A DNA stretch of 64,000 nt, from the NCBI GenBank assembly GCA_024276825.1, contig JAJRWI010000044.1, forward strand, positions 25,823 through 89,822. Reading direction: 5' to 3'. Both the position numbers and the translations under genes were made by a program. The notes beneath the pieces were generated by a model that saw nothing but the letters and a program-made list of their open reading frames with translations, did no database searches and had not been told where the DNA came from. The stretch comes from an archaeon. Lineage in GTDB: Archaea; Asgardarchaeota; Thorarchaeia; Thorarchaeales; Thorarchaeaceae. The first letter of the stretch is position 1. Each line of letters opens with the position of its first letter. This document shows positions 1-64,000 of this stretch, in pieces.

Positions 1-141
1 CATGTATCCCAGTATTAGTAGGAGTGCAAAAACACCCATTACTGCAAGAATGACAGGTATTAACGATTGCAGGAAATTTGTTTGCATGAGAATCCCGCTC
101 CTCTGGAATCTGACTACTTATAATCATTGCTGAATTAATGA

Positions 142-402
142 CTACTCCTCCTCTGACCTCTCCTTGTAATACTCGTCAATGAAAGTACCATAGACATCTA
201 CAGCCTCAGTAAGAGGATTGACCTCATCAATGATCATCTCAAGCCCGCAGGCACCACACTTGACACTCGCAAACTGCTTTTCCTTATACACCTCGATCTT
301 GATTGCAGTGTTCCCACATTCAGGACAATCATACACATCAGGAATTCTCTTCTGCGGTCTTTTCCTGACCTTCTGTCTACGTCGTCTTCCCAAATTGTTC
401 AC
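142..402 (-). CDS. elf1: Transcription elongation factor Elf1 (zinc ribbon)
   Basis: Basic GRRRR N-terminus, CPEC...CGAC zinc ribbon and EAVDVY..FID motif typical of Elf1. True start may be the TTG near 393. Confidence 0.9.
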   Translation of the reverse strand: MNNLGRRRRQKVRKRPQKRIPDVYDCPECGNTAIKIEVYKEKQFASVKCGACGLEMIIDEVNPLTEAVDVYGTFIDEYYKERSEEE

Positions 403-557
403 CTATTCCTATTTCACATATTGTGGACATGGCCCTGAAGAAATAGAGCGGTTTCAACCACTCCTGATTTGATTTAAGCATTATGTTGAGTGAAGATCAC
501 TGTCAAATTTTAGTTGAATAGAAGGCTTCATATTATGGTCTGACTGCGACAAGATTG

Positions 558-791
558 ATGACCGAACTGACAAAAAACGCAGAGTGCATTTTGCGTATTC
601 TGGAATCCGCAGACTCTCTAACAACATCGGAAATTCTAGAACGTGCCCGCCTACCCGAGTATGCAGATATCTGTCAGGACTGTGCGGGTGGCGATGCCTT
701 TGTTGTTGCTGCAAACCAACTGGTAGAGGCCGGACTGATTAAGAAGAAGTTTGGTAAGGGCGGATATCGCTGGTCACTATTGAGGGAGTAA
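558..791 (+). CDS. Small winged-helix protein with CxxC insertion, putative regulator
   Basis: ILRILESADSLTTSEIL...LVEAGLIKKKFGKGGYRW wHTH-like pattern with CQDC inserted; stop 2 nt before the sufS start; ATG at 558. Confidence 0.6.
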   Translation: MTELTKNAECILRILESADSLTTSEILERARLPEYADICQDCAGGDAFVVAANQLVEAGLIKKKFGKGGYRWSLLRE

Positions 792-793
792 CC

Positions 794-2035
794 ATGGTCG
801 ATTGGGCAAAGATACGCGAGGACTTTCCAGTACTGAAGCGAATCATCAATGGTAGACCCTTAGTTTACCTTGATAGCGCATGCATGTCTCTTAAGCCTAT
901 TCAAGTATTAGAGGCTATGAATGAGTATTATGAGAAATACCCCGCTTGTGCCGGTCGAAGTATTCACAAACTTGGTGAAGAGGCATCAAACGCGTATTCA
1001 GATGCCCGAGGTAAGTTTGCCAGATTTATCAATGCTGCAGAACCTGAAGAATGCATTTGGACTAGGAATGCAACAGAATCGCTCAACATAGTAGCAAATT
1101 GCGTGCATCTTGAAAAGGGCGATAAAATAGTGACAACCTCGCTCGAACATCACAGTGGTTCATTGCCATTTGTTGAAAGAGCACGTCGAGATGGACTTGA
1201 ACTCGTGGTAGTTGAGGCAAAATCTGATGGGACCTTTGACATTGAAGACTGGAAGCAGGCCATTGATAATAAGGTCCGTCTAATATCAGTTGTTCACTCA
1301 TCCAATGTGACTGGAACCATTGCACCCATGAAGGAGATAGTGGAGATTGCACACGATCGGGGCGCTCTTGTTATGTCAGACGATGCCCAGTATGCCCCAC
1401 ACCACCCACTAGATGTTCAAGCCCTTGATATCGACTTCTCAGCAATCTCAGTTCACAAGATGTGCGGCCCTACTGGTGTCGGTGTCCTCTATGGCAAGCT
1501 GGATCTGCTAAAGAGCATGGACATGTTCTTAGTTGGTGGTGATACGGTGAGTGATGTGCGTTATGAAGACCACAAGATCATTCCAGAGTATCTTCCTCCT
1601 CCTGAGAAATTCGAGGCAGGGCTTCAAAACTATGCAGGCGCTATCGGTGCTGGTGCAGCTGCTGAATATCTTATGGCCATAGGACTTAAGGAAGTGGAGC
1701 GACACGAAAGGTCCCTCCTATCATATGTACTTGATGAATTGAAAGATCTTGGTCATGTACGATTCCTTGGCACTGATGACATCAACATAAAGACTGGTCT
1801 TGTGACATTTTCAATTGACACTATAGAATCTGCACATGATATTGCAACCTTCTTGAATGAAGAGTTTAGTGTGATGGTAAGAAGCGGTGCCCACTGCACT
1901 CACCCATTCCATTATCAGATGAATATACCCCCATCAAAAGGCACTGCTAGGGCCAGCTTCTATCTATATAATAACAAGGGTGATGCAGATATATTTCTTG
2001 AAGGCATTCGGGCCCTGATTGAGGCAAGTTCCTAA
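794..2035 (+). CDS. sufS: Cysteine desulfurase, SufS/CsdA type (class V PLP)
   Basis: IREDFPVL..LVYLDSA, EHH, SVHKMCGPTG (PLP Lys), RSGAHC (catalytic Cys), RASFYLYN. Confidence 0.93.
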   Translation: MVDWAKIREDFPVLKRIINGRPLVYLDSACMSLKPIQVLEAMNEYYEKYPACAGRSIHKLGEEASNAYSDARGKFARFINAAEPEECIWTRNATESLNIVANCVHLEKGDKIVTTSLEHHSGSLPFVERARRDGLELVVVEAKSDGTFDIEDWKQAIDNKVRLISVVHSSNVTGTIAPMKEIVEIAHDRGALVMSDDAQYAPHHPLDVQALDIDFSAISVHKMCGPTGVGVLYGKLDLLKSMDMFLVGGDTVSDVRYEDHKIIPEYLPPPEKFEAGLQNYAGAIGAGAAAEYLMAIGLKEVERHERSLLSYVLDELKDLGHVRFLGTDDINIKTGLVTFSIDTIESAHDIATFLNEEFSVMVRSGAHCTHPFHYQMNIPPSKGTARASFYLYNNKGDADIFLEGIRALIEASS

Positions 2036-3810
2036 TTAATCATACTATCAAGCTTCTCTCTTACCCTCTTGCTCTCCTCAACAATATCTGGAAACTCGAC
2101 ATAATTAGCAGTGACCTCAAGCTCATTTCGCAATCGATTTCTGCTTACTCTTCCTCTGATTAATACAAACTTACCAAGAATGCGATCCTGCAGCAACTCG
2201 GTGGGACTCATCTCCCCACCCTTACCTCTTTCAATCAACTCACTAGCCTCTCTTGCACTTATCGACATTAATCGTTCAGCTGTATTTCCAAATAGGGTTA
2301 CCATAATAGTTTCTGAACCATCATCGACTCGAATGGAATATGCGAAACGGTAGTCAGGTTGTTCTACCTCTCCACAGGTTGGGCAGAAATGCTTACCTCT
2401 GTCCTCATTGACCTTTTTATTGCACTTTGGGCACGCCAGATAGATTGGCCTAGTTTGAGACATGGTGACAATGATCCCCCTAATCTCTACAGTCTTTCCA
2501 TCCAGCTCTTCATCTATCTCCTTAATCTCCACTGGTTTTGCAACCATGAATGTTTGTTTAGAGAGGTTTCCAACATCTAATTCCATGAGATTGGAGTCCT
2601 GTGGATTTATCTCAATCTCTGCTCTCCTGCCTGCTTGAAGCTCAATACTCCCCTCCCTCTCTTTAGTGTAAGCATGACAAATTCGAATAACATCACCTAC
2701 CTGCAATTCAGCAACCTTGTCTACTGCCTCATTCCAAAAAGTAACTCGAAGCTCTTGCAAGTCCTCATCTACAACTATAATGTTCTGTACCTTGCCCTCA
2801 CGTTCATCCTTCTTCCACTCCCTTGCTGGAAACATCCTGACAACTTTCCCTTCAACATCAACGTCTCTCATGTCAGGGGTCAGTTCCTTTATTCGTCTTA
2901 GCCCAAGACTCTCACTAAAACCTGCATCAGCACTGATCTCGACTGACTCGAGCTCACCCTCTATCCTCCTCTCTATTACCGCAGAGCGCCCACTATGCAC
3001 CTCAACAGCTCCATCTCTTGAACTCCGAGTATAGGCGCCACTGATTCTGATTACCTCTCCGACCTGCACATCCCTCATCTGTTCTGCAAAGTCATCCCAA
3101 AACACAATGCGAATAGAACCTGTGTCATCTGCCCCTATGACACTAAGGACCTTGCCCTCAGAACCATCACTCTTGCGAATGAACGTGCTTAGATTAAAGA
3201 CTCGTGTTATCTTTGCCAGTACGGTGACATCATACATCCCCTCAGTCAGATCTTTGATCTTTGTACTTTCAGGCAGTGCGAGTTCAGTATTAAACTCTTC
3301 TAACTCATAATCCTCAAGTACTCTAATGGAACCCATACGTCCAATGTTCAATTCAAGAGAGTCACGAAGCCCCTTCTTGACATATCCTCCACGAATCTGA
3401 ACGACATCTCCTTTGTTTATGTGCCCTTCTGAGATGGCCCTAGTCATATCGTCCCAAAGTACAACACGAATTGTACCTGTACTATCCCCAACCAGCAAGC
3501 TGGCCACTCTGCCTTCACTGCCATCCCTTCGTCTAAATGTTCTCATAGTGTCAAGTCGTATGACTCTTGCAATCAATGCCACATTTCGTTTGTCCTCAGT
3601 GATATCCTCAACTCTAAATTGCCCTCTTGATGAGTCTTGTAGGAGGTCTACTCCCAGTTCTCTTGCTACTATCATTGCAGCAGCTTCATCATTAATCACA
3701 TCTGGCCCCAACTCTTCACGCTTTTCTTTAATCATAGTCAGGATGTCTTTTCTATCGTATTGTGGGTGATGCTTCAAAATTCTCTCAATTATTTCTTCAA
3801 GCGAATGCAT
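2032..3810 (-). CDS. rpa: Replication protein A large subunit (multiple OB folds plus Zn finger)
   Basis: Repeated OB-fold motifs (GDSTGTIRVVLWD, ADDTGSIRIVFWD, VTFWN) and a C-terminal CPKC...CPTC Zn-OB fold. Confidence 0.92.
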   Translation of the reverse strand: MHSLEEIIERILKHHPQYDRKDILTMIKEKREELGPDVINDEAAAMIVARELGVDLLQDSSRGQFRVEDITEDKRNVALIARVIRLDTMRTFRRRDGSEGRVASLLVGDSTGTIRVVLWDDMTRAISEGHINKGDVVQIRGGYVKKGLRDSLELNIGRMGSIRVLEDYELEEFNTELALPESTKIKDLTEGMYDVTVLAKITRVFNLSTFIRKSDGSEGKVLSVIGADDTGSIRIVFWDDFAEQMRDVQVGEVIRISGAYTRSSRDGAVEVHSGRSAVIERRIEGELESVEISADAGFSESLGLRRIKELTPDMRDVDVEGKVVRMFPAREWKKDEREGKVQNIIVVDEDLQELRVTFWNEAVDKVAELQVGDVIRICHAYTKEREGSIELQAGRRAEIEINPQDSNLMELDVGNLSKQTFMVAKPVEIKEIDEELDGKTVEIRGIIVTMSQTRPIYLACPKCNKKVNEDRGKHFCPTCGEVEQPDYRFAYSIRVDDGSETIMVTLFGNTAERLMSISAREASELIERGKGGEMSPTELLQDRILGKFVLIRGRVSRNRLRNELEVTANYVEFPDIVEESKRVREKLDSMIN

Positions 3811-3995
3811 TTGTCACCATTCCTGTCACTAAATTGAGCAGTGTTCTCACATTGATTTCATCATTATCACCTATAAAATTCCCCACTCTAAAGTTCCGAG
3901 CTATTTGGGCATTGCTTGGCCTTTCTCTCCATCCAATGAAATCGAAAACCTGTTCTGCCGAAAGACACAATACTCATCATTAACAAGCAAGTCAT

Positions 3996-6900
3996 GTGAT
4001 AGATTCAGACTTGGAACTCCCCGCTCACAGCAAGAGCTACTCATTATACTTTGAGAAGCTGAGTAAAGAAGTGGAACGCATCTACTCTATTGCAAAGGCT
4101 GCACGTCAAAAGGGGTATGATCCCTCTCTTGATGTTGAAATTCCTCCAGCTCATGATGTTGCAGCAAGAGTGGAGGCCACACTTGATGGTCCTATTGGGG
4201 TTGCTGCTAGAATCAGAGAGTTACAGAAGGAAAAATCGCGCGAGGCAGTGGCCTTCATTGTGGCTAAAGAAATTGCAATGGGCGAACTTGGTGGGATTAA
4301 GGATCGTGAGAAAGCAGCTGACAAGGCGGTTCGCGTTGCATTGTCAATCTTAACTGAGAGCATAACAGCCGCGCCCTTAGAAGGGATTGCTAAGGTCAAG
4401 ATTAGAGGCTCCGGCTCTGATGAATACCTAGCAATATACTTGGCTGGCCCCATTAGAGCAGCTGGTGGGACTGAAGCCGCCATGACTGTTCTTGTGGCTG
4501 ATTATGTACGACAAGTGCTGGGCATTCCACCATTTAAGCCAACGGAAGAAGAGGTCGAACGAGCACTAGAAGAGGTGGAGATGTATGCCCGAGCAGTTCA
4601 CTTGCAGTTTCCTGTTCACCCTGATTTGATTCGCTTTGCTGCATCCCGCTTACCAATAATGCTAACTGGAGAACCAACAGAGGAATATGAGGTGTCTGGA
4701 ACTAGGGACCTCGACCGCATTGAAACAAACCGTGTTCGTGGCGGTGCAGTACTTGTCCTCACTGAGGGTGTGGTGGGCAGAGCGGCAAAGCTGCTAAGAA
4801 TAGTTGAATCCCTTGATATACCTGGCTGGGAATGGCTAAAGGATATCAAAGAGAAAAAGCCTGCTGAAAAGTCTAAGAGTACAGACCCAGACACAGCGAT
4901 TGCCCCTAAACCTGACTATCTTGCTGATGTGATTGGCGGGCGACCAGTGTTCTCTCATCCAATGAGGCCAGGCGGATTCAGGCTGCGATATGGAAGGTCT
5001 CGCAACACGGGTCTTGCAGGGGTGGGAGTTCACCCTGCGACAATGTATGTGGTTGAGGAGTTTTTGGCTCCAGGGACCCATATACGCACAGAACGCCCTG
5101 GAAAAGGGTCTATAGTGACTCCTGTTGATTCCATTGAAGGGCCAATTGTTTTACTTAAAGATGGGACCGTAAAACAACTGTCCGATCCAGATGAAGCCAA
5201 GAGTCTCAGCGACAAGATTGAACGGATTCTATATCTTGGGGATATATTAATTGCTCTTGGCGAGTTTCTTGAGAACAATCATCCTTTGGCTCCTCCTGGC
5301 TATTGTGAGGAGTGGTGGTCCCATGATCTGCATGAAATGTGCAACTCATTATCTTTCTCTAATCTCAATCGTGCCCTACAGAACATAAACATCACAAAAG
5401 AGGAGATTGACCAATTCATCATGTTTCCACTCACTCACATTCCCACGCCAGAACAAGCAATACTACTTTCCAAAGAAATAGGAGTTCCACTCCATCCTCG
5501 ATACACATACCGATGGAAGGCGCTTGCGGTTGACGAAGCAAAGTCTCTCCGTGATTGGATGGTCAAAGAGCATAAGATTGAACAGACCTCAACTGGATCA
5601 CTTATGGTCTTACCACTCGACATACGACAAAAGCATACACTTGAACGACTTGGAGTCCCACACACATTAAATGCTAAAAGAACTCACATCATAATGTCCG
5701 ATAGTCCACTCACGATACTCGCCCAAATTGGAAAGGGTAAGTCTAGTCATGACCATGATGACTCTCTTGAGTTCATTAATCAAGTATCTGAGATACATAT
5801 TAAAGACAAACTCGGTCTATCAATTGGTGCTAGGATGGGTCGCCCAGAAAAGGCGGAAGCAAGAAAGATGAAGCCGCCTGTGAATGTACTATTTCCAGTA
5901 GGTCGTACAAGGGGAAGCGAACGCCGTATCGAGGCTATTGCAAAGAGTTCACAACAGACAGAAACCCTTGATTCATTTGGTCAGGGTGTTCCCAATACTT
6001 CATCATCCGGAACTTCCACTGGTGGAATCTCAGTCGAGATGGTTTCACGATTTTGCGCCAATTGTAATTTGGTAACATTCGAGTCTCGTTGTTCCTCCTG
6101 TGGCACTTATACTGAAGTCCAGTACTACTGCTCCCAAGAACGATGTGGTCTTCCTATTGACTCCCGTTCCGGCATGTGTCCCAATAAGCATGATGTTAAT
6201 CTAATTCGCGCAACAAGAAAATATGAAATTGACATCAATGACTTACTAAACAGGGTGAAGGCCGAGATTGACGAGCCCCAGTCATATAATCTCCGAGGAG
6301 TGCTGGGTCTTACAAGTGAGTTGAAGACTCCAGAGTACATTGGAAAGGGTATTCTTCGAGCAAAACATGAAGTGTTCTGCTATCGTGATGGTACTGCACG
6401 TTTTGACATTACTGATGCGCCATTAACACACTTTACTCCCAAAGAGGTTGGAGTTGACATTAAGACTCTGCGTGAATTGGGCTATATTGTTGATTACAAA
6501 GGGAACCCACTAGTATCAGAAGATCAGATTCTAGAACTGAAGGTCCAAGATATTATTGTGCCTGATACTTGCGCCGACTATCTGATGCGAATTGGCAATT
6601 TCGTTGATGATTGCCTAGAGAAAATCTATGGATTTGAACGGTACTATAACTTCAGTACACCAAAAGATGTGGTTGGCCAAGTAGTGATTGGTCTTGCTCC
6701 TCACACCTCTGCAGGAATAATTGGCCGCATTGTGGGATTCACCTCTGCAAGCATTTGCTATGCTCATCCCTACTGGCATGCTGCAAAAAGACGAAACTGT
6801 GACGGTGATGAGGATGCAGTCATACTCTTAATGGATGCATTATTGAACTTCTCCAAGTCGTATCTGCCAGCTGGTCGTGGTGGCTTTATGGATGCGCCTC

Positions 6901-7556
6901 TGGTCCTTTCAGTAATTCTGAATCCCTCTGAAGTTGATGATGAGGCACATAATATGGAAGTGTGTGAGAGATATCCTGCTCAATTCTATGAACTTGCTAG
7001 TTTGTCTCAGTCCCAGAAATCTGCTGAAGCCCTTGTTGATAATATTCACTCCCGAATTGGTACTGAGGCTCAATATGAGGGGTTCAAATTCACACACAGT
7101 ACATCATGCATCGATAGTGGCCCTCTCAATACACGATACAAGATTCTAGACAGCATGGCTGAGAAGCTCGAGGCACAGCTCCACCTCGCTTCAATCATTG
7201 ATGCAGTAGATGCATGTGATGTTGCTGAACGTGTGCTATCCACTCATTTTCTCCGCGACATCCGTGGAAATCTTCGGGCATATTCCACACAGAAGGTCCA
7301 GTGCCGAAAATGCCATCGCGTATACAGGCGGCCCCCATTATCAGGCAAATGTATCTGCGGATCCGATTTGGCACTTACGGTACGCCAAAAGAACATCTCC
7401 AAGTATTTGTCTGTGGCAGAAAAGCTGATCAGTGACCATGGTCTTGGTCCCTACCTCCAAGAACGTCTAAGGCTCATAAACACTTCTCTTGCCTCATTGT
7501 TTCTATCTGAACAGACTTCTATCCTTGACTTTTTTGATAGTGATGAATCTGAATAA
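3996..7556 (+). CDS. polC: DNA polymerase D large subunit DP2
   Basis: AGPIRAAGGT, GGFRLRYGRSRNTG, GARMGRPEKA, HAAKRRNCDGDED catalytic motif, Zn fingers, C-terminal PIP box QTSILDFF. No intein seen. Confidence 0.98.
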   Translation: MIDSDLELPAHSKSYSLYFEKLSKEVERIYSIAKAARQKGYDPSLDVEIPPAHDVAARVEATLDGPIGVAARIRELQKEKSREAVAFIVAKEIAMGELGGIKDREKAADKAVRVALSILTESITAAPLEGIAKVKIRGSGSDEYLAIYLAGPIRAAGGTEAAMTVLVADYVRQVLGIPPFKPTEEEVERALEEVEMYARAVHLQFPVHPDLIRFAASRLPIMLTGEPTEEYEVSGTRDLDRIETNRVRGGAVLVLTEGVVGRAAKLLRIVESLDIPGWEWLKDIKEKKPAEKSKSTDPDTAIAPKPDYLADVIGGRPVFSHPMRPGGFRLRYGRSRNTGLAGVGVHPATMYVVEEFLAPGTHIRTERPGKGSIVTPVDSIEGPIVLLKDGTVKQLSDPDEAKSLSDKIERILYLGDILIALGEFLENNHPLAPPGYCEEWWSHDLHEMCNSLSFSNLNRALQNINITKEEIDQFIMFPLTHIPTPEQAILLSKEIGVPLHPRYTYRWKALAVDEAKSLRDWMVKEHKIEQTSTGSLMVLPLDIRQKHTLERLGVPHTLNAKRTHIIMSDSPLTILAQIGKGKSSHDHDDSLEFINQVSEIHIKDKLGLSIGARMGRPEKAEARKMKPPVNVLFPVGRTRGSERRIEAIAKSSQQTETLDSFGQGVPNTSSSGTSTGGISVEMVSRFCANCNLVTFESRCSSCGTYTEVQYYCSQERCGLPIDSRSGMCPNKHDVNLIRATRKYEIDINDLLNRVKAEIDEPQSYNLRGVLGLTSELKTPEYIGKGILRAKHEVFCYRDGTARFDITDAPLTHFTPKEVGVDIKTLRELGYIVDYKGNPLVSEDQILELKVQDIIVPDTCADYLMRIGNFVDDCLEKIYGFERYYNFSTPKDVVGQVVIGLAPHTSAGIIGRIVGFTSASICYAHPYWHAAKRRNCDGDEDAVILLMDALLNFSKSYLPAGRGGFMDAPLVLSVILNPSEVDDEAHNMEVCERYPAQFYELASLSQSQKSAEALVDNIHSRIGTEAQYEGFKFTHSTSCIDSGPLNTRYKILDSMAEKLEAQLHLASIIDAVDACDVAERVLSTHFLRDIRGNLRAYSTQKVQCRKCHRVYRRPPLSGKCICGSDLALTVRQKNISKYLSVAEKLISDHGLGPYLQERLRLINTSLASLFLSEQTSILDFFDSDESE

Positions 7557-7566
7557 TGAATATGAA

Positions 7567-8442
7567 TCATTTATTGTTTAGCGCAAGATGTAGGAAACTT
7601 CTGTCCTCAATCATACCAATCAGGTTGCCAGAAGCTGAAAGCACTGGTGCCTGATCTATGTCATTCTTCCTGAACACTCTGACGCACTCTGCTATCGATG
7701 TGACCTCTGTCACATTGATAATATTCTTCGTCATCACATCCTTAATTGGGACTTGTGGCAATTTCAGAAGCTTCTTTGTTACCACCAAGAAGTCCTTTGA
7801 AGTCCATCCCCACTCAACCGAAGTGTCCGTGCCACTATATGTTGCTGAAATATTATCCTCTATTGTTTCCTCTGAGAGTCGAATGTAATCGCTCACTGAA
7901 ATCATACCTACGACTCCTCCACTCTCATTGACAACCACAAGGGCATTCTTTCCTGCCATCTCCATAATCATGAATGATAGTGGTAATGGGGTTTCAGACC
8001 AGACTGCAATAACGCGGGTATCAATGAAATCTTTAATTGTTATTTCTTGATATCTTTCATCATTCTCAAGAGTAGCACCAAGAATGTCCGGTATCGAGAG
8101 GAGTCCTACTAATTCATCATTGTCCACAACAGGTAGCCTTCGAAAGTTTTTCTCAATCATTATCTTGGTTGCTGTTTTGATGTCCATTCGAGGCGTAACA
8201 GTCACAGGATCTCTTACCATGAGCATTGCAATCTGATTCTCATCAGGTTTTCGGAGTAAGTCAGTTCTAGTGATCATACCTACTAGCCTTTTTGTGCCCC
8301 TCTTTACCACAGGGAATCCATTGATCTGCTTTTCTGCCATGATTTGTAGGACATCATCTCGTGTGCCCGGAACTGACACATATACCACTGATTGCTGCAT
8401 ACAGTCTGCTACCTTCATTGTTTCAATACTCCAGTATTGCAT
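7567..8442 (-). CDS. Four-CBS-domain protein
   Basis: Tandem CBS repeats (GFPVV..GMITRTD, RRLPVV..GLLSIPD and others). Confidence 0.88.
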   Translation of the reverse strand: MQYWSIETMKVADCMQQSVVYVSVPGTRDDVLQIMAEKQINGFPVVKRGTKRLVGMITRTDLLRKPDENQIAMLMVRDPVTVTPRMDIKTATKIMIEKNFRRLPVVDNDELVGLLSIPDILGATLENDERYQEITIKDFIDTRVIAVWSETPLPLSFMIMEMAGKNALVVVNESGGVVGMISVSDYIRLSEETIEDNISATYSGTDTSVEWGWTSKDFLVVTKKLLKLPQVPIKDVMTKNIINVTEVTSIAECVRVFRKNDIDQAPVLSASGNLIGMIEDRSFLHLALNNK

Positions 8443-8545
8443 AATGTGATGACATTATTGACACTTCTGCTTTAGTATATTTACGCAAAAGTATCAGAAC
8501 ATGAGTAGAAATACTATTGCCCTTTTATGGTTTTCCTCACTCAAT

Positions 8546-9121
8546 CTACCATGGTGTCTTTTTCAACTTGAGTAAATATCCTGCAACATTACTCACCCAA
8601 TGAATGGCAAGCGTAAACAGAATGAGTACTGCTACATATTGTGGTGCGGGTGTCAACAACGGGGCTAGAAAAATTAGTGCCATGATGATGAATCCTAACC
8701 GATCAAGCATGAGTGCTGGAGCCCCTCCCCTCAAGTCTACCCTTCTCTTAAGAAATGATCCCAACAGGTCCCCGATTAATGTTCCAAAGGACAGCAAGAA
8801 CCCCCCAAGCACAGTAATACCAAGAATTGCATCCATGTCTGGGGTGACTATAACATACTCGGTCATGAACTCTCTAACATAAGGGGCCCCCATATTCAAT
8901 GCCCAACTAGTCAGTGTTCCCAGAACAACACCCGCGATGAATCCTCGTATTGTCTTATTGTCACCAAACAGACGCTTTCCATCACTCAACACTCTCCCAT
9001 TATCAATGGGTCTTCCACCTCCAAATATCACAGGCATTGAATTTGCAATCCATGCTGGCAGTCCAAGCCATAATGCCAGTCCAAGTAAAGTAACCTCTTC
9101 ATACATCATTGCCACATCCAT
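8546..9121 (-). CDS. carS: CDP-archaeol synthase
   Basis: ANSMPVIFGGGRPIDNG..DGKRLFGDNKTIRG, GDLLGSFLKRR, LDRL, LKKTPW (DUF46/CarS signature). Confidence 0.93.
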   Translation of the reverse strand: MDVAMMYEEVTLLGLALWLGLPAWIANSMPVIFGGGRPIDNGRVLSDGKRLFGDNKTIRGFIAGVVLGTLTSWALNMGAPYVREFMTEYVIVTPDMDAILGITVLGGFLLSFGTLIGDLLGSFLKRRVDLRGGAPALMLDRLGFIIMALIFLAPLLTPAPQYVAVLILFTLAIHWVSNVAGYLLKLKKTPW

Positions 9122-9127
9122 GAATCA

Positions 9128-9838
9128 CTAGTCCCCATCTATGTCAGCATCTGGGGAGATTGAAAAGCCTTTATTTGTAAGATAGAACATCTCATTAACT
9201 GGGATTTCTCCTAGTCGTATTCTCTCAATCATCCTCTCACCGCTCTGTCTACCCTTTCTAATTCTTATTACATGATCCGCCCAATAATCAAGTATGTTTC
9301 TTGCAACAGGCTCTATCTCTCCATGCTTCTTAAGAGCCCCCCTCACCTGATTGAGAACAAGTACGGCTATGTCCTTTTGCTTGGCTAGCCCTTTCAATAT
9401 ACCAACTTGCATGTTCAATTCTCGATGGGCTGCATAATTTGTCTTTTTACCTTTGAGCACAGTACGATACAGCCTTGTTATTGTATCTATGACTATTAAG
9501 CGTGTGTTCTCCCTCACGTAGAGTTCAAGATCATCAATTATCAATCCTTGCTCATTAAAGCTGGTTGGATGAAGAAGCCTGATAATCGGACTAATAGACT
9601 CGTACTCTACTCCTGAAATCTGCTCAAGTCGCTCAATTGGGGAGGTGCTTTCTGTATTGATGTATGCAACTCTCATCCCCAATTGCAAGGCAGCAGAAAC
9701 AAACTGAAGTGCAAAAGTGGTCTTGCCAGAGGCCGCTTCTCCAAAGACATGTGTGATCCCCCCTGTGAAAACACCACCATCCAATATTCTATCTAATTTG
9801 GACACTCCTGAGGGAAGAATCAAGTCACTTATCTCCAT
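9128..9838 (-). CDS. radB: DNA repair/recombination protein RadB (RecA-like)
   Basis: Short RecA core: LDRILDGG, GEAASGKT Walker A, IVIDTIT, VLVLNQVR. No N-terminal RadA domain. Confidence 0.82.
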   Translation of the reverse strand: MEISDLILPSGVSKLDRILDGGVFTGGITHVFGEAASGKTTFALQFVSAALQLGMRVAYINTESTSPIERLEQISGVEYESISPIIRLLHPTSFNEQGLIIDDLELYVRENTRLIVIDTITRLYRTVLKGKKTNYAAHRELNMQVGILKGLAKQKDIAVLVLNQVRGALKKHGEIEPVARNILDYWADHVIRIRKGRQSGERMIERIRLGEIPVNEMFYLTNKGFSISPDADIDGD

Positions 9839-9891
9839 TCTATTGTCAGAATCAAATAAGTGATAAACATAACTTATGTGGTCTTTATGTC

Positions 9892-10665
9892 ATGACTGTC
9901 AGTGATATCGCAATTGTCACCGAGGATCCTAAGATCCTCTATTACACAGTAAGACTGCTGAGAAGACTAAACCTTCAGTTCATAGTTCTCACCCCAAATG
10001 AGGCTGATGTCACAATTGCAAAGGTGTTTATTTGCACTGCTGGTGAAGTATCTAAGTTTCATCACATTAGTCATGATAGGTTTGTACTAGTTAGCGACCC
10101 TTTGGAGCCAGATGTGACTGCTATTGAACTTGTAATGAAACTTCTTGACCTCCCTGCTCCCTACGAGATTGTTATCGGTGTTGACCCGGGCGTTCGGTTC
10201 GGTCTTGTTTTTGTGGCTGATGGGACACGTATCTATGGTGAAACCTGCTCAAGTCCATTCCAAGCTGCGAGATCAACAAAAAGATGGAGTGATTTTGTTC
10301 TTGCAAACTTGTCCAAATGTTCACTTATTGTTCGAGTAGGCACAGGTTCGAAACTCTACACAACACTATTTCTAAGGGCACTTCGTAGACTACATGACAT
10401 CTTTCAGCTTGAACTTGTAGATGAACGCAACACCACTCATCCTGGCCAATCCGACCAATCTTCTGCATATCTTATCGCCTCACGTACTGGCAGATTACCG
10501 TCAAAGACAGATTACGAGCTTGATCAAAAGGATGGTTTCATTAAATCACTGATGCATCTTGTTGATGGTCTCACGGAAGGACATGTAAAGCTCTCTCGTG
10601 ATGATGCGCGGGCAATACTTGATGATAGAACAAATCTGGAGAGATTTCTTGACGAACGCTTTTAA
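9892..10665 (+). CDS. Uncharacterised protein with RNase H-like (YqgF/RuvC-type) nuclease domain
   Basis: IVIGVDPGVRFGL, VRVGTG, LELVDERNTT and DQSSAYLIA match the acidic-motif layout of YqgF-like RNase H folds. Confidence 0.6.
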   Translation: MTVSDIAIVTEDPKILYYTVRLLRRLNLQFIVLTPNEADVTIAKVFICTAGEVSKFHHISHDRFVLVSDPLEPDVTAIELVMKLLDLPAPYEIVIGVDPGVRFGLVFVADGTRIYGETCSSPFQAARSTKRWSDFVLANLSKCSLIVRVGTGSKLYTTLFLRALRRLHDIFQLELVDERNTTHPGQSDQSSAYLIASRTGRLPSKTDYELDQKDGFIKSLMHLVDGLTEGHVKLSRDDARAILDDRTNLERFLDERF

Positions 10666-12587
10666 TGCTGAACCGAGAAGAATCCCTCAAAGCGATCTCT
10701 GACTAGTCCTGGATCATCTGGCACGACCTCAGTGACCTCCCTCAACCACAAGGGCATGAACCTCTGAAGGTACATCGACGCAAATCGCTGATCCAGAAGA
10801 ATTATTGCCCCCCTGTCCTCAAGTCTTCTCACTGGCCTGCCAGCAGCCTGAACTGCTCGGGTCATTGCAGGCATCACATAGGCATATTCCTGTCCCTTCC
10901 CATTAAACCGCTTGTTATAATAATCTATCAATGACTTAGTACTATGAGTTGGTCTTGCATATGGGACTCCCACAACAATCACACTGTTCATTGTACTGCC
11001 AGGAAAATCGCCCCCCTCTGAGTTTCGCCCTCCCTGTACTCCAAGCAAGACGGCCCCTTCACCCTCGCCCATTTTCTTGTATTCTTCAATTAACCTGTCA
11101 TTCTCCGAGGTCTTCATCCCTTGTTTTTCAATGTACAACTTTTTTGCTAGCCGTTCTTCAAGTCCAGCACTCAACAGAGATTTTGCAACTGAATAACTTG
11201 CTGCGAATATTCCCGTATTGCCCGGAGTTGTGTGCGCAGCAGCCACACAAATATCGACCATGTGTTTGAAAGTTCTAGATGTTCTATTGTTTAGTGAGGT
11301 GTCAAGTCCCTGAATGACAAGGCCCAGCCGATTACTGAGTGCAAATGGACTCTGGAACCGCCTTTTAATGGCTGTGGGTTTAAGGCCTAGCATCTCGGAA
11401 TATGCATCAATTGGGCTTATTGTACCTGAAACAGCAACTGTGCTATGAACCGAGCGTAGTATCTTGTTAGTGACGTTAGTTGGATCCAATGCAATGATGT
11501 CTAACGACAATCTTCCCTTATTCGTCCTACCTGAAGATAGAACAAATGTGTAGTCATTACGGTCAGTAAAGTGTAACCACTTTACCATGAACTCACCAAC
11601 TCTGTGAATTGCTGATCTGGGAGTCTTTCCTGCTCTTAACAGACTCTTTTGAATGGTCTTCCCTAGCTTCTGCATGTGTGGGATTGGTTGTGCTGCGCAC
11701 TCAGCCCCGAGCTTTGTTGCAATTGCATTGTAGACCTCTCTTGGGTTGACTGGAATCTCTTCCTCTGACTGTTTTTCGGACAACTCCAGAATATGTCTTG
11801 CAAGCCCTTTACAAAACTGTCGTGAAGTGGCATCATTATATGTACTAGCCTCCTTAATTGCTGCTCTGATTGTTCCAATTGTCAGAGAATCACTAGCAGA
11901 GTCCAACGCTGTGGCAGGCACATTATGAGCTTCATCTTGAACCACTACTATCTTTGAAAGAGGGACATCTAGCTCAGGAATGAAGGTTTCCAGAATGAAA
12001 GGATCAAAGATATAAAGATAGGACAATGCTACCACATCCACAACCTTAGCCAACTGCTTTGCGAGTTCGTATGGGCAGTACCCCCTAATCCTTCCTATTT
12101 TCACTATATCCGGCGCAGTCATGACTCTGAAGGGCATATCTTCCAGAAGGTCCTCAGGGTTTCCTGCTATCCTCACATTGTCGTAATAATCACACTTTCC
12201 TGAGCTCTTGAGGTGGCTGCATATCTCACTTACAGGAGCAAGACTCCCTGCATTGCTTAACAAGAACTCATTAAGGCACATATGTGCCCTCCCACGAAAT
12301 GATACTCCAGTCACATCCTGTTTCTCTGATATCTCCAACAATTCCTCTACTACCCTGTCAAGTTGCCTATGAGTTCTCGCACAGTAGAGAATCTTTCCAT
12401 CATTCTCCTTGATCCATGGAAGCACTCCACACAGGGTCACACAGGTCTTTCCAAAACCATTTGGCGCTTCAATACACACTTCTACACCCTGTCTTGTGCC
12501 CTGTTCAATCACACTCATCATTTCATACTGCCCATCTCTACTCTGTGCATATGGGAAGAAATCCTTTGCATTGAATCTGTCGGGCAT
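10662..12587 (-). CDS. xpd: XPD/Rad3/DinG family Fe-S DNA helicase
   Basis: Q motif, EAPNGFGKT, Fe-S cysteines (HMCLN, CSHL..CDYY, CPYE), QDEAHN, SEGGDF, QAAGRPVR. Confidence 0.92.
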   Translation of the reverse strand: MPDRFNAKDFFPYAQSRDGQYEMMSVIEQGTRQGVEVCIEAPNGFGKTCVTLCGVLPWIKENDGKILYCARTHRQLDRVVEELLEISEKQDVTGVSFRGRAHMCLNEFLLSNAGSLAPVSEICSHLKSSGKCDYYDNVRIAGNPEDLLEDMPFRVMTAPDIVKIGRIRGYCPYELAKQLAKVVDVVALSYLYIFDPFILETFIPELDVPLSKIVVVQDEAHNVPATALDSASDSLTIGTIRAAIKEASTYNDATSRQFCKGLARHILELSEKQSEEEIPVNPREVYNAIATKLGAECAAQPIPHMQKLGKTIQKSLLRAGKTPRSAIHRVGEFMVKWLHFTDRNDYTFVLSSGRTNKGRLSLDIIALDPTNVTNKILRSVHSTVAVSGTISPIDAYSEMLGLKPTAIKRRFQSPFALSNRLGLVIQGLDTSLNNRTSRTFKHMVDICVAAAHTTPGNTGIFAASYSVAKSLLSAGLEERLAKKLYIEKQGMKTSENDRLIEEYKKMGEGEGAVLLGVQGGRNSEGGDFPGSTMNSVIVVGVPYARPTHSTKSLIDYYNKRFNGKGQEYAYVMPAMTRAVQAAGRPVRRLEDRGAIILLDQRFASMYLQRFMPLWLREVTEVVPDDPGLVRDRFEGFFSVQH

Positions 12588-12683
12588 AAGAACTCCATCT
12601 CGATTTCAAGAATAAAACCTTGATAATGCTGTTGTTCTGCTCTAGATTTATTACTATGAACACACTACTGCAACTGGCGAACA

Positions 12684-13031
12684 GTGTTGGAATTGGATGA
12701 TATCACTGAATTCGAGTCCGATTTACTCAGCGGACATATCAAGGTCCGAATCATTGACATGGATAATGGTCTGTTAGTCATGATCACTGATTCTGACAAA
12801 TTCAAACTTGGAGTTACCTCACTAGCGATTCCCTCAAGACCTGGCATGGACACACCAGTTTCCAGTGGAATATTTAGCCCCGGTTCTGATGATACCATGG
12901 TCAGAACAATTGCAGAAAGAATCAGTGCATGGACAAAGCGACCCTGTCTACTTGTAGTTCATGCAAAGAGCAAAGACCGAGAGTTCATGGTAGGAATACT
13001 CACTCTTCTTAAGAATCAGCTTCTGCAATAA
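12684..13031 (+). CDS. Putative proteasome assembly chaperone 4 (PAC4/PSMG4)-like protein
   Basis: Size and pattern (LGVTSLAIP...SSGIF...IAERIS..TKRPCLL) resemble the PAC4 fold; recognised by eye only. Confidence 0.55.
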   Translation: MLELDDITEFESDLLSGHIKVRIIDMDNGLLVMITDSDKFKLGVTSLAIPSRPGMDTPVSSGIFSPGSDDTMVRTIAERISAWTKRPCLLVVHAKSKDREFMVGILTLLKNQLLQ

Positions 13032-13242
13032 GATACTCAATCAGCTCTTTCACCCATCTTCCTGTTTCATCCAGTGCTTGAACCCTTTTCAGATAATCCT
13101 CCCAGCGAATGCCCAATGCTTGTTTCCAGTGTTCAAATGCACTCTTCAGGTTGTCCATTGCCCTACTATGATACTCACAGTATTTTCCTGATTCCACTTT
13201 TGGCCTGCCACAGACAGGGCACTCACACACTCCACTCTCCAT
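13009..13242 (-). CDS. Small Zn-finger protein coupled to topA
   Basis: CPVC...YCEYH Cys/His knuckle; start overlaps the topA stop. Confidence 0.6.
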   Translation of the reverse strand: MESGVCECPVCGRPKVESGKYCEYHSRAMDNLKSAFEHWKQALGIRWEDYLKRVQALDETGRWVKELIEYLIAEADS

Positions 13243-15376
13243 TGTTTACACCTGACCTTCTTCTCTTCTTATCTAAGACTTTCAGATCTTCGGCTCTTCC
13301 AAGACATTTGGTCCAGTTAACACATGTTTCCCATGTCCTTCTGGAAACAATCTTTATCATCTGATGACCACAGAAGGGACACTCCTTTTGAAGGGGCACA
13401 ATCCTCCCCTTTTGCGGTAAGGGGAATGTCTGATCACACTTCTTGTCCCTGTAATTAGAGCACCCTATGAACCGTTTTCCAGTCTTGGGTGACTGGATTA
13501 TCATCAGAGTGCCATCCTCACACTTTGGACATGGGCCAATCACCTCCTTCTCTCGCCAGTATCTTCTCAGGCCATTTATCAGTGAAGCTCCTATCATTTC
13601 CTCCTTTGACTTGAAATCGTCCAGTATAATTGCAAGATCCCTCCTTGCTTTGGAGAGGACTTCATTACGAGTTCTCACTCCCTTCTGAATAGCCTCCATT
13701 TCCAACTCTAAATGTCTTGTCATATCCACGGAGAGCACTTGCGGTGCATACTGTTTCAAGGTTTCATAAACAGCATAACCCAATGTTGAGAGCTCAAAAT
13801 TATCGCCAATCGTGTATCCCCGCGATTTCAAAGAATCAATTATCGATGACCTAGTGGCTTTGGTTCCTAGGTTCTCACGTTCGAGCTTTTTCAACAGGCT
13901 AGAATGATTGTATCGTGCTGGTGGTGATGTGTATTGTTCATCTGCTGAAACATGAATCAGTTGTAATTCAGCATCCTCTGAAATCACAGGAATAATTACT
14001 TCTTTGGAATAGGCATAAGGAGAATAGTATTCCATCCACCCTCTCTCAATTATTCGCAAACCCCTAAGGAAGAGACCATGACCACCACACTCCAAATCCA
14101 CCCTCATGCTGGCTTTTTTGCTAGGCTTACCAAATAGAGCAAAGAATCGCTTTACGATGAGATCGAACAGCTTTCTCTCAGTTTGTGTCAATCTCCTTGT
14201 TGGTCGTTCCCCTGTGGGGTGAATTGCGGGGTGGGCCGGGTCATCTCTCTCTCCTTGGACTGGTTTGAGTTCTTCTCTCAGAATCTGTCGTGCAATCCCT
14301 TTGTAACTCCTCATGGATGATAGTCCGGTGAGTATTGCCTTGAGATCTATGGTTTTGGGAATCTTCTGACTGTTGGTTCGTGGATATGAAATCAGTGCAT
14401 CTAAGTATAACTTCTGAGCAATAGCAAGGGTCTTGCTTGGCTTGTATCTAAACAGTCTGTATGCCTCTGTCTGCAACCCGCTAAGATTGAACGGCACAGG
14501 CGGGGGTTGAGTGATGATACTCTCTCTCACAGACTTGACGGTTGCATATTTGTCTTGTAAATCGCTGACGATTGAGTCAGCAGTACTCTTGCATATGACT
14601 CTCTTCTTCTGATACTCAATCTTGAACTCATGTCCGTCATGACTCCCGATGATGTTTATAATCCAAAAAGGAATGGGGACAAACAGATTAGTGTCAATAT
14701 TTCTCTCTGCCACAAAGGCGAGACTGGGGCCTTGAACGCGTCCTGTGGACACGATCTTGAACCAGCCAGATACATTTTTGATTGCTAGCGTCAGAGCTCT
14801 TGTCAAATTAATCCCATAGAGCCAATCAATCTCATGCCTTACTTGACCTGCCTCAATCATTGGGAAATCAAGAGTTGGTGATACTTTATCAAACGCACTT
14901 TCGAGTTCTACCTTCGTAAGTGTGGAAAACAACATCCTCTGGGCTTGATTAGGGTCTGTCTTGCATGCATATTTGAGAGTTAGATATCCAATAAGACTAC
15001 CCTCTATGTCATAATCTGTTGCAACAACAAACCGATCGATTTCTTTTGAAAGGCGTGAGATGAGCTGAATGATTCTCTTGATGTTTGTTGCCTTCTTGTC
15101 CACTTCGTATTTGGGAACCCATTCCATATCCATTTTTGGATAATTCCACCCTTTCTCAGTCTGTTTGAGTTCATAGAGATGTCCTAGAGCGTACACAACG
15201 ACAAGCGAGTCACCACCTCGGTAACATTCAAAATAGGAGATCTTCTCCTTTTTCGTTTCTTTTGGACTTCCCTGTTCATCCAGCGCCATTGCTATCTTTC
15301 TTGCAGCTGTTGGCTTCTCTGAAATGATCATTACTTTAGACAATTTATCTCGCCTCGCCTTGGTACAAATGCTCAT
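13223..15376 (-). CDS. topA: Type IA DNA topoisomerase (archaeal TopA/TopoIII)
   Basis: ISEKP TOPRIM, ATDYDIEG, STGRVQGP, LISYPRT (catalytic Tyr), LGTKATR, C-terminal Zn ribbons. Confidence 0.96.
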   Translation of the reverse strand: MSICTKARRDKLSKVMIISEKPTAARKIAMALDEQGSPKETKKEKISYFECYRGGDSLVVVYALGHLYELKQTEKGWNYPKMDMEWVPKYEVDKKATNIKRIIQLISRLSKEIDRFVVATDYDIEGSLIGYLTLKYACKTDPNQAQRMLFSTLTKVELESAFDKVSPTLDFPMIEAGQVRHEIDWLYGINLTRALTLAIKNVSGWFKIVSTGRVQGPSLAFVAERNIDTNLFVPIPFWIINIIGSHDGHEFKIEYQKKRVICKSTADSIVSDLQDKYATVKSVRESIITQPPPVPFNLSGLQTEAYRLFRYKPSKTLAIAQKLYLDALISYPRTNSQKIPKTIDLKAILTGLSSMRSYKGIARQILREELKPVQGERDDPAHPAIHPTGERPTRRLTQTERKLFDLIVKRFFALFGKPSKKASMRVDLECGGHGLFLRGLRIIERGWMEYYSPYAYSKEVIIPVISEDAELQLIHVSADEQYTSPPARYNHSSLLKKLERENLGTKATRSSIIDSLKSRGYTIGDNFELSTLGYAVYETLKQYAPQVLSVDMTRHLELEMEAIQKGVRTRNEVLSKARRDLAIILDDFKSKEEMIGASLINGLRRYWREKEVIGPCPKCEDGTLMIIQSPKTGKRFIGCSNYRDKKCDQTFPLPQKGRIVPLQKECPFCGHQMIKIVSRRTWETCVNWTKCLGRAEDLKVLDKKRRRSGVNNGEWSV

Positions 15377-15429
15377 ACCACGATAGTCTTAAAAGCAGAC
15401 CGCAAAACACACGACTAGAGGTTTTAGAT

Positions 15430-15855
15430 ATGAAACCATGGTGGCCTAATATCATCATTAAACCAAAGGTCAGACTTGCAAGACCCAGATTTAAGTCGCT
15501 CTCACGACCTCCAGACTTTATACTGTTTGGCCTCTTAATGATAGCAGTATTCTTCGTACTTGGTGGCAACATATACTCACTAGTAAAGACTCCTCCTGCC
15601 ATTGCTGGGGGACCAGATGGGTCACCAATCCTGATTGCCCCAGGCATTGATTATCAACTTGGAATGGAGGGCATTGTTGCCTCTGTTGCAATGCTCACTG
15701 GCACAATAGGTCTTGGAATCATCTACTACTCATCAAAATATGTGTTTCAGCCGACTTATGCAACTCGTCTGCTTATCCTTGGCATAATAATGAGTGGTGT
15801 GGCCTTTCTAATTCTAGGCTACTTCTTTGGAGTCAAGCTGAGGCTATTCCAGTAG
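15430..15855 (+). CDS. Oligosaccharyltransferase accessory subunit, OSTC/DC2 (OST3/6 C-terminal)-like
   Basis: Three TM helices; GGNIYSLVKTPP...QLGMEGIVAS..GTIGL parallels eukaryotic OSTC GGIIYDVIVEPP...QYIMEGLASS..GGLG. Confidence 0.78.
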   Translation: MKPWWPNIIIKPKVRLARPRFKSLSRPPDFILFGLLMIAVFFVLGGNIYSLVKTPPAIAGGPDGSPILIAPGIDYQLGMEGIVASVAMLTGTIGLGIIYYSSKYVFQPTYATRLLILGIIMSGVAFLILGYFFGVKLRLFQ

Positions 15856-15865
15856 CACAATTCAC

Positions 15866-16579
15866 CTAGACTATGAGGGAAACGGGAAGTTTTCCTCGCA
15901 GTCTAAGATCACTAATCAGCCTTTTGGCTATCACAAGCTTCTTCCTCTTTCTTTCATTTGCCAAGAAGTCGTCATTATGCTCTGGCTTCGACCAATGTCC
16001 CACGATGTTTCCAAAGTCCATTCCAAGCAGAATGACACTTTTAGGATGATAGTGGGATGCAATATAGCACGCCCTGTCACCGTCTGTGAATCCCCCCCAA
16101 AGATGCACATTACCAACTGGCTCAACCTGTGTGCTGCCCAAAACGTCACCTAGGTCTGGTACAACCGATTTTATCTTACTGATATTATCGCCATGGGCAT
16201 GGATTATACCAAGTGCTCCCTCTTCCATCATTTTACGAATATCTTCAATTTTCCCATCAAGGTCTGAAACAATGATATCGCAGATCATATCCCTCTCGAT
16301 AAATGCGGTGGTTGCACCATCTGCCGCAATGAAGGCTCTCCTCTTATTGATCCCCTCATTTTTAATCCAGTCTAGGCCTTTTCCCAATGATGGACCCGCC
16401 CCACAAATGACGATATCTTTCCCCTCTATATTTGACTTTAGTCTGCTCAGTAATACTGCTGTTTCTATATGTTCGATCAACATACTAAGAACTTTAGTGG
16501 CTCTTCTGTCCTCAGAAGGATTCAGGTTCAATTCCTGAACAATCTCAAAATATAGCGGTTGCCATTCTTCCCATCTCAA
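15866..16579 (-). CDS. mptE: 6-hydroxymethyl-7,8-dihydropterin pyrophosphokinase (archaeal MptE)
   Basis: GAGPSL, AADGAT, VSDLDG, HAHGDN, GGFTDGDRA, GMDFG; overlaps folP. Confidence 0.9.
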   Translation of the reverse strand: MRWEEWQPLYFEIVQELNLNPSEDRRATKVLSMLIEHIETAVLLSRLKSNIEGKDIVICGAGPSLGKGLDWIKNEGINKRRAFIAADGATTAFIERDMICDIIVSDLDGKIEDIRKMMEEGALGIIHAHGDNISKIKSVVPDLGDVLGSTQVEPVGNVHLWGGFTDGDRACYIASHYHPKSVILLGMDFGNIVGHWSKPEHNDDFLANERKRKKLVIAKRLISDLRLRGKLPVSLIV

Positions 16580-17415
16580 TTAGGATCACCATCTCTTCTG
16601 AGTGCCTCACCAATCATTGATGCTATCTTTGCCTCTCTTACATCATGTGCTCTGATCATATGTGCCCCATTCACAACAGCTATTGCAGTGGCAGCAATTG
16701 TGCCCTCAAGTCTGTCTGCAGGGTCCGGCTGATTCAATAATGATCCGATGAATGCTTTTCGAGACACGCCTATCAAGACTGGTTGTTCAAACATCAAAAA
16801 CCTCTCAAGATGACTAATGATGGCGAAGTCGACCCCTGGGGGTCTTCCAAAGCCTATCCCTGGATCAACGATTATCTTGTCCCTGTCTATTCCCCCTTCA
16901 ACTGCTCGTTGTATACCAACACCAATCACTTCTATTGTTTGGCCCATACTCGAGCAGGGTCCTCCACACTCAGCCATTATTATCACTGGGACCCCCCTGT
17001 CTGCTACAAGCCTGATCATCCTGTCATCCTTTAGTCCTGATACATCGTTTACAAGTTGTGCCCCCATGTTAAGAGCAATCTCAGCAACAATAGGAGACCT
17101 TGTATCTATTGAAACCGGTAGAGTCGTGTTATCACATATAATCTTCATGTATTGTCTGACCCGCTCAATCTCTGTCTTCACCGAAACTGCACGGTCCCCA
17201 TAATAGTTACTAGGAGCTGTGGATGCAGCACCAACATCAATAATGTCTGCCCCCTCCTTCTCCATCTTCTCTAATATATCTGGAATCACCCACTTGTCAT
17301 CAGCGACAGAGCCCACATAAAACGACTCGGGTGAGAGATTAATGACTCCCATGATTCGTACTGGGTTATGACCTCCAATTCTTGTGTTACCAATGGTTAT
17401 GATATGGCTCTTCAC
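16576..17415 (-). CDS. folP: Dihydropteroate synthase
   Basis: IMGVINLSPESF, GADIIDVG, SIDT, NDVSG, DPGIGFG, GVSRKAFIG, RAHDV. Confidence 0.95.
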   Translation of the reverse strand: MKSHIITIGNTRIGGHNPVRIMGVINLSPESFYVGSVADDKWVIPDILEKMEKEGADIIDVGAASTAPSNYYGDRAVSVKTEIERVRQYMKIICDNTTLPVSIDTRSPIVAEIALNMGAQLVNDVSGLKDDRMIRLVADRGVPVIIMAECGGPCSSMGQTIEVIGVGIQRAVEGGIDRDKIIVDPGIGFGRPPGVDFAIISHLERFLMFEQPVLIGVSRKAFIGSLLNQPDPADRLEGTIAATAIAVVNGAHMIRAHDVREAKIASMIGEALRRDGDPN

Positions 17416-17499
17416 CTGCCCTTACCTCGATGTTTGTGGTCAGATAGAAGGAAATAAAATCTTGGTATATTGTCAAAGCCCAGCTCAAAGGTGAATAAA

Positions 17500-18648
17500 A
17501 TGACTGACAGCCTCGAACGAACACACCTGTTTGAATGGCACAAGTCCAATGGTGATGTGATACCATTTGCTGGCTGGGAGATGCCAGTAAGATATTCCGA
17601 TATCAGGACTGAACACATGACAGTACGAGATCATGTGGGAATATTTGATACTACCCACATGAGGCGTTTCTGGATAACAGGTCCTCAATCTCTAGAGTTT
17701 CTTCAGTACCTGACAACTAATAACGTGAGAAAACTGAGCGTTAATGGTGGACACTATTCAACCTGTCTAAATGAACATGGCGGGACTCGCGACGATCTCA
17801 TGTTATATCGTGTTGGTGAGAATGAGTATGTCTGGGTCACAAATGCCAGTAATGGCGAGAAGATCTGGGAACATTTAAACAAGCATGCATCGAAATTTGA
17901 TGTTCATGTGAATGACCGGTCCAAAGAGGTTGTCATGATTGCAGTTCAAGGACCGAAAGCACTGGCTCTATTGTCAAAGTTGGCTGGTCGTGATGTGAGC
18001 GATCTTCCGCGATTCAGCTGTAACAGAATCGACCTTGCAGGTCGTGATTGCTACTTATGTCGAACTGGATATACTGGTGAAGATGGCGGTGAGATTCTCC
18101 TACTGGACACTCCATTCACTGACACTGGCAAGAAGAAGGCAATTGCATTCTGGGAAGAGATACTCAAACAAGGCGAAGAGTTCAATGTAACACCCTGTGG
18201 TCTTGGAGCACGTGACTCACTTCGTCTTGAGGCTGGTCTTGTTTTATATGGACATGAATTAAATGAAGACACATCACCTATCGAGGCCGGAATACCCTAT
18301 GCTGTGAAGTTTAAGGTGGATCCCCACTACATTGGCTATGATGTGGTAAGAAGCCACAAGAAGGAGGGCACAATCAGAAAGACACGAATCGGTCTTATCA
18401 TGATTGATAAAGGTATTCCTAGACAGGGTTATTCAATACTCCTCAAGGGCGAGAATGTCGGCGAAGTGACAAGTGGAGGCATGTCTCCTATACTGCACAA
18501 TGGCATTGCTCTTGGCTTTGTGAAGCCCAATATAGTTGAGATTGATGATGTGGTAGAGATCGATATTAAGGGCAGAATTCGTAAGGCTCGCGTGTCAAAT
18601 TGGCCATTCTATGACACCGATAAATATGGTGACAGGAGAGTTGAATAA
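17500..18648 (+). CDS. gcvT: Glycine cleavage system T protein (aminomethyltransferase)
   Basis: FAGWEMPVRY, FDTTHM, RTGYTGEDGGE, GLGARDSLRLEAG. ATG 17500 preferred over the upstream TTG. Confidence 0.95.
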   Translation: MTDSLERTHLFEWHKSNGDVIPFAGWEMPVRYSDIRTEHMTVRDHVGIFDTTHMRRFWITGPQSLEFLQYLTTNNVRKLSVNGGHYSTCLNEHGGTRDDLMLYRVGENEYVWVTNASNGEKIWEHLNKHASKFDVHVNDRSKEVVMIAVQGPKALALLSKLAGRDVSDLPRFSCNRIDLAGRDCYLCRTGYTGEDGGEILLLDTPFTDTGKKKAIAFWEEILKQGEEFNVTPCGLGARDSLRLEAGLVLYGHELNEDTSPIEAGIPYAVKFKVDPHYIGYDVVRSHKKEGTIRKTRIGLIMIDKGIPRQGYSILLKGENVGEVTSGGMSPILHNGIALGFVKPNIVEIDDVVEIDIKGRIRKARVSNWPFYDTDKYGDRRVE

Positions 18649-18660
18649 CTCCCAAAGGGA

Positions 18661-18666
18661 TTTATA
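18661..18666 (+). promoter_or_regulatory. Probable TATA box for gcvH
   Basis: TTTATA preceded by purine-rich AAAGGGA (BRE-like), about 40 nt before the ATG. Confidence 0.45.
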
Positions 18667-18702
18667 GGATAATAACTCAGAATCTAGTGCTGGTGGACTC
18701 CC

Positions 18703-19104
18703 ATGTCTGAAGGAAAAAACGTTATCGAAGGGCTATATTATAGCAAGGACCACGAGTGGGTCAAGGTTGAATCAGATGATTTGGTAATTATTGGAATCAC
18801 GGACTTCGCACAACACTCACTCCATGAGATAACCTATGTTGAAGTTTCGGAAGTGGGAACAACACTAAATGCAGGTGACGAATGTGGACTTGTGGAGTCC
18901 ATGAAGGCCTCATCTGAGATATTCACCCCCCTTTCTGGAGAAGTCATTGAGGTCAACCCTGCTCTAGAACTGTCACCTGAAGTGGTCAACGAGTCACCCT
19001 ACGATAAGGGCTGGCTGATGAAAATGAAGCCCTCAAATCTGCAAGAAGAGATTGCATCACTCATGGATGCCAAAGCATATAGTGACTACATCGACTCTCT
19101 CTAG
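18703..19104 (+). CDS. gcvH: Glycine cleavage system H protein (lipoyl carrier)
   Basis: YSKDHEWV, GITDFAQ, VESMKA (lipoyl Lys), VNESPYDKGWL. Confidence 0.96.
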   Translation: MSEGKNVIEGLYYSKDHEWVKVESDDLVIIGITDFAQHSLHEITYVEVSEVGTTLNAGDECGLVESMKASSEIFTPLSGEVIEVNPALELSPEVVNESPYDKGWLMKMKPSNLQEEIASLMDAKAYSDYIDSL

Positions 19105-19209
19105 ATAGCAATGATGTAAAGACTCGCTGTACATCATTACAACCAACAGCAACCTTTTTAGCGGAACCAAGATTGACTCGGATGAAATGAGTCAAAAGGA
19201 GCCCTACCT

Positions 19210-21981
19210 ATGACCAGAATTGATAGAATAAAAAGATCCACAATCAGGTTCTTAAAACAGGTGTTTCATAAACCAAAGGCAAAGATCTCTAGAGGATCAA
19301 TCCTGCTGTCAATTGCATTATGCCTCATCTTTTTTGCGGCACTTCTCCTACGAATATACCCCCTAATGGACTCGCAACCACTCGTCAGGGCCTTTGACCC
19401 TTGGTTTCAACTGAAGGTGTCGCAATTCATTGCCGAGAATGGTTTTGGAGCATTCTTCAACTGGTATGACACGACAACTTGGGTTCCTTTTGGTAGAGAT
19501 ATCACCAGTACCACTTACATTGGAGTACCTTTTACAACAGCTTTCTTCTACTTCTTACTTAACAACTTGGGAATTCATGTTGATATCCTGACAGTTGCTC
19601 TGGTGCTTCCTGCATTCATGGGTGCTCTTACAACATTGATGGCCTTCTTCTTGGGCCGTGAGTTGCACAACAACACTGTGGGCCTCCTGAGTGCAGTCTT
19701 TCTGGCTTTTATGCCCGCCTTCATCCAGAGGTCAATTGCAGGGTTTTATGACAATGAGTTCATCGGGGTCTTTGCAATCACCCTCACGATATTCCTATTC
19801 ACAAGGAGCATAAAGCGCGACTCGACCTTTTCTGCTGTCGCCGCTGGACTCTCTCTTGCATACCTTACGGGATCATGGGGTGCAGCAGATTTTGTGACAG
19901 ACCTCTTTGCAATGTATGCCTTTTTCATGCTTGTATTTGGTCGCTATAGCAAGAGGCTACTCTCCTCTTACCTTATCACAATCTCTCTTGGCCTCTTTCT
20001 GGGAGGCTTGGTTCCACGAAATGGTTTTGACGATCTGACCTCATTCCAACTACTTGTGCCAATTGGTGTGGGCATCCTACTTGCAGGCTTTGAGGTTTGG
20101 AACAGACTTGGCGGCTACAGAGAAGCAACTGCCAAGGCACTTACTCCCTATTCACGCCCACTTATGCTGGGGATAATCACACCAATCATTGGGGCCGCTG
20201 GCTATTTCATCTATGCTGGTGGGGCAGACCTTGACATCTCCACCGCTAACAGTAATCCCATCCTCAATATAGGTGGAAAGTTCCTCACGGTAATTAACCC
20301 ATTCTATAGATTGGATCAACGTATTTTTGCATCAGTTGCAGAACACTTGCCGAGCCCCTGGTCAAGTTTCTATAACACTCTTCTCATCCTGATATTCTTC
20401 TTCCCACTAGGAATGTATTTTCTGTTCAAACGTGGTCGGGATGAGGACTGGCTGATCCTCCTCTATGGAGTCACTGCTGTCTATTTCACAGGCAGCATGA
20501 TTCGTCTGAGTCTTATCCTTGCACCTGCTGTTGCAGTACTCTCTGCAATGGCTGTTAATGGAATGCTCATGCCATTTGCCAAAGTGGCAACTCAAAAGTC
20601 TGTGTTTGAACGACGAAGATTTAGACTGAGTTCGTCACTCACATCAGAACACACGATCATTGCTTTCGGGTTTGTCGGACTGCTCTTGTCTGTTAATCTA
20701 TTGCTTGGCGTTTCATACACAACCGTGCAGATAGGCAATCCCGAATTTGCTAGGGCAAACCTCTCAGATCAAACGCAATGGACAGATTGGCAGACTGCAA
20801 TGACTTACATGAGGAATGTCTTACCAGACGATGCAATCATTGCTAGCTGGTGGGACTATGGCTATTGGATAAATAGTGCTGCTGGAAAGAAGACGATAGT
20901 TGATAATGCAACATTCAATAGCACGCAAATAGCATTAATGGGCTATGCACTGATGTCGACATCGTTGACAGAATCTCTGAAGACATTCAAAAGATGGAAC
21001 GCCACGCATGTGCTTGTCTTTTGGGGCCATAAGGTGAATCAAATCGGTGGCGATGAAGGAAAGTGGCCATGGATGGTCAGAATTGCTGAGGACAAGCTTG
21101 GAAGTAATGTCATTGATGATAAGACCTACCTTGGTGATGATCCTTCAACTCCCGATGTTGAAGAAACCGAGTACACACTTGATCCATTCTTCCAGTCCAC
21201 ACTCTACAAACTCCTGCTCTATGGAGAACCACATGATCAGAATGAGGCTGAAGAGATGCAACTGTCTCAGAACCGCATCTATTGGGACACTTATCAGACT
21301 GGATACATGTCTGGCGATCCTCGTTGGACTCAGAACATCCCTTCAGACCTTCATGGTGCATTTGATCTATCATTCATCAGCTACTCATTCGGCTTTGTGA
21401 AGATTTATGAGATTGACTACACTATGTACTATCAATATCTGAACCAGACTCGTGCTGACTGGGCCCTCGAGAAGGACATTGGTCTAGCCGACATCTCCTT
21501 GGATGGTAGTCTATCTAATGCCGAACGAAACTTTCCAAGCTACAATGTGGTCTTTGGTGGTGGTTATGAGGCAACCGTGTATTCTCAGGCCAATTCAACC
21601 CACCTATATCTGGGTGTTGACATGGCCAACTACTCGGTGAATGATGACGCCTTTGGAATTCAGATATCTCCCCTTGACTCACCATTAGACTCCGACATAC
21701 GTGTTGTGAATTATGATGGTCATGATGCCTTTGATGGACACATTGACTTCAATGGCAATTGGAAGGAGGACTCGACTGGCACAAACTCCACCGAGTTTGC
21801 TAAGGGCGACGGCGTAATCGAGTTCATCATTCCATTGAATTCTCATGACCCACAGGACCTCACCATGAAACCCGGAATGAATTATCAGATTCGATTCATG
21901 TGGTGGGACAATGTCAATAAAGGCGAACCGACCTTTGCAGCTGATTGGGTCGAATTCTGGGTCCCGATAGACCTGTATTAG
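19210..21981 (+). CDS. aglB: Oligosaccharyltransferase catalytic subunit STT3/AglB with extra C-terminal beta-sandwich
   Basis: FDPWF, YDNE, SVAEH, WWDYG, DNAT, DEGKWPWMVRIA; multi-TM N-terminal half; extra ~180 aa C-terminal domain. Confidence 0.96.
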   Translation: MTRIDRIKRSTIRFLKQVFHKPKAKISRGSILLSIALCLIFFAALLLRIYPLMDSQPLVRAFDPWFQLKVSQFIAENGFGAFFNWYDTTTWVPFGRDITSTTYIGVPFTTAFFYFLLNNLGIHVDILTVALVLPAFMGALTTLMAFFLGRELHNNTVGLLSAVFLAFMPAFIQRSIAGFYDNEFIGVFAITLTIFLFTRSIKRDSTFSAVAAGLSLAYLTGSWGAADFVTDLFAMYAFFMLVFGRYSKRLLSSYLITISLGLFLGGLVPRNGFDDLTSFQLLVPIGVGILLAGFEVWNRLGGYREATAKALTPYSRPLMLGIITPIIGAAGYFIYAGGADLDISTANSNPILNIGGKFLTVINPFYRLDQRIFASVAEHLPSPWSSFYNTLLILIFFFPLGMYFLFKRGRDEDWLILLYGVTAVYFTGSMIRLSLILAPAVAVLSAMAVNGMLMPFAKVATQKSVFERRRFRLSSSLTSEHTIIAFGFVGLLLSVNLLLGVSYTTVQIGNPEFARANLSDQTQWTDWQTAMTYMRNVLPDDAIIASWWDYGYWINSAAGKKTIVDNATFNSTQIALMGYALMSTSLTESLKTFKRWNATHVLVFWGHKVNQIGGDEGKWPWMVRIAEDKLGSNVIDDKTYLGDDPSTPDVEETEYTLDPFFQSTLYKLLLYGEPHDQNEAEEMQLSQNRIYWDTYQTGYMSGDPRWTQNIPSDLHGAFDLSFISYSFGFVKIYEIDYTMYYQYLNQTRADWALEKDIGLADISLDGSLSNAERNFPSYNVVFGGGYEATVYSQANSTHLYLGVDMANYSVNDDAFGIQISPLDSPLDSDIRVVNYDGHDAFDGHIDFNGNWKEDSTGTNSTEFAKGDGVIEFIIPLNSHDPQDLTMKPGMNYQIRFMWWDNVNKGEPTFAADWVEFWVPIDLY

Positions 21982-22010
21982 AAACAACAACTCTGCTCAG
22001 CTGGCACTAA

Positions 22011-22196
22011 CTACAGCAGTGCTGCTGAGCGAACTTTTCTCTTTGCTCTCCTTCTATACTCGCCATACTTGTCTGCTGGAGAGTACTTTGGGGGTTTTGG
22101 GTCTTTAACAGCCTCTCCGCATTTCGGGCAGCGTGCATCATCAAGAGTATAATTATTACAATGCACGCACTTGTACATACGAGTCATTATGATCAC
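22011..22196 (-). CDS. nop10: H/ACA RNP protein Nop10
   Basis: KCxxC..YTL...CPKCG...PPKYSPADKYGEYRR; conserved position after aIF2a. Confidence 0.95.
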   Translation of the reverse strand: MIIMTRMYKCVHCNNYTLDDARCPKCGEAVKDPKPPKYSPADKYGEYRRRAKRKVRSAALL

Positions 22197-22990
22197 TACT
22201 TGCGATTGAAACTGAACGTGCCATTTGCACCCTCAACAATCTTAGAAATGGCTGATGTCATCTTTGATAGTACCTCTTCTGCCTCTTTATAGTCTGGGCT
22301 GACAATCCTCAATTTGTATCTGGGTGAACCAAGTGTGTAAATCTCCACAGTTGATCCCTTAAACTTGGAGCCCACTTCCAGTCCTTTAAGGAGTGCCTTT
22401 TTGATTACCTCCACACCTTCGGGTCCGGGCACTTGTATAGACATCTCACCATCTATCTCGACGGAAGGTATCTCTATTCTGGCCTTTGCGAGTTCCGCAA
22501 TCTGCTTCTTCAATGTCTTGTCTGCTTCAATCTCCTCAAAGGCCTTTTCACCAATCTCTGCAGCCTTCTCCAGCCCACGATAGATCTCTCCATAATAGTC
22601 CTCTATTGGCCAACCTATTCGCTCATAAATCTCCTCAATCGTCATCCCATTCTCTTTAGCCACCAGCTCTAGCAACTTCTCGGCCTTCTGTGCCCTCTTC
22701 CACTCATTGTTCTTGGCTCGCTTTGCCTCTGATGACACCCTTCTCAACGAGCAGTCGATGTGGTGTCTCGGAATGTCTACATTCAGGACCTTCACAACTA
22801 CTCTCTGTTTCTCGTGGATATGATTCCTGATGTTCCTGACCCACGTGCTGCTTATTTCAGACACATGAATGAACCCCTCCTTATCACCATACTCGGGCAG
22901 TATCACATATGCACCATAGTTGGTGACTTTCGTTGCTACAGCTATCACATATTCATCAGGTTGGGGCCATTCTGCACGCTTCAGGACCAT
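22196..22990 (-). CDS. eif2a: Translation initiation factor 2 alpha subunit
   Basis: S1 domain (YGAYV..EGFIHVSEISSTWVRNIR), GSPRY; conserved L44e-S27e-aIF2a-Nop10 order. Confidence 0.97.
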   Translation of the reverse strand: MVLKRAEWPQPDEYVIAVATKVTNYGAYVILPEYGDKEGFIHVSEISSTWVRNIRNHIHEKQRVVVKVLNVDIPRHHIDCSLRRVSSEAKRAKNNEWKRAQKAEKLLELVAKENGMTIEEIYERIGWPIEDYYGEIYRGLEKAAEIGEKAFEEIEADKTLKKQIAELAKARIEIPSVEIDGEMSIQVPGPEGVEVIKKALLKGLEVGSKFKGSTVEIYTLGSPRYKLRIVSPDYKEAEEVLSKMTSAISKIVEGANGTFSFNRK

Positions 22991-23024
22991 CCTAGATCAT
23001 CTCCTTTCCTCTCACTCGTGCAGT

Positions 23025-23225
23025 CTATGTGAGAATCTCGACTTCTCTCGCTATGGGTTCAAGTTTCACTCTTCCACCTACTGGCTTTGCAAGCACTTTA
23101 CCACATTTCAGACACTTGACCTCCGTCGTGGCATGCCCAAAAATGACCTGCTCGTTCTCACACTCTAGACACTTCACTCTTATGAATCGTGACTTTGGCT
23201 GCTGCACTATCTCTTTCCTAGCCAA
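23025..23225 (-). CDS. rps27e: Ribosomal protein S27e
   Basis: PKSRFIRVKCLECENEQVIF..CLKCG..LAKPVGG. Likely start is TTG 23225 with an upstream GCGGTGA SD-like sequence. Confidence 0.95.
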   Translation of the reverse strand: MARKEIVQQPKSRFIRVKCLECENEQVIFGHATTEVKCLKCGKVLAKPVGGRVKLEPIAREVEILT

Positions 23226-23340
23226 TCTTATCACCGCTGAAATCATTATCGCCACTGCCTCTCTGGCAGAGAAAAGGACTCCTATGGGTCTTATTATCGT
23301 CGTGTTTGTGTCATATTATAACTCTATCGACACGTATAAT

Positions 23341-23367
23341 AAAAAACAACTCTTCCGAAGATCAGAG
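23341..23367 (-). terminator. Putative terminator after rpl44e
   Basis: Minus strand reads CTCTGATC-TTCG-GAAGAG (imperfect hairpin) followed by TTGTTTTTT. Confidence 0.45.
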
Positions 23368-23389
23368 GTACAGAATTCTCTAGTACAAT

Positions 23390-23668
23390 TTACTTCTGTA
23401 TTTCTACTTTCTTAACCCTCATTCCTTTCGACTGAATGATATAGCCACAGTCTTTGCATTTGAACTTCAACACGGTCTTCTTGGTGGTCTTGGCAAACCT
23501 CTTCTGGATTGGCTTTGGAAATGATCCATACCCCTTGGTCTTACGTGTCATCCTCCGTTTACCCTCTGCCATGGATCTGTCCTTACCCTTTTTGTATATT
23601 GATACAGTGTGCTCTGTATATGCCCTGCATCGTGGACAGTACCTGTTTATTGTTCCTCTCATCTTCAT
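23390..23668 (-). CDS. rpl44e: Ribosomal protein L44e
   Basis: YCPRC..TEHTV, KGYGSFPKP, KTTKK..LKFKCKDCG. Confidence 0.96.
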   Translation of the reverse strand: MKMRGTINRYCPRCRAYTEHTVSIYKKGKDRSMAEGKRRMTRKTKGYGSFPKPIQKRFAKTTKKTVLKFKCKDCGYIIQSKGMRVKKVEIQK

Positions 23669-23736
23669 TCTTTTCGACCACCAACTTGTGCCGCTTTCCT
23701 CTCTGTTCCATTTATAATTCTTGAGGATTGACGGTC

Positions 23737-23934
23737 CTATATTAGCCCTAATTGCCTCGATATATGCGCCGCCACTACTGCCACTATCAGTATGGCCGCT
23801 ATAATCATCACTAGCGTGGGCCCAACCTTGATGCCAGGCGTCTCATCCTCGAAGAAGCGTATGAGGCCAGCTCCACCTGAGGGCATTGGTCCTTCACCCT
23901 TCTTCTTTCTGCGCTTTTTAGCAGTCTTTGGCAT
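23737..23934 (-). CDS. sec61b: Preprotein translocase subunit Sec61beta
   Basis: Basic N-terminus, GAGLIRFFEDETPGIKVGP, single C-terminal TM helix. Confidence 0.93.
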   Translation of the reverse strand: MPKTAKKRRKKKGEGPMPSGGAGLIRFFEDETPGIKVGPTLVMIIAAILIVAVVAAHISRQLGLI

Positions 23935-24051
23935 AGGGAGTTCACCAGAGGTGAAGTTGAGGTGATGGCTTTTAATCCTTTTGACAGGTCAAATAAAGAA
24001 GTCGCAAGATTCAGAAGGATACATGTAGTCACTAATTGGAAGCGCGAGGTC

Positions 24052-25416
24052 ATGAGAAGTAAGGCAGAATCTAGGCTGAGTGGGCTGGCAGTGATAATGT
24101 TAGTGAGCACCATGCTTATCACACAATGGGCCATTGGTAGTGGTGTGCCACCAGGCTTTTTGAAACCACCGCGAATCGCAGTGTTTCGTGGTGATACTGA
24201 CTATGCATTATTATTGTCCTGGGACGATGGAATCAACGATGAGGTCCTGGCATATATCGAGGAGGAGTTTGGGGCGCATCACACCTCCTTTGTTGTGACC
24301 TCACAGATTGATGAAAGGCAGTTATGGGGCCTGGACCTCCTCTTCCGAGGACATGATATTCAGTCGCACTCGCATAAGCATATCTATCACGCTTTGCTTA
24401 ACAGGAGCTATTGTGAGTGGCTATACTTGAGGAGTGTTGAGAAGATCAGGTCCAAGTTTGGCTACGACGCAATTCTAATGGCCTATCCATATGGGTCTTA
24501 TGGCTACACTTCCTCGCGAGTGGCGATGGAATACTTTAATGTCGCACGTGGAGTGAATCCGGAGAAGCCGCAGATGCTGGGCACATGGCCGATTCCCGCT
24601 GATGAAGTGAGAGGTTGCAAGCAGTCCTTTCCTCTTGTCAGCGGCCTATCCGGGAACACCACAGAATGGCTCCAGTCATCATTCACGAGTATGACTAAGT
24701 TGGGAGTGTATCGGGCGTTCAAGTGCTATGGTCATGCAGCGTTGTTCAATGGCAGTGAAATTAGGAGGTTTAGTGAGGTCTTGGCAGAAATTGCTGGACG
24801 CGGCGATACATGGATTACAAGTTGGGGGGAGGCGGTGGCATATAGCATAGAGCGGGAGCGGACACAAATTGAACACTATTCACTTGGCATCAGCCGACTG
24901 ACCTTCATACTGGTTGCGGACTTCAACATCACGCGATTTTCAGTCCCATTGACATTTGTTGTGGAGGTGCCACTTGGCTGGACTACTCCCACAGTGCTCG
25001 ACGAAGGGAGAATACTATCAAGCCAACTGAAGAGCAGTCCTGACGGTCGAAGATATGTGGTCTTTGATACACTGCCGCAGAATCAGCAAATTGTGATTAC
25101 GGCCAATGTTTTGATGGACACAGCCCCACCTGAAGTGTCCAATCTGCGCATGATGTTGAGTGATGAGGGAGTCTGTTTCATGCTTGACATAACCGATATG
25201 AGTGGAGTGGTGACTGATGTCAACATAACGATTACAACAGAACTAACCGTTTACTCTTTCAAGAACGTGCAGAATCCCGTCTTCTGGAACAATGCCACCT
25301 ACGGCTGTGTGGTGTTCGGTCTTAAAACTGGAAGTTGCATCATGGAGGTTTCTGCAGTCGATAGTTCTGGGAACTCCATGAACTTGGTCTATGAGATATT
25401 AATTCATCCCCAATGA
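24052..25416 (+). CDS. Secreted/membrane-anchored polysaccharide deacetylase (NodB/CE4-like) with C-terminal Ig-like domain
   Basis: N-terminal hydrophobic segment, LSWDDG, HSHKH, YPYG, WITSWGE..Y; DTAPP...AVDSSGN beta-sandwich. ATG 24052 follows GAGGT. Confidence 0.78.
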   Translation: MRSKAESRLSGLAVIMLVSTMLITQWAIGSGVPPGFLKPPRIAVFRGDTDYALLLSWDDGINDEVLAYIEEEFGAHHTSFVVTSQIDERQLWGLDLLFRGHDIQSHSHKHIYHALLNRSYCEWLYLRSVEKIRSKFGYDAILMAYPYGSYGYTSSRVAMEYFNVARGVNPEKPQMLGTWPIPADEVRGCKQSFPLVSGLSGNTTEWLQSSFTSMTKLGVYRAFKCYGHAALFNGSEIRRFSEVLAEIAGRGDTWITSWGEAVAYSIERERTQIEHYSLGISRLTFILVADFNITRFSVPLTFVVEVPLGWTTPTVLDEGRILSSQLKSSPDGRRYVVFDTLPQNQQIVITANVLMDTAPPEVSNLRMMLSDEGVCFMLDITDMSGVVTDVNITITTELTVYSFKNVQNPVFWNNATYGCVVFGLKTGSCIMEVSAVDSSGNSMNLVYEILIHPQ

Positions 25417-25719
25417 TTAAGGTTCATCAGTGCACTCACAAGGGCTTTTTCCACATCTAGAGCAGACATAATTGTACTTGTTAAGTAATGCCTGTGCAAG
25501 ATCGATGTTGAGAAGGTTGGCAATGGAAATTACCCATGCAAAGAGGTCTCCGAGCTCCCTCTCAACATCTTCTTGCGATCTATTCTGCATGATGGCATCG
25601 CTGAGTTCTGCAAGTTCCTGAAATGTCCTCAACAGGGTGCGACCTACTCCGCGTTCCTTGTCGCGCTCGTAGTAAATCCTATGAATCATCTCTTGTGCTT
25701 CTCGGATATCCATTTTCAT
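25417..25719 (-). CDS. MazG-like nucleotide pyrophosphohydrolase
   Basis: ELAEL...ELGDLFAW..IANL..IDL and a C-terminal CSRCGKSPCEC. The first acidic motif reads QE rather than EE. Confidence 0.85.
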   Translation of the reverse strand: MKMDIREAQEMIHRIYYERDKERGVGRTLLRTFQELAELSDAIMQNRSQEDVERELGDLFAWVISIANLLNIDLAQALLNKYNYVCSRCGKSPCECTDEP

Positions 25720-25742
25720 CCCTGCTGAGTGTTATTCATGAT

Positions 25743-27080
25743 TTATAGGAATCTCAGGTGCTTGTAGGCTGGAGTCTTAGTATCAAAGGCAAACTGTACT
25801 TTCTGATACTCCTTTCTAAACTCTGCAACGTCTTCGGCCACCTTCACGACACTCTCACCTTTCATGACGACTCTATGCATGAACTCTGCAATCGCATCCA
25901 TCTCTGGCTCCCTCATCCCAAGTCGAGTCATTTCACTGGTACCAAGTCTAATGCCACCGGGAGTCTTATAATCACGTCCCATCTTTTTATCCCATGGAAG
26001 CAGATTTCTATTGATGATGATATTGGCTCTCTCAAGTTGTTCTTCCACAATACGACCGTTCTTCATCGGAGTTTCTGAGATGTCCACAAGAACAACATGC
26101 GACTCTGTAAAGCCCTTGTGTTCGGCAATCACCTTCCAACCGCGATCATAGAGGGCCTGAGCGAGTGCTTTGGCATTTTTGATGATTTGTTCTGAGTAAT
26201 CCTTTCCAAATTCCATCATCTCCGCAAGGACCACAGCAAGACCTGCAACATTATGCAAGTGATGATTACTCATCATACCGGGAAATGCAGCCCGCTTCAC
26301 TGCCTCTGAAAGTTCCTCCCTTGCAAGGACAATACCGTGTTGTGGACCTGGCATAGTCTTATGAGTGGAGGCAGTCATGATGTCTGCTCCCTCCCTAAGT
26401 GGGTCTTGAAATCTACCTGCGGCGATAAGTCCCGAAACATGTGCTGAATCATATCCAATGCGCATTCCATACTCATCTGCGATATCCCTGAACTCTTTCA
26501 CAGGATGCGGGAACGGGAATACACTGCCACCAAATAGCAGGAGCTTTATCTCTTGCCCCCCTTCTTGCAGTTTTCTTATCTCTTTGATACTAGCATCTAC
26601 ATCGATATTGAATTCCTTCTCGTCAAAGACCCAATTGCGCACCTTGTGCCCCCTGACTGCACCTGCGGTTCCACCAAGATTTCTTCGTGCATGAGAAATA
26701 TGACCACCATGAGCAATTGATAATGCCATCATCCTATCGCCAGGGGCCATTGTTGCAGTGTACATCATCAGGTTGGCAACAACTCCCGAAACTGGCCTTA
26801 CATCTGCGAACTCGGCGTTATAGAGCTTCTTAGCAAGGTCAATACAAATCAGTTCTACTTCATCGATATACTTGCACCCGGCATATACTCTCTCACCAGG
26901 CCAGCCCTCTGCATAGCGGTCTCTGAAATCACATACTATTGCTGATCTCACCGCGGGTGAAGAAATGTTCTCGGATGCAATGAGATTAATCGTCTTACTC
27001 ATCCAATTATCGTGCTTTTCAATAAGATCAAATACTGTGTCATACAACTTCTTGTGTTCACTCAAATGATGACCTCCCAA
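25743..27080 (-). CDS. glyA: Serine hydroxymethyltransferase
   Basis: LIASEN, YAEG, GGHISH, YDSAHV, STHKT (PLP Lys), GIRLGT. Confidence 0.97.
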   Translation of the reverse strand: MGGHHLSEHKKLYDTVFDLIEKHDNWMSKTINLIASENISSPAVRSAIVCDFRDRYAEGWPGERVYAGCKYIDEVELICIDLAKKLYNAEFADVRPVSGVVANLMMYTATMAPGDRMMALSIAHGGHISHARRNLGGTAGAVRGHKVRNWVFDEKEFNIDVDASIKEIRKLQEGGQEIKLLLFGGSVFPFPHPVKEFRDIADEYGMRIGYDSAHVSGLIAAGRFQDPLREGADIMTASTHKTMPGPQHGIVLAREELSEAVKRAAFPGMMSNHHLHNVAGLAVVLAEMMEFGKDYSEQIIKNAKALAQALYDRGWKVIAEHKGFTESHVVLVDISETPMKNGRIVEEQLERANIIINRNLLPWDKKMGRDYKTPGGIRLGTSEMTRLGMREPEMDAIAEFMHRVVMKGESVVKVAEDVAEFRKEYQKVQFAFDTKTPAYKHLRFL

Positions 27081-27178
27081 GCCATGAGGATGTGTGCGCT
27101 GAGGTCCAACTTCGTTATATCACTTGCGACAGGGCTGCAATCAGTCTGAATGTGGTTTAATACACTAACAGAAGAAGA

Positions 27179-27314
27179 TGGCGGGCCAGGTGGGACTCGA
27201 ATTCGTGTTGTGTTTCGTAGTGAAACCCAATCCCACGACCAACAAGTCTCTCCAATCCCAGCAAAATACTGGAGATTTAAGAGCCTGTCGCTATACCGAC
27301 TTAGCCACTGGCCC
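27179..27314 (-). tRNA. tRNA-Lys(CTT) with two introns (37/38: 27248-27277; 53/54: 27202-27231), CCA encoded
   Basis: Minus strand: GGGCCAG acceptor, D arm, ACAGG-CTCTTA^A-CTTGT, GTGGG^TTCGAGT-CCCAC, CTGGCCC-G-CCA after removing two 30-nt inserts that each fold as a BHB-like motif. Confidence 0.9.
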
Positions 27315-27458
27315 ACGATTCAATGTCTTTTCAGATTGAGTTTATAGATGTTGCGATACTGCATCCACCTCTTACCACCAAGAATAAGATTAGGAGGCTA
27401 TTTATGGTGCGATGATATATATCTCTAGACCATTGGAAGCAGTATAAGAGGTGTTCTG

Positions 27459-29093
27459 ATGCTGAAGATGATTAGCAATAACAAGTTCTTTGTAGTCGCA
27501 CTCGTTGCGACTATAGTCACTGCTGGAATGTCATTTGGAAACCTTCCCACGCCTTCCCCTCCTCAAGGCGTTCAGGTGATTAATGGAGTCACTTTCAACT
27601 TTTCTGATTACCCGTTTGTCCCTCATGAGTCATTGGCCCTGTTTAACTATCTGGACACGATAGTCAGTAGCAAATATCAAGGGTATGGCGAATGGGAGGG
27701 GTGGTATGCAGAGAACTATCATGGCCTTCATCATTATGTGCTGGCCTTCATGGACTATACTGTCAGTGCGATGTTTGAAGCTACTTCTGGATATCGTACT
27801 GATTACTATCGTGAGTTTGCATATGATCTGATAAAACGAATGAACACTACGGAGGAGGAATGGGGTGAAAACAGCATCGAATACAAGGAGTGGACACATC
27901 CCGAGTATAACTATGTTGATTACTATTATCCAAACAATGCATCCGATCCCAATGCAGTATACGTTGGGGGCTGGCGCGGTCCCGCAAATATCATGTGGAC
28001 CGGACATTATGCCTTGATGCAGGCATTATATGAGAGAAACTTCAACACAGGTGAGTTTATTGATGAACTGAGCTGGTTTATCAAGGACTGGAACCTCTCA
28101 CTGTTGACGGATCGCCATGGCAATTCAAAGGAGGGTGGATTATGGGGTGTTGGACTGATTCCATGTGAACCATACATTGTCTTTGTTCAATGCAATTCAA
28201 TCCCCATACTGACAACTGCCCTCTATGACAATATGATGGGTACAAACTATATGCCCATGTGGGACTATGGACTGAACTTCATAAATACAGTCATGCAAGA
28301 TCAATATGGTCTCTTTATGGATGGCTATTATGTGGATCGACCAACTTCAATCTACTATAACACTGAACGCCTGCCTGATACAATCCCTGGTCCTGCACAA
28401 TCACTGTATGCCAAAGATGGCAGGTGTAAAGTGTCATCTTACTGCAATGGTTGGGCTCTAGCCTTTCTTGAATACATTCAAGAGAACGAAACTATACATG
28501 ATTACCCAATTTTCTTGCAACATTTCAAGAAAGACATATCTCCCGACATGGCATATATCATTGACACTTACAATAATCCAACTGGATTCGGGACATTTGA
28601 TATACTTGGCACACTATTCACAATGCATCTTGCTAATCAGCGGGGCGATTATGCATTAAGAAACCGTCTTGTTAATTTTCTCTATAGCTCCTATAATAAA
28701 ATCTGGTCATCTGATGGGCGTAGAATGTATTATGACACGCTCTCCATCGAACCATTCATGCAACCAGTTCTTGCATTTGGCCACATATGGGCCACAAACC
28801 CCGTTACTATAAAAGACCTCGGTGATGCACGTCCAGCCGAATTCTGGAATTATCCATATATCAGCTCAGCTGATGATGATAATATTTGGGTCTATCAGGC
28901 CCAGTGGGATCCCAACAAGTCTGCATTCATTCTGAATATCCGCGTAGACCGGACTGCCACATTGACATTCAGCAATTTTGACGCAACTCCAACTGCATAT
29001 TTTGGAGGAACGGTCCTCACTCAATTGACTCAGGCTGCTGATGGATATACTCTGACACTAAGCCCGGGTCAGTATAACCTTGTGATAATGTGA
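27459..29093 (+). CDS. Secreted linalool dehydratase/isomerase (Ldi/LinD)-like protein
   Basis: NIMWTGH and CEPYIVFVQCNS match the LinD NIMYKGH and CEPDNYFVQCNS catalytic motifs with identical spacing. N-terminal signal/TM segment, several N-x-S/T sequons, GAGGTG SD. Confidence 0.85.
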   Translation: MLKMISNNKFFVVALVATIVTAGMSFGNLPTPSPPQGVQVINGVTFNFSDYPFVPHESLALFNYLDTIVSSKYQGYGEWEGWYAENYHGLHHYVLAFMDYTVSAMFEATSGYRTDYYREFAYDLIKRMNTTEEEWGENSIEYKEWTHPEYNYVDYYYPNNASDPNAVYVGGWRGPANIMWTGHYALMQALYERNFNTGEFIDELSWFIKDWNLSLLTDRHGNSKEGGLWGVGLIPCEPYIVFVQCNSIPILTTALYDNMMGTNYMPMWDYGLNFINTVMQDQYGLFMDGYYVDRPTSIYYNTERLPDTIPGPAQSLYAKDGRCKVSSYCNGWALAFLEYIQENETIHDYPIFLQHFKKDISPDMAYIIDTYNNPTGFGTFDILGTLFTMHLANQRGDYALRNRLVNFLYSSYNKIWSSDGRRMYYDTLSIEPFMQPVLAFGHIWATNPVTIKDLGDARPAEFWNYPYISSADDDNIWVYQAQWDPNKSAFILNIRVDRTATLTFSNFDATPTAYFGGTVLTQLTQAADGYTLTLSPGQYNLVIM

Positions 29094-29103
29094 GGTGGCA
29101 AAA

Positions 29104-29724
29104 ATGACCGAAGAAACAACGAAGTCAGAAGCGAGCGCTGAGAAAATGACTGTGCTTGAGCGTTGTAGAATGAATGACAGATCCGCATTAATGAAAACAA
29201 TGCTCTATGCATTAGTAGGCGCAGCTCTATACACCATTCTACAAATGATCCCTCACCCGTTCATTGTTTTGGGTCTGCTAAAATTCGGCCTACTTCCCTC
29301 ATTAACAATAATTGCACTTGTTGGTGCAATAAGGGGGCCCACAGCAGGCTTTCTGACTGGCTATCTAGGCGAGGTGACATATGGTCTGCTAATTCATAAT
29401 ACCATAGTGACAATGACTCTTGATGCTGCAGCATTTGGAGTTATTGGTCTGATAGTGGGATTGGCATCATATGACCTCAAGAATGGCAGGTCTTTGGTGA
29501 AGTTGTCAATACTGTCAGTCACAGGTCTGATATTTTCGACTCTGCTGATAGTAGTGATTGCAATGAAGGTCGAGGTATACGGAACATTAGCAATTCTCGG
29601 CTTTGAGATGTTGCCTCTCTTGACCCTCGGGATTCCAACACTCATGTTCTTGACACCTGTTCTCGCAAGAATCTGGGCCAAAATCGCCATTAGTTTGTCC
29701 CCAGCTGGTGAAAAAGCCCATTGA
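29104..29724 (+). CDS. ECF transporter substrate-binding (S) component
   Basis: About 200 aa, 5-6 TM; LPSLTIIALVGAIRGPTAGFLTGYLGE is the typical S-component GPxxGxxxG pattern. SD (GAGGTG) overlaps the ldi stop, so ATG 29104 is likely. Confidence 0.75.
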   Translation: MTEETTKSEASAEKMTVLERCRMNDRSALMKTMLYALVGAALYTILQMIPHPFIVLGLLKFGLLPSLTIIALVGAIRGPTAGFLTGYLGEVTYGLLIHNTIVTMTLDAAAFGVIGLIVGLASYDLKNGRSLVKLSILSVTGLIFSTLLIVVIAMKVEVYGTLAILGFEMLPLLTLGIPTLMFLTPVLARIWAKIAISLSPAGEKAH

Positions 29725-29825
29725 GAATTGAGAGAGTTATTCTCTCACTTCTCTTATTCTTTACACCTGACACAGATACCATGCACACCAAAACTACAAT
29801 GAACGATCCATCCTGCAAAGTGGGA

Positions 29826-29852
29826 CTTTTTCTTTTTCCCACTATATTTATA
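29826..29852 (+). promoter_or_regulatory. T-rich terminator-like tract followed by a TATA box upstream of the prenol kinase
   Basis: CTTTTTCTTTTT, then TATATTTATA; GGAGGT SD at about 29895 before ATG 29910. Confidence 0.5.
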
Positions 29853-29909
29853 GGAGAGGACATACTATCCCTTGTTCACTTTGATTTTTATCAAGGAGGT
29901 TCAAGACTC

Positions 29910-30713
29910 ATGTTTAATCCGTTAGGTCCTAGCCTTGAATTGGTCTGGGATTTTATTGCCATGATAATATCATTCGTGCTCGTGTTGCTTCTGGTGCAAA
30001 TAAACGCGGCAATTGAGAAGAGTGGGAAGCTTTCAACAATAGTGACTAGAAAAGTCATTCATACATTTGCAGCTCCTGTGTGGATGGTTTCATGGCTGTT
30101 GTTCTCAGGTGGCCTGTTCAGCAGATGGTTGGCCATGATAGTACCCTTACTCTTTGTCCTGCAATTCCTTGCCATAGGAACAGGAAGAGTGGAGAATGAA
30201 GACTTTGTGAGATCAATGTCCCGCAGTGGCGATCCAAAAGAATTACTTGGTGGCACACTTTACTATGCAACTATCATGGTGATTTTTGGCATCCTGTGGT
30301 TCTATGTGCCCCCTGGTGGCAATGTTGCACAAGCATCACCAATTGCGATTATTGCATTGGCATGCCTTGCAGGCGGTGATGGACTGGCCGACGTGATAGG
30401 CAGAAAATATGGTGGTGAGAGAAAATTTGGCATTGGTGGTTCTGAAAAGACAATTGCAGGGGCATTTGGAATGTTCATTGGAAGTCTTCTCTTTAGCATT
30501 GTCTTGCTATTAATATTCTCCCTTGTAGTTTCGTCATTTGTAGTGGCTGATATCTTCGTACCTCTTCTAATTATCAGTATTGTCGTCACAATCGTCGAAT
30601 TTCTAACACCCAAAGGCTATGATAACATCAGTATTCCAATTGCAGCGGTCATTACAATGATCCTCCTGCCCTACATCATTCCTACCTGGGCATTCCCCTT
30701 ACTTACACTCTAG
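29910..30713 (+). CDS. Phytol/farnesol/dolichol kinase family (CTP-dependent prenyl alcohol kinase)
   Basis: TRKVIH, VRSMSRSGDPKELLGGTLYY (VTE5/FOLK-like), GGDGLADVIGRKYG, KTIAG, DNISIP; multi-TM. True start is ATG 29910 after GGAGGT, not 29721. Confidence 0.88.
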   Translation: MFNPLGPSLELVWDFIAMIISFVLVLLLVQINAAIEKSGKLSTIVTRKVIHTFAAPVWMVSWLLFSGGLFSRWLAMIVPLLFVLQFLAIGTGRVENEDFVRSMSRSGDPKELLGGTLYYATIMVIFGILWFYVPPGGNVAQASPIAIIALACLAGGDGLADVIGRKYGGERKFGIGGSEKTIAGAFGMFIGSLLFSIVLLLIFSLVVSSFVVADIFVPLLIISIVVTIVEFLTPKGYDNISIPIAAVITMILLPYIIPTWAFPLLTL

Positions 30714-30746
30714 ATTAAATATGCAATTATAGATGGTGGCGGTCTC

Positions 30747-31565
30747 ATGAAGAACGAGCTCACAATAATCAAGCTTGGGGGTTCGCTGCTAACAGACAAG
30801 TCCCACCCTTACTCGGTTCATAGTAACATACTGGAAACGGTTTCTCACGAAATCAGAGATTGCATGGACAAAGGGCTGATACAATCGCTAATTATTGTTC
30901 ATGGTGTTGGCTCTTATGGCCATCCACCAGTGCTAGAACACAAGCTTCACAAGGGCTTCATGGGACCCCATCAGCTTTTGCCCCTCTCAAAGACTCAAGC
31001 AATAGTCGCTGAATTCAGGGCAATAATTGTCAGAGCATTACAGGATGCAGGTATACCTGTCTGTCTGATGTATCCTTCATCTATGATGGTTCAAGAAAGG
31101 ATGAGGCTCACACGCTATTTTCTTGAACCACTAGAGGGATTCCTATCATTAGGAATGGTGCCCCTGCTTGGTGGTGATATTCTGATAGATCCTGCTATGG
31201 GCTGGAGTGTCGGAAGTGGTGACCAGATTGCAGTGGTATTGGCCAAGGAACTTGGTGCAAGGCATCTATATTTTGCCTCTGATATTGATGGTGTTTTTAC
31301 TGCAGATCCAAAGCAGAACCCTGATGCAGAGCTCATTGACACAATTAATTTGAACAAGGCTGAAGAAATTTTGGAAAGATTGAGAACATCCAGCGGTGCT
31401 GATGCAAGTGGAGCAATGCATGGGAAGATAAATGCAATCCTGAGCCTGAAAGATGATATTCAAAATGGTCTTGATGTAGCAATTCTATCAATGATGACTT
31501 CTGGCAGGCTTACTGCCCTTCTGGAAGGCGGTGATACAAGAGCCACCTGTTTCTCGGTTGTTTGA
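30747..31565 (+). CDS. ipk: Isopentenyl phosphate kinase family protein
   Basis: KLGGSLLTDK, VHGVGSYGH (IPK-signature His), GGD, SGDQ, SDIDGV, DASGAMHGK. Confidence 0.88.
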   Translation: MKNELTIIKLGGSLLTDKSHPYSVHSNILETVSHEIRDCMDKGLIQSLIIVHGVGSYGHPPVLEHKLHKGFMGPHQLLPLSKTQAIVAEFRAIIVRALQDAGIPVCLMYPSSMMVQERMRLTRYFLEPLEGFLSLGMVPLLGGDILIDPAMGWSVGSGDQIAVVLAKELGARHLYFASDIDGVFTADPKQNPDAELIDTINLNKAEEILERLRTSSGADASGAMHGKINAILSLKDDIQNGLDVAILSMMTSGRLTALLEGGDTRATCFSVV

Positions 31566-31621
31566 AATCTTTTTTATTATGTAATATCAAAGGACGAGCT
31601 TGACTCTAGAGAGGTCCTGAC

Positions 31622-32698
31622 ATGAGCGAAGTCGAAACAAGGATGCCCCATAATATAATGAGAGACCGTGACGTTTTTGAAACACTCAATAATCATCTCT
31701 ATGTGACCCATGGCTTCATACAACCCCGGGACAAAATAATATGCTACCTCAAATATATACCCGATATGAATGGCAAGTGGATCTCCCCCCATGGACGCTA
31801 TAGGAGAGTATTCTCAGGGGGTCCCGAATCGGTAATCTCTGCCATGAAGATTTCACATCAATCCTATTTTCAATATGATAAACATCTTGGGGTTGAAATT
31901 TTGAAGGTCCCAGTCGATGACGTCCTGCGGTACTATCGCCCTGAGGACCGGATGAACGACATAATCAAGCACGGACCAAATGATGCTTTGGAAGAACGGG
32001 CCAAGACGATTGCAGAGATGCTCCATGACACTCTAAAAATACCCTTTGATAGGATAGGAGTGGCTGGAAGTATCTCATGGCATGGACATAATCCCTCTTT
32101 CTCGGATGTGAATATGAATGTGTATGGACAAGATGCCATTAACAAACTGCTGAATGGCAGAGATATGATTGTTGAAACATATCCAAGCGTTCGATATCGA
32201 ACCATCAAGGAATGGGCCGATGGGAGCATTGTTCGTCTGTGTATGCGAATTACTCACATCACCAAAGAGGACATGATCCCATTGTTTAAGAGACGTCGCG
32301 AAATATGCCTAAATGACATCTATACTGGAATCATGCCAGTCCTCCTACCCAACGAGGCTCCAATAAAGCATGGTCATGAATCATATCACGCCATTAACGA
32401 TGTTCCTCTCAAGGCTGAGCTCGAGATTTTAGACACTCAGTTTGGATCATTGACCCCCGCCATATATCAGACAATCTCTCAACCCCTTGATATTATTGAT
32501 GGGGACCGAATCACCAGACTGATGATCTATGATGGTGCCTTCAAAGACCTTCTCCTGCCTGGTGATACTGTAGAGGTGAATGGAACAATTCAAAGAGTGA
32601 TCACAAAAGACTCAAGTGAGCTTTATCAGATTATGATAGGAACAATGAGGGGTGTGGGCAGGGAGTTTCTCAGGCTTGTTGACCAATCATCAGGCTAA
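31622..32698 (+). CDS. Predicted archaeal nucleotidyltransferase (COG1665-like)
   Basis: RDRD...YLKYIP, IGVAGS...SDVNMNVYG, C-terminal OB-like PGDTVEVNG. Confidence 0.7.
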   Translation: MSEVETRMPHNIMRDRDVFETLNNHLYVTHGFIQPRDKIICYLKYIPDMNGKWISPHGRYRRVFSGGPESVISAMKISHQSYFQYDKHLGVEILKVPVDDVLRYYRPEDRMNDIIKHGPNDALEERAKTIAEMLHDTLKIPFDRIGVAGSISWHGHNPSFSDVNMNVYGQDAINKLLNGRDMIVETYPSVRYRTIKEWADGSIVRLCMRITHITKEDMIPLFKRRREICLNDIYTGIMPVLLPNEAPIKHGHESYHAINDVPLKAELEILDTQFGSLTPAIYQTISQPLDIIDGDRITRLMIYDGAFKDLLLPGDTVEVNGTIQRVITKDSSELYQIMIGTMRGVGREFLRLVDQSSG

Positions 32699-32711
32699 GG
32701 AATGTGATAGA

Positions 32712-33770
32712 ATGAGAGTTAAAAGGCTCTGTGTCAGAGTGCCCAAACATCTTGGCGAGCATACAAGACAGAAGCTCTTGGAACACGGCGCATTAGATAT
32801 TAAATGCAGAATACTTGAAGTAAATGGGCATCTTATGATACCAACCAGACCTGAAATCAAGAAGTCCGTGGTTGCAAAGATATTTAGCGATACACCCTGT
32901 GAGATATGCCCTCATGAGTTTGATATGTTGTCCTCGGGTCCAAGGAGCCTTGAAGAAGCTCTTGCTGGAGTGTTGAGCCATAAAGAATTGAGTCTTTTGC
33001 CGCGTGCTTATGACCTCATTGGTGATATTGCGGTTCTTGAGATTCCCCCTGAATTGGAACAATACTCATCACAAATTGGCTATGCCTTCCTATCCATACA
33101 TAAGAATTTCAAAACTGTCCTTGCAAAAGAGGGGGCAATCTCAGGACTTACCCGAACTCGAAAATATCGCCTGTTGGCGGGTGAGAACAAAACAAGGACG
33201 GTGCATACAGAGTATGGCGTTAAAATTGCAGTAGATCTTGCAGTGGCATATTTCAGTCCAAGATTATTGGAGGAACACCATCGAGTGGCAAGTCTTGCGT
33301 CAGATGGCGAACGCGTCTTTGATATGTTTACTGGGGTTGGACCATTTGCCCTTCATATTACAAAGCATCATGCTTCAGATGTGGTTGCTGTTGATATTAA
33401 TGGGGCAGCAATCATTCTACTCATGGATAGCATTGACATGAATCAACTCACTGGCAGGGTCTTCCCAGTCATCAGCGATGCCAGGGATTATGCATATGCT
33501 TGCACCGTTGATTTTCATAGGATCATAATGAATCATCCATCTGGGTCTGAGGCTTTTGTAGATGCCGCATGTAGAGTAATAGCCCCTGGTGGAGTCATTC
33601 ACTTTTACTCATTCATTGCTGGAAATAATCCAGAAGCGCAGATGGAGAAAAAGATCACTAGACTGGTTACTGCTGCAGGTCGTAAGGTGTCAGACATTCC
33701 AACAATCAGAAAGGTCCGCGATAGTGCTCCTTATGAGTTCCAGATGGTCGCAGATGTAGTCATTGATTGA
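32712..33770 (+). CDS. trm5: tRNA (guanine37-N1) methyltransferase Trm5 / Met-10+ family
   Basis: YDLIGDIAV, TVHTEYG..VDL..AYFSPRL, DMFTGVGPF, IIMNHP; likely ATG 32712. Confidence 0.88.
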   Translation: MRVKRLCVRVPKHLGEHTRQKLLEHGALDIKCRILEVNGHLMIPTRPEIKKSVVAKIFSDTPCEICPHEFDMLSSGPRSLEEALAGVLSHKELSLLPRAYDLIGDIAVLEIPPELEQYSSQIGYAFLSIHKNFKTVLAKEGAISGLTRTRKYRLLAGENKTRTVHTEYGVKIAVDLAVAYFSPRLLEEHHRVASLASDGERVFDMFTGVGPFALHITKHHASDVVAVDINGAAIILLMDSIDMNQLTGRVFPVISDARDYAYACTVDFHRIIMNHPSGSEAFVDAACRVIAPGGVIHFYSFIAGNNPEAQMEKKITRLVTAAGRKVSDIPTIRKVRDSAPYEFQMVADVVID

Positions 33771-34185
33771 TGAATACAATCTCGCACTCAATAATCACCT
33801 TGGGGTCCTTGATGGTTGCAATGAACTCTCGATTAAGGTCTGCAGCTGCCTTGTCCGCTCTTACCATCAATGTCCTACTACACTCAAAAGAACTCTTACG
33901 TGCTACCATACTATTCTTGTCAGAGTAATCTAGACCTGAACTCCCTCTTCCCACTATCTCCTCAGTAATACCCCCTGCGCTCAATCTTAGAATTATCAGT
34001 GTACTTGACTGTCTTGCCAGTAGCTTGATGACATCATCCAACTCAGCAAGGTTTGTACTCGAACGAACCCCCACAATACAGTTCCCTCGTTTTGTGAGAT
34101 GAACTTCATTTGTTATCTCCAATGTTGTTCGATGGGTTGCAATAATATTCTCGTGGCCATGGGCTCTAAACTGCACTCGGTGCAT
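33760..34185 (-). CDS. DUF371 family protein
   Basis: AHGHENI.ATHRTTLEIT..HLT.RGNCIVG, ARKS, ADKAAADL. Confidence 0.9.
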   Translation of the reverse strand: MHRVQFRAHGHENIIATHRTTLEITNEVHLTKRGNCIVGVRSSTNLAELDDVIKLLARQSSTLIILRLSAGGITEEIVGRGSSGLDYSDKNSMVARKSSFECSRTLMVRADKAAADLNREFIATIKDPKVIIECEIVFINQ

Positions 34186-34242
34186 GATTGTCAGCTCTTA
34201 CTAATCTATTTATCATACAATACACAATTATAGTCGATAATT

Positions 34243-34920
34243 ATGCTGGATAAAGACCTTACTCGTGATAAGGAACGACTAATTAAACGTCTGAAAAACA
34301 TTGGTTATCTGACCAGCAAGTCAGTAGAAGATGCCCTAAGAAGAGTGCCCAGAGAGGACTTTCTTCCTGACTATCTGAGAAAAGATGCGTATCGCGATAC
34401 GCCCCTCCCTATTGGTCATGGGCAGACAATCTCTGCCCCTCACATGTGTGTGATTATGTGTGAGGGTCTCCAATTAGAGAAAGGGATGCGCGTTCTTGAA
34501 GTGGGTGCTGGATCAGGATACCATGCAGCCCTTTGTGCTGAGCTGGTCTATACTCCTCATGACCCGCAAGCAGGTCATGTATACACCATAGAGATTGTTA
34601 CGGAACTAATAGATTTCGCCCGTCGAAACCTTGAGAGAGCTGGCTATTCAGACAGGGTTACACTTATCCATGGAGATGGGGGCAAAGGCTTACCCGAGTA
34701 TGCCCCATTTGATCGCATTCTTGTTGCAGCTGCAGCACCCAAGATACCTCCCCCATTAATTGAACAACTTGCCAATGATGGAATCATGCTGATCCCTGTG
34801 GGATCACACGGGTTCTATCAAGAGCTCATGATGGTCATTAAGGACTCGGAAGGTCAGACAACATACAAACGATGGGGGGGTGTGGCATTTGTACCATTGA
34901 CTGGTGAATATGGCCATTAG
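34243..34920 (+). CDS. pcm: Protein-L-isoaspartate O-methyltransferase
   Basis: AY.DTPLPIGHGQTISAPH, LEVGAGSGY, APFDRI, QL...G.MLIPVG, FVPL. Confidence 0.96.
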   Translation: MLDKDLTRDKERLIKRLKNIGYLTSKSVEDALRRVPREDFLPDYLRKDAYRDTPLPIGHGQTISAPHMCVIMCEGLQLEKGMRVLEVGAGSGYHAALCAELVYTPHDPQAGHVYTIEIVTELIDFARRNLERAGYSDRVTLIHGDGGKGLPEYAPFDRILVAAAAPKIPPPLIEQLANDGIMLIPVGSHGFYQELMMVIKDSEGQTTYKRWGGVAFVPLTGEYGH

Positions 34921-35606
34921 TCTGCCCGATGAAGAGGTATGATTGTCAAGGTGACTGAACTGCCATCCTCCAGATTCAACTCCTCTCTGAGGTTTATGGG
35001 TGCGATTATCTCAATCACATTCTCACTATGATGAGTGCGCTGAGCAATTACCACTGCTCCATCGATAGACCCATTGATTTTCACCCGATAGCAAATCACA
35101 TCACCGAAGGTCCTGTCTTCCTGAGTGAATCCCTTTACTATTAATGGGGGTCCCCTACGCATTCTGTTAAGAGCTATCCGTGACCCCTCATTCTGTACAA
35201 GGATATTCAGAGTACCTGGATATGGTCTGAACCCCAAGGCTTTCTCAAAGTGTTCTGAATAGACCTCCACATAATATGCTCCCTCACCAAGCCCCCCCAT
35301 GACTCTACCTCTAATATCGAATTCATCCTCATATTGAGTGAATGCTGTTTCAAGCCCTTTTAGAACATCATCCAATACTTTTACTCCCTTTTTGGTGATC
35401 TTGACCAGCATCCCATTAGATGAATGAGTTCTCTCAACATATTCTTGGTTCACGCAAGTCATTATTCTGCGTGAAGCGGTCTGTTGACTGATATTCAGCA
35501 ACTTGCCAAGGTCACTTGTAGTAATTATTATCCTTCTATGAATTGCCCCCTGTTGTGCCAAGGCATAAAGAGTGAACCAGATGTCAGGCTCAGTCATAAG
35601 GCTCAT
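34917..35606 (-). CDS. ribK: CTP-dependent riboflavin kinase with N-terminal HTH (RbkR-type)
   Basis: SQQTASR HTH, GLGEGAYY, PYPGTLN, RTHH, EIIAP.NLR. Confidence 0.93.
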   Translation of the reverse strand: MSLMTEPDIWFTLYALAQQGAIHRRIIITTSDLGKLLNISQQTASRRIMTCVNQEYVERTHSSNGMLVKITKKGVKVLDDVLKGLETAFTQYEDEFDIRGRVMGGLGEGAYYVEVYSEHFEKALGFRPYPGTLNILVQNEGSRIALNRMRRGPPLIVKGFTQEDRTFGDVICYRVKINGSIDGAVVIAQRTHHSENVIEIIAPINLREELNLEDGSSVTLTIIPLHRAD

Positions 35607-36247
35607 TCATCTCTCTCCTTAAGGTCAAGCTTTCTCTCAAACTCCTGTACTCTCTCAATAAGCCTCTCTTGTCGAATGGCACTTGTGACATCGCCCCTAG
35701 TCCTCTCAACAATTCCTCTACCAACATCACATTTTCGTCGCAAGTCAGGAATGAGTGCATTCGGATAGTCAAACGATACAAGCTCATCAAGAATGTCTTC
35801 CATGAACATCAGTAGTTTCTTAGCCCTCTTCATATCATTCTCTCGTAGGGCCTCTAATGTTGCTCTTCTCAGCTCTCCAATCACATCAGCAAGCCCTGTC
35901 AAATACGGTCGTGATGGTATATCAAACCTGTCTGATGCTGAAACCTCTCCATCTCTCAGTATTGTCAACAGATTGACAGCTTCAGTCAACTCTTGATATG
36001 CCACATCAAGAATCTTTGACTTTGACATAAAGGGACTCTCTTCCAATCTACTATCAATCTGATTGATAATATCATAGGCCGCATTGATATTGTTCTCTGA
36101 TTTCTCGTACTCCCCTCTATGAGCCTGCTTTATTGCCTCACTGCATAGTCTGACAGCATCCCTTGCTGCTGGAAGGACCTCCTCTCGAATTGCATCATCA
36201 TGATCTATCTCTTCTCTTACTCTATTCAGAATATCACTCAGTTTCAA
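35603..36247 (-). CDS. Translin/Trax (C3PO) family protein
   Basis: D..RE, QELTEA, YLTGLADVIGELRR, LRRKCD. Confidence 0.9.
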   Translation of the reverse strand: MKLSDILNRVREEIDHDDAIREEVLPAARDAVRLCSEAIKQAHRGEYEKSENNINAAYDIINQIDSRLEESPFMSKSKILDVAYQELTEAVNLLTILRDGEVSASDRFDIPSRPYLTGLADVIGELRRATLEALRENDMKRAKKLLMFMEDILDELVSFDYPNALIPDLRRKCDVGRGIVERTRGDVTSAIRQERLIERVQEFERKLDLKERDE

Positions 36248-36259
36248 TCCTGATCCCTC

Positions 36260-37303
36260 TCAATTCAATCTCTTCACATGTTTCATCTTTGAAAGTAGCA
36301 CTACTCTGCTCTCTACTTGCTCATCAACTAGATAATACCCTGTTAATGATGATATTTTCTCCGAAAATGCACGAATCTCAGAATGAGATGGTGCATTCTC
36401 AGGACACATTCTACCCCTAGATGACCCTAGATACATGTATCCTTTCACCTCTATGAAGTCAGGCTCTCCCTTAAGAATTAACTTCGAATATGACCTTGGG
36501 TAATGCATGTTCCTCTTTGCTACCATTGTCAGTCTGTTCACTGTGCGAGTGGACATCGATTCTAACAACTCTTGAGTCCGATTTAATCTATCCCATGCAT
36601 CAGGATGAACAGGATGACAGAGTTTCTTTAGAGTCTTTTCATCTGGAGCAGCAAGAGTCACATACAATTGCGTGGGTAAGGTCAAATCTGACAGCACCGT
36701 AGGCTGAAGACCATTTGTGACAAGAAATGAGGTCATACCGCGACCATGAACCTCTTCAATCAGATCGCTTAGAAATGGATACAAGGTCGGTTCACCTGCC
36801 AGAGATATTGCAACATGCTTTGGTTTTCGTGCCTCAAGGTATTTTTTCTTAGAAACATTAGCCCCAGCTTCTGGATTATATCCTCCCAGTGATCTAATAT
36901 TTGCCATTAGTGTTGCATCAAGCAGGTCCTTGGCAGGCTCAACACCATCTTGAATCACACTCAGTTGATCCCAGTAAACTCCAACATCTACAGGGGTCAC
37001 TCTCCAACAGAAATCACAGCTCTGACTGCATTTGTCCACCACAGGCGTCATCTGGACACACCTATGGGACTCGATGCCATAGAACCGTTGCTTATAGCAG
37101 TGATCACCAGTCAAAAGACTTCTTCTCTGCCATTGACATGCTTTGAACGCCCCTCTTATCCCTAGGATATGATACCCCTGACTATCAAGGCGTTCTCTGA
37201 GTTTTTCTGGCATATTATCTGTCAAGGTGGTATCAATCTGATTGTCATAATTTAACTTTTCAAGATTATCAAATGTCATTTTTCTGTGCCAATTCATCTG
37301 CAA
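36260..37303 (-). CDS. taw1: 4-demethylwyosine synthase Taw1/TYW1 (radical SAM)
   Basis: K.C.W, CYKQRFYGIESHRCVQMTP, CSQSCDFCWR, AISLAGEPTLY, EVKGYM. Start may be about 24 nt downstream (MTFDN). Confidence 0.95.
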   Translation of the reverse strand: MQMNWHRKMTFDNLEKLNYDNQIDTTLTDNMPEKLRERLDSQGYHILGIRGAFKACQWQRRSLLTGDHCYKQRFYGIESHRCVQMTPVVDKCSQSCDFCWRVTPVDVGVYWDQLSVIQDGVEPAKDLLDATLMANIRSLGGYNPEAGANVSKKKYLEARKPKHVAISLAGEPTLYPFLSDLIEEVHGRGMTSFLVTNGLQPTVLSDLTLPTQLYVTLAAPDEKTLKKLCHPVHPDAWDRLNRTQELLESMSTRTVNRLTMVAKRNMHYPRSYSKLILKGEPDFIEVKGYMYLGSSRGRMCPENAPSHSEIRAFSEKISSLTGYYLVDEQVESRVVLLSKMKHVKRLN

Positions 37304-38531
37304 GTATTTCTTGCTGCGCCCATGAGCCTGTTAGCACCCCTTTCCTTGACAATTCTCCTAGATGTTTCCTACTCTCTTCATCAAGTCTTCCTGGCGGCAT
37401 ATTCTCAAAGGCACTACCGGGTAATGGCATAAACACATGACCATGAACCTTTGCTCCCATGTCTACAAGCTCATAACACAAGTCAATACTTGCCCTCAAA
37501 TCGTCCTCTCTCTCTCCAGGTAAGCCGAAGATAATATCCACATGTGGAATGAATCCACACTCTAATGCCACCTGAACTCCATTGATTCCTTCAGCTACAG
37601 TATGATGTCTGTTTGATATTTCAAGGACTTTATCACTTCCTGACTGGACCCCTATCTGAATGGTCTTATTTGCCACATATTGGCGAAGAATCTCAAGAGC
37701 TTTCTTACTAACAAACTCTGGACGCACCTCAGATGGAAATGCTCCAAAGTATACCTCTTCAAGACCATTTATTCCTGATACTCCTCTGACCAGCCGCTCA
37801 AGCTTGTCTAACTCTACTGATCTCCCGTGGCCACCATAACACAAGGCATTGGGCGATAAGAACCATGTACGCCTGAATCCTCTCTCTCTGACGGCTCTAT
37901 CAACCCAATACAACACATTCTCTATGCTCCTATGACGTACTCTGCCTCCTGTGAGATAAGGTGTACAACAGAACTTGCAGGAGAAGGGACACCCTCTTGT
38001 CACCTCAATGGGCCCCACAACATTCATCTCGATTGCAAAGGGCGGATAATTGTCCAGTTTTATCTGTGAGAGGTCTTTTGGTCTTGGATAATTCTCTCTG
38101 ATATTTGAAACAACACCCTCAATGCCTGCTGGGTCATCACGAGTCACCAACCGATGAACAAGATCTGGAAATGTCCGTTCTCCCTCGCCAATGATTACAT
38201 AATCAAAACCCCAGTTAAGGAGGTCTCTGGGCCTAGCACTCGCATGGGGTCCTCCTCCAACTAATATGAGTTGCTTCCCATATTCTTGCCTAAGAACCGA
38301 TACTTCATGCTGTACACGATGAGTCTGGGTACTCATGACAGAATATGCTACAATACAGACTCCATGCCGAATGCTGTTTGATATGACATCTTGATAATCA
38401 TTGATAGGGGCTTTCACATCAAGATTCGTCAATCTCTCATCAATCTCAATAGCGCCAAGTAAAGCGGCAACGCTATAACGTGATGATGAGTGGGCTCTGA
38501 AGACGAGAGTGTTTTTTGTCAATAATCGCAC
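37269..38531 (-). CDS. B12-binding-domain radical SAM protein (TIGR04013-like)
   Basis: GGGPHAS..GEGE, IEVTRGCPFSCKFC, FPSEVRPE, GVQSGS, HVFMPLPG. Confidence 0.88.
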   Translation of the reverse strand: MRLLTKNTLVFRAHSSSRYSVAALLGAIEIDERLTNLDVKAPINDYQDVISNSIRHGVCIVAYSVMSTQTHRVQHEVSVLRQEYGKQLILVGGGPHASARPRDLLNWGFDYVIIGEGERTFPDLVHRLVTRDDPAGIEGVVSNIRENYPRPKDLSQIKLDNYPPFAIEMNVVGPIEVTRGCPFSCKFCCTPYLTGGRVRHRSIENVLYWVDRAVRERGFRRTWFLSPNALCYGGHGRSVELDKLERLVRGVSGINGLEEVYFGAFPSEVRPEFVSKKALEILRQYVANKTIQIGVQSGSDKVLEISNRHHTVAEGINGVQVALECGFIPHVDIIFGLPGEREDDLRASIDLCYELVDMGAKVHGHVFMPLPGSAFENMPPGRLDEESRKHLGELSRKGVLTGSWAQQEILADELAQKNDI

Positions 38532-38538
38532 GCACTGA

Positions 38539-39165
38539 TTATTTGACTTCTCTCTCTGTCACCCCGTCTTTAGTGACAGTCATGACACGAATGGAACCAC
38601 CCGACTGGATATCTCTTGCAATGCTGGCTCTCACATCACTGATTGCAATCTCCTCTGCCTCCTTGACTGTCAAGTCGGGTCTGTACTTGTTCTCAAGAAC
38701 TCCATAAGCCGTTCTGGTTCCTGATCCAGCAGCTGTGAACTCATCAGGGATCAGGGATCCTCCCATATCTAGGGTATATAAAGCTGGTCCGTCCTCATCC
38801 ACTCCAACAATGACTGTTTGCACGTAGAGTGGCATAAGTCTTCTAGAATAAAGCGTGTTTGCAACAATTTTTGAGAGCGCTTTGACACTAATTCTTCTCT
38901 TCTCATTCAACTCGTAGAGCTTTATCTGTGCCCTTAATCTGTTGACGAGCATCTGATAATCCGAAGTTAGCCCCGCAGAGGCAAGTACGATTGAATCGGT
39001 AAGCTTGAATGCCTTAATCCCCTTTTCAGACAGTATCATTGTGCCCCAACTGATTAACGAGTCTGTGGCAACAACAACACCATCTATACATTTTATTGCA
39101 ACAACTGTGGCTCCTGTAGGTAATGACATAATCAGCCTCTCCGGGTTTTTATCCCTGTCACTCAT
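38539..39165 (-). CDS. psmB: Proteasome beta subunit, probably non-catalytic (Thr1 replaced by Ala)
   Basis: TG/ATVVAI..DGVVVATDS, AGLTSD.Q, AAGSG, RDIQSG. Confidence 0.92.
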   Translation of the reverse strand: MSDRDKNPERLIMSLPTGATVVAIKCIDGVVVATDSLISWGTMILSEKGIKAFKLTDSIVLASAGLTSDYQMLVNRLRAQIKLYELNEKRRISVKALSKIVANTLYSRRLMPLYVQTVIVGVDEDGPALYTLDMGGSLIPDEFTAAGSGTRTAYGVLENKYRPDLTVKEAEEIAISDVRASIARDIQSGGSIRVMTVTKDGVTEREVK

Positions 39166-39301
39166 CTCATTATACTTTTTAAAACGTTTTGAACTGAACG
39201 CATTTTACGAAAATCAACAGGCTGCAAATTTATCCTGTTTGCTAGCCTTTTTCAAGCTATTAATTAAACCAAAACTACAAGATAACACCATTGATTAGAG
39301 A

Positions 39302-40387
39302 GTGACAACATTGCGCAGGCTCAATCCATTTAGAAACATTCCGACCATACTGAGAGCTGAGGAGATTATCGAGTTCGCGCATAACAGGTCCGTTCGTGTT
39401 AGCATGAAGAGTTCACTCCGCTTATCAAAGATTGAACGCACCAGAATCCGTGAGATCACTCGCCTTCAGGAATTCACCAAGAATGTCAAGCTCAAACTAA
39501 AGGCAATAGTAGACGATTTTCCCTCTCTTGACAGAATACATCCATTCTATCTCGAACTGGCTGAGATTTTAATTGGAGTTGACAGACTGAAGCAGGCTCT
39601 TGGCGCTGTACATAATTGTATTCCCCTGATTGATGACATCACAAACAGGCATCTTGAGGCCATGCGCCTGGCTGATGACTTTCGTCAGATAAAGCGAAGC
39701 AGAAGCGCTGCTAAAGGTCGCATCGCATCAATTTTGAGGGCGACAAGTGATAATATTGACTTCATAATTGAGGCAAAGACCAAGCTTGGCAGGCTGCCAG
39801 GAGTTATACCGAATTCTCCCACGATTGTCTGTGCGGGTTTTCCAAATGTCGGAAAATCCACACTTGTGCGTGCGGTTTCAACAGCCGAACCCGAGATAGC
39901 CTACTATCCGTTCACAACACGACAAGTCATTGTTGGTCATTTGACAGTTGGGAACCAGATGGTCCAGATTGTCGACACTCCCGGAATCCTAGATAGGCCT
40001 ATGTCCAAGCGAAATGAGATTGAGCGATCTGCCATCGCGGCCCTCAAGTATTTGGCTAATGTTATAATATTCATAATAGACCCATCAGAGGCCTGCGGCT
40101 GGACTCTTGAAGAGCAGATAAACCTCTACAAGGAAGTTAGGCGAATGTTTGTGCTGAATCCCCTTCTTGTTGTCTTCAACAAGGTTGACATTACTCCCAA
40201 AGATCATATGGAAGCAGCCAGATCCAGAATTCCAGATGCATTTGAGATTGTGGCGATTGATGGGCAAGGCGTAGATGAGTTGCTGCGGCGGGCAGTGGAT
40301 GAAGTGGATTTGGAGCCAATTGAGGAGAGCATTGAAGAATACAAAGCTGGACTATCACAGCGAAAAGTCCAATCCCCTGACGACTAG
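39302..40387 (+). CDS. nog1: Nucleolar GTP-binding protein Nog1 family
   Basis: FP.LD.IHPFY, GFPNVGKS, YPFTT, DTPGILDRP..RNEIE, NKVD. Confidence 0.94.
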   Translation: MTTLRRLNPFRNIPTILRAEEIIEFAHNRSVRVSMKSSLRLSKIERTRIREITRLQEFTKNVKLKLKAIVDDFPSLDRIHPFYLELAEILIGVDRLKQALGAVHNCIPLIDDITNRHLEAMRLADDFRQIKRSRSAAKGRIASILRATSDNIDFIIEAKTKLGRLPGVIPNSPTIVCAGFPNVGKSTLVRAVSTAEPEIAYYPFTTRQVIVGHLTVGNQMVQIVDTPGILDRPMSKRNEIERSAIAALKYLANVIIFIIDPSEACGWTLEEQINLYKEVRRMFVLNPLLVVFNKVDITPKDHMEAARSRIPDAFEIVAIDGQGVDELLRRAVDEVDLEPIEESIEEYKAGLSQRKVQSPDD

Positions 40388-41413
40388 TTCGCCATGGGAT
40401 CCTTCCTTTCCTATCAATGATATGTCTGCTCCAAGTATTTTTTCAGTCACCCATATGTTTGTTTCAAGATGTGATGAAACTCTGGAAATACCTACGCGAC
40501 TATCTCCAGCAGCCAGTGCAAGATAGGGGACAAGCATGTCTCCTGTGTGAGTGTCTACTGCCTTTCCTGCTGCCAACTCATCCAACAATCTCTTGGCAGC
40601 CTCAATGCCAACATCCTCAGCTCTCTTTCCTCTCTCACCAAGAGCATCTGACCCGACGATGGAACCAGTATTAGACTTGGCCCATAATACTATCCCACTG
40701 CCAGGCCCAAGATGCAAGTCCTCATCTCTAGAATAACTCTCCACAGCAATATCTATTCTTGAAGTGATGTTGCCAAGAGTGTTTCTTGCAGCCTTGGCCT
40801 GCCTCTCTGCCACATGACTTGGCAATCTTACACAATGTGAAATTCCCCTAATCCCTGCGATACCACCAAATTCTATCATCTCCATGGGACTAAGCTCTTT
40901 TGTGGGATTGATGCTACAACTGACAATTCCTCCCCCTCTTGGGTAATGGCCCCGTTTCTTTTGGATAATCTGCAACTTGGGGCCCATCTTGCCTATAATG
41001 GGGGCAAACACGTTTTGCATATAATCGATTGGCGGACTCCATGCCACATCAGTACCTCCTCTCAGCTCCAGCTCAATTGGCTCTGATGAGAGCACAGCTG
41101 CGGGAATGACCGCTTGTAGAACAAGTGCAATTGATCCTGCGGTGCCAACATCATATTTGTAGGTGCCCCCTCGCAGCTCAGTGGGACGAAATGTTAGCTC
41201 AGTACTCCCAACACTCAGACCATCAACATCAGCATGTACGATTTTTCCCACTAGTTCTATCCCTGCAATGTGTTGTTTCCTTAAACCTGGTTTGGGTCTA
41301 CCTGCCCTGATGTTGACTATGCGAATTGGTTTCAGTGTCACTGCTGAAAGGGCAATAGAGGTCCTCAGAATCTGGCCTCCTCCCTCTCCATATGATCCAT
41401 CAATCTCTATCAT
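40355..41413 (-). CDS. rtcA: RNA 3'-terminal phosphate cyclase
   Basis: IDGSYGEGGGQILRT, RPKPGL..QH, GGTDV.WSP, RGHYPRGGG, SHLETN. Confidence 0.96.
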   Translation of the reverse strand: MIEIDGSYGEGGGQILRTSIALSAVTLKPIRIVNIRAGRPKPGLRKQHIAGIELVGKIVHADVDGLSVGSTELTFRPTELRGGTYKYDVGTAGSIALVLQAVIPAAVLSSEPIELELRGGTDVAWSPPIDYMQNVFAPIIGKMGPKLQIIQKKRGHYPRGGGIVSCSINPTKELSPMEMIEFGGIAGIRGISHCVRLPSHVAERQAKAARNTLGNITSRIDIAVESYSRDEDLHLGPGSGIVLWAKSNTGSIVGSDALGERGKRAEDVGIEAAKRLLDELAAGKAVDTHTGDMLVPYLALAAGDSRVGISRVSSHLETNIWVTEKILGADISLIGKEGSHGELVVRGLDFSL

Positions 41414-41512
41414 CGTTTAATCACTCGCCACTGCACCGAAGTTTGCTGTTGTATTCGGGCCTTGATAGAGTTGCTTGGTCAACGCTTATTTAGATTATTA
41501 ACCGTGAAATTA

Positions 41513-42046
41513 ATGAGAAAAATGCGGTCTGTCTTTATTGGTCGATTTCAGCCAATACACAAGGGACACATGTCCACAATCAAACAAATTATTGATACTA
41601 GTGAGGACCTCATCATTGCCATAGGCAGCGCTCAGCATTCACACACACCTGATAATCCGTTTTCTGGAGGTGAACGTGTCTTTCTCATCAAGCAAGCACT
41701 CATTGATGAAGGGCTGCCGCTTGAACGTATTGATATTGTACCAGTGCCTGACATTAACATCCATCCTCTGTGGGTGGCTCATCTGAGGTCTCTAGTTCCC
41801 CCCTTTGAGAAGGCCTACTCCCATAATCCTCTTGTCAGACAACTAATGCAAGATGCTGGAGTGATAGTCGGTGAAACCTCTCTCCTTGAGCGCGAGTCCT
41901 ATAGTGGTCATCACATCAGGAAACTCATTCGAAATGATGACCCTGCTTGGGAGTCATTGGTTCCCCCCAACATTGTGAAACTGATCAAGGAGATGCGGCT
42001 GGATGAGAGAATCCGTGCTGTGGGCAATGTCAGGATTAAAAGATGA
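41513..42046 (+). CDS. nadM: Nicotinamide-nucleotide adenylyltransferase
   Basis: FIGRFQPIHKGH, GSAQ.SH..DNPF..GER, W..LVP; ATG 41513 or 41522 likely. Confidence 0.94.
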   Translation: MRKMRSVFIGRFQPIHKGHMSTIKQIIDTSEDLIIAIGSAQHSHTPDNPFSGGERVFLIKQALIDEGLPLERIDIVPVPDINIHPLWVAHLRSLVPPFEKAYSHNPLVRQLMQDAGVIVGETSLLERESYSGHHIRKLIRNDDPAWESLVPPNIVKLIKEMRLDERIRAVGNVRIKR

Positions 42047-42199
42047 CACTCATTAAGGCAGGGTTTAAATATAGTCACAGTTGACAGATTATCGGTGAAC
42101 GCAATGCTAGGTGAGAACGTTCCGAATCCTTAATGAATTGCTACTTTTCTGTCCTAGCCAGTACTATATTCAATTATGCAATCACAGTGAGATGATAGT

Positions 42200-43678
42200 A
42201 TGAGCAGGGAAGACAAGTCGACAGGACAGGTCATATTCAATATAAGTAAGGAAAAGAATTTTCCTGAGTGGTATAGTGAAATCTGCAAGGTGGCAGAACT
42301 TGCCGATATAAGATACGGTGTCAAGGGCTTCACTCCATTCTTACCTTGGAGTGTCATGAGCATGGAGATCATGTATGACATTCTTGAAGAGGTTCTTCAG
42401 AGGAAGGGTCATCTGCCCATGCTATTTCCCACTGTGATACCAGAGAGCAATCTCAAAAAAGAGGCAGATCATGTTGAGGGCTTCACTCCCCAAGTGTTCT
42501 GGATTGAATATATTGGTGAGGGTGAAAAGCTGGAGGAGCGACTGGCACTACGCCCCACAAGTGAAACTGCAATATATCCCATGTATTCGTTGTGGGTGAG
42601 AAGCTGGCGAGACCTCCCACTAAAGAGATATCAACGATGCTCCGTGTTTCGATCTGAGGTGAAGAGCACCCGCCCCTTCCTAAGGGGTCGTGAGTTCCTC
42701 TGGATTGAGAGTCATAATGTGTTCAAGACGCATGAAGAAGCAATAGCTCAGGTCATGGAAGATTTGGAAACCACAAAAGAGGTCATTACTGATAACTATG
42801 GGATTCCTGTGATGGTCTTCAAGAGGACACAATGGGACAAATTCCCTGGCGGTGTGAACACCTATGCTGCAGACACACTTATGCCCGATGGTAAAGTCAT
42901 TCAGCTTCCATCAACTCATGATCTGGGCGACAACTTTGCAAGAGCCTTCAATATAATGTATCTCAATGAGAACAACGAAACTGTGTATGCCTATCAGACA
43001 TGCTATGGTCCTGCAATCTCCAGAATCTATGGAGCACTGATATCAGTCCATGGTGATGATAAGGGTCTCAGACTACCATACAAGATAGCGCCCTATCAAG
43101 TTGTCATTATTCCAATATTCAAGGGCAAAACCGCCGAGCAGGTCTTGGAATATTGTAAGGCAATCCACGACAAGCTGACAAAGGCTGGAATCCGTGTCCA
43201 CCTAGACGACTCCGATGCGACCCCTGGCTGGAAGTTTAATTACTGGGAGATGAAGGGTGTTCCCATTCGTGTTGAGGCTGGCCCTCGTGACATCAAAAAG
43301 AATCAGGCAGTACTGTTCCGTAGGGACACCATGGAACGCGAAACTGTTCAAATTGACAAGCTGAAATCACGGATCACAAAACTCGGGAAGGAGATCGATG
43401 CAAACCTTCGATCAATGGCCGAGGCCAAGTTTGAGGGACTAATTGTGGATGCAGACTCTCTCTCAGCAATCGATGATGCACTCGATAATGGTCGAATTGC
43501 AAGGGTGTCCTTTTGTACTACTGAAATGGAAGGCCTTGAGTGTGCCGAAGTGATTAAGGACAAGACTGGTGGCGAGATTCGCGGAACTCGAATCGATGTT
43601 GAAGAGAAGGCAGAAGGCGTATGCGTGGCCTGTGGAAAGCCTGCAAAAGAAGTGGTCTATATTGCAAGGTCATATTAA
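42200..43678 (+). CDS. proS: Prolyl-tRNA synthetase (archaeal/eukaryotic type)
   Basis: EWY, HVEGF, LRPTSET, RPFLR.REFLW.E.H, PGWKFNYWE.KGVP, C-terminal ARSY. Confidence 0.97.
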   Translation: MSREDKSTGQVIFNISKEKNFPEWYSEICKVAELADIRYGVKGFTPFLPWSVMSMEIMYDILEEVLQRKGHLPMLFPTVIPESNLKKEADHVEGFTPQVFWIEYIGEGEKLEERLALRPTSETAIYPMYSLWVRSWRDLPLKRYQRCSVFRSEVKSTRPFLRGREFLWIESHNVFKTHEEAIAQVMEDLETTKEVITDNYGIPVMVFKRTQWDKFPGGVNTYAADTLMPDGKVIQLPSTHDLGDNFARAFNIMYLNENNETVYAYQTCYGPAISRIYGALISVHGDDKGLRLPYKIAPYQVVIIPIFKGKTAEQVLEYCKAIHDKLTKAGIRVHLDDSDATPGWKFNYWEMKGVPIRVEAGPRDIKKNQAVLFRRDTMERETVQIDKLKSRITKLGKEIDANLRSMAEAKFEGLIVDADSLSAIDDALDNGRIARVSFCTTEMEGLECAEVIKDKTGGEIRGTRIDVEEKAEGVCVACGKPAKEVVYIARSY

Positions 43679-43769
43679 GAATTTGGCAATGTAAGGGGAG
43701 ATTAAAGACACTCCTTGCATTTTCACATAATATATCAATGACAAGTGACTTCTTCAGTCGGGATGCGTC

Positions 43770-44756
43770 TTGAAGGTCTTGATTCCATACAATGCCAACT
43801 GGGTCAGACTTGTCCGTGAGGGCCTTGAGGACTCCGTTGAGGTTGTTCAATCAGATAGGGCTCTTGAGTCTATGTTAAAGATCGGTGGCGATGCTGAGAT
43901 AATAGTGTCTGGAAGAGTCACTGGTGACTTCATTCATGCAGCACACAGACTCAGAATGATTCAGGCATTCGGTGCTGGCGTGGACAAGATTGATCTGGAA
44001 GCGGTCGCTGAACGTGGCGGTGTATTAGTATGCAACTCCCACACTAATGCTGCCGAGGTCGCTGAATATGCCATTGGATTGCTTCTGGCTGCTGCAAAGA
44101 ATATTGTTCTGTCAGATCGAACTATGCGCAACTCCGACTGGACTCATCGCTGGGGAGGTCCAATTCCTAACATTGAACTCAGAGGGAAAAAATGTCTTCT
44201 TCTTGGTCTTGGAAACATCGGACTTGAGATAGCCAAGAGACTCCAGGGATTTGATGTTGAGATCAATGCTATCACAAGGTCTGGAACGACCAAGTACAAA
44301 GGCATTGTGGAGAATGTATCATCCTATCACACAATGAACCCTCTGATAGAGTCCGCAGACTTTATCATTCTCGCTCTGCCGTTGACTCATGAAACAAAGG
44401 GCCTAGTAAATGATGATTTTCTCTCACATATGAAGTCCACCTCAATCATAGTCAATGTGTCAAGGGGGGCCATAATAAATGAGGGTGCATTGTATCGTGC
44501 GCTCAAGAACTATCAGATTGGCGGGGCGGCGATTGATGTCTGGTGGGACTATCCCTCAAGAAATGAGCAGACTCATACTCCTCCATCTAGAAGGTTTCCG
44601 TTTCATGAGCTGGACAATATAATAGTCACACCACATAGAGCTGCCTACTCTAAAACCACTCTATTCGAACAGGTGAACTTCGTGATTGAAAACATCAAAC
44701 GGTTTGTCAGAGGCGAGGTTCCCCACAACATTGTGGATTTGAGTAGGGGATATTAA
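43770..44756 (+). CDS. D-2-hydroxyacid dehydrogenase (NAD-dependent)
   Basis: GAGVD, GLGNIG, LPLT.ET, VNVSRG, GAAIDVW, TPHRA. Confidence 0.93.
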   Translation: MKVLIPYNANWVRLVREGLEDSVEVVQSDRALESMLKIGGDAEIIVSGRVTGDFIHAAHRLRMIQAFGAGVDKIDLEAVAERGGVLVCNSHTNAAEVAEYAIGLLLAAAKNIVLSDRTMRNSDWTHRWGGPIPNIELRGKKCLLLGLGNIGLEIAKRLQGFDVEINAITRSGTTKYKGIVENVSSYHTMNPLIESADFIILALPLTHETKGLVNDDFLSHMKSTSIIVNVSRGAIINEGALYRALKNYQIGGAAIDVWWDYPSRNEQTHTPPSRRFPFHELDNIIVTPHRAAYSKTTLFEQVNFVIENIKRFVRGEVPHNIVDLSRGY

Positions 44757-44878
44757 ATGACACTCACATGATTGCCTTGTGAAAAAGAATGAACATTATT
44801 TTATCACTCAATACTGATGAGAGTCAAGCCTTTAAAGGTGATATTAATCACACAATCAACTGATAATGGACGGTATGA

Positions 44879-47071
44879 ATGGTGAGTCTTGAAGGTCTCT
44901 CAGATATTCCTGGGGTGGGTGAAAAGGTCAAGAAGGCACTGATCGATCATTTTGGTAACGAGGCTGTTGCTCTCAAGGTGATTCAAGACTCGCGTGTTGA
45001 TCTGGTCGCCTCAGTTCCAGGCATTGGCACCAGACAGGCCGTCAACATAATCAAAGCTGCATTCGAAATTCAGTTTGGCGCCAGTGCAAACATGGTATTA
45101 CGTAGCCCTGATGTGCGCAAGATATTCGAATCCATTCTCAATATAGTGAGGGGGTATGCAAACACATCTTATGCAAAGGACAAACTCCTTCTCTATTTTC
45201 CGCTACCACCCTCCAAACTCAACATAATTAACGAACGGCAACAATACTTTGCTGATGCAATGGACTTGGCCAAAAAACTGAGCCCCGATCAGAAAAGGGA
45301 GTTGACCCAGCTCCTCTCACAGGTGCGAGGGTTATACCGTCGTGTGAAACCCAAGCGTATCAGGGGCCGTGTTGTCCTCACCAATGATGAGAAGACCTTT
45401 GACAGACTGATCAACGAGGGTGTTGAAAAATGGTGCCCTGTCTATGCTCTCTCTGAGGGCGAGAATGTTGTGGACTACGCCAAGGGATACGACCTTGTTT
45501 TATTCATATCTCCTCTGGGTGTGTTCGATGAGTCGATAGACCTGCTGGACAATGTAGAGATACTTGGGAAAGACTGGTCAATTGGTGATGTCTTGCCCGA
45601 GATGACTGTCAGCTTCTACTCACGAAACTATAGAGTCATCGATGCAGCATGCAAACTAGGCGAACATTTCAGCACACTCCCAATGAACACATCAGTTGAA
45701 AAATTCTTGAGTGGTATAGATATTGACAGTCTGACTCGAGTTGGTGAGATACTGAAAAAAATCAATGAAGAGGGGGACATTACTACGGGGATTGACCCCG
45801 ACCTTGATCGTTATCGTGCTGCAATCAAAGCATTTCCCACAGCTATTGCTGAAGTGGAAGCGTGGCTTAATGAAGAGATTAAAAGCAGAATAGTGAAAAG
45901 CGAGGTCAAGCTAGGGGGCCAGCAGATAATATCAATTCTTCAATCTGCCGATATCGACGGTCCTGATCCTAGCGCTATGAGAAACATGCTTCCTGCAGAG
46001 ATTGTAGAAACATTCACTGAAACTATCCAAGAGGCTGAGGACAAGCTGGTGCAGATGTTGGACCTGACCACTCGTGAGGCTGACTGGGTGGTTGGAGTCA
46101 TCAGTGAGGAGATTGCTCTCCCTGTCAGGCTTGTCAATGAACGTGTTAATGATCTGGAAGACACTCTGACGAGAATCTACTCCGAAAAGCAGTTTGGAAT
46201 GATCAAGAAGATGGCCAGTGAGCTCGAGTCACTAAAGCGGCCTGTGATGGATGCTGTCCAAGTTCTTCTTGAGTTTGATCTCTTTCTTGCCGTAGGGCTC
46301 TTTGCTGTTGATTATGACCTTCATACCCCAGACATCTCCATGGAATATTCTGGTGTGGGCATTCGCAAGGCACGCAATCTCTTTCTTGTAGAGAGCATGC
46401 TAAAGGGCAGTCATGGTGAGGTTCAGCCAATCGACTATGCCATTGGTAAAACCCCATTCAGACCCGAGGGGACCAATGGTGAGAATGTGGCAATTCTGTC
46501 AGGGGCAAACAGTGGTGGTAAGACCACGACAATCCAAACACTGTCACAGATTGTGACAATGGCTCAGACAGGACTTCCAGTTCCCGCAGAAGTGGCACAT
46601 CTGCCCGTCTTTGAGGAGATATATTTCTTCTATAAGAGTCGAGGAATGGTCAATGCGGGGGCATTTGAAGCAACTCTTAAACAGTTTGCTGATATTGTGG
46701 TTTCGGAGAAGTCAAAGCTCGCCCTATTCGATGAGGTCGAGGCCATTACCGAACCTGGCAGTGCAGCCAATGTTATTGCGGGTCTGATTGAGATACTACA
46801 GGGTGACCCCCGTTCAATGACAGTAATCTGCAGTCATCTGGCCAAGGAGATCAAGGAAGTCTGCAGTGTTCCGATCCGTATTGATGGTATTGAGGCACGT
46901 GGTCTGGACTCTAATTTGGAACTCATCGTTGATAGGACTCCCCGCTTTGGCTATCTTGCAAGGAGCACCCCCGAATTGATTGTGGAGAGGCTTACAAAAC
47001 TAGCAAAGGGCAAAAAGAAGGCAGTATATGAAAAAATACTAGAGAACCTGATGCGTGATAGAACGCAATAG
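44879..47071 (+). CDS. Archaeal MutS-like ATPase (MutS5 type; N-terminal HhH, no mismatch domain)
   Basis: IPGVGEK and VPGIG HhH motifs; LSGANSGGKTT, AGAFE, LFDEVEAITEPG, SHL. Confidence 0.85.
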   Translation: MVSLEGLSDIPGVGEKVKKALIDHFGNEAVALKVIQDSRVDLVASVPGIGTRQAVNIIKAAFEIQFGASANMVLRSPDVRKIFESILNIVRGYANTSYAKDKLLLYFPLPPSKLNIINERQQYFADAMDLAKKLSPDQKRELTQLLSQVRGLYRRVKPKRIRGRVVLTNDEKTFDRLINEGVEKWCPVYALSEGENVVDYAKGYDLVLFISPLGVFDESIDLLDNVEILGKDWSIGDVLPEMTVSFYSRNYRVIDAACKLGEHFSTLPMNTSVEKFLSGIDIDSLTRVGEILKKINEEGDITTGIDPDLDRYRAAIKAFPTAIAEVEAWLNEEIKSRIVKSEVKLGGQQIISILQSADIDGPDPSAMRNMLPAEIVETFTETIQEAEDKLVQMLDLTTREADWVVGVISEEIALPVRLVNERVNDLEDTLTRIYSEKQFGMIKKMASELESLKRPVMDAVQVLLEFDLFLAVGLFAVDYDLHTPDISMEYSGVGIRKARNLFLVESMLKGSHGEVQPIDYAIGKTPFRPEGTNGENVAILSGANSGGKTTTIQTLSQIVTMAQTGLPVPAEVAHLPVFEEIYFFYKSRGMVNAGAFEATLKQFADIVVSEKSKLALFDEVEAITEPGSAANVIAGLIEILQGDPRSMTVICSHLAKEIKEVCSVPIRIDGIEARGLDSNLELIVDRTPRFGYLARSTPELIVERLTKLAKGKKKAVYEKILENLMRDRTQ

Positions 47072-47087
47072 AATGGAGGCATCAGCC

Positions 47088-47663
47088 ATGAGGCGCATTC
47101 TTGTTCTTGGTGATGCACACATTCCAACCCGACGAGATGCTATTCCTGATGAGTTCTATAAGCACATAGAATCAACCGATTACGATATTGCATTTATCAC
47201 AGGCGACCTAGTCAGAATGTCGGCTTTCAAGGAAGCCATACCTGAGCTCCCCACTTCTTATTATGTCAGGGGTAACATGGACTTTCACACAGAACACCCC
47301 TTCCACCATGAGATTCGTGTCGAGCAGTTCAGCTTTCTTTTGCTTCATGGCACACAGCTTCGACCAAGGGGTAATATAGAACAGCTGTGGGAGATACTTC
47401 AAGAAGTGAATCTGGATGTGGCAGTCCATGGTCATACCCATAGAGCTGACATCCAATTATATAGGGACCGTCTCTTTCTCAATCCCGGAACAATATCTGG
47501 TGCTACGGGTGGCTGGCCTGGTCGCGATGATGCCAGTTTTATCGAGATTGAGGTAGACAATTTTACAATGAGAGTGACGCTGTTCATGACTGACTGGTCT
47601 GTAATCAAACAATCAGAGATGAGATTTCAAAAGCAAGATGGCCACATTATTCAGATCAGGTGA
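47088..47663 (+). CDS. Metallophosphoesterase, YfcE/Vps29-like
   Basis: LGDAHIP.R, TGD, VRGNMD, HG, HGHTH, NPG; GGAGG SD before ATG 47088. Confidence 0.88.
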   Translation: MRRILVLGDAHIPTRRDAIPDEFYKHIESTDYDIAFITGDLVRMSAFKEAIPELPTSYYVRGNMDFHTEHPFHHEIRVEQFSFLLLHGTQLRPRGNIEQLWEILQEVNLDVAVHGHTHRADIQLYRDRLFLNPGTISGATGGWPGRDDASFIEIEVDNFTMRVTLFMTDWSVIKQSEMRFQKQDGHIIQIR

Positions 47664-48230
47664 TTAATCATCGTCCCATGGACTAGCAGAAAGCAGACGA
47701 ATATAAAGCCTCTTGATAACATTAGTCCCCTCCTGTATTGCTGCATTCACGACATCTTCAACATCCTCTCTATTCATCTTTTTCCTAACGAGTCGCTCAA
47801 TTTCAAACTCAGGATCATTGTCCCTTGTGAACTTAACACTCCGAAAATACTCTGCCAATACTGCCTTTACAACAGCCTTAGATACAATGTCCCTCGAAAT
47901 ATTGTTAATCATGTCAATAGCACTCTCTCTCAACCGCTTTGATAACATGTACTGAACAGACTCTGCAACTCTTCTGTTGCTGCCACTTGCAACTCCAATA
48001 TTGATAGTGAGCATCCGAATTCTGTCAAATATCACTCCAATTTTAGTTCCCATGAACGGTTTTGCTCTCATTGATGCCCTCCAGTCATCATAAGCACTGT
48101 TTATCCTATCAAGGGTGTCCTCAACTCCACTTAGCCTTATCACATCTTCTCTGGGCAATAATGGAAACCATACTCTCATAGCGCTACTACCATCATTATG
48201 ATTGAAGGGCATGTTTTTTGCCCTAATCAA
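47664..48230 (-). CDS. Hypothetical alpha-helical protein
   Basis: Fills the gap between the phosphoesterase and tRNA-Asn; no motif recognised; start may be ATG 48179. Confidence 0.6.
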   Translation of the reverse strand: MIRAKNMPFNHNDGSSAMRVWFPLLPREDVIRLSGVEDTLDRINSAYDDWRASMRAKPFMGTKIGVIFDRIRMLTINIGVASGSNRRVAESVQYMLSKRLRESAIDMINNISRDIVSKAVVKAVLAEYFRSVKFTRDNDPEFEIERLVRKKMNREDVEDVVNAAIQEGTNVIKRLYIRLLSASPWDDD

Positions 48231-48326
48231 TAATAGTTTTGAATATTTCTAATTGCACCATAATTAAAAGGCAGGCTGAGTGGATTCCCTCAAAAACATA
48301 GATACCGTATGGCCCAAAACAAGTAA

Positions 48327-48461
48327 TGGCGCCGCCGGCAGGGATTTCGTCCCCAATAGGAATCATGAGGGGTCTCGAACCTGCGACCAACAACTGTCTG
48401 GCTCTGAACCACCTGTTCAAGAGATAACAGGCTGTCGCTCTACCTACTGAGCCACGGCGGC
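48327..48461 (-). tRNA. tRNA-Asn(GTT) with two introns (37/38: 48396-48424; 59/60: 48344-48373), CCA encoded
   Basis: Minus strand: GCCGCCG, GCTC-AGTAGGTA-GAGC, ACAGC-CTGTTA^A-GTTGT, GCAGG-TTCGAG^C-CCTGC, CGGCGGC-G-CCA after removing 29- and 30-nt inserts with BHB-like folds. Confidence 0.9.
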
Positions 48462-48523
48462 ACTGTTAATTCATTGTTCCCATTGGAATGCAATATTAAG
48501 ATTGCGTTTAGTACTGGCAAGCA

Positions 48524-49333
48524 TTATCCCCCAAATATGAATGAGAACACATTGTCCAATGTCATCATCAGCAAAAAACCAATGATCAGTCCCCAAGTGG
48601 CAAGCCGTGCATTCCCTCCCGAATGACTCTCTGGAACCATCTCGTCCCCCACTACAAATATCATTGCACCCGCAGCAAAAGCCAGAGCATAGGGTAGCAT
48701 GGTGGCAGCAAAGGTCACCACTGAAACTCCTAGAAGCCCACCAATGGGTTCAACAAGACCAGTGAAGAGTGCTAGCAATGATGCTCTTTTCCTTGAATAT
48801 CCCTCTCGAACAAGTGGGGCTGCAACAGCAAGCCCCTCTGGGATATTCTGAAGACCAATTGCCACAGCAACAGAAACTCCAGTTTTTATGCTGAGCCCAC
48901 CAAATGCAACACCCACTGCGAGTCCCTCTGGAAAATTATGGATTGTTATTGCAAGTACAAGCAACCAAACTCTTGCCAATCTTGAGGATGGGCCCTCAAC
49001 GCCCTTCTCGAAATGTGCATGAGGGATGTATTTGTCAGCCAAATGAACGAAGAGTCCACCAAGAACAAAGCCTAGACCGACCACAGTTATGACTTCTGAC
49101 CACTCGTCTATCATCTCGAATGATGGGACAAGAAGACTGAATGCGGATGCTGCAAGCATAACACCTGCAGCAACGCCAAGCATGGCATCTAGAGTCCTCC
49201 TACTAAATGATCCACCAAGGAGAACTGGAATTGCTCCAATCCCAGTTGCTACACCTGCCAATAGACTCGCAGTCAATCCGAGAAAAATATGGTCAGAAAC
49301 AATCTGTTGCATATATTGCACCTTATTCAACAA
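48524..49333 (-). CDS. ZIP family (GufA/ZupT-like) metal transporter
   Basis: AAGVMLAAS.FSL, IHNFPEGLAVG, LQNIPEG, EPIG, AAGAMIFVV.DE..PE. Confidence 0.94.
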   Translation of the reverse strand: MLNKVQYMQQIVSDHIFLGLTASLLAGVATGIGAIPVLLGGSFSRRTLDAMLGVAAGVMLAASAFSLLVPSFEMIDEWSEVITVVGLGFVLGGLFVHLADKYIPHAHFEKGVEGPSSRLARVWLLVLAITIHNFPEGLAVGVAFGGLSIKTGVSVAVAIGLQNIPEGLAVAAPLVREGYSRKRASLLALFTGLVEPIGGLLGVSVVTFAATMLPYALAFAAGAMIFVVGDEMVPESHSGGNARLATWGLIIGFLLMMTLDNVFSFIFGG

Positions 49334-49374
49334 TAATGTTCACAGTATTTTATGTTTGCCAAAATTCTAATGAG

Positions 49375-49448
49375 TGGGCCCGAGGGGACTTGAACCCCTG
49401 ACCGACAGGTTATGAGCCTGCTGCTCTACCAAGCTGAGCTACGGGCCC
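49375..49448 (-). tRNA. tRNA with CAT anticodon, most likely tRNA-Ile2 (agmatidine-modified)
   Basis: GGGCCCG acceptor, GCAGG-CTCATAA-CCTGT, AGGGG-TTCAAGT-CCCCT, discriminator A. No intron and no encoded CCA. Acceptor is Ile-like rather than Met-like. Confidence 0.88.
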
Positions 49449-49646
49449 AGGAATATTCTATTCTGATACCTCATCGTTATTATGATTGATATTAAGGTTG
49501 CGAAATTACGATGAATGATTTCTCATGGGCATAGCAATCTCTTCATTATGATGGGATCACCCATGCATTGCACATTTCGGGTTCAGCTGATTTTTCCGAC
49601 CTTAAAAGTAAGAGGGCAAACTAGAGAAAAAGCAAGGTGTGCAGTT

Positions 49647-50096
49647 ATGATTCTCTTCTTCACATCAGACCATTGTGCATGGTGTCCTGCGCTTAAGCAG
49701 ATGCTGCACGAAGAGTTAGATTCCATGGGATGCACAGTTTCCATTCATGAGATTAACATTGAATCATACCCTCACATTGCTGAGATCTTTGGGATTCTAA
49801 TTATACCCACCCTAGTCCACAATGATGCCATACTCTCGGGAATCCCATCAATAACAGATCTCCGCGCCTTTCTATTTCACTCCATCACTACTGATTCATT
49901 AACTGATGATGACGACCTCATGTCATTCTTGCATGTGTCAAGAAAGAATGATGATATTACAGTGCCCTCTCGTGAAGAGATGCTACAGAAATTATCGGAG
50001 ATTGAAGAACTGGTACTCGATATTGATGGTATAGAAAAAGAATCGGAATCTGATATCAAACTGGAAGAAACAACACGCCCCTCGCAGGTTCAATAA
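49647..50096 (+). CDS. Thioredoxin-fold protein with acidic C-terminal tail
   Basis: FFTSDHCAWCP, GILIIPTL (cis-Pro loop); ATG 49647 likely. Confidence 0.75.
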   Translation: MILFFTSDHCAWCPALKQMLHEELDSMGCTVSIHEINIESYPHIAEIFGILIIPTLVHNDAILSGIPSITDLRAFLFHSITTDSLTDDDDLMSFLHVSRKNDDITVPSREEMLQKLSEIEELVLDIDGIEKESESDIKLEETTRPSQVQ

Positions 50097-50147
50097 GGTG
50101 CGACTACGTAATGTTAATAACTATTTCAAGTTGATTCAAGCCAAGTT

Positions 50148-50225
50148 GCCCCGGTAGTGTAGACCGGTCCAGCATCTGGGGCTTTCGATCCCATGACCCG
50201 GGTTCAAATCCCGGCCGGGGCACCA
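50148..50225 (+). tRNA. tRNA-Glu(TTC), CCA encoded
   Basis: GCCCCGG acceptor, TGGGG-CTTTCGA-TCCCA, CCGGG-TTCAAAT-CCCGG, CCGGGGC-A-CCA. Confidence 0.95.
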
Positions 50226-50245
50226 CTCCCTTTTAACTCATCAAC

Positions 50246-51115
50246 TCAATCAATCTCAACTCGCATACTCAGGTCTGCTGAGTCATAAGAGTGTGTCAGT
50301 GCACCAGAAGAGATTACATCCACACCACTCTTGGCATATTCTCCAATGTTCTGCTCGTCAATACCTCCTGAGGTTTCCAAGATGACCCTTTCACGAAGCC
50401 CCTTCTCAAGCAATACTCTGTTTACTTCAGCCACTTGCTGTGCACTCATATTATCAAGTAGAATAATGTCGGCACCTGCTTCTATTGCGTCAATTGTTTC
50501 CTCCAGACATCTGGTTTCACATGACACCTTCTTTGAGAAAGATATCCTACTCTTGGCAACTCTCACTGCCTCTCCTGCAGATCCAATTACCGCAATATGA
50601 TTGTTCTTTATCAACACCATATCATCCAGTGCATATCTATGCGTATCTGCTCCTCCTATACTCACAGCCCGTTTCTCAAAATATCTAAATCCGGGAGTTG
50701 TCTTTCTGGTGGCTGCTACCCTGACGTCAGGGTTCTCCCTCTTGACAGCCTGAACCATATGAAATGCCTTTGTTGCAATTCCGCTCATTCTCTGAATTAT
50801 GTTAAGGCATACTCTTTCTATTTGTAGCAATGTCTTTGCAGAGCCCGACAATCTAATGATATCATCACCATGTTTCACCCATTCTCCATCCTCAACAATG
50901 GCCTCATACTCAAGACCCATCATCTCTGCTAATGCTGCAATCTCTGGAATTCCTGCAATGATAGTTTCTGATTTTGCATAGATGGTCCCTGTGCCCCTCG
51001 CATCACTTGGGATTAACGCATCTGTTGTGAGGTCTCCTGATCTTATGTCCTCATCAAGAAATAGTCTGAGTTTCTGAATTATCTCGGGCGGTAGTCCTCT
51101 CATCTCGCTCAACAC
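50246..51115 (-). CDS. nadC: Quinolinate phosphoribosyltransferase
   Basis: ED..GDLTT, ER..LN..QRMSGIAT, ATRKTTPG, HR..L.D.VLIK.NH, ILLDN, SGGI. Confidence 0.96.
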   Translation of the reverse strand: MLSEMRGLPPEIIQKLRLFLDEDIRSGDLTTDALIPSDARGTGTIYAKSETIIAGIPEIAALAEMMGLEYEAIVEDGEWVKHGDDIIRLSGSAKTLLQIERVCLNIIQRMSGIATKAFHMVQAVKRENPDVRVAATRKTTPGFRYFEKRAVSIGGADTHRYALDDMVLIKNNHIAVIGSAGEAVRVAKSRISFSKKVSCETRCLEETIDAIEAGADIILLDNMSAQQVAEVNRVLLEKGLRERVILETSGGIDEQNIGEYAKSGVDVISSGALTHSYDSADLSMRVEID

Positions 51116-51747
51116 CTTGCATGCACGGGATTCCTGACGATTCTACCCTTTGGTTCAACTTCGCCAAATATCTCAGCCTGAAATGCCCAGAATTCGGTTT
51201 CCAAGTCACGCCACGCATCTTTATGCAGCCATGCCTTAGTACATGTGTGTTCAAGAAACTCTTTGACATCCCACCCCCACTCTACAGGAACCTGAGGTAA
51301 CAACAGTCCCCTCATCCTGCCCCGAATGGCAATCAACCCATCTCTACCTATCTTGACCAAGGATAGAAGGTCATCAGGGTTGTCATATTCCAATTTCTTG
51401 GGTGGGGTCAATACGCTGAGTTCAACCAGAATGGAGTCAAGATCATCCAGATGTACAGGACTGAACCGAGGGTCATTGACTGCGGAGTCTATTGCCGAGT
51501 CAATAGTGGCTTCAACTAAGGGCTGTGATGGATATGGCCTTCCGATACACCCTCTCAACTCAACTCTCCCACTTCTAATGCTGTTCAAGGTCACAAAGAC
51601 TCCTGACTCCTTTTGAAGCTTTTCTGGCGTGTCTGCTGGGGGTGCTAATCTCGACCTAGTTTGCAGGTATGTTTCGATGGTCTTTCTTGCAAGTCTGACT
51701 AAGAACACCCCTTCATCATCCGTGTATTGATTTACCACGTCAATCAT
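51109..51747 (-). CDS. AMMECR1 domain protein (TIGR00296)
   Basis: GVFVTL, LRGCIG, DPRF, ELSVLT, G.DGL, GLLLPQV, FQAEIF.E. Confidence 0.94.
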   Translation of the reverse strand: MIDVVNQYTDDEGVFLVRLARKTIETYLQTRSRLAPPADTPEKLQKESGVFVTLNSIRSGRVELRGCIGRPYPSQPLVEATIDSAIDSAVNDPRFSPVHLDDLDSILVELSVLTPPKKLEYDNPDDLLSLVKIGRDGLIAIRGRMRGLLLPQVPVEWGWDVKEFLEHTCTKAWLHKDAWRDLETEFWAFQAEIFGEVEPKGRIVRNPVHARC

Positions 51748-51774
51748 CCCTGTTGTCTCATTATCCTGATTCGG

Positions 51775-53094
51775 TTATGTCTTTCGTAACGGGACTCTTC
51801 CCACAATTCCTCTGCCAACTAGAAACCTTCCTTCATCAAACACAATCTTCCCTCCCACAATTGTGGTCCTGATCTTTGCCACAACCCTACGTCCTTCGAA
51901 AGGAGTGATCTTTGCCTTTGAATAAAACTTGGATCCCCGAATTATATTCTCCTCCCGACTAACAACAATAATGTCTGCATCATACCCTTTTGCTAGGACT
52001 CCCTTTGTTCTGAGTCCAAATATGGTTGCAGGACCAGAGCAGCATGCCCTCAAGAATTCCACCCATGAAACTCTCCCCTGAAAGACCTCTGTGAGCATTA
52101 TGGGAACTGTAGTTTCAAGTCCAGGTATGCCAGAAGCAGCATCTAGAAACGATTGATTTTTCTCATCAGATGTATGAGGGGCATGATCCGATACAACAAT
52201 ATCAATCGTACATCGCTTTAGTGCATCCATTAGTATTCTACAATCATACGAAGATCTCAATGGCGGCAAGACCTTTGGTACACCATTCTCAACTGAAAAT
52301 GAGTTGCGAGTGAGAAACAGGTGATGTGGACACACCTCCCCTGTTAGACTCTCCTCTGCTCTATGCTCCTCAATCATTTTTGCAGTTGCCGCACAGCTCA
52401 CATGACAGATGTGTAATCTGCCTCCAATTTCATTCTGTGCAAATATGAACTGTTCAAGGGCCCTGACTTCACTTACACACCCATGAATTGAAAAGAACTC
52501 TTCGATTGACTCTGGCTTAATTGTGCTGTCTGAGATGTCTGGATGAACCAATAGGGGAATCTCATGCTTTTTAGCAGTCTTCAGACACTCCCTTATTCTA
52601 ACCCCATTATAATGAACTCCCTCAGACAGTGGAGCATGGGGATACACCTTGATTCCAAGAACATTCTGAATAATCCCGCTTGTGATATCTGCAGTGTCTT
52701 TTGGAATTCCAGTGAAGAATCCCACATTAACAAACCTGTTGGCTTGAGCTCTTTCAATCTTCCACTCCAGTGTTGCTTTATCAAGCACAGGAGGGTCTGT
52801 GTTTGGCATATCAATGACAGTCGTCACACCTCCCGCTGCAGCAGCCATGGTCCCTGATGCATAGTCTTCTTTCTCCGACTGATTCAGATCCCTAAGATGT
52901 ACATGAGCATCAATCATGCCCGGTAATATGTATGACTGGCTACAATCAAGTACCTTTCTAGCATCAGGTTCCAAACCTGTTTCATAGATACCCTCAATCA
53001 ATCCAGTGTTTATTGCAACAGATCGAGGCACAATCTTACCCTGAGTGTAAACCAGACCATTCCTTAGTAGAAGGTCTACGGGCATATTTTTCAC
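51775..53094 (-). CDS. pyrC: Dihydroorotase (amidohydrolase family)
   Basis: PGMIDAHVHLR, AAAAGGVTT..DMPNT.P, HICHVS, EVCPHHL, SDHAPH, SKAKITPFEG. Confidence 0.88.
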   Translation of the reverse strand: MKNMPVDLLLRNGLVYTQGKIVPRSVAINTGLIEGIYETGLEPDARKVLDCSQSYILPGMIDAHVHLRDLNQSEKEDYASGTMAAAAGGVTTVIDMPNTDPPVLDKATLEWKIERAQANRFVNVGFFTGIPKDTADITSGIIQNVLGIKVYPHAPLSEGVHYNGVRIRECLKTAKKHEIPLLVHPDISDSTIKPESIEEFFSIHGCVSEVRALEQFIFAQNEIGGRLHICHVSCAATAKMIEEHRAEESLTGEVCPHHLFLTRNSFSVENGVPKVLPPLRSSYDCRILMDALKRCTIDIVVSDHAPHTSDEKNQSFLDAASGIPGLETTVPIMLTEVFQGRVSWVEFLRACCSGPATIFGLRTKGVLAKGYDADIIVVSREENIIRGSKFYSKAKITPFEGRRVVAKIRTTIVGGKIVFDEGRFLVGRGIVGRVPLRKT

Positions 53095-53123
53095 CAGTCT
53101 TGAGGGTCACAATCCATGACCTA

Positions 53124-53936
53124 CTATTCCGCTGGTATCTTAAATTTATTAGCAGCGAACCTTGTGTAGTCAGTTGCACTGATTATGCCTTTCAGCTTGT
53201 TTCCCTCCCCAACAACTGGCAACGTGTTCAGGAATGCATCAAGCATAATTTCAGCGGCCTTTGATATAGGTGTGTCTGGATTGACTAGGGGTGGCTCTCT
53301 TACCATTGCATCAACAACTCTAATCTGTCTGACCTGATTTGCTCTATGCTTATCAGGTACTTCAACACTAAACCTTGCCATTGCCTCAGCCACTGTCTTC
53401 TCAGTCAATAGGCCAAGAACTCGTCCGCCATCGGTAACAGGCAGTCCAGAAAATCCCTTTGTGAGCATCTCCATTCTGGCCTTGATCAATCGCTCAACTG
53501 GGTTGACAACTAGCAGATTCTCAGTTGTCATAAGGGCTTCAACTTTAACGTTCTCGAACTTTTTAGCCAACTCAACAATCTGGATTTTGGATATGACTCC
53601 CACAAGGTTATCATCATCGTCTAACACGGGACAACCACTCATACCTCTATCAATCATGAGCTGGGCAACATCAGTGACCTCATCATCAGGCTTTACTGTA
53701 ATCACTGTATCGGTCATTGCACTGGAGACGTGTAGTCTTCCAATTGACACAGCCACAACCTTACTCACTCCCAGCCTGTCTGCAATATCTGCATAGGTCA
53801 GGATTCCCTTCAGCTCTTTGCCCTCCGTCACAATCAGACGATCGACCTTCTTCTTACTCAACAGATCAAGAGCATAAGACAGTCTTTGATCTTTGTCTAT
53901 TGTGACAGGTTCAACCATTATAGCACTAACTTTCAA
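53124..53936 (-). CDS. Four-CBS-domain protein
   Basis: Four CBS repeats. Confidence 0.88.
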   Translation of the reverse strand: MKVSAIMVEPVTIDKDQRLSYALDLLSKKKVDRLIVTEGKELKGILTYADIADRLGVSKVVAVSIGRLHVSSAMTDTVITVKPDDEVTDVAQLMIDRGMSGCPVLDDDDNLVGVISKIQIVELAKKFENVKVEALMTTENLLVVNPVERLIKARMEMLTKGFSGLPVTDGGRVLGLLTEKTVAEAMARFSVEVPDKHRANQVRQIRVVDAMVREPPLVNPDTPISKAAEIMLDAFLNTLPVVGEGNKLKGIISATDYTRFAANKFKIPAE

Positions 53937-53990
53937 TTCATACGCCTCCAGTAAATTTCTCTATTACTATAATGCAATCATTTGCATTTA

Positions 53991-54557
53991 TTATTCACGG
54001 CATATATCACACAAATATCTACCGTCAACGAGTCTCAAATCAGTGGAATACTCGCCACAGCTGTCACAGATACCTCCCATCTCGAGTTCCTCCTCCTCCA
54101 AGTCCTTATGTTCTGTGGTGGCTTGGCTCTCCTTCATTCTTAGAGACTCGACAAGAATATCAATCAACTCGGGCGACCATCGTAGAATGTCCCTTGATGT
54201 AATGATTCCTGCCAATGAGTGATTCTTCAGTACAACAAGTCTACGAATCCCTCCCTTTGCCATTACTCGCATTGCATCGGTGAGTGGCAAATCAGGAGTG
54301 ACATGGATTATGGGTGAACTCATTATCTGTCGGGCTTTGATGCCCTTGGGGTCTATTTCTTCGGCAGTTACTCTTCTGACTATATCAGACTCGGTTATTA
54401 TCCCAATAGGCTTGTCAGTGTCAGTCACTATTATAGAGCCAATGTCCATTTGTTTCATTAATTTCGCCACTTCTAGCACGCTTGCATCTGGTGGCATTGT
54501 GACCACATTGACTGCCATGATGTCCTTTACAAACATTGAATGTGATGGATTAGACAT
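53991..54557 (-). CDS. CBS-pair protein with C-terminal zinc ribbon
   Basis: VKDIM..VVT, IGSIIV..GIITESDI, GIITSRD; C-terminal CDSCG...LCDIC. Confidence 0.88.
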   Translation of the reverse strand: MSNPSHSMFVKDIMAVNVVTMPPDASVLEVAKLMKQMDIGSIIVTDTDKPIGIITESDIVRRVTAEEIDPKGIKARQIMSSPIIHVTPDLPLTDAMRVMAKGGIRRLVVLKNHSLAGIITSRDILRWSPELIDILVESLRMKESQATTEHKDLEEEELEMGGICDSCGEYSTDLRLVDGRYLCDICRE

Positions 54558-54662
54558 TGGATGACCCCTGTTCAGGTTAATCTATTATGTCCGCTCACGG
54601 TTCATCTTTGTTATTAAATGTGTTGTGTGGTGTATTTTACTTTACTGAAGTTTACTATTCCA

Positions 54663-56675
54663 TCAATTTGAAACAATTTTACAACCACCAGTTGGCAAGA
54701 CCCTCATGAAATCGTCTTGAGGGATTGATGCAAGATGATGTTGAAGGTCTTCGGGTAATGCCTGTTTAAGGTGCAATATCAGCTCTCTCACAAATTGCCC
54801 CTTCTTGACTTCACCTGGCTCAACGAGCACATAATACTGCGATAGCACCCCAATGGCTGAAGGTGGTCCAGAAACTGGAACCGCTTCATCCCCCTCAATC
54901 ATCAGTCCAACTGCAAGCTCGACTGGAACTTTTTTGATGTAGTTCTTCGACCCATAGATCATGACTGCTCCAGATGGTAAATACTCTCCCGATGGCGGTG
55001 TAAAGCTCACTTGTTCTGGGTTCACCCAGTATGCATCCCCATTTGAGAGTCCGTCCTGCCACGCACGTGAAAATGTCACCGCGAATTGAGCTGCTTCAAA
55101 TAATGTCTGTTCACCTGGTGGTTCATTGGGGACCTTGATTATCACATATGGCGCCCCGTGGAGTGAGGCATGTAAGAACACATCATTAGGTTCTAGGTGT
55201 TTCTTTGCCAATAACTCATTGGTCTTTGCATCTCTTCCTCCAAGAACAAGGAACCCCTCCGATGATATGAACCATCTGAACTTTTCATACCATCTCTTTT
55301 TCCTTATACGGACAGCACGCCTCTCTTGTATTGCTTCGATGGCAACTGATTCCAGCTTCTCCAACTTCTCCTTGGTTTTCTCTATCTGTTTCTGTGCCCC
55401 CATCATTTTGGAACGGGCCCGTTTTGCCTCTTGATACGCACGGGAGGCGTTAACCTGAGCACTAAGTCTAATGTCTAGGACAACATCAACATCATCGAGT
55501 CTTATCACAATCTGGCCTTGGGATGGCATAATTCTCTCAATCAATAATGCTGTCTTGTTGCCCTTCTCTTTGCCCTCTTTGATTTTCTTGAGAATGTCCG
55601 ACCACGATAGCCCATTTGTTCGAGCCTGACGTATAGTGTCAAGTACATCTTGAACCACCTGAAAGTGCATGTATATGAGTTCACCTGCCCTCTGTAGGCG
55701 TTCTGCCTTCTCGCCGAGTCTGACTATACTCTCTTGTTGTTTATCTACTATTCGCTGGAGCCTTTCTCGTTCTCTGCTAACAGCATCTTGACGACTCGAC
55801 ACTTCCTTCTCGGCTTCGGTGACCCCAAAGAACTCATCAATTGCATTACTAAAGGTCTGAAACTCTCTAATCTGCAAGTCTGAATACATCACAAATGGAA
55901 ATGGCAAGAATGCAATTGGACCGGGTTCCTCCTCTTCGGTATCTTCAAAGACCAAGTTGGGTCTATTTGTTCCTTGGTTCACCTTTTCAATGAATTGTTC
56001 AAGGCCCATAGTAAGATCTTTCAGTTCATTCTCGGTCAGCTCATTGGCCTTGTTAGTATTGGGAATACCCGCAAGTGCACAGATCTCTTGGCAGCTCAAT
56101 GCATCCAAATTCAGATTACTTGCCAATGTTCGAACTATATTGGCCTTTGACTCCATTATAATATTCTTTAGCTGTTCTTTACTCAAGCTGAAGACATCAA
56201 CACCTCTCTGTGGGGGAAAGATATACTGTGAGCGTGGAATGACATCACGGTCTCTCATTCTCTTGTATTGCATTGCAATGAAAATTTTGTCTTCCGGATC
56301 AAGCAGTAATAGGTTTCCATTACCAAATAGCTCTACTACCAATTTATACTGGCTGTCTTCCTCACCAATCTCTATTATGATGATCCTGTCTAGGTCATGC
56401 TGCCGAATAGCAACAACTCTCTTGTCCCTGAGATATTTCCTTAATGCCATGCAGAACTTCGGGGGGACTTTTGGCGATGATCTTCTGAACTCTGTGAGAT
56501 GAACTCGTACGCCTGGCTGTAATAGCAGTTGAAAGGTACCGCTTGCTGGCTTATACAGCTTCAGGACAAATATGTCACCATACTGGTATATGTTCTTGAT
56601 ATATGATCCATCTGCAGCTGATTTTATCTCGGGCAAAATCAATCTGATGTCTATGTTGCTCATTGTGTTCTTCAT
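54663..56675 (-). CDS. rqcH: Ribosome rescue/quality-control factor Rqc2/NEMF (NFACT)
   Basis: FCM.LRK.L, Q.D.DRI, VELFG.GN, WYEKFRWF.SSEG.LV.GGRDA..NE, SGEYL..GA.MI.G. Confidence 0.95.
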   Translation of the reverse strand: MKNTMSNIDIRLILPEIKSAADGSYIKNIYQYGDIFVLKLYKPASGTFQLLLQPGVRVHLTEFRRSSPKVPPKFCMALRKYLRDKRVVAIRQHDLDRIIIIEIGEEDSQYKLVVELFGNGNLLLLDPEDKIFIAMQYKRMRDRDVIPRSQYIFPPQRGVDVFSLSKEQLKNIIMESKANIVRTLASNLNLDALSCQEICALAGIPNTNKANELTENELKDLTMGLEQFIEKVNQGTNRPNLVFEDTEEEEPGPIAFLPFPFVMYSDLQIREFQTFSNAIDEFFGVTEAEKEVSSRQDAVSRERERLQRIVDKQQESIVRLGEKAERLQRAGELIYMHFQVVQDVLDTIRQARTNGLSWSDILKKIKEGKEKGNKTALLIERIMPSQGQIVIRLDDVDVVLDIRLSAQVNASRAYQEAKRARSKMMGAQKQIEKTKEKLEKLESVAIEAIQERRAVRIRKKRWYEKFRWFISSEGFLVLGGRDAKTNELLAKKHLEPNDVFLHASLHGAPYVIIKVPNEPPGEQTLFEAAQFAVTFSRAWQDGLSNGDAYWVNPEQVSFTPPSGEYLPSGAVMIYGSKNYIKKVPVELAVGLMIEGDEAVPVSGPPSAIGVLSQYYVLVEPGEVKKGQFVRELILHLKQALPEDLQHHLASIPQDDFMRVLPTGGCKIVSN

Positions 56676-56746
56676 ACTAATATAACAAACTGACCGACTA
56701 TTTTATAACATAGTCGATTTACGATGCTAATACAGGTGGAAGAATA

Positions 56747-57085
56747 ATGAGTATCTTCAAGCCCCTATTTAGAAGATGGGATGATAATCCAACTGATCAA
56801 AATTACTACGTAAAGATATTCTTCGCAATTATATCAGCAATCATCTGCGGTCTGTTAGGACCAGTATTCGCTGGCCTGAGGGGCATCATGTTTGGACTTC
56901 TAATGTATGTTGTTTCACTCTTTGTGATTGTCTACGACCTTGGCATTGATCCAGAGCAGATTGGTGGCCGCATGAAACTAGTCACTAACTCCCTTCCATC
57001 TTATCTGTTATTATGGGTCTTGCTCTGGACAGTCCTATATGCGTTCACATTGCCACCCGAAGTCATTGCAAGTTTGTTCCAATGA
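56747..57085 (+). CDS. EMC6/Rab5ip-like membrane protein
   Basis: Three TM helices; ISAIICGLLG..GL.G and SYLLLWVLLWTVLY resemble EMC6 (GATAGILG.TGL.G; YVLFWTFLY). Confidence 0.68.
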   Translation: MSIFKPLFRRWDDNPTDQNYYVKIFFAIISAIICGLLGPVFAGLRGIMFGLLMYVVSLFVIVYDLGIDPEQIGGRMKLVTNSLPSYLLLWVLLWTVLYAFTLPPEVIASLFQ

Positions 57086-57575
57086 TTGAAAATGCCAGTC
57101 CAAAGAGTTGGATGGCCATATAGACACACAGCAGGACTGGTATCAATGCAATTGTTTTGTCCTGTTTCTGATTGCCTGCTCTATGCCTACTTACCATGGC
57201 CCCTCCCAGCAATGTCAGTAGTATCTCGAACCCACTGACTATTATGCCCTCCAATAACTGGTTGCCCAGTGAAAACAGTTCAAATCCGGGGCTAGTAATG
57301 GATATCATGATGAATGCCTTATAATCTGCACCTCCGATCGCTCCTATTCTGAAAAGAACCAGGGACACACCCATCATAAAAACAAGAGAAACAATATGCA
57401 GTTCGATGTTCACCATTATATGCCCAGTAATTGATGCAACCAAAAACCCAATTATCAGGCCTGCCAATGTGAGTCGATTTGGTACTCTCCTTGTCTTTAT
57501 ATCATATACTGAGTATAATGCAAGTAGAGTCAGCACAGTGACTATTGAAACCAATGATGCAACAAGCATCTCCAT
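57063..57575 (-). CDS. Prepilin/preflagellin peptidase (A24 family), short form
   Basis: SVYDIKTRRVPN and GGADYK carry both catalytic Asp residues; multi-TM. Confidence 0.85.
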   Translation of the reverse strand: MEMLVASLVSIVTVLTLLALYSVYDIKTRRVPNRLTLAGLIIGFLVASITGHIMVNIELHIVSLVFMMGVSLVLFRIGAIGGADYKAFIMISITSPGFELFSLGNQLLEGIIVSGFEILLTLLGGAMVSRHRAGNQKQDKTIALIPVLLCVYMAIQLFGLAFSIIGTNLQ

Positions 57576-57730
57576 GACCTGCTCACACTCTACTGATTAG
57601 TTGATTGCATTGTATATTAACCTGCCATACATCAATTGATTCACAGCTCTCATAGCAATATAGATTAGGCACCTGATGTCGAAATTCCCATGAAGGAGAG
57701 TGCATTTCGCGCTCTTAAAGGTAAATCATT

Positions 57731-58633
57731 ATGAGGCTGAGGCCCATGAAGGATCCCTATCAAGTAATGCATGATACAACCGTGCGACTACTGAGAATGG
57801 CAGCAACGGTTCTTCCAAAGGATGTGGAGGAGGCACTCCGTGCTGCCCATGAACGTGAAACCGATGCAACCGCAAAGACGCAATTTGCAGCGATTCTCAA
57901 GAACATCGAGATTGCCAAGACTGGAGTTCCAATGTGCCAAGACACAGGAATCATGATATTTTATCTGAAGGTTGGCGACAAGTTCCCATATATCAGCAAG
58001 ATAAAGAAGGCGCTAACTGAGGCCACTCGCACAGCGACTAGAGAAACCCCATTGCGGCCCAATGCTGTCAACCCAATAGTTGGTGGAAACTCTGGTGATA
58101 ACACTGGCAGGAAGATCCCCTGGTTCAATTGGGAGGTTGTTGAGGGCGATTCCCTTGAGATCACTGCCTTTCCAAAGGGTGGCGGTAGCGAGAATGTGAG
58201 TATTGTTGGAATGTTAAAGCCCGGTGTGGGTCTTGCTGGAGTCAAGAAACTTGTGGTTGACAATGCAATGAGCTACATGGGAAAGGCATGTGCTCCTAAT
58301 ATCATTGGTGTCGGCATTGGTGGTGGTGCTGACATAGCAATCAAGATTGCAAAACAGCAACTCATGAGACCTCTGAATGACAAGCATCCAGAGCCTGAAG
58401 TTGCAAAGATTGAAGAGGAGATCACAGAAGCCATAAATGCCACGGGCATTGGTCCAATGGGACTTGGCGGAAAGACGACTGTGTTGGCTGTGAAGGTTGA
58501 TTATGCCATGCGGCACCCTGCAAGTCTACCTGTGGGCGTTGCTGTACAATGCTGGGCTGCAAGACGGAGTACTGCTATGATATCAAAGGACCTTGAGGTC
58601 GAATATCTTACACATCCATTGGAGGGAAAATAA
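57731..58633 (+). CDS. Class I fumarate hydratase alpha subunit (FumA/TtdA family)
   Basis: PMCQDTG, PLRPN, KGGGSEN, AC.P..GVGIGG, GIGPMGLGG, HPASLPV, CWAAR. Confidence 0.93.
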   Translation: MRLRPMKDPYQVMHDTTVRLLRMAATVLPKDVEEALRAAHERETDATAKTQFAAILKNIEIAKTGVPMCQDTGIMIFYLKVGDKFPYISKIKKALTEATRTATRETPLRPNAVNPIVGGNSGDNTGRKIPWFNWEVVEGDSLEITAFPKGGGSENVSIVGMLKPGVGLAGVKKLVVDNAMSYMGKACAPNIIGVGIGGGADIAIKIAKQQLMRPLNDKHPEPEVAKIEEEITEAINATGIGPMGLGGKTTVLAVKVDYAMRHPASLPVGVAVQCWAARRSTAMISKDLEVEYLTHPLEGK

Positions 58634-59245
58634 TTGGCGGAATATCATCTTACAACCCCAATCAGTGAAGAGGATGCCCGCAGACTGAAAGTGGGCGACA
58701 TTGTTTACGTGACTGGCAAACATGTCTATACTGCCCGTGATGAGGCTCATCATAGATTGCTGGAGATGTTCGAGCGCGGCGAAAAGCCACCAGTTGATCT
58801 CGAGGGCAGCGTTGTATATCATGTTGGCCCTGTGGCATGGCAGAAGAACGGGAAATGGCAGATAGTATCAGCGGGTCCCACGACAAGCATTCGGATGGAG
58901 CTATTTGAGGATGAATTTCTAAGAAAGTACAAGGCACGCATAATCATCGGTAAGGGCGGAATGGGCAAGAAGACACTGGAAGCATTGAAAGAAGTTGGTG
59001 CAATTTATTGCAGCTTCACAGGCGGTTGCGGAGCACTTGCTGCAAGAGGTCTTAAAGAGGTCAGAGCACTGTACTTTGAAGATCTCGGGATGCCCGAAGC
59101 CCTTTGGGTGATCACAGCAGAAGAGTTCGGTCCTCTACTAGTCACTATGGACAGCCATGGAAACAGTCTTCATGATGAGATGGACCGTCTAGTGGCTGAG
59201 AAAAAGTCGGAGGTCTATGCTAAGATTGGCATCACTGATTATTGA
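58634..59245 (+). CDS. Class I fumarate hydratase beta subunit (FumB/TtdB family)
   Basis: TARDEAH, AGPTTS.RM, IGKGGM, DLGMPEA, MDSHGNS. Confidence 0.93.
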   Translation: MAEYHLTTPISEEDARRLKVGDIVYVTGKHVYTARDEAHHRLLEMFERGEKPPVDLEGSVVYHVGPVAWQKNGKWQIVSAGPTTSIRMELFEDEFLRKYKARIIIGKGGMGKKTLEALKEVGAIYCSFTGGCGALAARGLKEVRALYFEDLGMPEALWVITAEEFGPLLVTMDSHGNSLHDEMDRLVAEKKSEVYAKIGITDY

Positions 59246-59275
59246 AGCTTGGCAATCCCTTGTCAATGGCTTAAC

Positions 59276-59310
59276 CCGACAGTCGCTAGGCTGTCGGACG
59301 CCCTCTTTTT
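59276..59310 (+). terminator. Hairpin plus T-tract after the fumarase genes
   Basis: CCGACAGTC-GCTA-GGCTGTCGG stem-loop followed by CTCTTTTT. Confidence 0.6.
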
Positions 59311-59586
59311 ATCCACCTAGACTATGCAATATGGGGATGGACAATCCATACACATACATCAACAGTAGGACGATGAATGTGAGGATGATTATGACATCTC
59401 CTTTCTCCATTTTCAAGACCCCTTAATCTCAAATTGAATCTCTCCATTTTTGTATTAATTTGTTAGTTGGACATACTAGATACCAACAATTTTTGGCGCC
59501 AAATGGAATCATCCTATACGGTAAGTATAATATGTTGTAAAGGGCCGACGAAACCCGTGAAAACACCTCACTATGGAGGATTATAA

Positions 59587-61302
59587 TTGACTCAACCTCC
59601 TCGATATAGGACAATAACTTGTGATGTGCTCGTGATTGGTGCAGGCGGTGCTGGTTGTCGTGCTGCAATCGAGGCTGCTAAGCACAATCTCGATGTAATA
59701 CTTCTCAGCAAGGAGCTTGTGGGCAAGGCCCATACAGCAATGGCTGAAGGGGGCTATAATGTATCTCTCGGGAATGTGGATCCAAATGACAATGTTGAAA
59801 CCCACTTCAAGGACACGATTGTTGGGGGAAACTATCTAAACAATCAGAAACTTGCGGAGATTCTTGTTGAAAATGCTGCTGAACGGATCTACGACCTTGA
59901 AGAGATGGGTGCAGTCTTTGATAGGACCCCCGAAGGCAAGATTGCTCAGAGAACTTTTGGCAAGCAGAGCTGGAGGCGAACAGCCTATGCCTCTGACAGA
60001 ACTGGGTCAGAGATAATGGTCACCCTGGTCGAAGCAATCCGCAAGACCTCGGTACGAGTCTTTGATGAGATGTTTGCAACAAAGATCCTCATTCATGATG
60101 GTAGAATTGCTGGTGTGACGGCAATTGATCTGAAATACGGTGATTATCTGATATTTCGGGCCAAGGCAGTAGTGATGGCCACTGGTGGTGCAGGTAGAAT
60201 ATTCACAGTCACCAGCAATGCCCAACTCGATGTTGGCGATGGTTATGCCATGGCCTACGAGGCCGGTTGTGAACTTATTGACATGGAGATGGTCCAGTTT
60301 CACCCAACTGGAATGGTCCGACCAGAGTCTGCCCGTGGTAGACTGGTCACAGAGGCTGTGCGTGGTGAAGGTGGCATTCTCTTGAACAACAAGGGCGAGC
60401 GCTTCATGCACCGTTATTATCCAGAGGTGATGGAGCTCGCGGGTCGTGACCAAGTAGCAAGATCAATCATGACTGAAGTGCTTGAAGGTAGAGGTTCTCC
60501 TAATGGTGGTGTATATCTCAGCATTGCTCATCTCCCACGGTCAATAATCGAGTTTCGATTAGAGAGCATGATTGAGCAGTTTGAAGATGCTGGTGTTGAC
60601 ATTCGAGAAGAACCAATGGAGGTTTCGCCAACAGCCCATCACTTTATGGGTGGCATTAAGATTGACACAGAAGCCGCCGCAACGATTCCTGGTCTGTTTG
60701 CTGCTGGTGAATGTACTGGTGGAGTACATGGCGGCAACCGTCTTGGTGGGAATGCTCTTGCTGACACCCAGGTCTTTGGTGCTCTTGCTGGTGAGAGTGC
60801 CGCTAAGTTTGCCAAATCTCATGACCTGGCTGGCCTTCCACGCGAGGATGCAATCAATGAGTTTCAACGTCTTGAGGCCATGCTTGAACGTGAGGAGGGA
60901 ATCTCACCCGCTGATGCCCGAAAGGAACTCACCGACTTGATGTGGAGCAAGGTTCAGATCTTCAGAAAGGAGGAAGACCTTCAATATGCTGTGAATGAGC
61001 TAAGGCGGATTGAGCGCGAGGTTGTGCCTCGTATCAAAGTAGATGTACGCGATAAGCGTTTCAATCCAGGATGGCATCAGGCCATCGAGTTTGGTCATAT
61101 GGTGATCACGGCCCGAATGGTTGCTGAGGCAGCGCTGATGCGTAAGGGCAGTCGAGGAGCACATTATCGTGTTGATGGTGATCCCAATGACCTTGGCTAT
61201 TATAACATCGTCATAAAAAAGGGCAAAGATGGCGAGATGGAACTCAGGAAACAAGACCTCGTCATTACCAAGATAGTCCCACCAGGAATGGAGGCGAAAT
61301 GA
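59587..61302 (+). CDS. tfrA: Thiol:fumarate reductase flavoprotein subunit (SdhA/FrdA family)
   Basis: GAGGAG FAD site, AHTAMAEGG, QFHPTG, TEAVRGEGG, HHFMGG, HGGNRLGGNAL; TTG start after GGAGG. Confidence 0.9.
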   Translation: MTQPPRYRTITCDVLVIGAGGAGCRAAIEAAKHNLDVILLSKELVGKAHTAMAEGGYNVSLGNVDPNDNVETHFKDTIVGGNYLNNQKLAEILVENAAERIYDLEEMGAVFDRTPEGKIAQRTFGKQSWRRTAYASDRTGSEIMVTLVEAIRKTSVRVFDEMFATKILIHDGRIAGVTAIDLKYGDYLIFRAKAVVMATGGAGRIFTVTSNAQLDVGDGYAMAYEAGCELIDMEMVQFHPTGMVRPESARGRLVTEAVRGEGGILLNNKGERFMHRYYPEVMELAGRDQVARSIMTEVLEGRGSPNGGVYLSIAHLPRSIIEFRLESMIEQFEDAGVDIREEPMEVSPTAHHFMGGIKIDTEAAATIPGLFAAGECTGGVHGGNRLGGNALADTQVFGALAGESAAKFAKSHDLAGLPREDAINEFQRLEAMLEREEGISPADARKELTDLMWSKVQIFRKEEDLQYAVNELRRIEREVVPRIKVDVRDKRFNPGWHQAIEFGHMVITARMVAEAALMRKGSRGAHYRVDGDPNDLGYYNIVIKKGKDGEMELRKQDLVITKIVPPGMEAK

Positions 61303-62865
61303 ATGACCAAGACAGTAAAGGCCATTGTGCAGAGATATAATCCTGACAAGGATGATGCCCCGTACTTTCAAGAGTTTAATGTTGATTATGAACCGGGAAT
61401 GACAGTGCTTGACGCTTTACTGTTCATTCAAGACCGATTTGATTCAAGTCTTGCTTTTAGATGGGAATGCAGAGGTGGACAGTGTGGATCCTGTGCAGTC
61501 AAGGTGAATGGAACAGCCAGGATTGCCTGTCGTACAAAAGTGGACCCCGATCATCCTCTGCGGCTTGAACCCATGGAAAAAATGCCAATAATCAAGGATC
61601 TTGTTGTTGACATGGCACAGACAGAACACCGTATCAGACGTATTCGACCCTATGTGGCACGTGATAAGCCTGCCCCTAGACCCGAGATAATTCATGCTGA
61701 GGAGATTGAAACCCTTAGAGAGATTCGAAAGTGTATCGAGTGTGGTGCTTGTCTTAGCAATTGTCCAGTTGTTCATGAAACATGGGACTATGCTGGACCA
61801 ATGATAATCAGGCAACTCGCAAGACTTGAACTTGATCCTCGTGATGTTGAGGATCGTGTTGCGATGGCACTTAACGAGGCAGTGTATAGTTGCACAACCT
61901 GCAAGATGTGTGAAGACATCTGCCCCAAGAATATACCCATTCCAGGTCTCGCTGTTGAGCTTTTGAGAGCCAAAGCTGTCGAGGCTGGCTATCAGCTTCG
62001 AGAAGGCCAACAGGTCTTTCTGGACTCGATAAACAAGACTGGACGGTCTGTACCTGAAAAGAGCACACCTCTCCTCAAAGAGATTGAGACCGAAGAGTTT
62101 CTCGTTGAGAACCCACGTGGTCGAGTGGCATTCTTCACAGGCTGTCTCATTGACTACAGAATGCAGAATACTGGCAAGGCTCTCATTGAAGTTCTTAATA
62201 GAAATCATATCGATGTGATAGTTCCCAAGGGACAGTGGTGCTGTGCAAGCCCCGCGTTTAGGACTGGCGATATGCATACTGCAACTGCTGCAGCAGAACG
62301 TGTGACCGAGATCTTTGAGCATGCCATGGAGAAATGGGATCTTGACACAGTTGTTGTTGCATGTGCAGGATGCGGCAAGACTCTCAGAGAGGATCATCGC
62401 CCACTGATTGAGAAGAAACATGGAGAGCCGCCCAAGTTTAAGGTGTACGACCTTGCTGAATACTTGTTGGACATTGTAGGCAAGGAGAACATAGTTCCGC
62501 CCAAGGGTGAGATAAAGATGAAAATCACCTACCACGAACCCTGCCATCTCGGCCGTGGTCAGGGTGTAGTTGATCAGCCCATTGAGCTTCTGAAGATGAT
62601 TCCTGGCGTTGAGTATATTGACGATCCGTACAAGAATCGCTGTTGTGGTGCAGGTGGCGGTGTCCGAGCTGGACTGCGCGATCTCTCAATGAAGATTGCC
62701 AAGACCAAGAAGGAATACATCGAGGCCACTGGGGCTGACATGGTCACCACTGAGTGTCCATTCTGCACAATTCAGATCAGGGATATCCTCAAGGGTACTG
62801 CCATTGAGACCCGCTACATTCCTGATCTCTTGGCGGAGTCATACAGAAAAGGCGACAAGAACTAA
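61303..62865 (+). CDS. tfrB: Thiol:fumarate reductase subunit B (SdhB-like Fe-S plus two HdrD-type CCG domains)
   Basis: CRGGQCGSC [2Fe-2S], CIECGACLSNCP and CTTCKMCEDICP [4Fe-4S], QWCC/CAGC and YHEPCH/CCGAGG/CPFC CCG domains. No membrane anchor gene. Confidence 0.9.
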   Translation: MTKTVKAIVQRYNPDKDDAPYFQEFNVDYEPGMTVLDALLFIQDRFDSSLAFRWECRGGQCGSCAVKVNGTARIACRTKVDPDHPLRLEPMEKMPIIKDLVVDMAQTEHRIRRIRPYVARDKPAPRPEIIHAEEIETLREIRKCIECGACLSNCPVVHETWDYAGPMIIRQLARLELDPRDVEDRVAMALNEAVYSCTTCKMCEDICPKNIPIPGLAVELLRAKAVEAGYQLREGQQVFLDSINKTGRSVPEKSTPLLKEIETEEFLVENPRGRVAFFTGCLIDYRMQNTGKALIEVLNRNHIDVIVPKGQWCCASPAFRTGDMHTATAAAERVTEIFEHAMEKWDLDTVVVACAGCGKTLREDHRPLIEKKHGEPPKFKVYDLAEYLLDIVGKENIVPPKGEIKMKITYHEPCHLGRGQGVVDQPIELLKMIPGVEYIDDPYKNRCCGAGGGVRAGLRDLSMKIAKTKKEYIEATGADMVTTECPFCTIQIRDILKGTAIETRYIPDLLAESYRKGDKN

Positions 62866-62871
62866 TCAACC

Positions 62872-62899
62872 GAGAGGGAAACTCCCTCTCACTATTTTC
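62872..62899 (+). terminator. Hairpin between convergent tfrB and the downstream gene
   Basis: GAGAGGGA-AAC-TCCCTCTC followed by a T-rich run. Confidence 0.6.
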
Positions 62900-62935
62900 T
62901 TCTATCTTATAAACAAATCATCAATCTGAGATTAA

Positions 62936-64000
62936 TTATGACTTGGTGATGTTATCTCTGATCATTCGATGAACCTGCAGAGTAGCAAGTTCCCGTGAAA
63001 TTAGGCCCCTATCAGCTAAGGACCAGACAGCCTGTGTGAATATCATGATGTGATCCATTCTTGGATGCCCGTATAATGATGCTAGAGCATACTGGGCCAC
63101 ACGAATCATGGGCCAGTCATTATCACCTATGCTTGAAATCATGTTCTCAAAGGGGGCTGATTTGAAGTCAGTAATTGCAGACCAGAAATCATCGATATCT
63201 TCTGAAACCCACTTTCTCACATACTTGGAATGTATCAGTTTTATTCTAGCTGGTTGGCTTATCCAGTCAACGCCTGATCTATTCTTTCTCACACTCTTCC
63301 AGTCTTCGCTGGTTGAGTTCAGGTCGCCAATATTCTCCCTCAACTTGGCGAACAACCAGTCCACTGTGTTCTCATCAATGAACCCCTGTTCAGCTGCTTC
63401 TACTATCCTATGTGCGAAGATGGCATTGTGTCCAATCTGCCCATAGTTGACCACTGCAGCTTGAATGACGCCCTTGTATCTCGTCATATCTGTTGGATTA
63501 GCAAGCTGACTGACTTGGTCATCAACGCTGAGCCCCTTCGGTCGTCTTGAGGGGACCTTTCTCACAAGATATTCCAATAGGTGCCATAGGACTGCCTCCT
63601 GCGGTCTTGTGAACTTGGACTCTGGGAGTTCCATCAGTAAAGAACATGGGAGTATGAACGCATGACCATATTTGTCAGGTTTCTCAGCTGCAAGACTTGC
63701 TGTGACCCTGATGAATCTCACAGGATTCTCCTTCTCGGTCAGTTTGAGAGCTGATGCGAGGGCGCCCATCATTCTCCCCTCGCGGATGTAGTGGATATAT
63801 CTGTTCAGTGCATTGTCAAGCGAGTCCTGATGATGTTCAGTGCCATATCTAGGTCCCTTTGCTGGTGCCCAGTGGTCCACCTCTGACAAATAATACACAA
63901 GACGTTCCATCAATGCCATCTGGAAGTTCTCTCGGGTCGCATCCTGAATATTAATGACCGTTCTGTCTGGCTGTTCACTAAGGATATTCAGGTTAGGGCC
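62936..64000 (-). CDS. Hypothetical helical protein with repeated His motifs, 5' end beyond the window
   Basis: The frame stays open from 63919 to the window edge (GPNLNILSEQPDRTVINIQDATRENFQ-M); motifs GHAFIL, GHNAIF, DHIMIF. Confidence 0.7.
   Translation of the reverse strand, partial: GPNLNILSEQPDRTVINIQDATRENFQMALMERLVYYLSEVDHWAPAKGPRYGTEHHQDSLDNALNRYIHYIREGRMMGALASALKLTEKENPVRFIRVTASLAAEKPDKYGHAFILPCSLLMELPESKFTRPQEAVLWHLLEYLVRKVPSRRPKGLSVDDQVSQLANPTDMTRYKGVIQAAVVNYGQIGHNAIFAHRIVEAAEQGFIDENTVDWLFAKLRENIGDLNSTSEDWKSVRKNRSGVDWISQPARIKLIHSKYVRKWVSEDIDDFWSAITDFKSAPFENMISSIGDNDWPMIRVAQYALASLYGHPRMDHIMIFTQAVWSLADRGLISRELATLQVHRMIRDNITKS

Follow-up and report, generated by a model that had tools for sequence, protein, structure and literature searches.

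We consider it fairly probable that the four genes described here are two independent conserved two-gene modules that abut by chance: an outer pair of a LinD-like protein and an S-component (module A), and a prenol salvage pair of a kinase and IPK2 (module B). They lie in a Thorarchaeota-like Asgard genome, within a stretch of 64,000 nucleotides that was analysed as a whole (the window). All four co-directional genes of the initial annotation were recovered by the ORF check on the + strand, and the features of the locus, in window positions, are as follows.

27459..29093, + strand, LinD-like gene (module A, gene 1), 544 aa
29092..29097, + strand, GAGGTG ribosome-binding site, seen in sequence
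29104..29724, + strand, ECF-type S-component-like gene (module A, gene 2), about 206 aa
29725..29909, + strand, spacer of 185 nt between modules A and B, seen in sequence
29910..30713, + strand, polyprenol/phytol-kinase-like gene (module B, gene 1), 267 aa
30747..31565, + strand, IPK2 gene (module B, gene 2), 272 aa, 33 nt downstream of the kinase gene
31570..31575, + strand, T-run TTTTTT, 5 nt past the IPK2 stop, seen in sequence

The GAGGTG overlaps the stop codon of the LinD-like gene (TGA 29091-29093), as initially described, and lies 6 nt ahead of ATG 29104. This stop-overlapping site suggests that the module A genes are translationally coupled. The GTG at 29095 was also considered as the S-component start, and ATG 29104 is likelier. 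The kinase ORF had been listed as 29721-30713, which starts too early; its homologues measure 262-295 aa, mostly 267-269. The short gap between the kinase and IPK2 genes and the T-tract that follows were both found as described, and the T-run is likely an archaeal transcription stop. The genes and their order therefore stand, but the four-gene layout is split between genes 2 and 3 by the 185-nt spacer. It carries a TATA-like tatatttata (29843-29852) and AGGAGG (29894-29899) upstream of the kinase ATG 29910, and is possibly module B's own promoter.

The first gene had been called a signal-peptide-bearing linalool dehydratase/isomerase homologue, and we agree. LinD converts linalool to geraniol, and in its own host it feeds catabolism (geraniol oxidation), not uptake. 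The LinD-like protein scored 50.3 bits against Pfam Ldi PF18566 (cut-off 26.1) and its sequence matched PDB LinD at E 4e-8. The top PDB structure matches of its model (pLDDT 88) were all LinD (Foldseek E 3e-13, TM 0.77 by target, 20% identity), and it has the (alpha/alpha)6-barrel of the LinD family in common with the Castellaniella defragrans LinD/Ldi (PDB 5g1u, 5hlr, 5i3t). A hydrophobic signal or anchor helix occupies about residues 9-26, so that both proteins appear to carry an N-terminal export signal. In contrast to LinD, the protein is archaeal and is always partnered by an S-component-like gene. It shares about 20% identity with LinD and exceeds it by 170 aa, having a linker rich in Pro and Thr as well as an additional C-terminal beta-sandwich (about residues 467-543). 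The key residues of LinD are H128, C170, C179, Y44 and D38 (PMC12455561). Across 27 relatives of the LinD-like protein, N177-I-M-W-T-x-H183, C236 and C245 are invariant, and they align with the NIM..GH motif and the Cys pair of LinD. As this Met/His/Cys-Cys set does not vary even among relatives at 34% identity, we argue that LinD-like catalysis is retained. D38 and Y44 have counterparts in the protein, but these are not conserved across its family.

The assignment of the second gene as an ECF S-component was essentially right. Its score against Pfam ECF-ribofla_trS PF07155 was 26.3 bits, just below the cut-off of 26.7, the NCBIfam riboflavin S-component gave 30.9 bits, and the closest Atlas clusters were all PF07155 S-components. 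PF07155 comprises S-components of many specificities. Five strong and one weaker hydrophobic segments were seen in the hydropathy profile, and basic residues are found at the N-terminus, in loops 2 and 4 and at the C-terminus. Size and six-helix hydropathy are like those of RibU-like PF07155 S-components, among them those of group II that share EcfAA'T. As in group II systems, the genome has a stand-alone EcfA-EcfA'-EcfT set (contig C24) with no S-component beside it.

The two module A genes were adjacent in 20/20 loci fetched, including families at 33-34% identity, and the pairing recurs in a more distant clade, with a PF07155-bearing neighbour. Elsewhere among the Asgard families, the pair adjoins transporter genes of the MacB or ABC-2 type rather than isoprenoid genes. 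Complex prediction for the two proteins gave a score of 0.70 (runs 0.68-0.71), while the best of three controls gave 0.00; the mark for this score is reached by 58/80 solved complexes against 2/110 mismatched pairs. Contacts agreed between runs by at least 91% and the partner pLDDT was at least 82. The predicted interface on the S-component (residues 50-63, 93-110 and 156-171) falls within loops placed outside by the positive-inside pattern, and the LinD-like protein is thus predicted to dock onto three outer loops. Known S-components, to our knowledge, bind substrate themselves, with no partner protein outside the cell, whereas here a conserved outer enzyme is modelled over the binding face. 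The literature searched gave no case of an ECF S-component paired with an extracellular enzyme.

Regarding module B, profile searches gave no Pfam and no NCBIfam match for the kinase. Its homologues are named dolichol, phytol or polyprenol kinase in the source annotations. The protein is an integral membrane protein with some 7-8 helices, and its GGDGxADxxGRKxGG..K motif is invariant. Its model (pLDDT 79) matched Atlas clusters of plant 'putative phytol kinase' (TM 0.83) and of the bacterial 'diacylglycerol/polyprenol kinase family' (TM 0.80/0.91), with a weak PDB match to CdsA 4q2e. The homologue names and the plant phytol kinase fold support the VTE5/FOLK-like assignment, and fold class and naming are shared with the CTP-dependent prenol kinases VTE5/FOLK of plants and with Plasmodium PfPolK.

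Gene 4 does belong to the IPK family. IPK2 scored 176.9 bits against NCBIfam IPPK_Arch (cut-off 120), matched PDB IPKs at E 2e-34 and has the catalytic K9, GG, H59, D144, D148, D159 and K227 intact. The equivalog and the catalytic residues are common to the archaeal mevalonate IPKs (PDB 3k4o, 3ll9, 3lkk, 7lnt, 8u0k), but IPK2 differs from these in standing always behind a prenol-kinase-like gene. In the tree the kinase-linked IPKs form a single clade separate from the unlinked ones, and identity to the other IPK of the same genome is 27% only. Clade-specific invariant changes (G142, G/C156, Q84, R91 and P60-P61) lie beside the alkyl pocket. Four alkyl-pocket positions are known for IPK (PMC8500459), and as those of IPK2 (L80, T83, I/M145 and V155) are just mildly smaller than in ordinary IPKs, long-chain specificity is not indicated.

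The idea of a kinase followed by an IPK as two consecutive steps was strongly backed by our survey, which took in some 300 Asgard genomes and 80 named loci. IPK2 lies directly 3' of the kinase in 78/80 named loci, the remaining two ending at contig ends, and some 70 of the Asgard genomes sampled show the adjacency as well. The two genes are mostly gained or lost jointly. Module B is present in the cultured Promethearchaeum syntrophicum MK-D1, in Hod- and Hermodarchaeota and in Chloroflexota bacteria. A UbiA-family, heme-O-synthase-like prenyltransferase gene is located upstream of it in MK-D1 and at 4 or 5 more Promethearchaeota (Lokiarchaeia-like) loci, and a tocopherol-cyclase-like gene neighbours it in one Chloroflexota locus, a further likeness to plant salvage. 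Both kinds of neighbours use or relate to prenyl diphosphates. No conserved prenol-kinase/IPK pair was found in the literature searched.

The proposed bypass of mevalonate is not needed. The core genes of the pathway, HMG-CoA reductase and mevalonate kinase, were found, together with a second IPK that scores better than IPK2, and module B would therefore be a salvage route rather than a bypass. A DUF92/VTE6-like gene lies elsewhere in the genome, unlinked to module B. The genome's second kinase paralogue, commoner among the sampled genomes than the module B kinase, could form a classical salvage pair with it.

The initial annotation joined all four genes into one route, in which a primary prenol would be produced outside the cell by the LinD-like enzyme, taken up through the S-component and given two phosphates by the kinase and IPK2. 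The chemistry fits, since LinD gives geraniol from linalool and prenol kinases use such alcohols. The genes are contiguous and co-directional here, and the modules lie within 4 kb of each other in about 19 of the 43 genomes of the family that carry the LinD-like gene, and at 18/80 kinase loci. The annotation had itself proposed co-occurrence in related genomes as the test, and the single pathway fails it, since the four are not found together as one set. Module B is spread more widely than module A and independently of it: within the family, it is present in 31/42 genomes that have the LinD-like gene and in 26/34 that lack it. Several genomes of 90-97% completeness have A without B (G005, G098, G103, G137, G143 and G161), and both same-genus genomes searched have B without A. 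In relatives, the modules are often separated by inserted genes for a Fur-like regulator and peroxiredoxin, and outside Thorarchaeaceae-like genomes no kinase-like gene lies anywhere near A. The whole block, with its flanking SHMT, MazG ... Trm5, DUF371, PCMT and riboflavin kinase genes, is conserved at family level as a synteny of unrelated genes. Given also the promoter-like spacer, and that besides adjacency we found nothing in favour of a hand-over from A to B in this organism, we regard the joint route as unlikely. Of the overall interpretation, the family assignments essentially hold and the kinase-IPK two-step is well backed.

Each module also has a rival reading. IPK2 may be the ordinary isopentenyl-phosphate kinase of the mevalonate pathway, being the sole IPK over the cut-off in the Chloroflexota G302 and G303 and the sole one found in the same-genus G236; it exceeds the equivalog cut-off with every catalytic residue. 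The kinase, many homologues of which JGI labels 'dolichol kinase', would then be a dolichol/polyprenol kinase for glycan-carrier supply, and the adjacency a matter of co-regulated isoprenoid metabolism, not of consecutive steps. However, module B is dispensable, with both genes absent in 12 sampled genomes, the two module-B-less genomes checked for IPK (G098 and G143) keep IPK1, and the role of housekeeping dolichol kinase could fall to the commoner paralogue. Linkage this tight and nearly universal, and a joint move into Chloroflexota, are what consecutive steps typically show, and clade-specific invariant changes lie next to the pocket of IPK2, so neither the housekeeping roles nor mere co-regulation seem probable to us. 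A somewhat doubtful reading detaches module A from terpenes: the S-component would have some other ligand, small and hydrophobic or vitamin-like (e.g. flavin-type), for which the LinD-like protein would serve as outer cap, binding protein or enzyme, or else the S-component would be a mere anchor for that protein. The riboflavin-type top family matches, a CTP-dependent riboflavin kinase gene 5 kb off, the low identity to LinD, the variable D38/Y44 equivalents and the transporter neighbours in other Asgard families speak for it. Yet the Met/His/Cys-Cys set is invariant, PF07155 is not tied to one specificity, and the riboflavin kinase gene is on the opposite strand within a housekeeping block and not close to the pair outside the Thorarchaeaceae-like family.

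What the analysis shows is the presence of the genes, their likeness in family and fold, the conserved residues, the patterns of adjacency and joint loss, and a docking prediction that withstands its controls. Under the preferred reading of two separate modules, we infer all the activities, the substrates and their chain length, and any flow that might lead from A to B. A LinD-family enzyme, exported or anchored outside the cell and keeping the acid-base set of LinD, would sit on the outer face of the S-component, touching its three outer loops. It may bind or convert a hydrophobic compound, probably an allylic alcohol or alkene, and hand it to the S-component, uptake being powered by the stand-alone EcfA-EcfA'-EcfT set. 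Separately, the CTP-type prenol-kinase-like membrane enzyme would turn an isoprenoid alcohol into a prenyl monophosphate and IPK2 would add the second phosphate, as a salvage or recycling route alongside an intact mevalonate pathway.

We know of no genes identified for the archaeal prenol phosphorylation of 1996. As it is cited in PMC9385802 and PMC10849223, that work demonstrated the process biochemically in an archaeon in two steps, as proposed for module B. Prenol salvage, for which few genes are known, combines a CTP-dependent prenol kinase with a polyprenyl-phosphate kinase (PMC10849223). The plant VTE5/FOLK and VTE6 (phytyl-phosphate kinase) follow the same logic from alcohol through monophosphate to diphosphate (PMC10849223), but VTE6 belongs to the DUF92 membrane family and the second kinase of module B to the soluble amino-acid-kinase/IPK family. 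Module B is thus a candidate two-step path from isoprenoid alcohols to their diphosphates.

The Asgard genome studied is 2.94 Mb in size and 98 % complete, its proteins have their nearest relatives in Thorarchaeota, and the window lies on its contig C36 (contigs of this genome are numbered C, sampled genomes G and fetched loci L). Four co-directional open reading frames occupy window positions 27459-31565 on the forward strand:

27459-29093, forward strand, gene 1, LinD-like protein (module A)
29104-29724, forward strand, gene 2, ECF S-component-like protein (module A)
29910-30713, forward strand, gene 3, polyprenol-kinase-like protein (module B)
30747-31565, forward strand, gene 4, IPK paralogue, here called IPK2 (module B)

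The junctions are as the initial annotation described them. The stop codon TGA of gene 1 overlaps the ribosome-binding site of gene 2, falling within GAGGTG 6 nt ahead of ATG 29104; genes 3 and 4 are separated by 33 nt, and a T-run lies downstream of gene 4. The spacer of 185 nt between genes 2 and 3, which that annotation left unweighed, contains tatatttata and a strong ribosome-binding site. As the homologues of gene 3 are 262-295 aa long (mostly 267-269 aa), its true start is ATG 29910 behind AGGAGG and not TTG 29721. ARAGORN, which multi-intron genes may escape, found no tRNA at window positions 26900-27500.

The LinD-like protein, the kinase and IPK2 each served as query against one and the same sample, 301 Asgard genomes, and 20 loci around LinD-like genes were fetched for inspection of the neighbours. 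The LinD-like gene is patchy, being present in 42 of the 76 genomes of the window's family and, at about 35 % identity, in 6 genomes of two other families, and it was not found in the two same-genus genomes searched. An S-component-like gene directly follows it in all 20 loci. Loci from the distant families keep this adjacency though the S-component identity is just 25-28 %, and in a still more distant clade the neighbour of the LinD-like gene is listed with PF07155. The kinase and IPK2 are adjacent, typically with a gap of 20-60 nt, in essentially all sampled genomes with either gene, which come from six families; they are jointly missing in 12 genomes (G005, G037, G046, G069, G098, G103, G137, G143, G161, G191, G224 and G248). 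Scanning named genome records with a kinase profile recovered IPK2 directly downstream of the kinase in 78 of 80 loci, and the remaining two end at contig ends. These 80 loci include the cultured Promethearchaeum syntrophicum MK-D1, Hod- and Hermodarchaeota, and six Chloroflexota bacteria (46-50 % identity), and in several of the Chloroflexota loci the kinase and IPK2 matches abut or overlap.

Regarding the association between the modules, the situation is different from that within them. In the window's family module B accompanies the LinD-like gene in 31 of its 42 genomes and occurs in 26 of the 34 genomes that do not have that gene. Among the LinD-like holders of this family, the modules lie at most 4 kb apart in about 19 genomes and on separate contigs in about 14, and module B is missing in about 9, some of which are 92-97 % complete. 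When the modules lie side by side, genes for a Fur-like regulator and a 1-Cys peroxiredoxin frequently separate them, and a GT4 glycosyltransferase gene frequently comes next. Across the region as a whole (SHMT, MazG, ... orf358, Trm5, DUF371, PCMT, riboflavin kinase), the synteny of unrelated genes is conserved at family level, and outside the window's family hundreds of kilobases separate the LinD-like pair from any kinase-like gene. Each pair occurs independently of the other. The initial annotation had read the four genes as one integrated terpene/prenol scavenging pathway and expected them to co-occur in related genomes; the genes and their shared forward orientation are confirmed, while the survey does not support a four-gene unit and shows two independent pairs instead. 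Overall, the integrated pathway finds only partial support. Two conserved pairs describe the locus best: LinD with an ECF S-component, and a VTE5-like kinase with an IPK replacing VTE6.

Several other features of the surroundings were recorded. The Fur/PerR-like regulator and 1-Cys peroxiredoxin genes are divergent between the modules in many Thorarchaeota relatives (e.g. L035:8363-9652 and L037:4308-5636) and absent from the window. An ORF of 358 aa at window positions 31622-32698 belongs to no Pfam family and adjoins Trm5/TYW2 in nearly all related loci at 37-45 % identity. A MarR-fused CTP-dependent riboflavin kinase is encoded at 34917-35606 on the reverse strand, 5 kb from the riboflavin-type S-component-like gene, and is the sole cue for a flavin ligand. 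We considered a riboflavin link from the S-component family name and this kinase 5 kb away, and judged it to be conserved housekeeping synteny.

The gene 1 product (544 aa) matches Pfam Ldi (PF18566) with 50.3 bits (cut-off 26.1), the best stretch spanning residues 231-290 only, and solved LinD sequences with an E-value of 4e-8; all 120 homologues listed carry PF18566. In the model (pLDDT 88, pTM 0.89), a helix near the N-terminus (residues 9-26) precedes an alpha-barrel, and a beta-sandwich (467-543) forms the C-terminal part. For the (alpha/alpha)6-barrel, the 27 best PDB chains are all LinD (E 3e-13 to 2e-11, TM 0.70-0.78 by target, 20 % identity), and other six-hairpin folds (GH127, YteR) match far more weakly, at E 1e-4 or weaker. 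All 27 relatives compared, with identities down to 36 %, keep N177-I-M-W-T-x-H183, C236, P238 and C245 unchanged. These conserved blocks correspond to the NIM..GH motif and Cys pair of LinD, with C236, C245, H183 and M179 aligned to the catalytic Cys170/Cys179, His128 and Met124 (numbering per PMC12455561; PDB entry titles call the same residues C171, C180, H129 and M125). Key residues of LinD are H128, C170, C179, Y44 and D38 (PMC12455561). Asp38 and Tyr44, contributed by the neighbouring protomer in LinD, align with D66 and Y73 of gene 1, but in a low-scoring stretch whose columns are not conserved in the family. LinD-like proteins are rare: a search of 1.84 billion representatives returned 176 clusters with an E-value of 0.001 or better. 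Distant LinD-like subfamilies (P0261) lack the S-component, which makes the pairing a trait of the Asgard-type clade. The literature searched contained no paper joining linalool dehydratase with Asgard.

The gene 2 product scores 26.3 bits with Pfam ECF-ribofla_trS (PF07155; cut-off 26.7) and 30.9 bits with the NCBIfam model (cut-off 99), and every one of its nearest ESM-Atlas clusters with an assigned family is a PF07155 S-component. Hydropathy shows five strong and one weaker hydrophobic segment, which fits a six-helix S-component with both termini inside; Lys/Arg clusters lie at the N-terminus, around residue 80, and at 129-136 and 192-207. The complex of the LinD-like protein with the S-component, predicted from purpose-built alignments, reached a score, which is a model confidence, of 0.70 (0.68-0.71 among runs), with 0.00 for the best of three controls; in the benchmark of this score, 58 of 80 solved complexes and 2 of 110 mismatched pairs attained the mark. 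Agreement among runs is at least 91 % of contacts, and the partner has a pLDDT of at least 82. We know of no solved LinD/S-component complex, and a pass by model memory is therefore unlikely. The modelling thus supports that the two proteins bind each other. On the S-component the predicted interface comprises residues 50-63, 93-110 and 156-171, the three loops put outside by hydropathy and the positive-inside rule. In known S-components the outer-loop face is the substrate-binding face. Such a predicted interface agrees with an exported LinD-like partner. To our knowledge, ECF transporters are defined by the absence of an extracellular binding protein and are thought to have no outer partners.

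As a candidate energising module we identified an EcfA-EcfA'-EcfT set on contig C24, made up of two ABC ATPase genes and one for CbiQ/EcfT. No S-component gene adjoins it, and a separate CbiMQO set is located on C81. In other Asgard families, MacB-type or ABC-2-type ABC transporter genes stand beside the LinD-like/S-component pair in 4 of 5 loci, possibly by chance. A MacB_PCD+FtsX permease with its ATPase, or an ABC-2 type, flanks the pair at L050:8798-11159, L053:3316-5647, L051:2419-5022 and L054:7872-10501. An ICMT/PEMT-like methyltransferase and a Zn-ADH are encoded nearby in L051, and a Rce1-like CAAX protease in L053. A locus of the distant clade has two genes for Zn-dependent alcohol dehydrogenases at a distance of 2-4 kb upstream from the pair (L142:1-2053). 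In the host of LinD, geraniol dehydrogenase acts after LinD in catabolism.

For gene 3, the membrane kinase of module B, Pfam (with CTP_transf_1, PF01148) and NCBIfam returned nothing up to an E-value of 1; a profile of 27 relatives searched against PDB sequences recovered no solved structure, only chance lipase matches, and Foldseek against PDB gave nothing at E 0.001 or better, with a weak likeness to CdsA 4q2e (probability 0.5, TM 0.36). Its homologues at 60-72 % identity are named dolichol, phytol or diacylglycerol/polyprenol kinase in their sources. The fold of the model (pLDDT 79) resembles Atlas clusters of a Streptophyta 'putative phytol kinase' (TM 0.83) and of the bacterial 'diacylglycerol/polyprenol kinase family' (TM 0.80/0.91), with predicted models on both sides of each comparison. 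The relatives share an invariant GGDGxADxxGRKxGG motif, which we take to resemble the nucleotide motif of the VTE5/FOLK/DOLK family, as a lead only for CTP-dependent prenol phosphorylation. The genome also encodes a kinase paralogue 28 % identical to gene 3 in a housekeeping context. This paralogue type is nearly universal in the genome sample and, as a candidate for the essential dolichol kinase, is preferable to gene 3. At G152:C15:40895-41672 module B appears to be decaying, with a kinase gene that is split and contains in-frame stops beside an intact IPK2.

Gene 4 scores 176.9 bits with the NCBIfam isopentenyl-phosphate-kinase equivalog NF040647 (cut-off 120), and K9, H59, D144, D148, D159 and K227 are invariant in 75 members of its clade. 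The check for a second ipk, proposed in the initial annotation, returned IPK1 on contig C28, which scores higher on the same model (203 bits) and is only 27 % identical to IPK2. In the phylogenetic tree all kinase-linked IPKs, from Asgard and Chloroflexota, form one clade with a long stem (support 90/99), and the unlinked IPKs that these genomes encode fall outside it; given a warning of long-branch joining, the deeper branching is uncertain. Invariant changes of the clade are P60-P61-V62, T83, Q84, R91, G142, V155, G/C156 and G226, and at the position of G142 other IPKs have His, Tyr or Phe. The four known alkyl-pocket positions correspond to Y70, V73, V130 and I140 of the T. acidophilum enzyme (PMC8500459). 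Pairwise HMMER alignments placed the pocket residues ambiguously by one residue, which was settled by an alignment of 83 rows: the IPK2 residues at R1-R4 are L80, T83, I/M145 and V155. These residues are somewhat smaller than usual but far from the Ala substitutions needed for C10-C15 phosphates, and the four positions show no clear sign of long-chain specificity. A kinase-linked IPK with two in-frame TGA codons in Caldilineaceae (G304:C25:41657-42439) is a sign of module B decay.

Whether module B serves prenol salvage or ordinary isoprenoid synthesis was judged from the genomes that hold it. The initial annotation proposed a bypass of mevalonate, but there is nothing to bypass, as HMG-CoA reductase, mevalonate kinase and IPK1 are all present; the mevalonate kinase gene (214.9 bits) is even on the same contig, at G000:C36:15138-15965 of the genome studied, about 10 kb before the window start and about 38 kb from the locus. 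IPK1 is retained in the two genomes without module B that were checked for it (G098 and G143), and MK-D1 and G065 hold both IPKs. The kinase-linked IPK is the only IPK found in Chloroflexota G302 and G303 and in the same-genus G236 (one contig, 86 % complete). Lack of the mevalonate pathway in the Chloroflexota holders of module B, which would have revealed a non-mevalonate role of IPK2, was considered and rejected, since five of five holders have HMG-CoA reductase and none has DXR. Because it is the sole IPK in some genomes and the Chloroflexota holders have the mevalonate route, IPK2 can, judging from gene content, probably also serve as an ordinary IPK.

Biochemical knowledge of the salvage of prenols (farnesol, geranylgeraniol, phytol) goes back decades and covers animals, plants and an archaeon. 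It needs a CTP-dependent prenol kinase and a polyprenyl-phosphate kinase, for which the only known genes are FOLK, VTE5, VTE6 and PfPolK; plants are the only organisms in which salvage genes, above all that for the second kinase, have been identified (PMC10849223). Sulfolobus acidocaldarius was shown to have both activities in 1996, in work cited by PMC9385802 and PMC10849223. In plants, VTE5 is paired with a DUF92/VTE6 membrane protein as second kinase, whereas the partner in module B is of the IPK family; the DUF92/VTE6-like gene of our genome is on another contig in a housekeeping context, unlinked to module B. We found no paper joining prenol kinase with isopentenyl phosphate kinase in the literature searched. 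On balance we favour, with some reservation, module B as an accessory two-step route from alcohol to diphosphate.

The neighbours of module B were inspected as well. A UbiA-family prenyltransferase gene is located upstream of kinase-IPK2 in MK-D1 (NZ_CP042905.2, L110:2076-2954, same strand, 40 nt upstream) and in four or five further Promethearchaeota (Lokiarchaeia-like) loci, including L125, L126, L129 and L137. The protein comes nearest to heme O synthase, for which it scores 196.7 bits, just short of the cut-off of 210.3. A homologue with 45 % identity in our genome lies on C48 beside the same unknown 496-aa gene, and shares this contig with HMG-CoA reductase. Directly upstream of the pair in a Promineifilaceae bacterium of the Chloroflexota is a gene resembling tocopherol cyclase (PF14249, 92 bits; L133:1750-2742), which recalls the plant vitamin E route that phytol kinase feeds. 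An MFS transporter follows kinase-IPK2 in 12-13 loci.

Taken jointly, the two pairs could be read as an S-component with a dedicated extracellular LinD-like hydratase/isomerase that processes an environmental isoprenoid and passes it directly to the transporter, and an IPK2 clade that is the missing polyprenyl-phosphate kinase beside a VTE5/FOLK-like kinase in Asgard archaea and Chloroflexota, the modules joining here in terpene-to-lipid-precursor scavenging; we regard this combination as rather unlikely. Both LinD with the ECF S-component and the VTE5-like kinase with IPK are worth bench tests. Module A would give archaeal LinD-like proteins their first physiological context, and the picture of ECF transporters would be extended by a conserved outer enzyme with a predicted docking site on an S-component. 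The prenol-kinase/IPK pair, conserved at the rate seen in the 80 loci, offers directly testable candidates for salvage, the cultured P. syntrophicum MK-D1 included. Both ideas bear on how sediment Asgard archaea may obtain or recycle their membrane isoprenoids.
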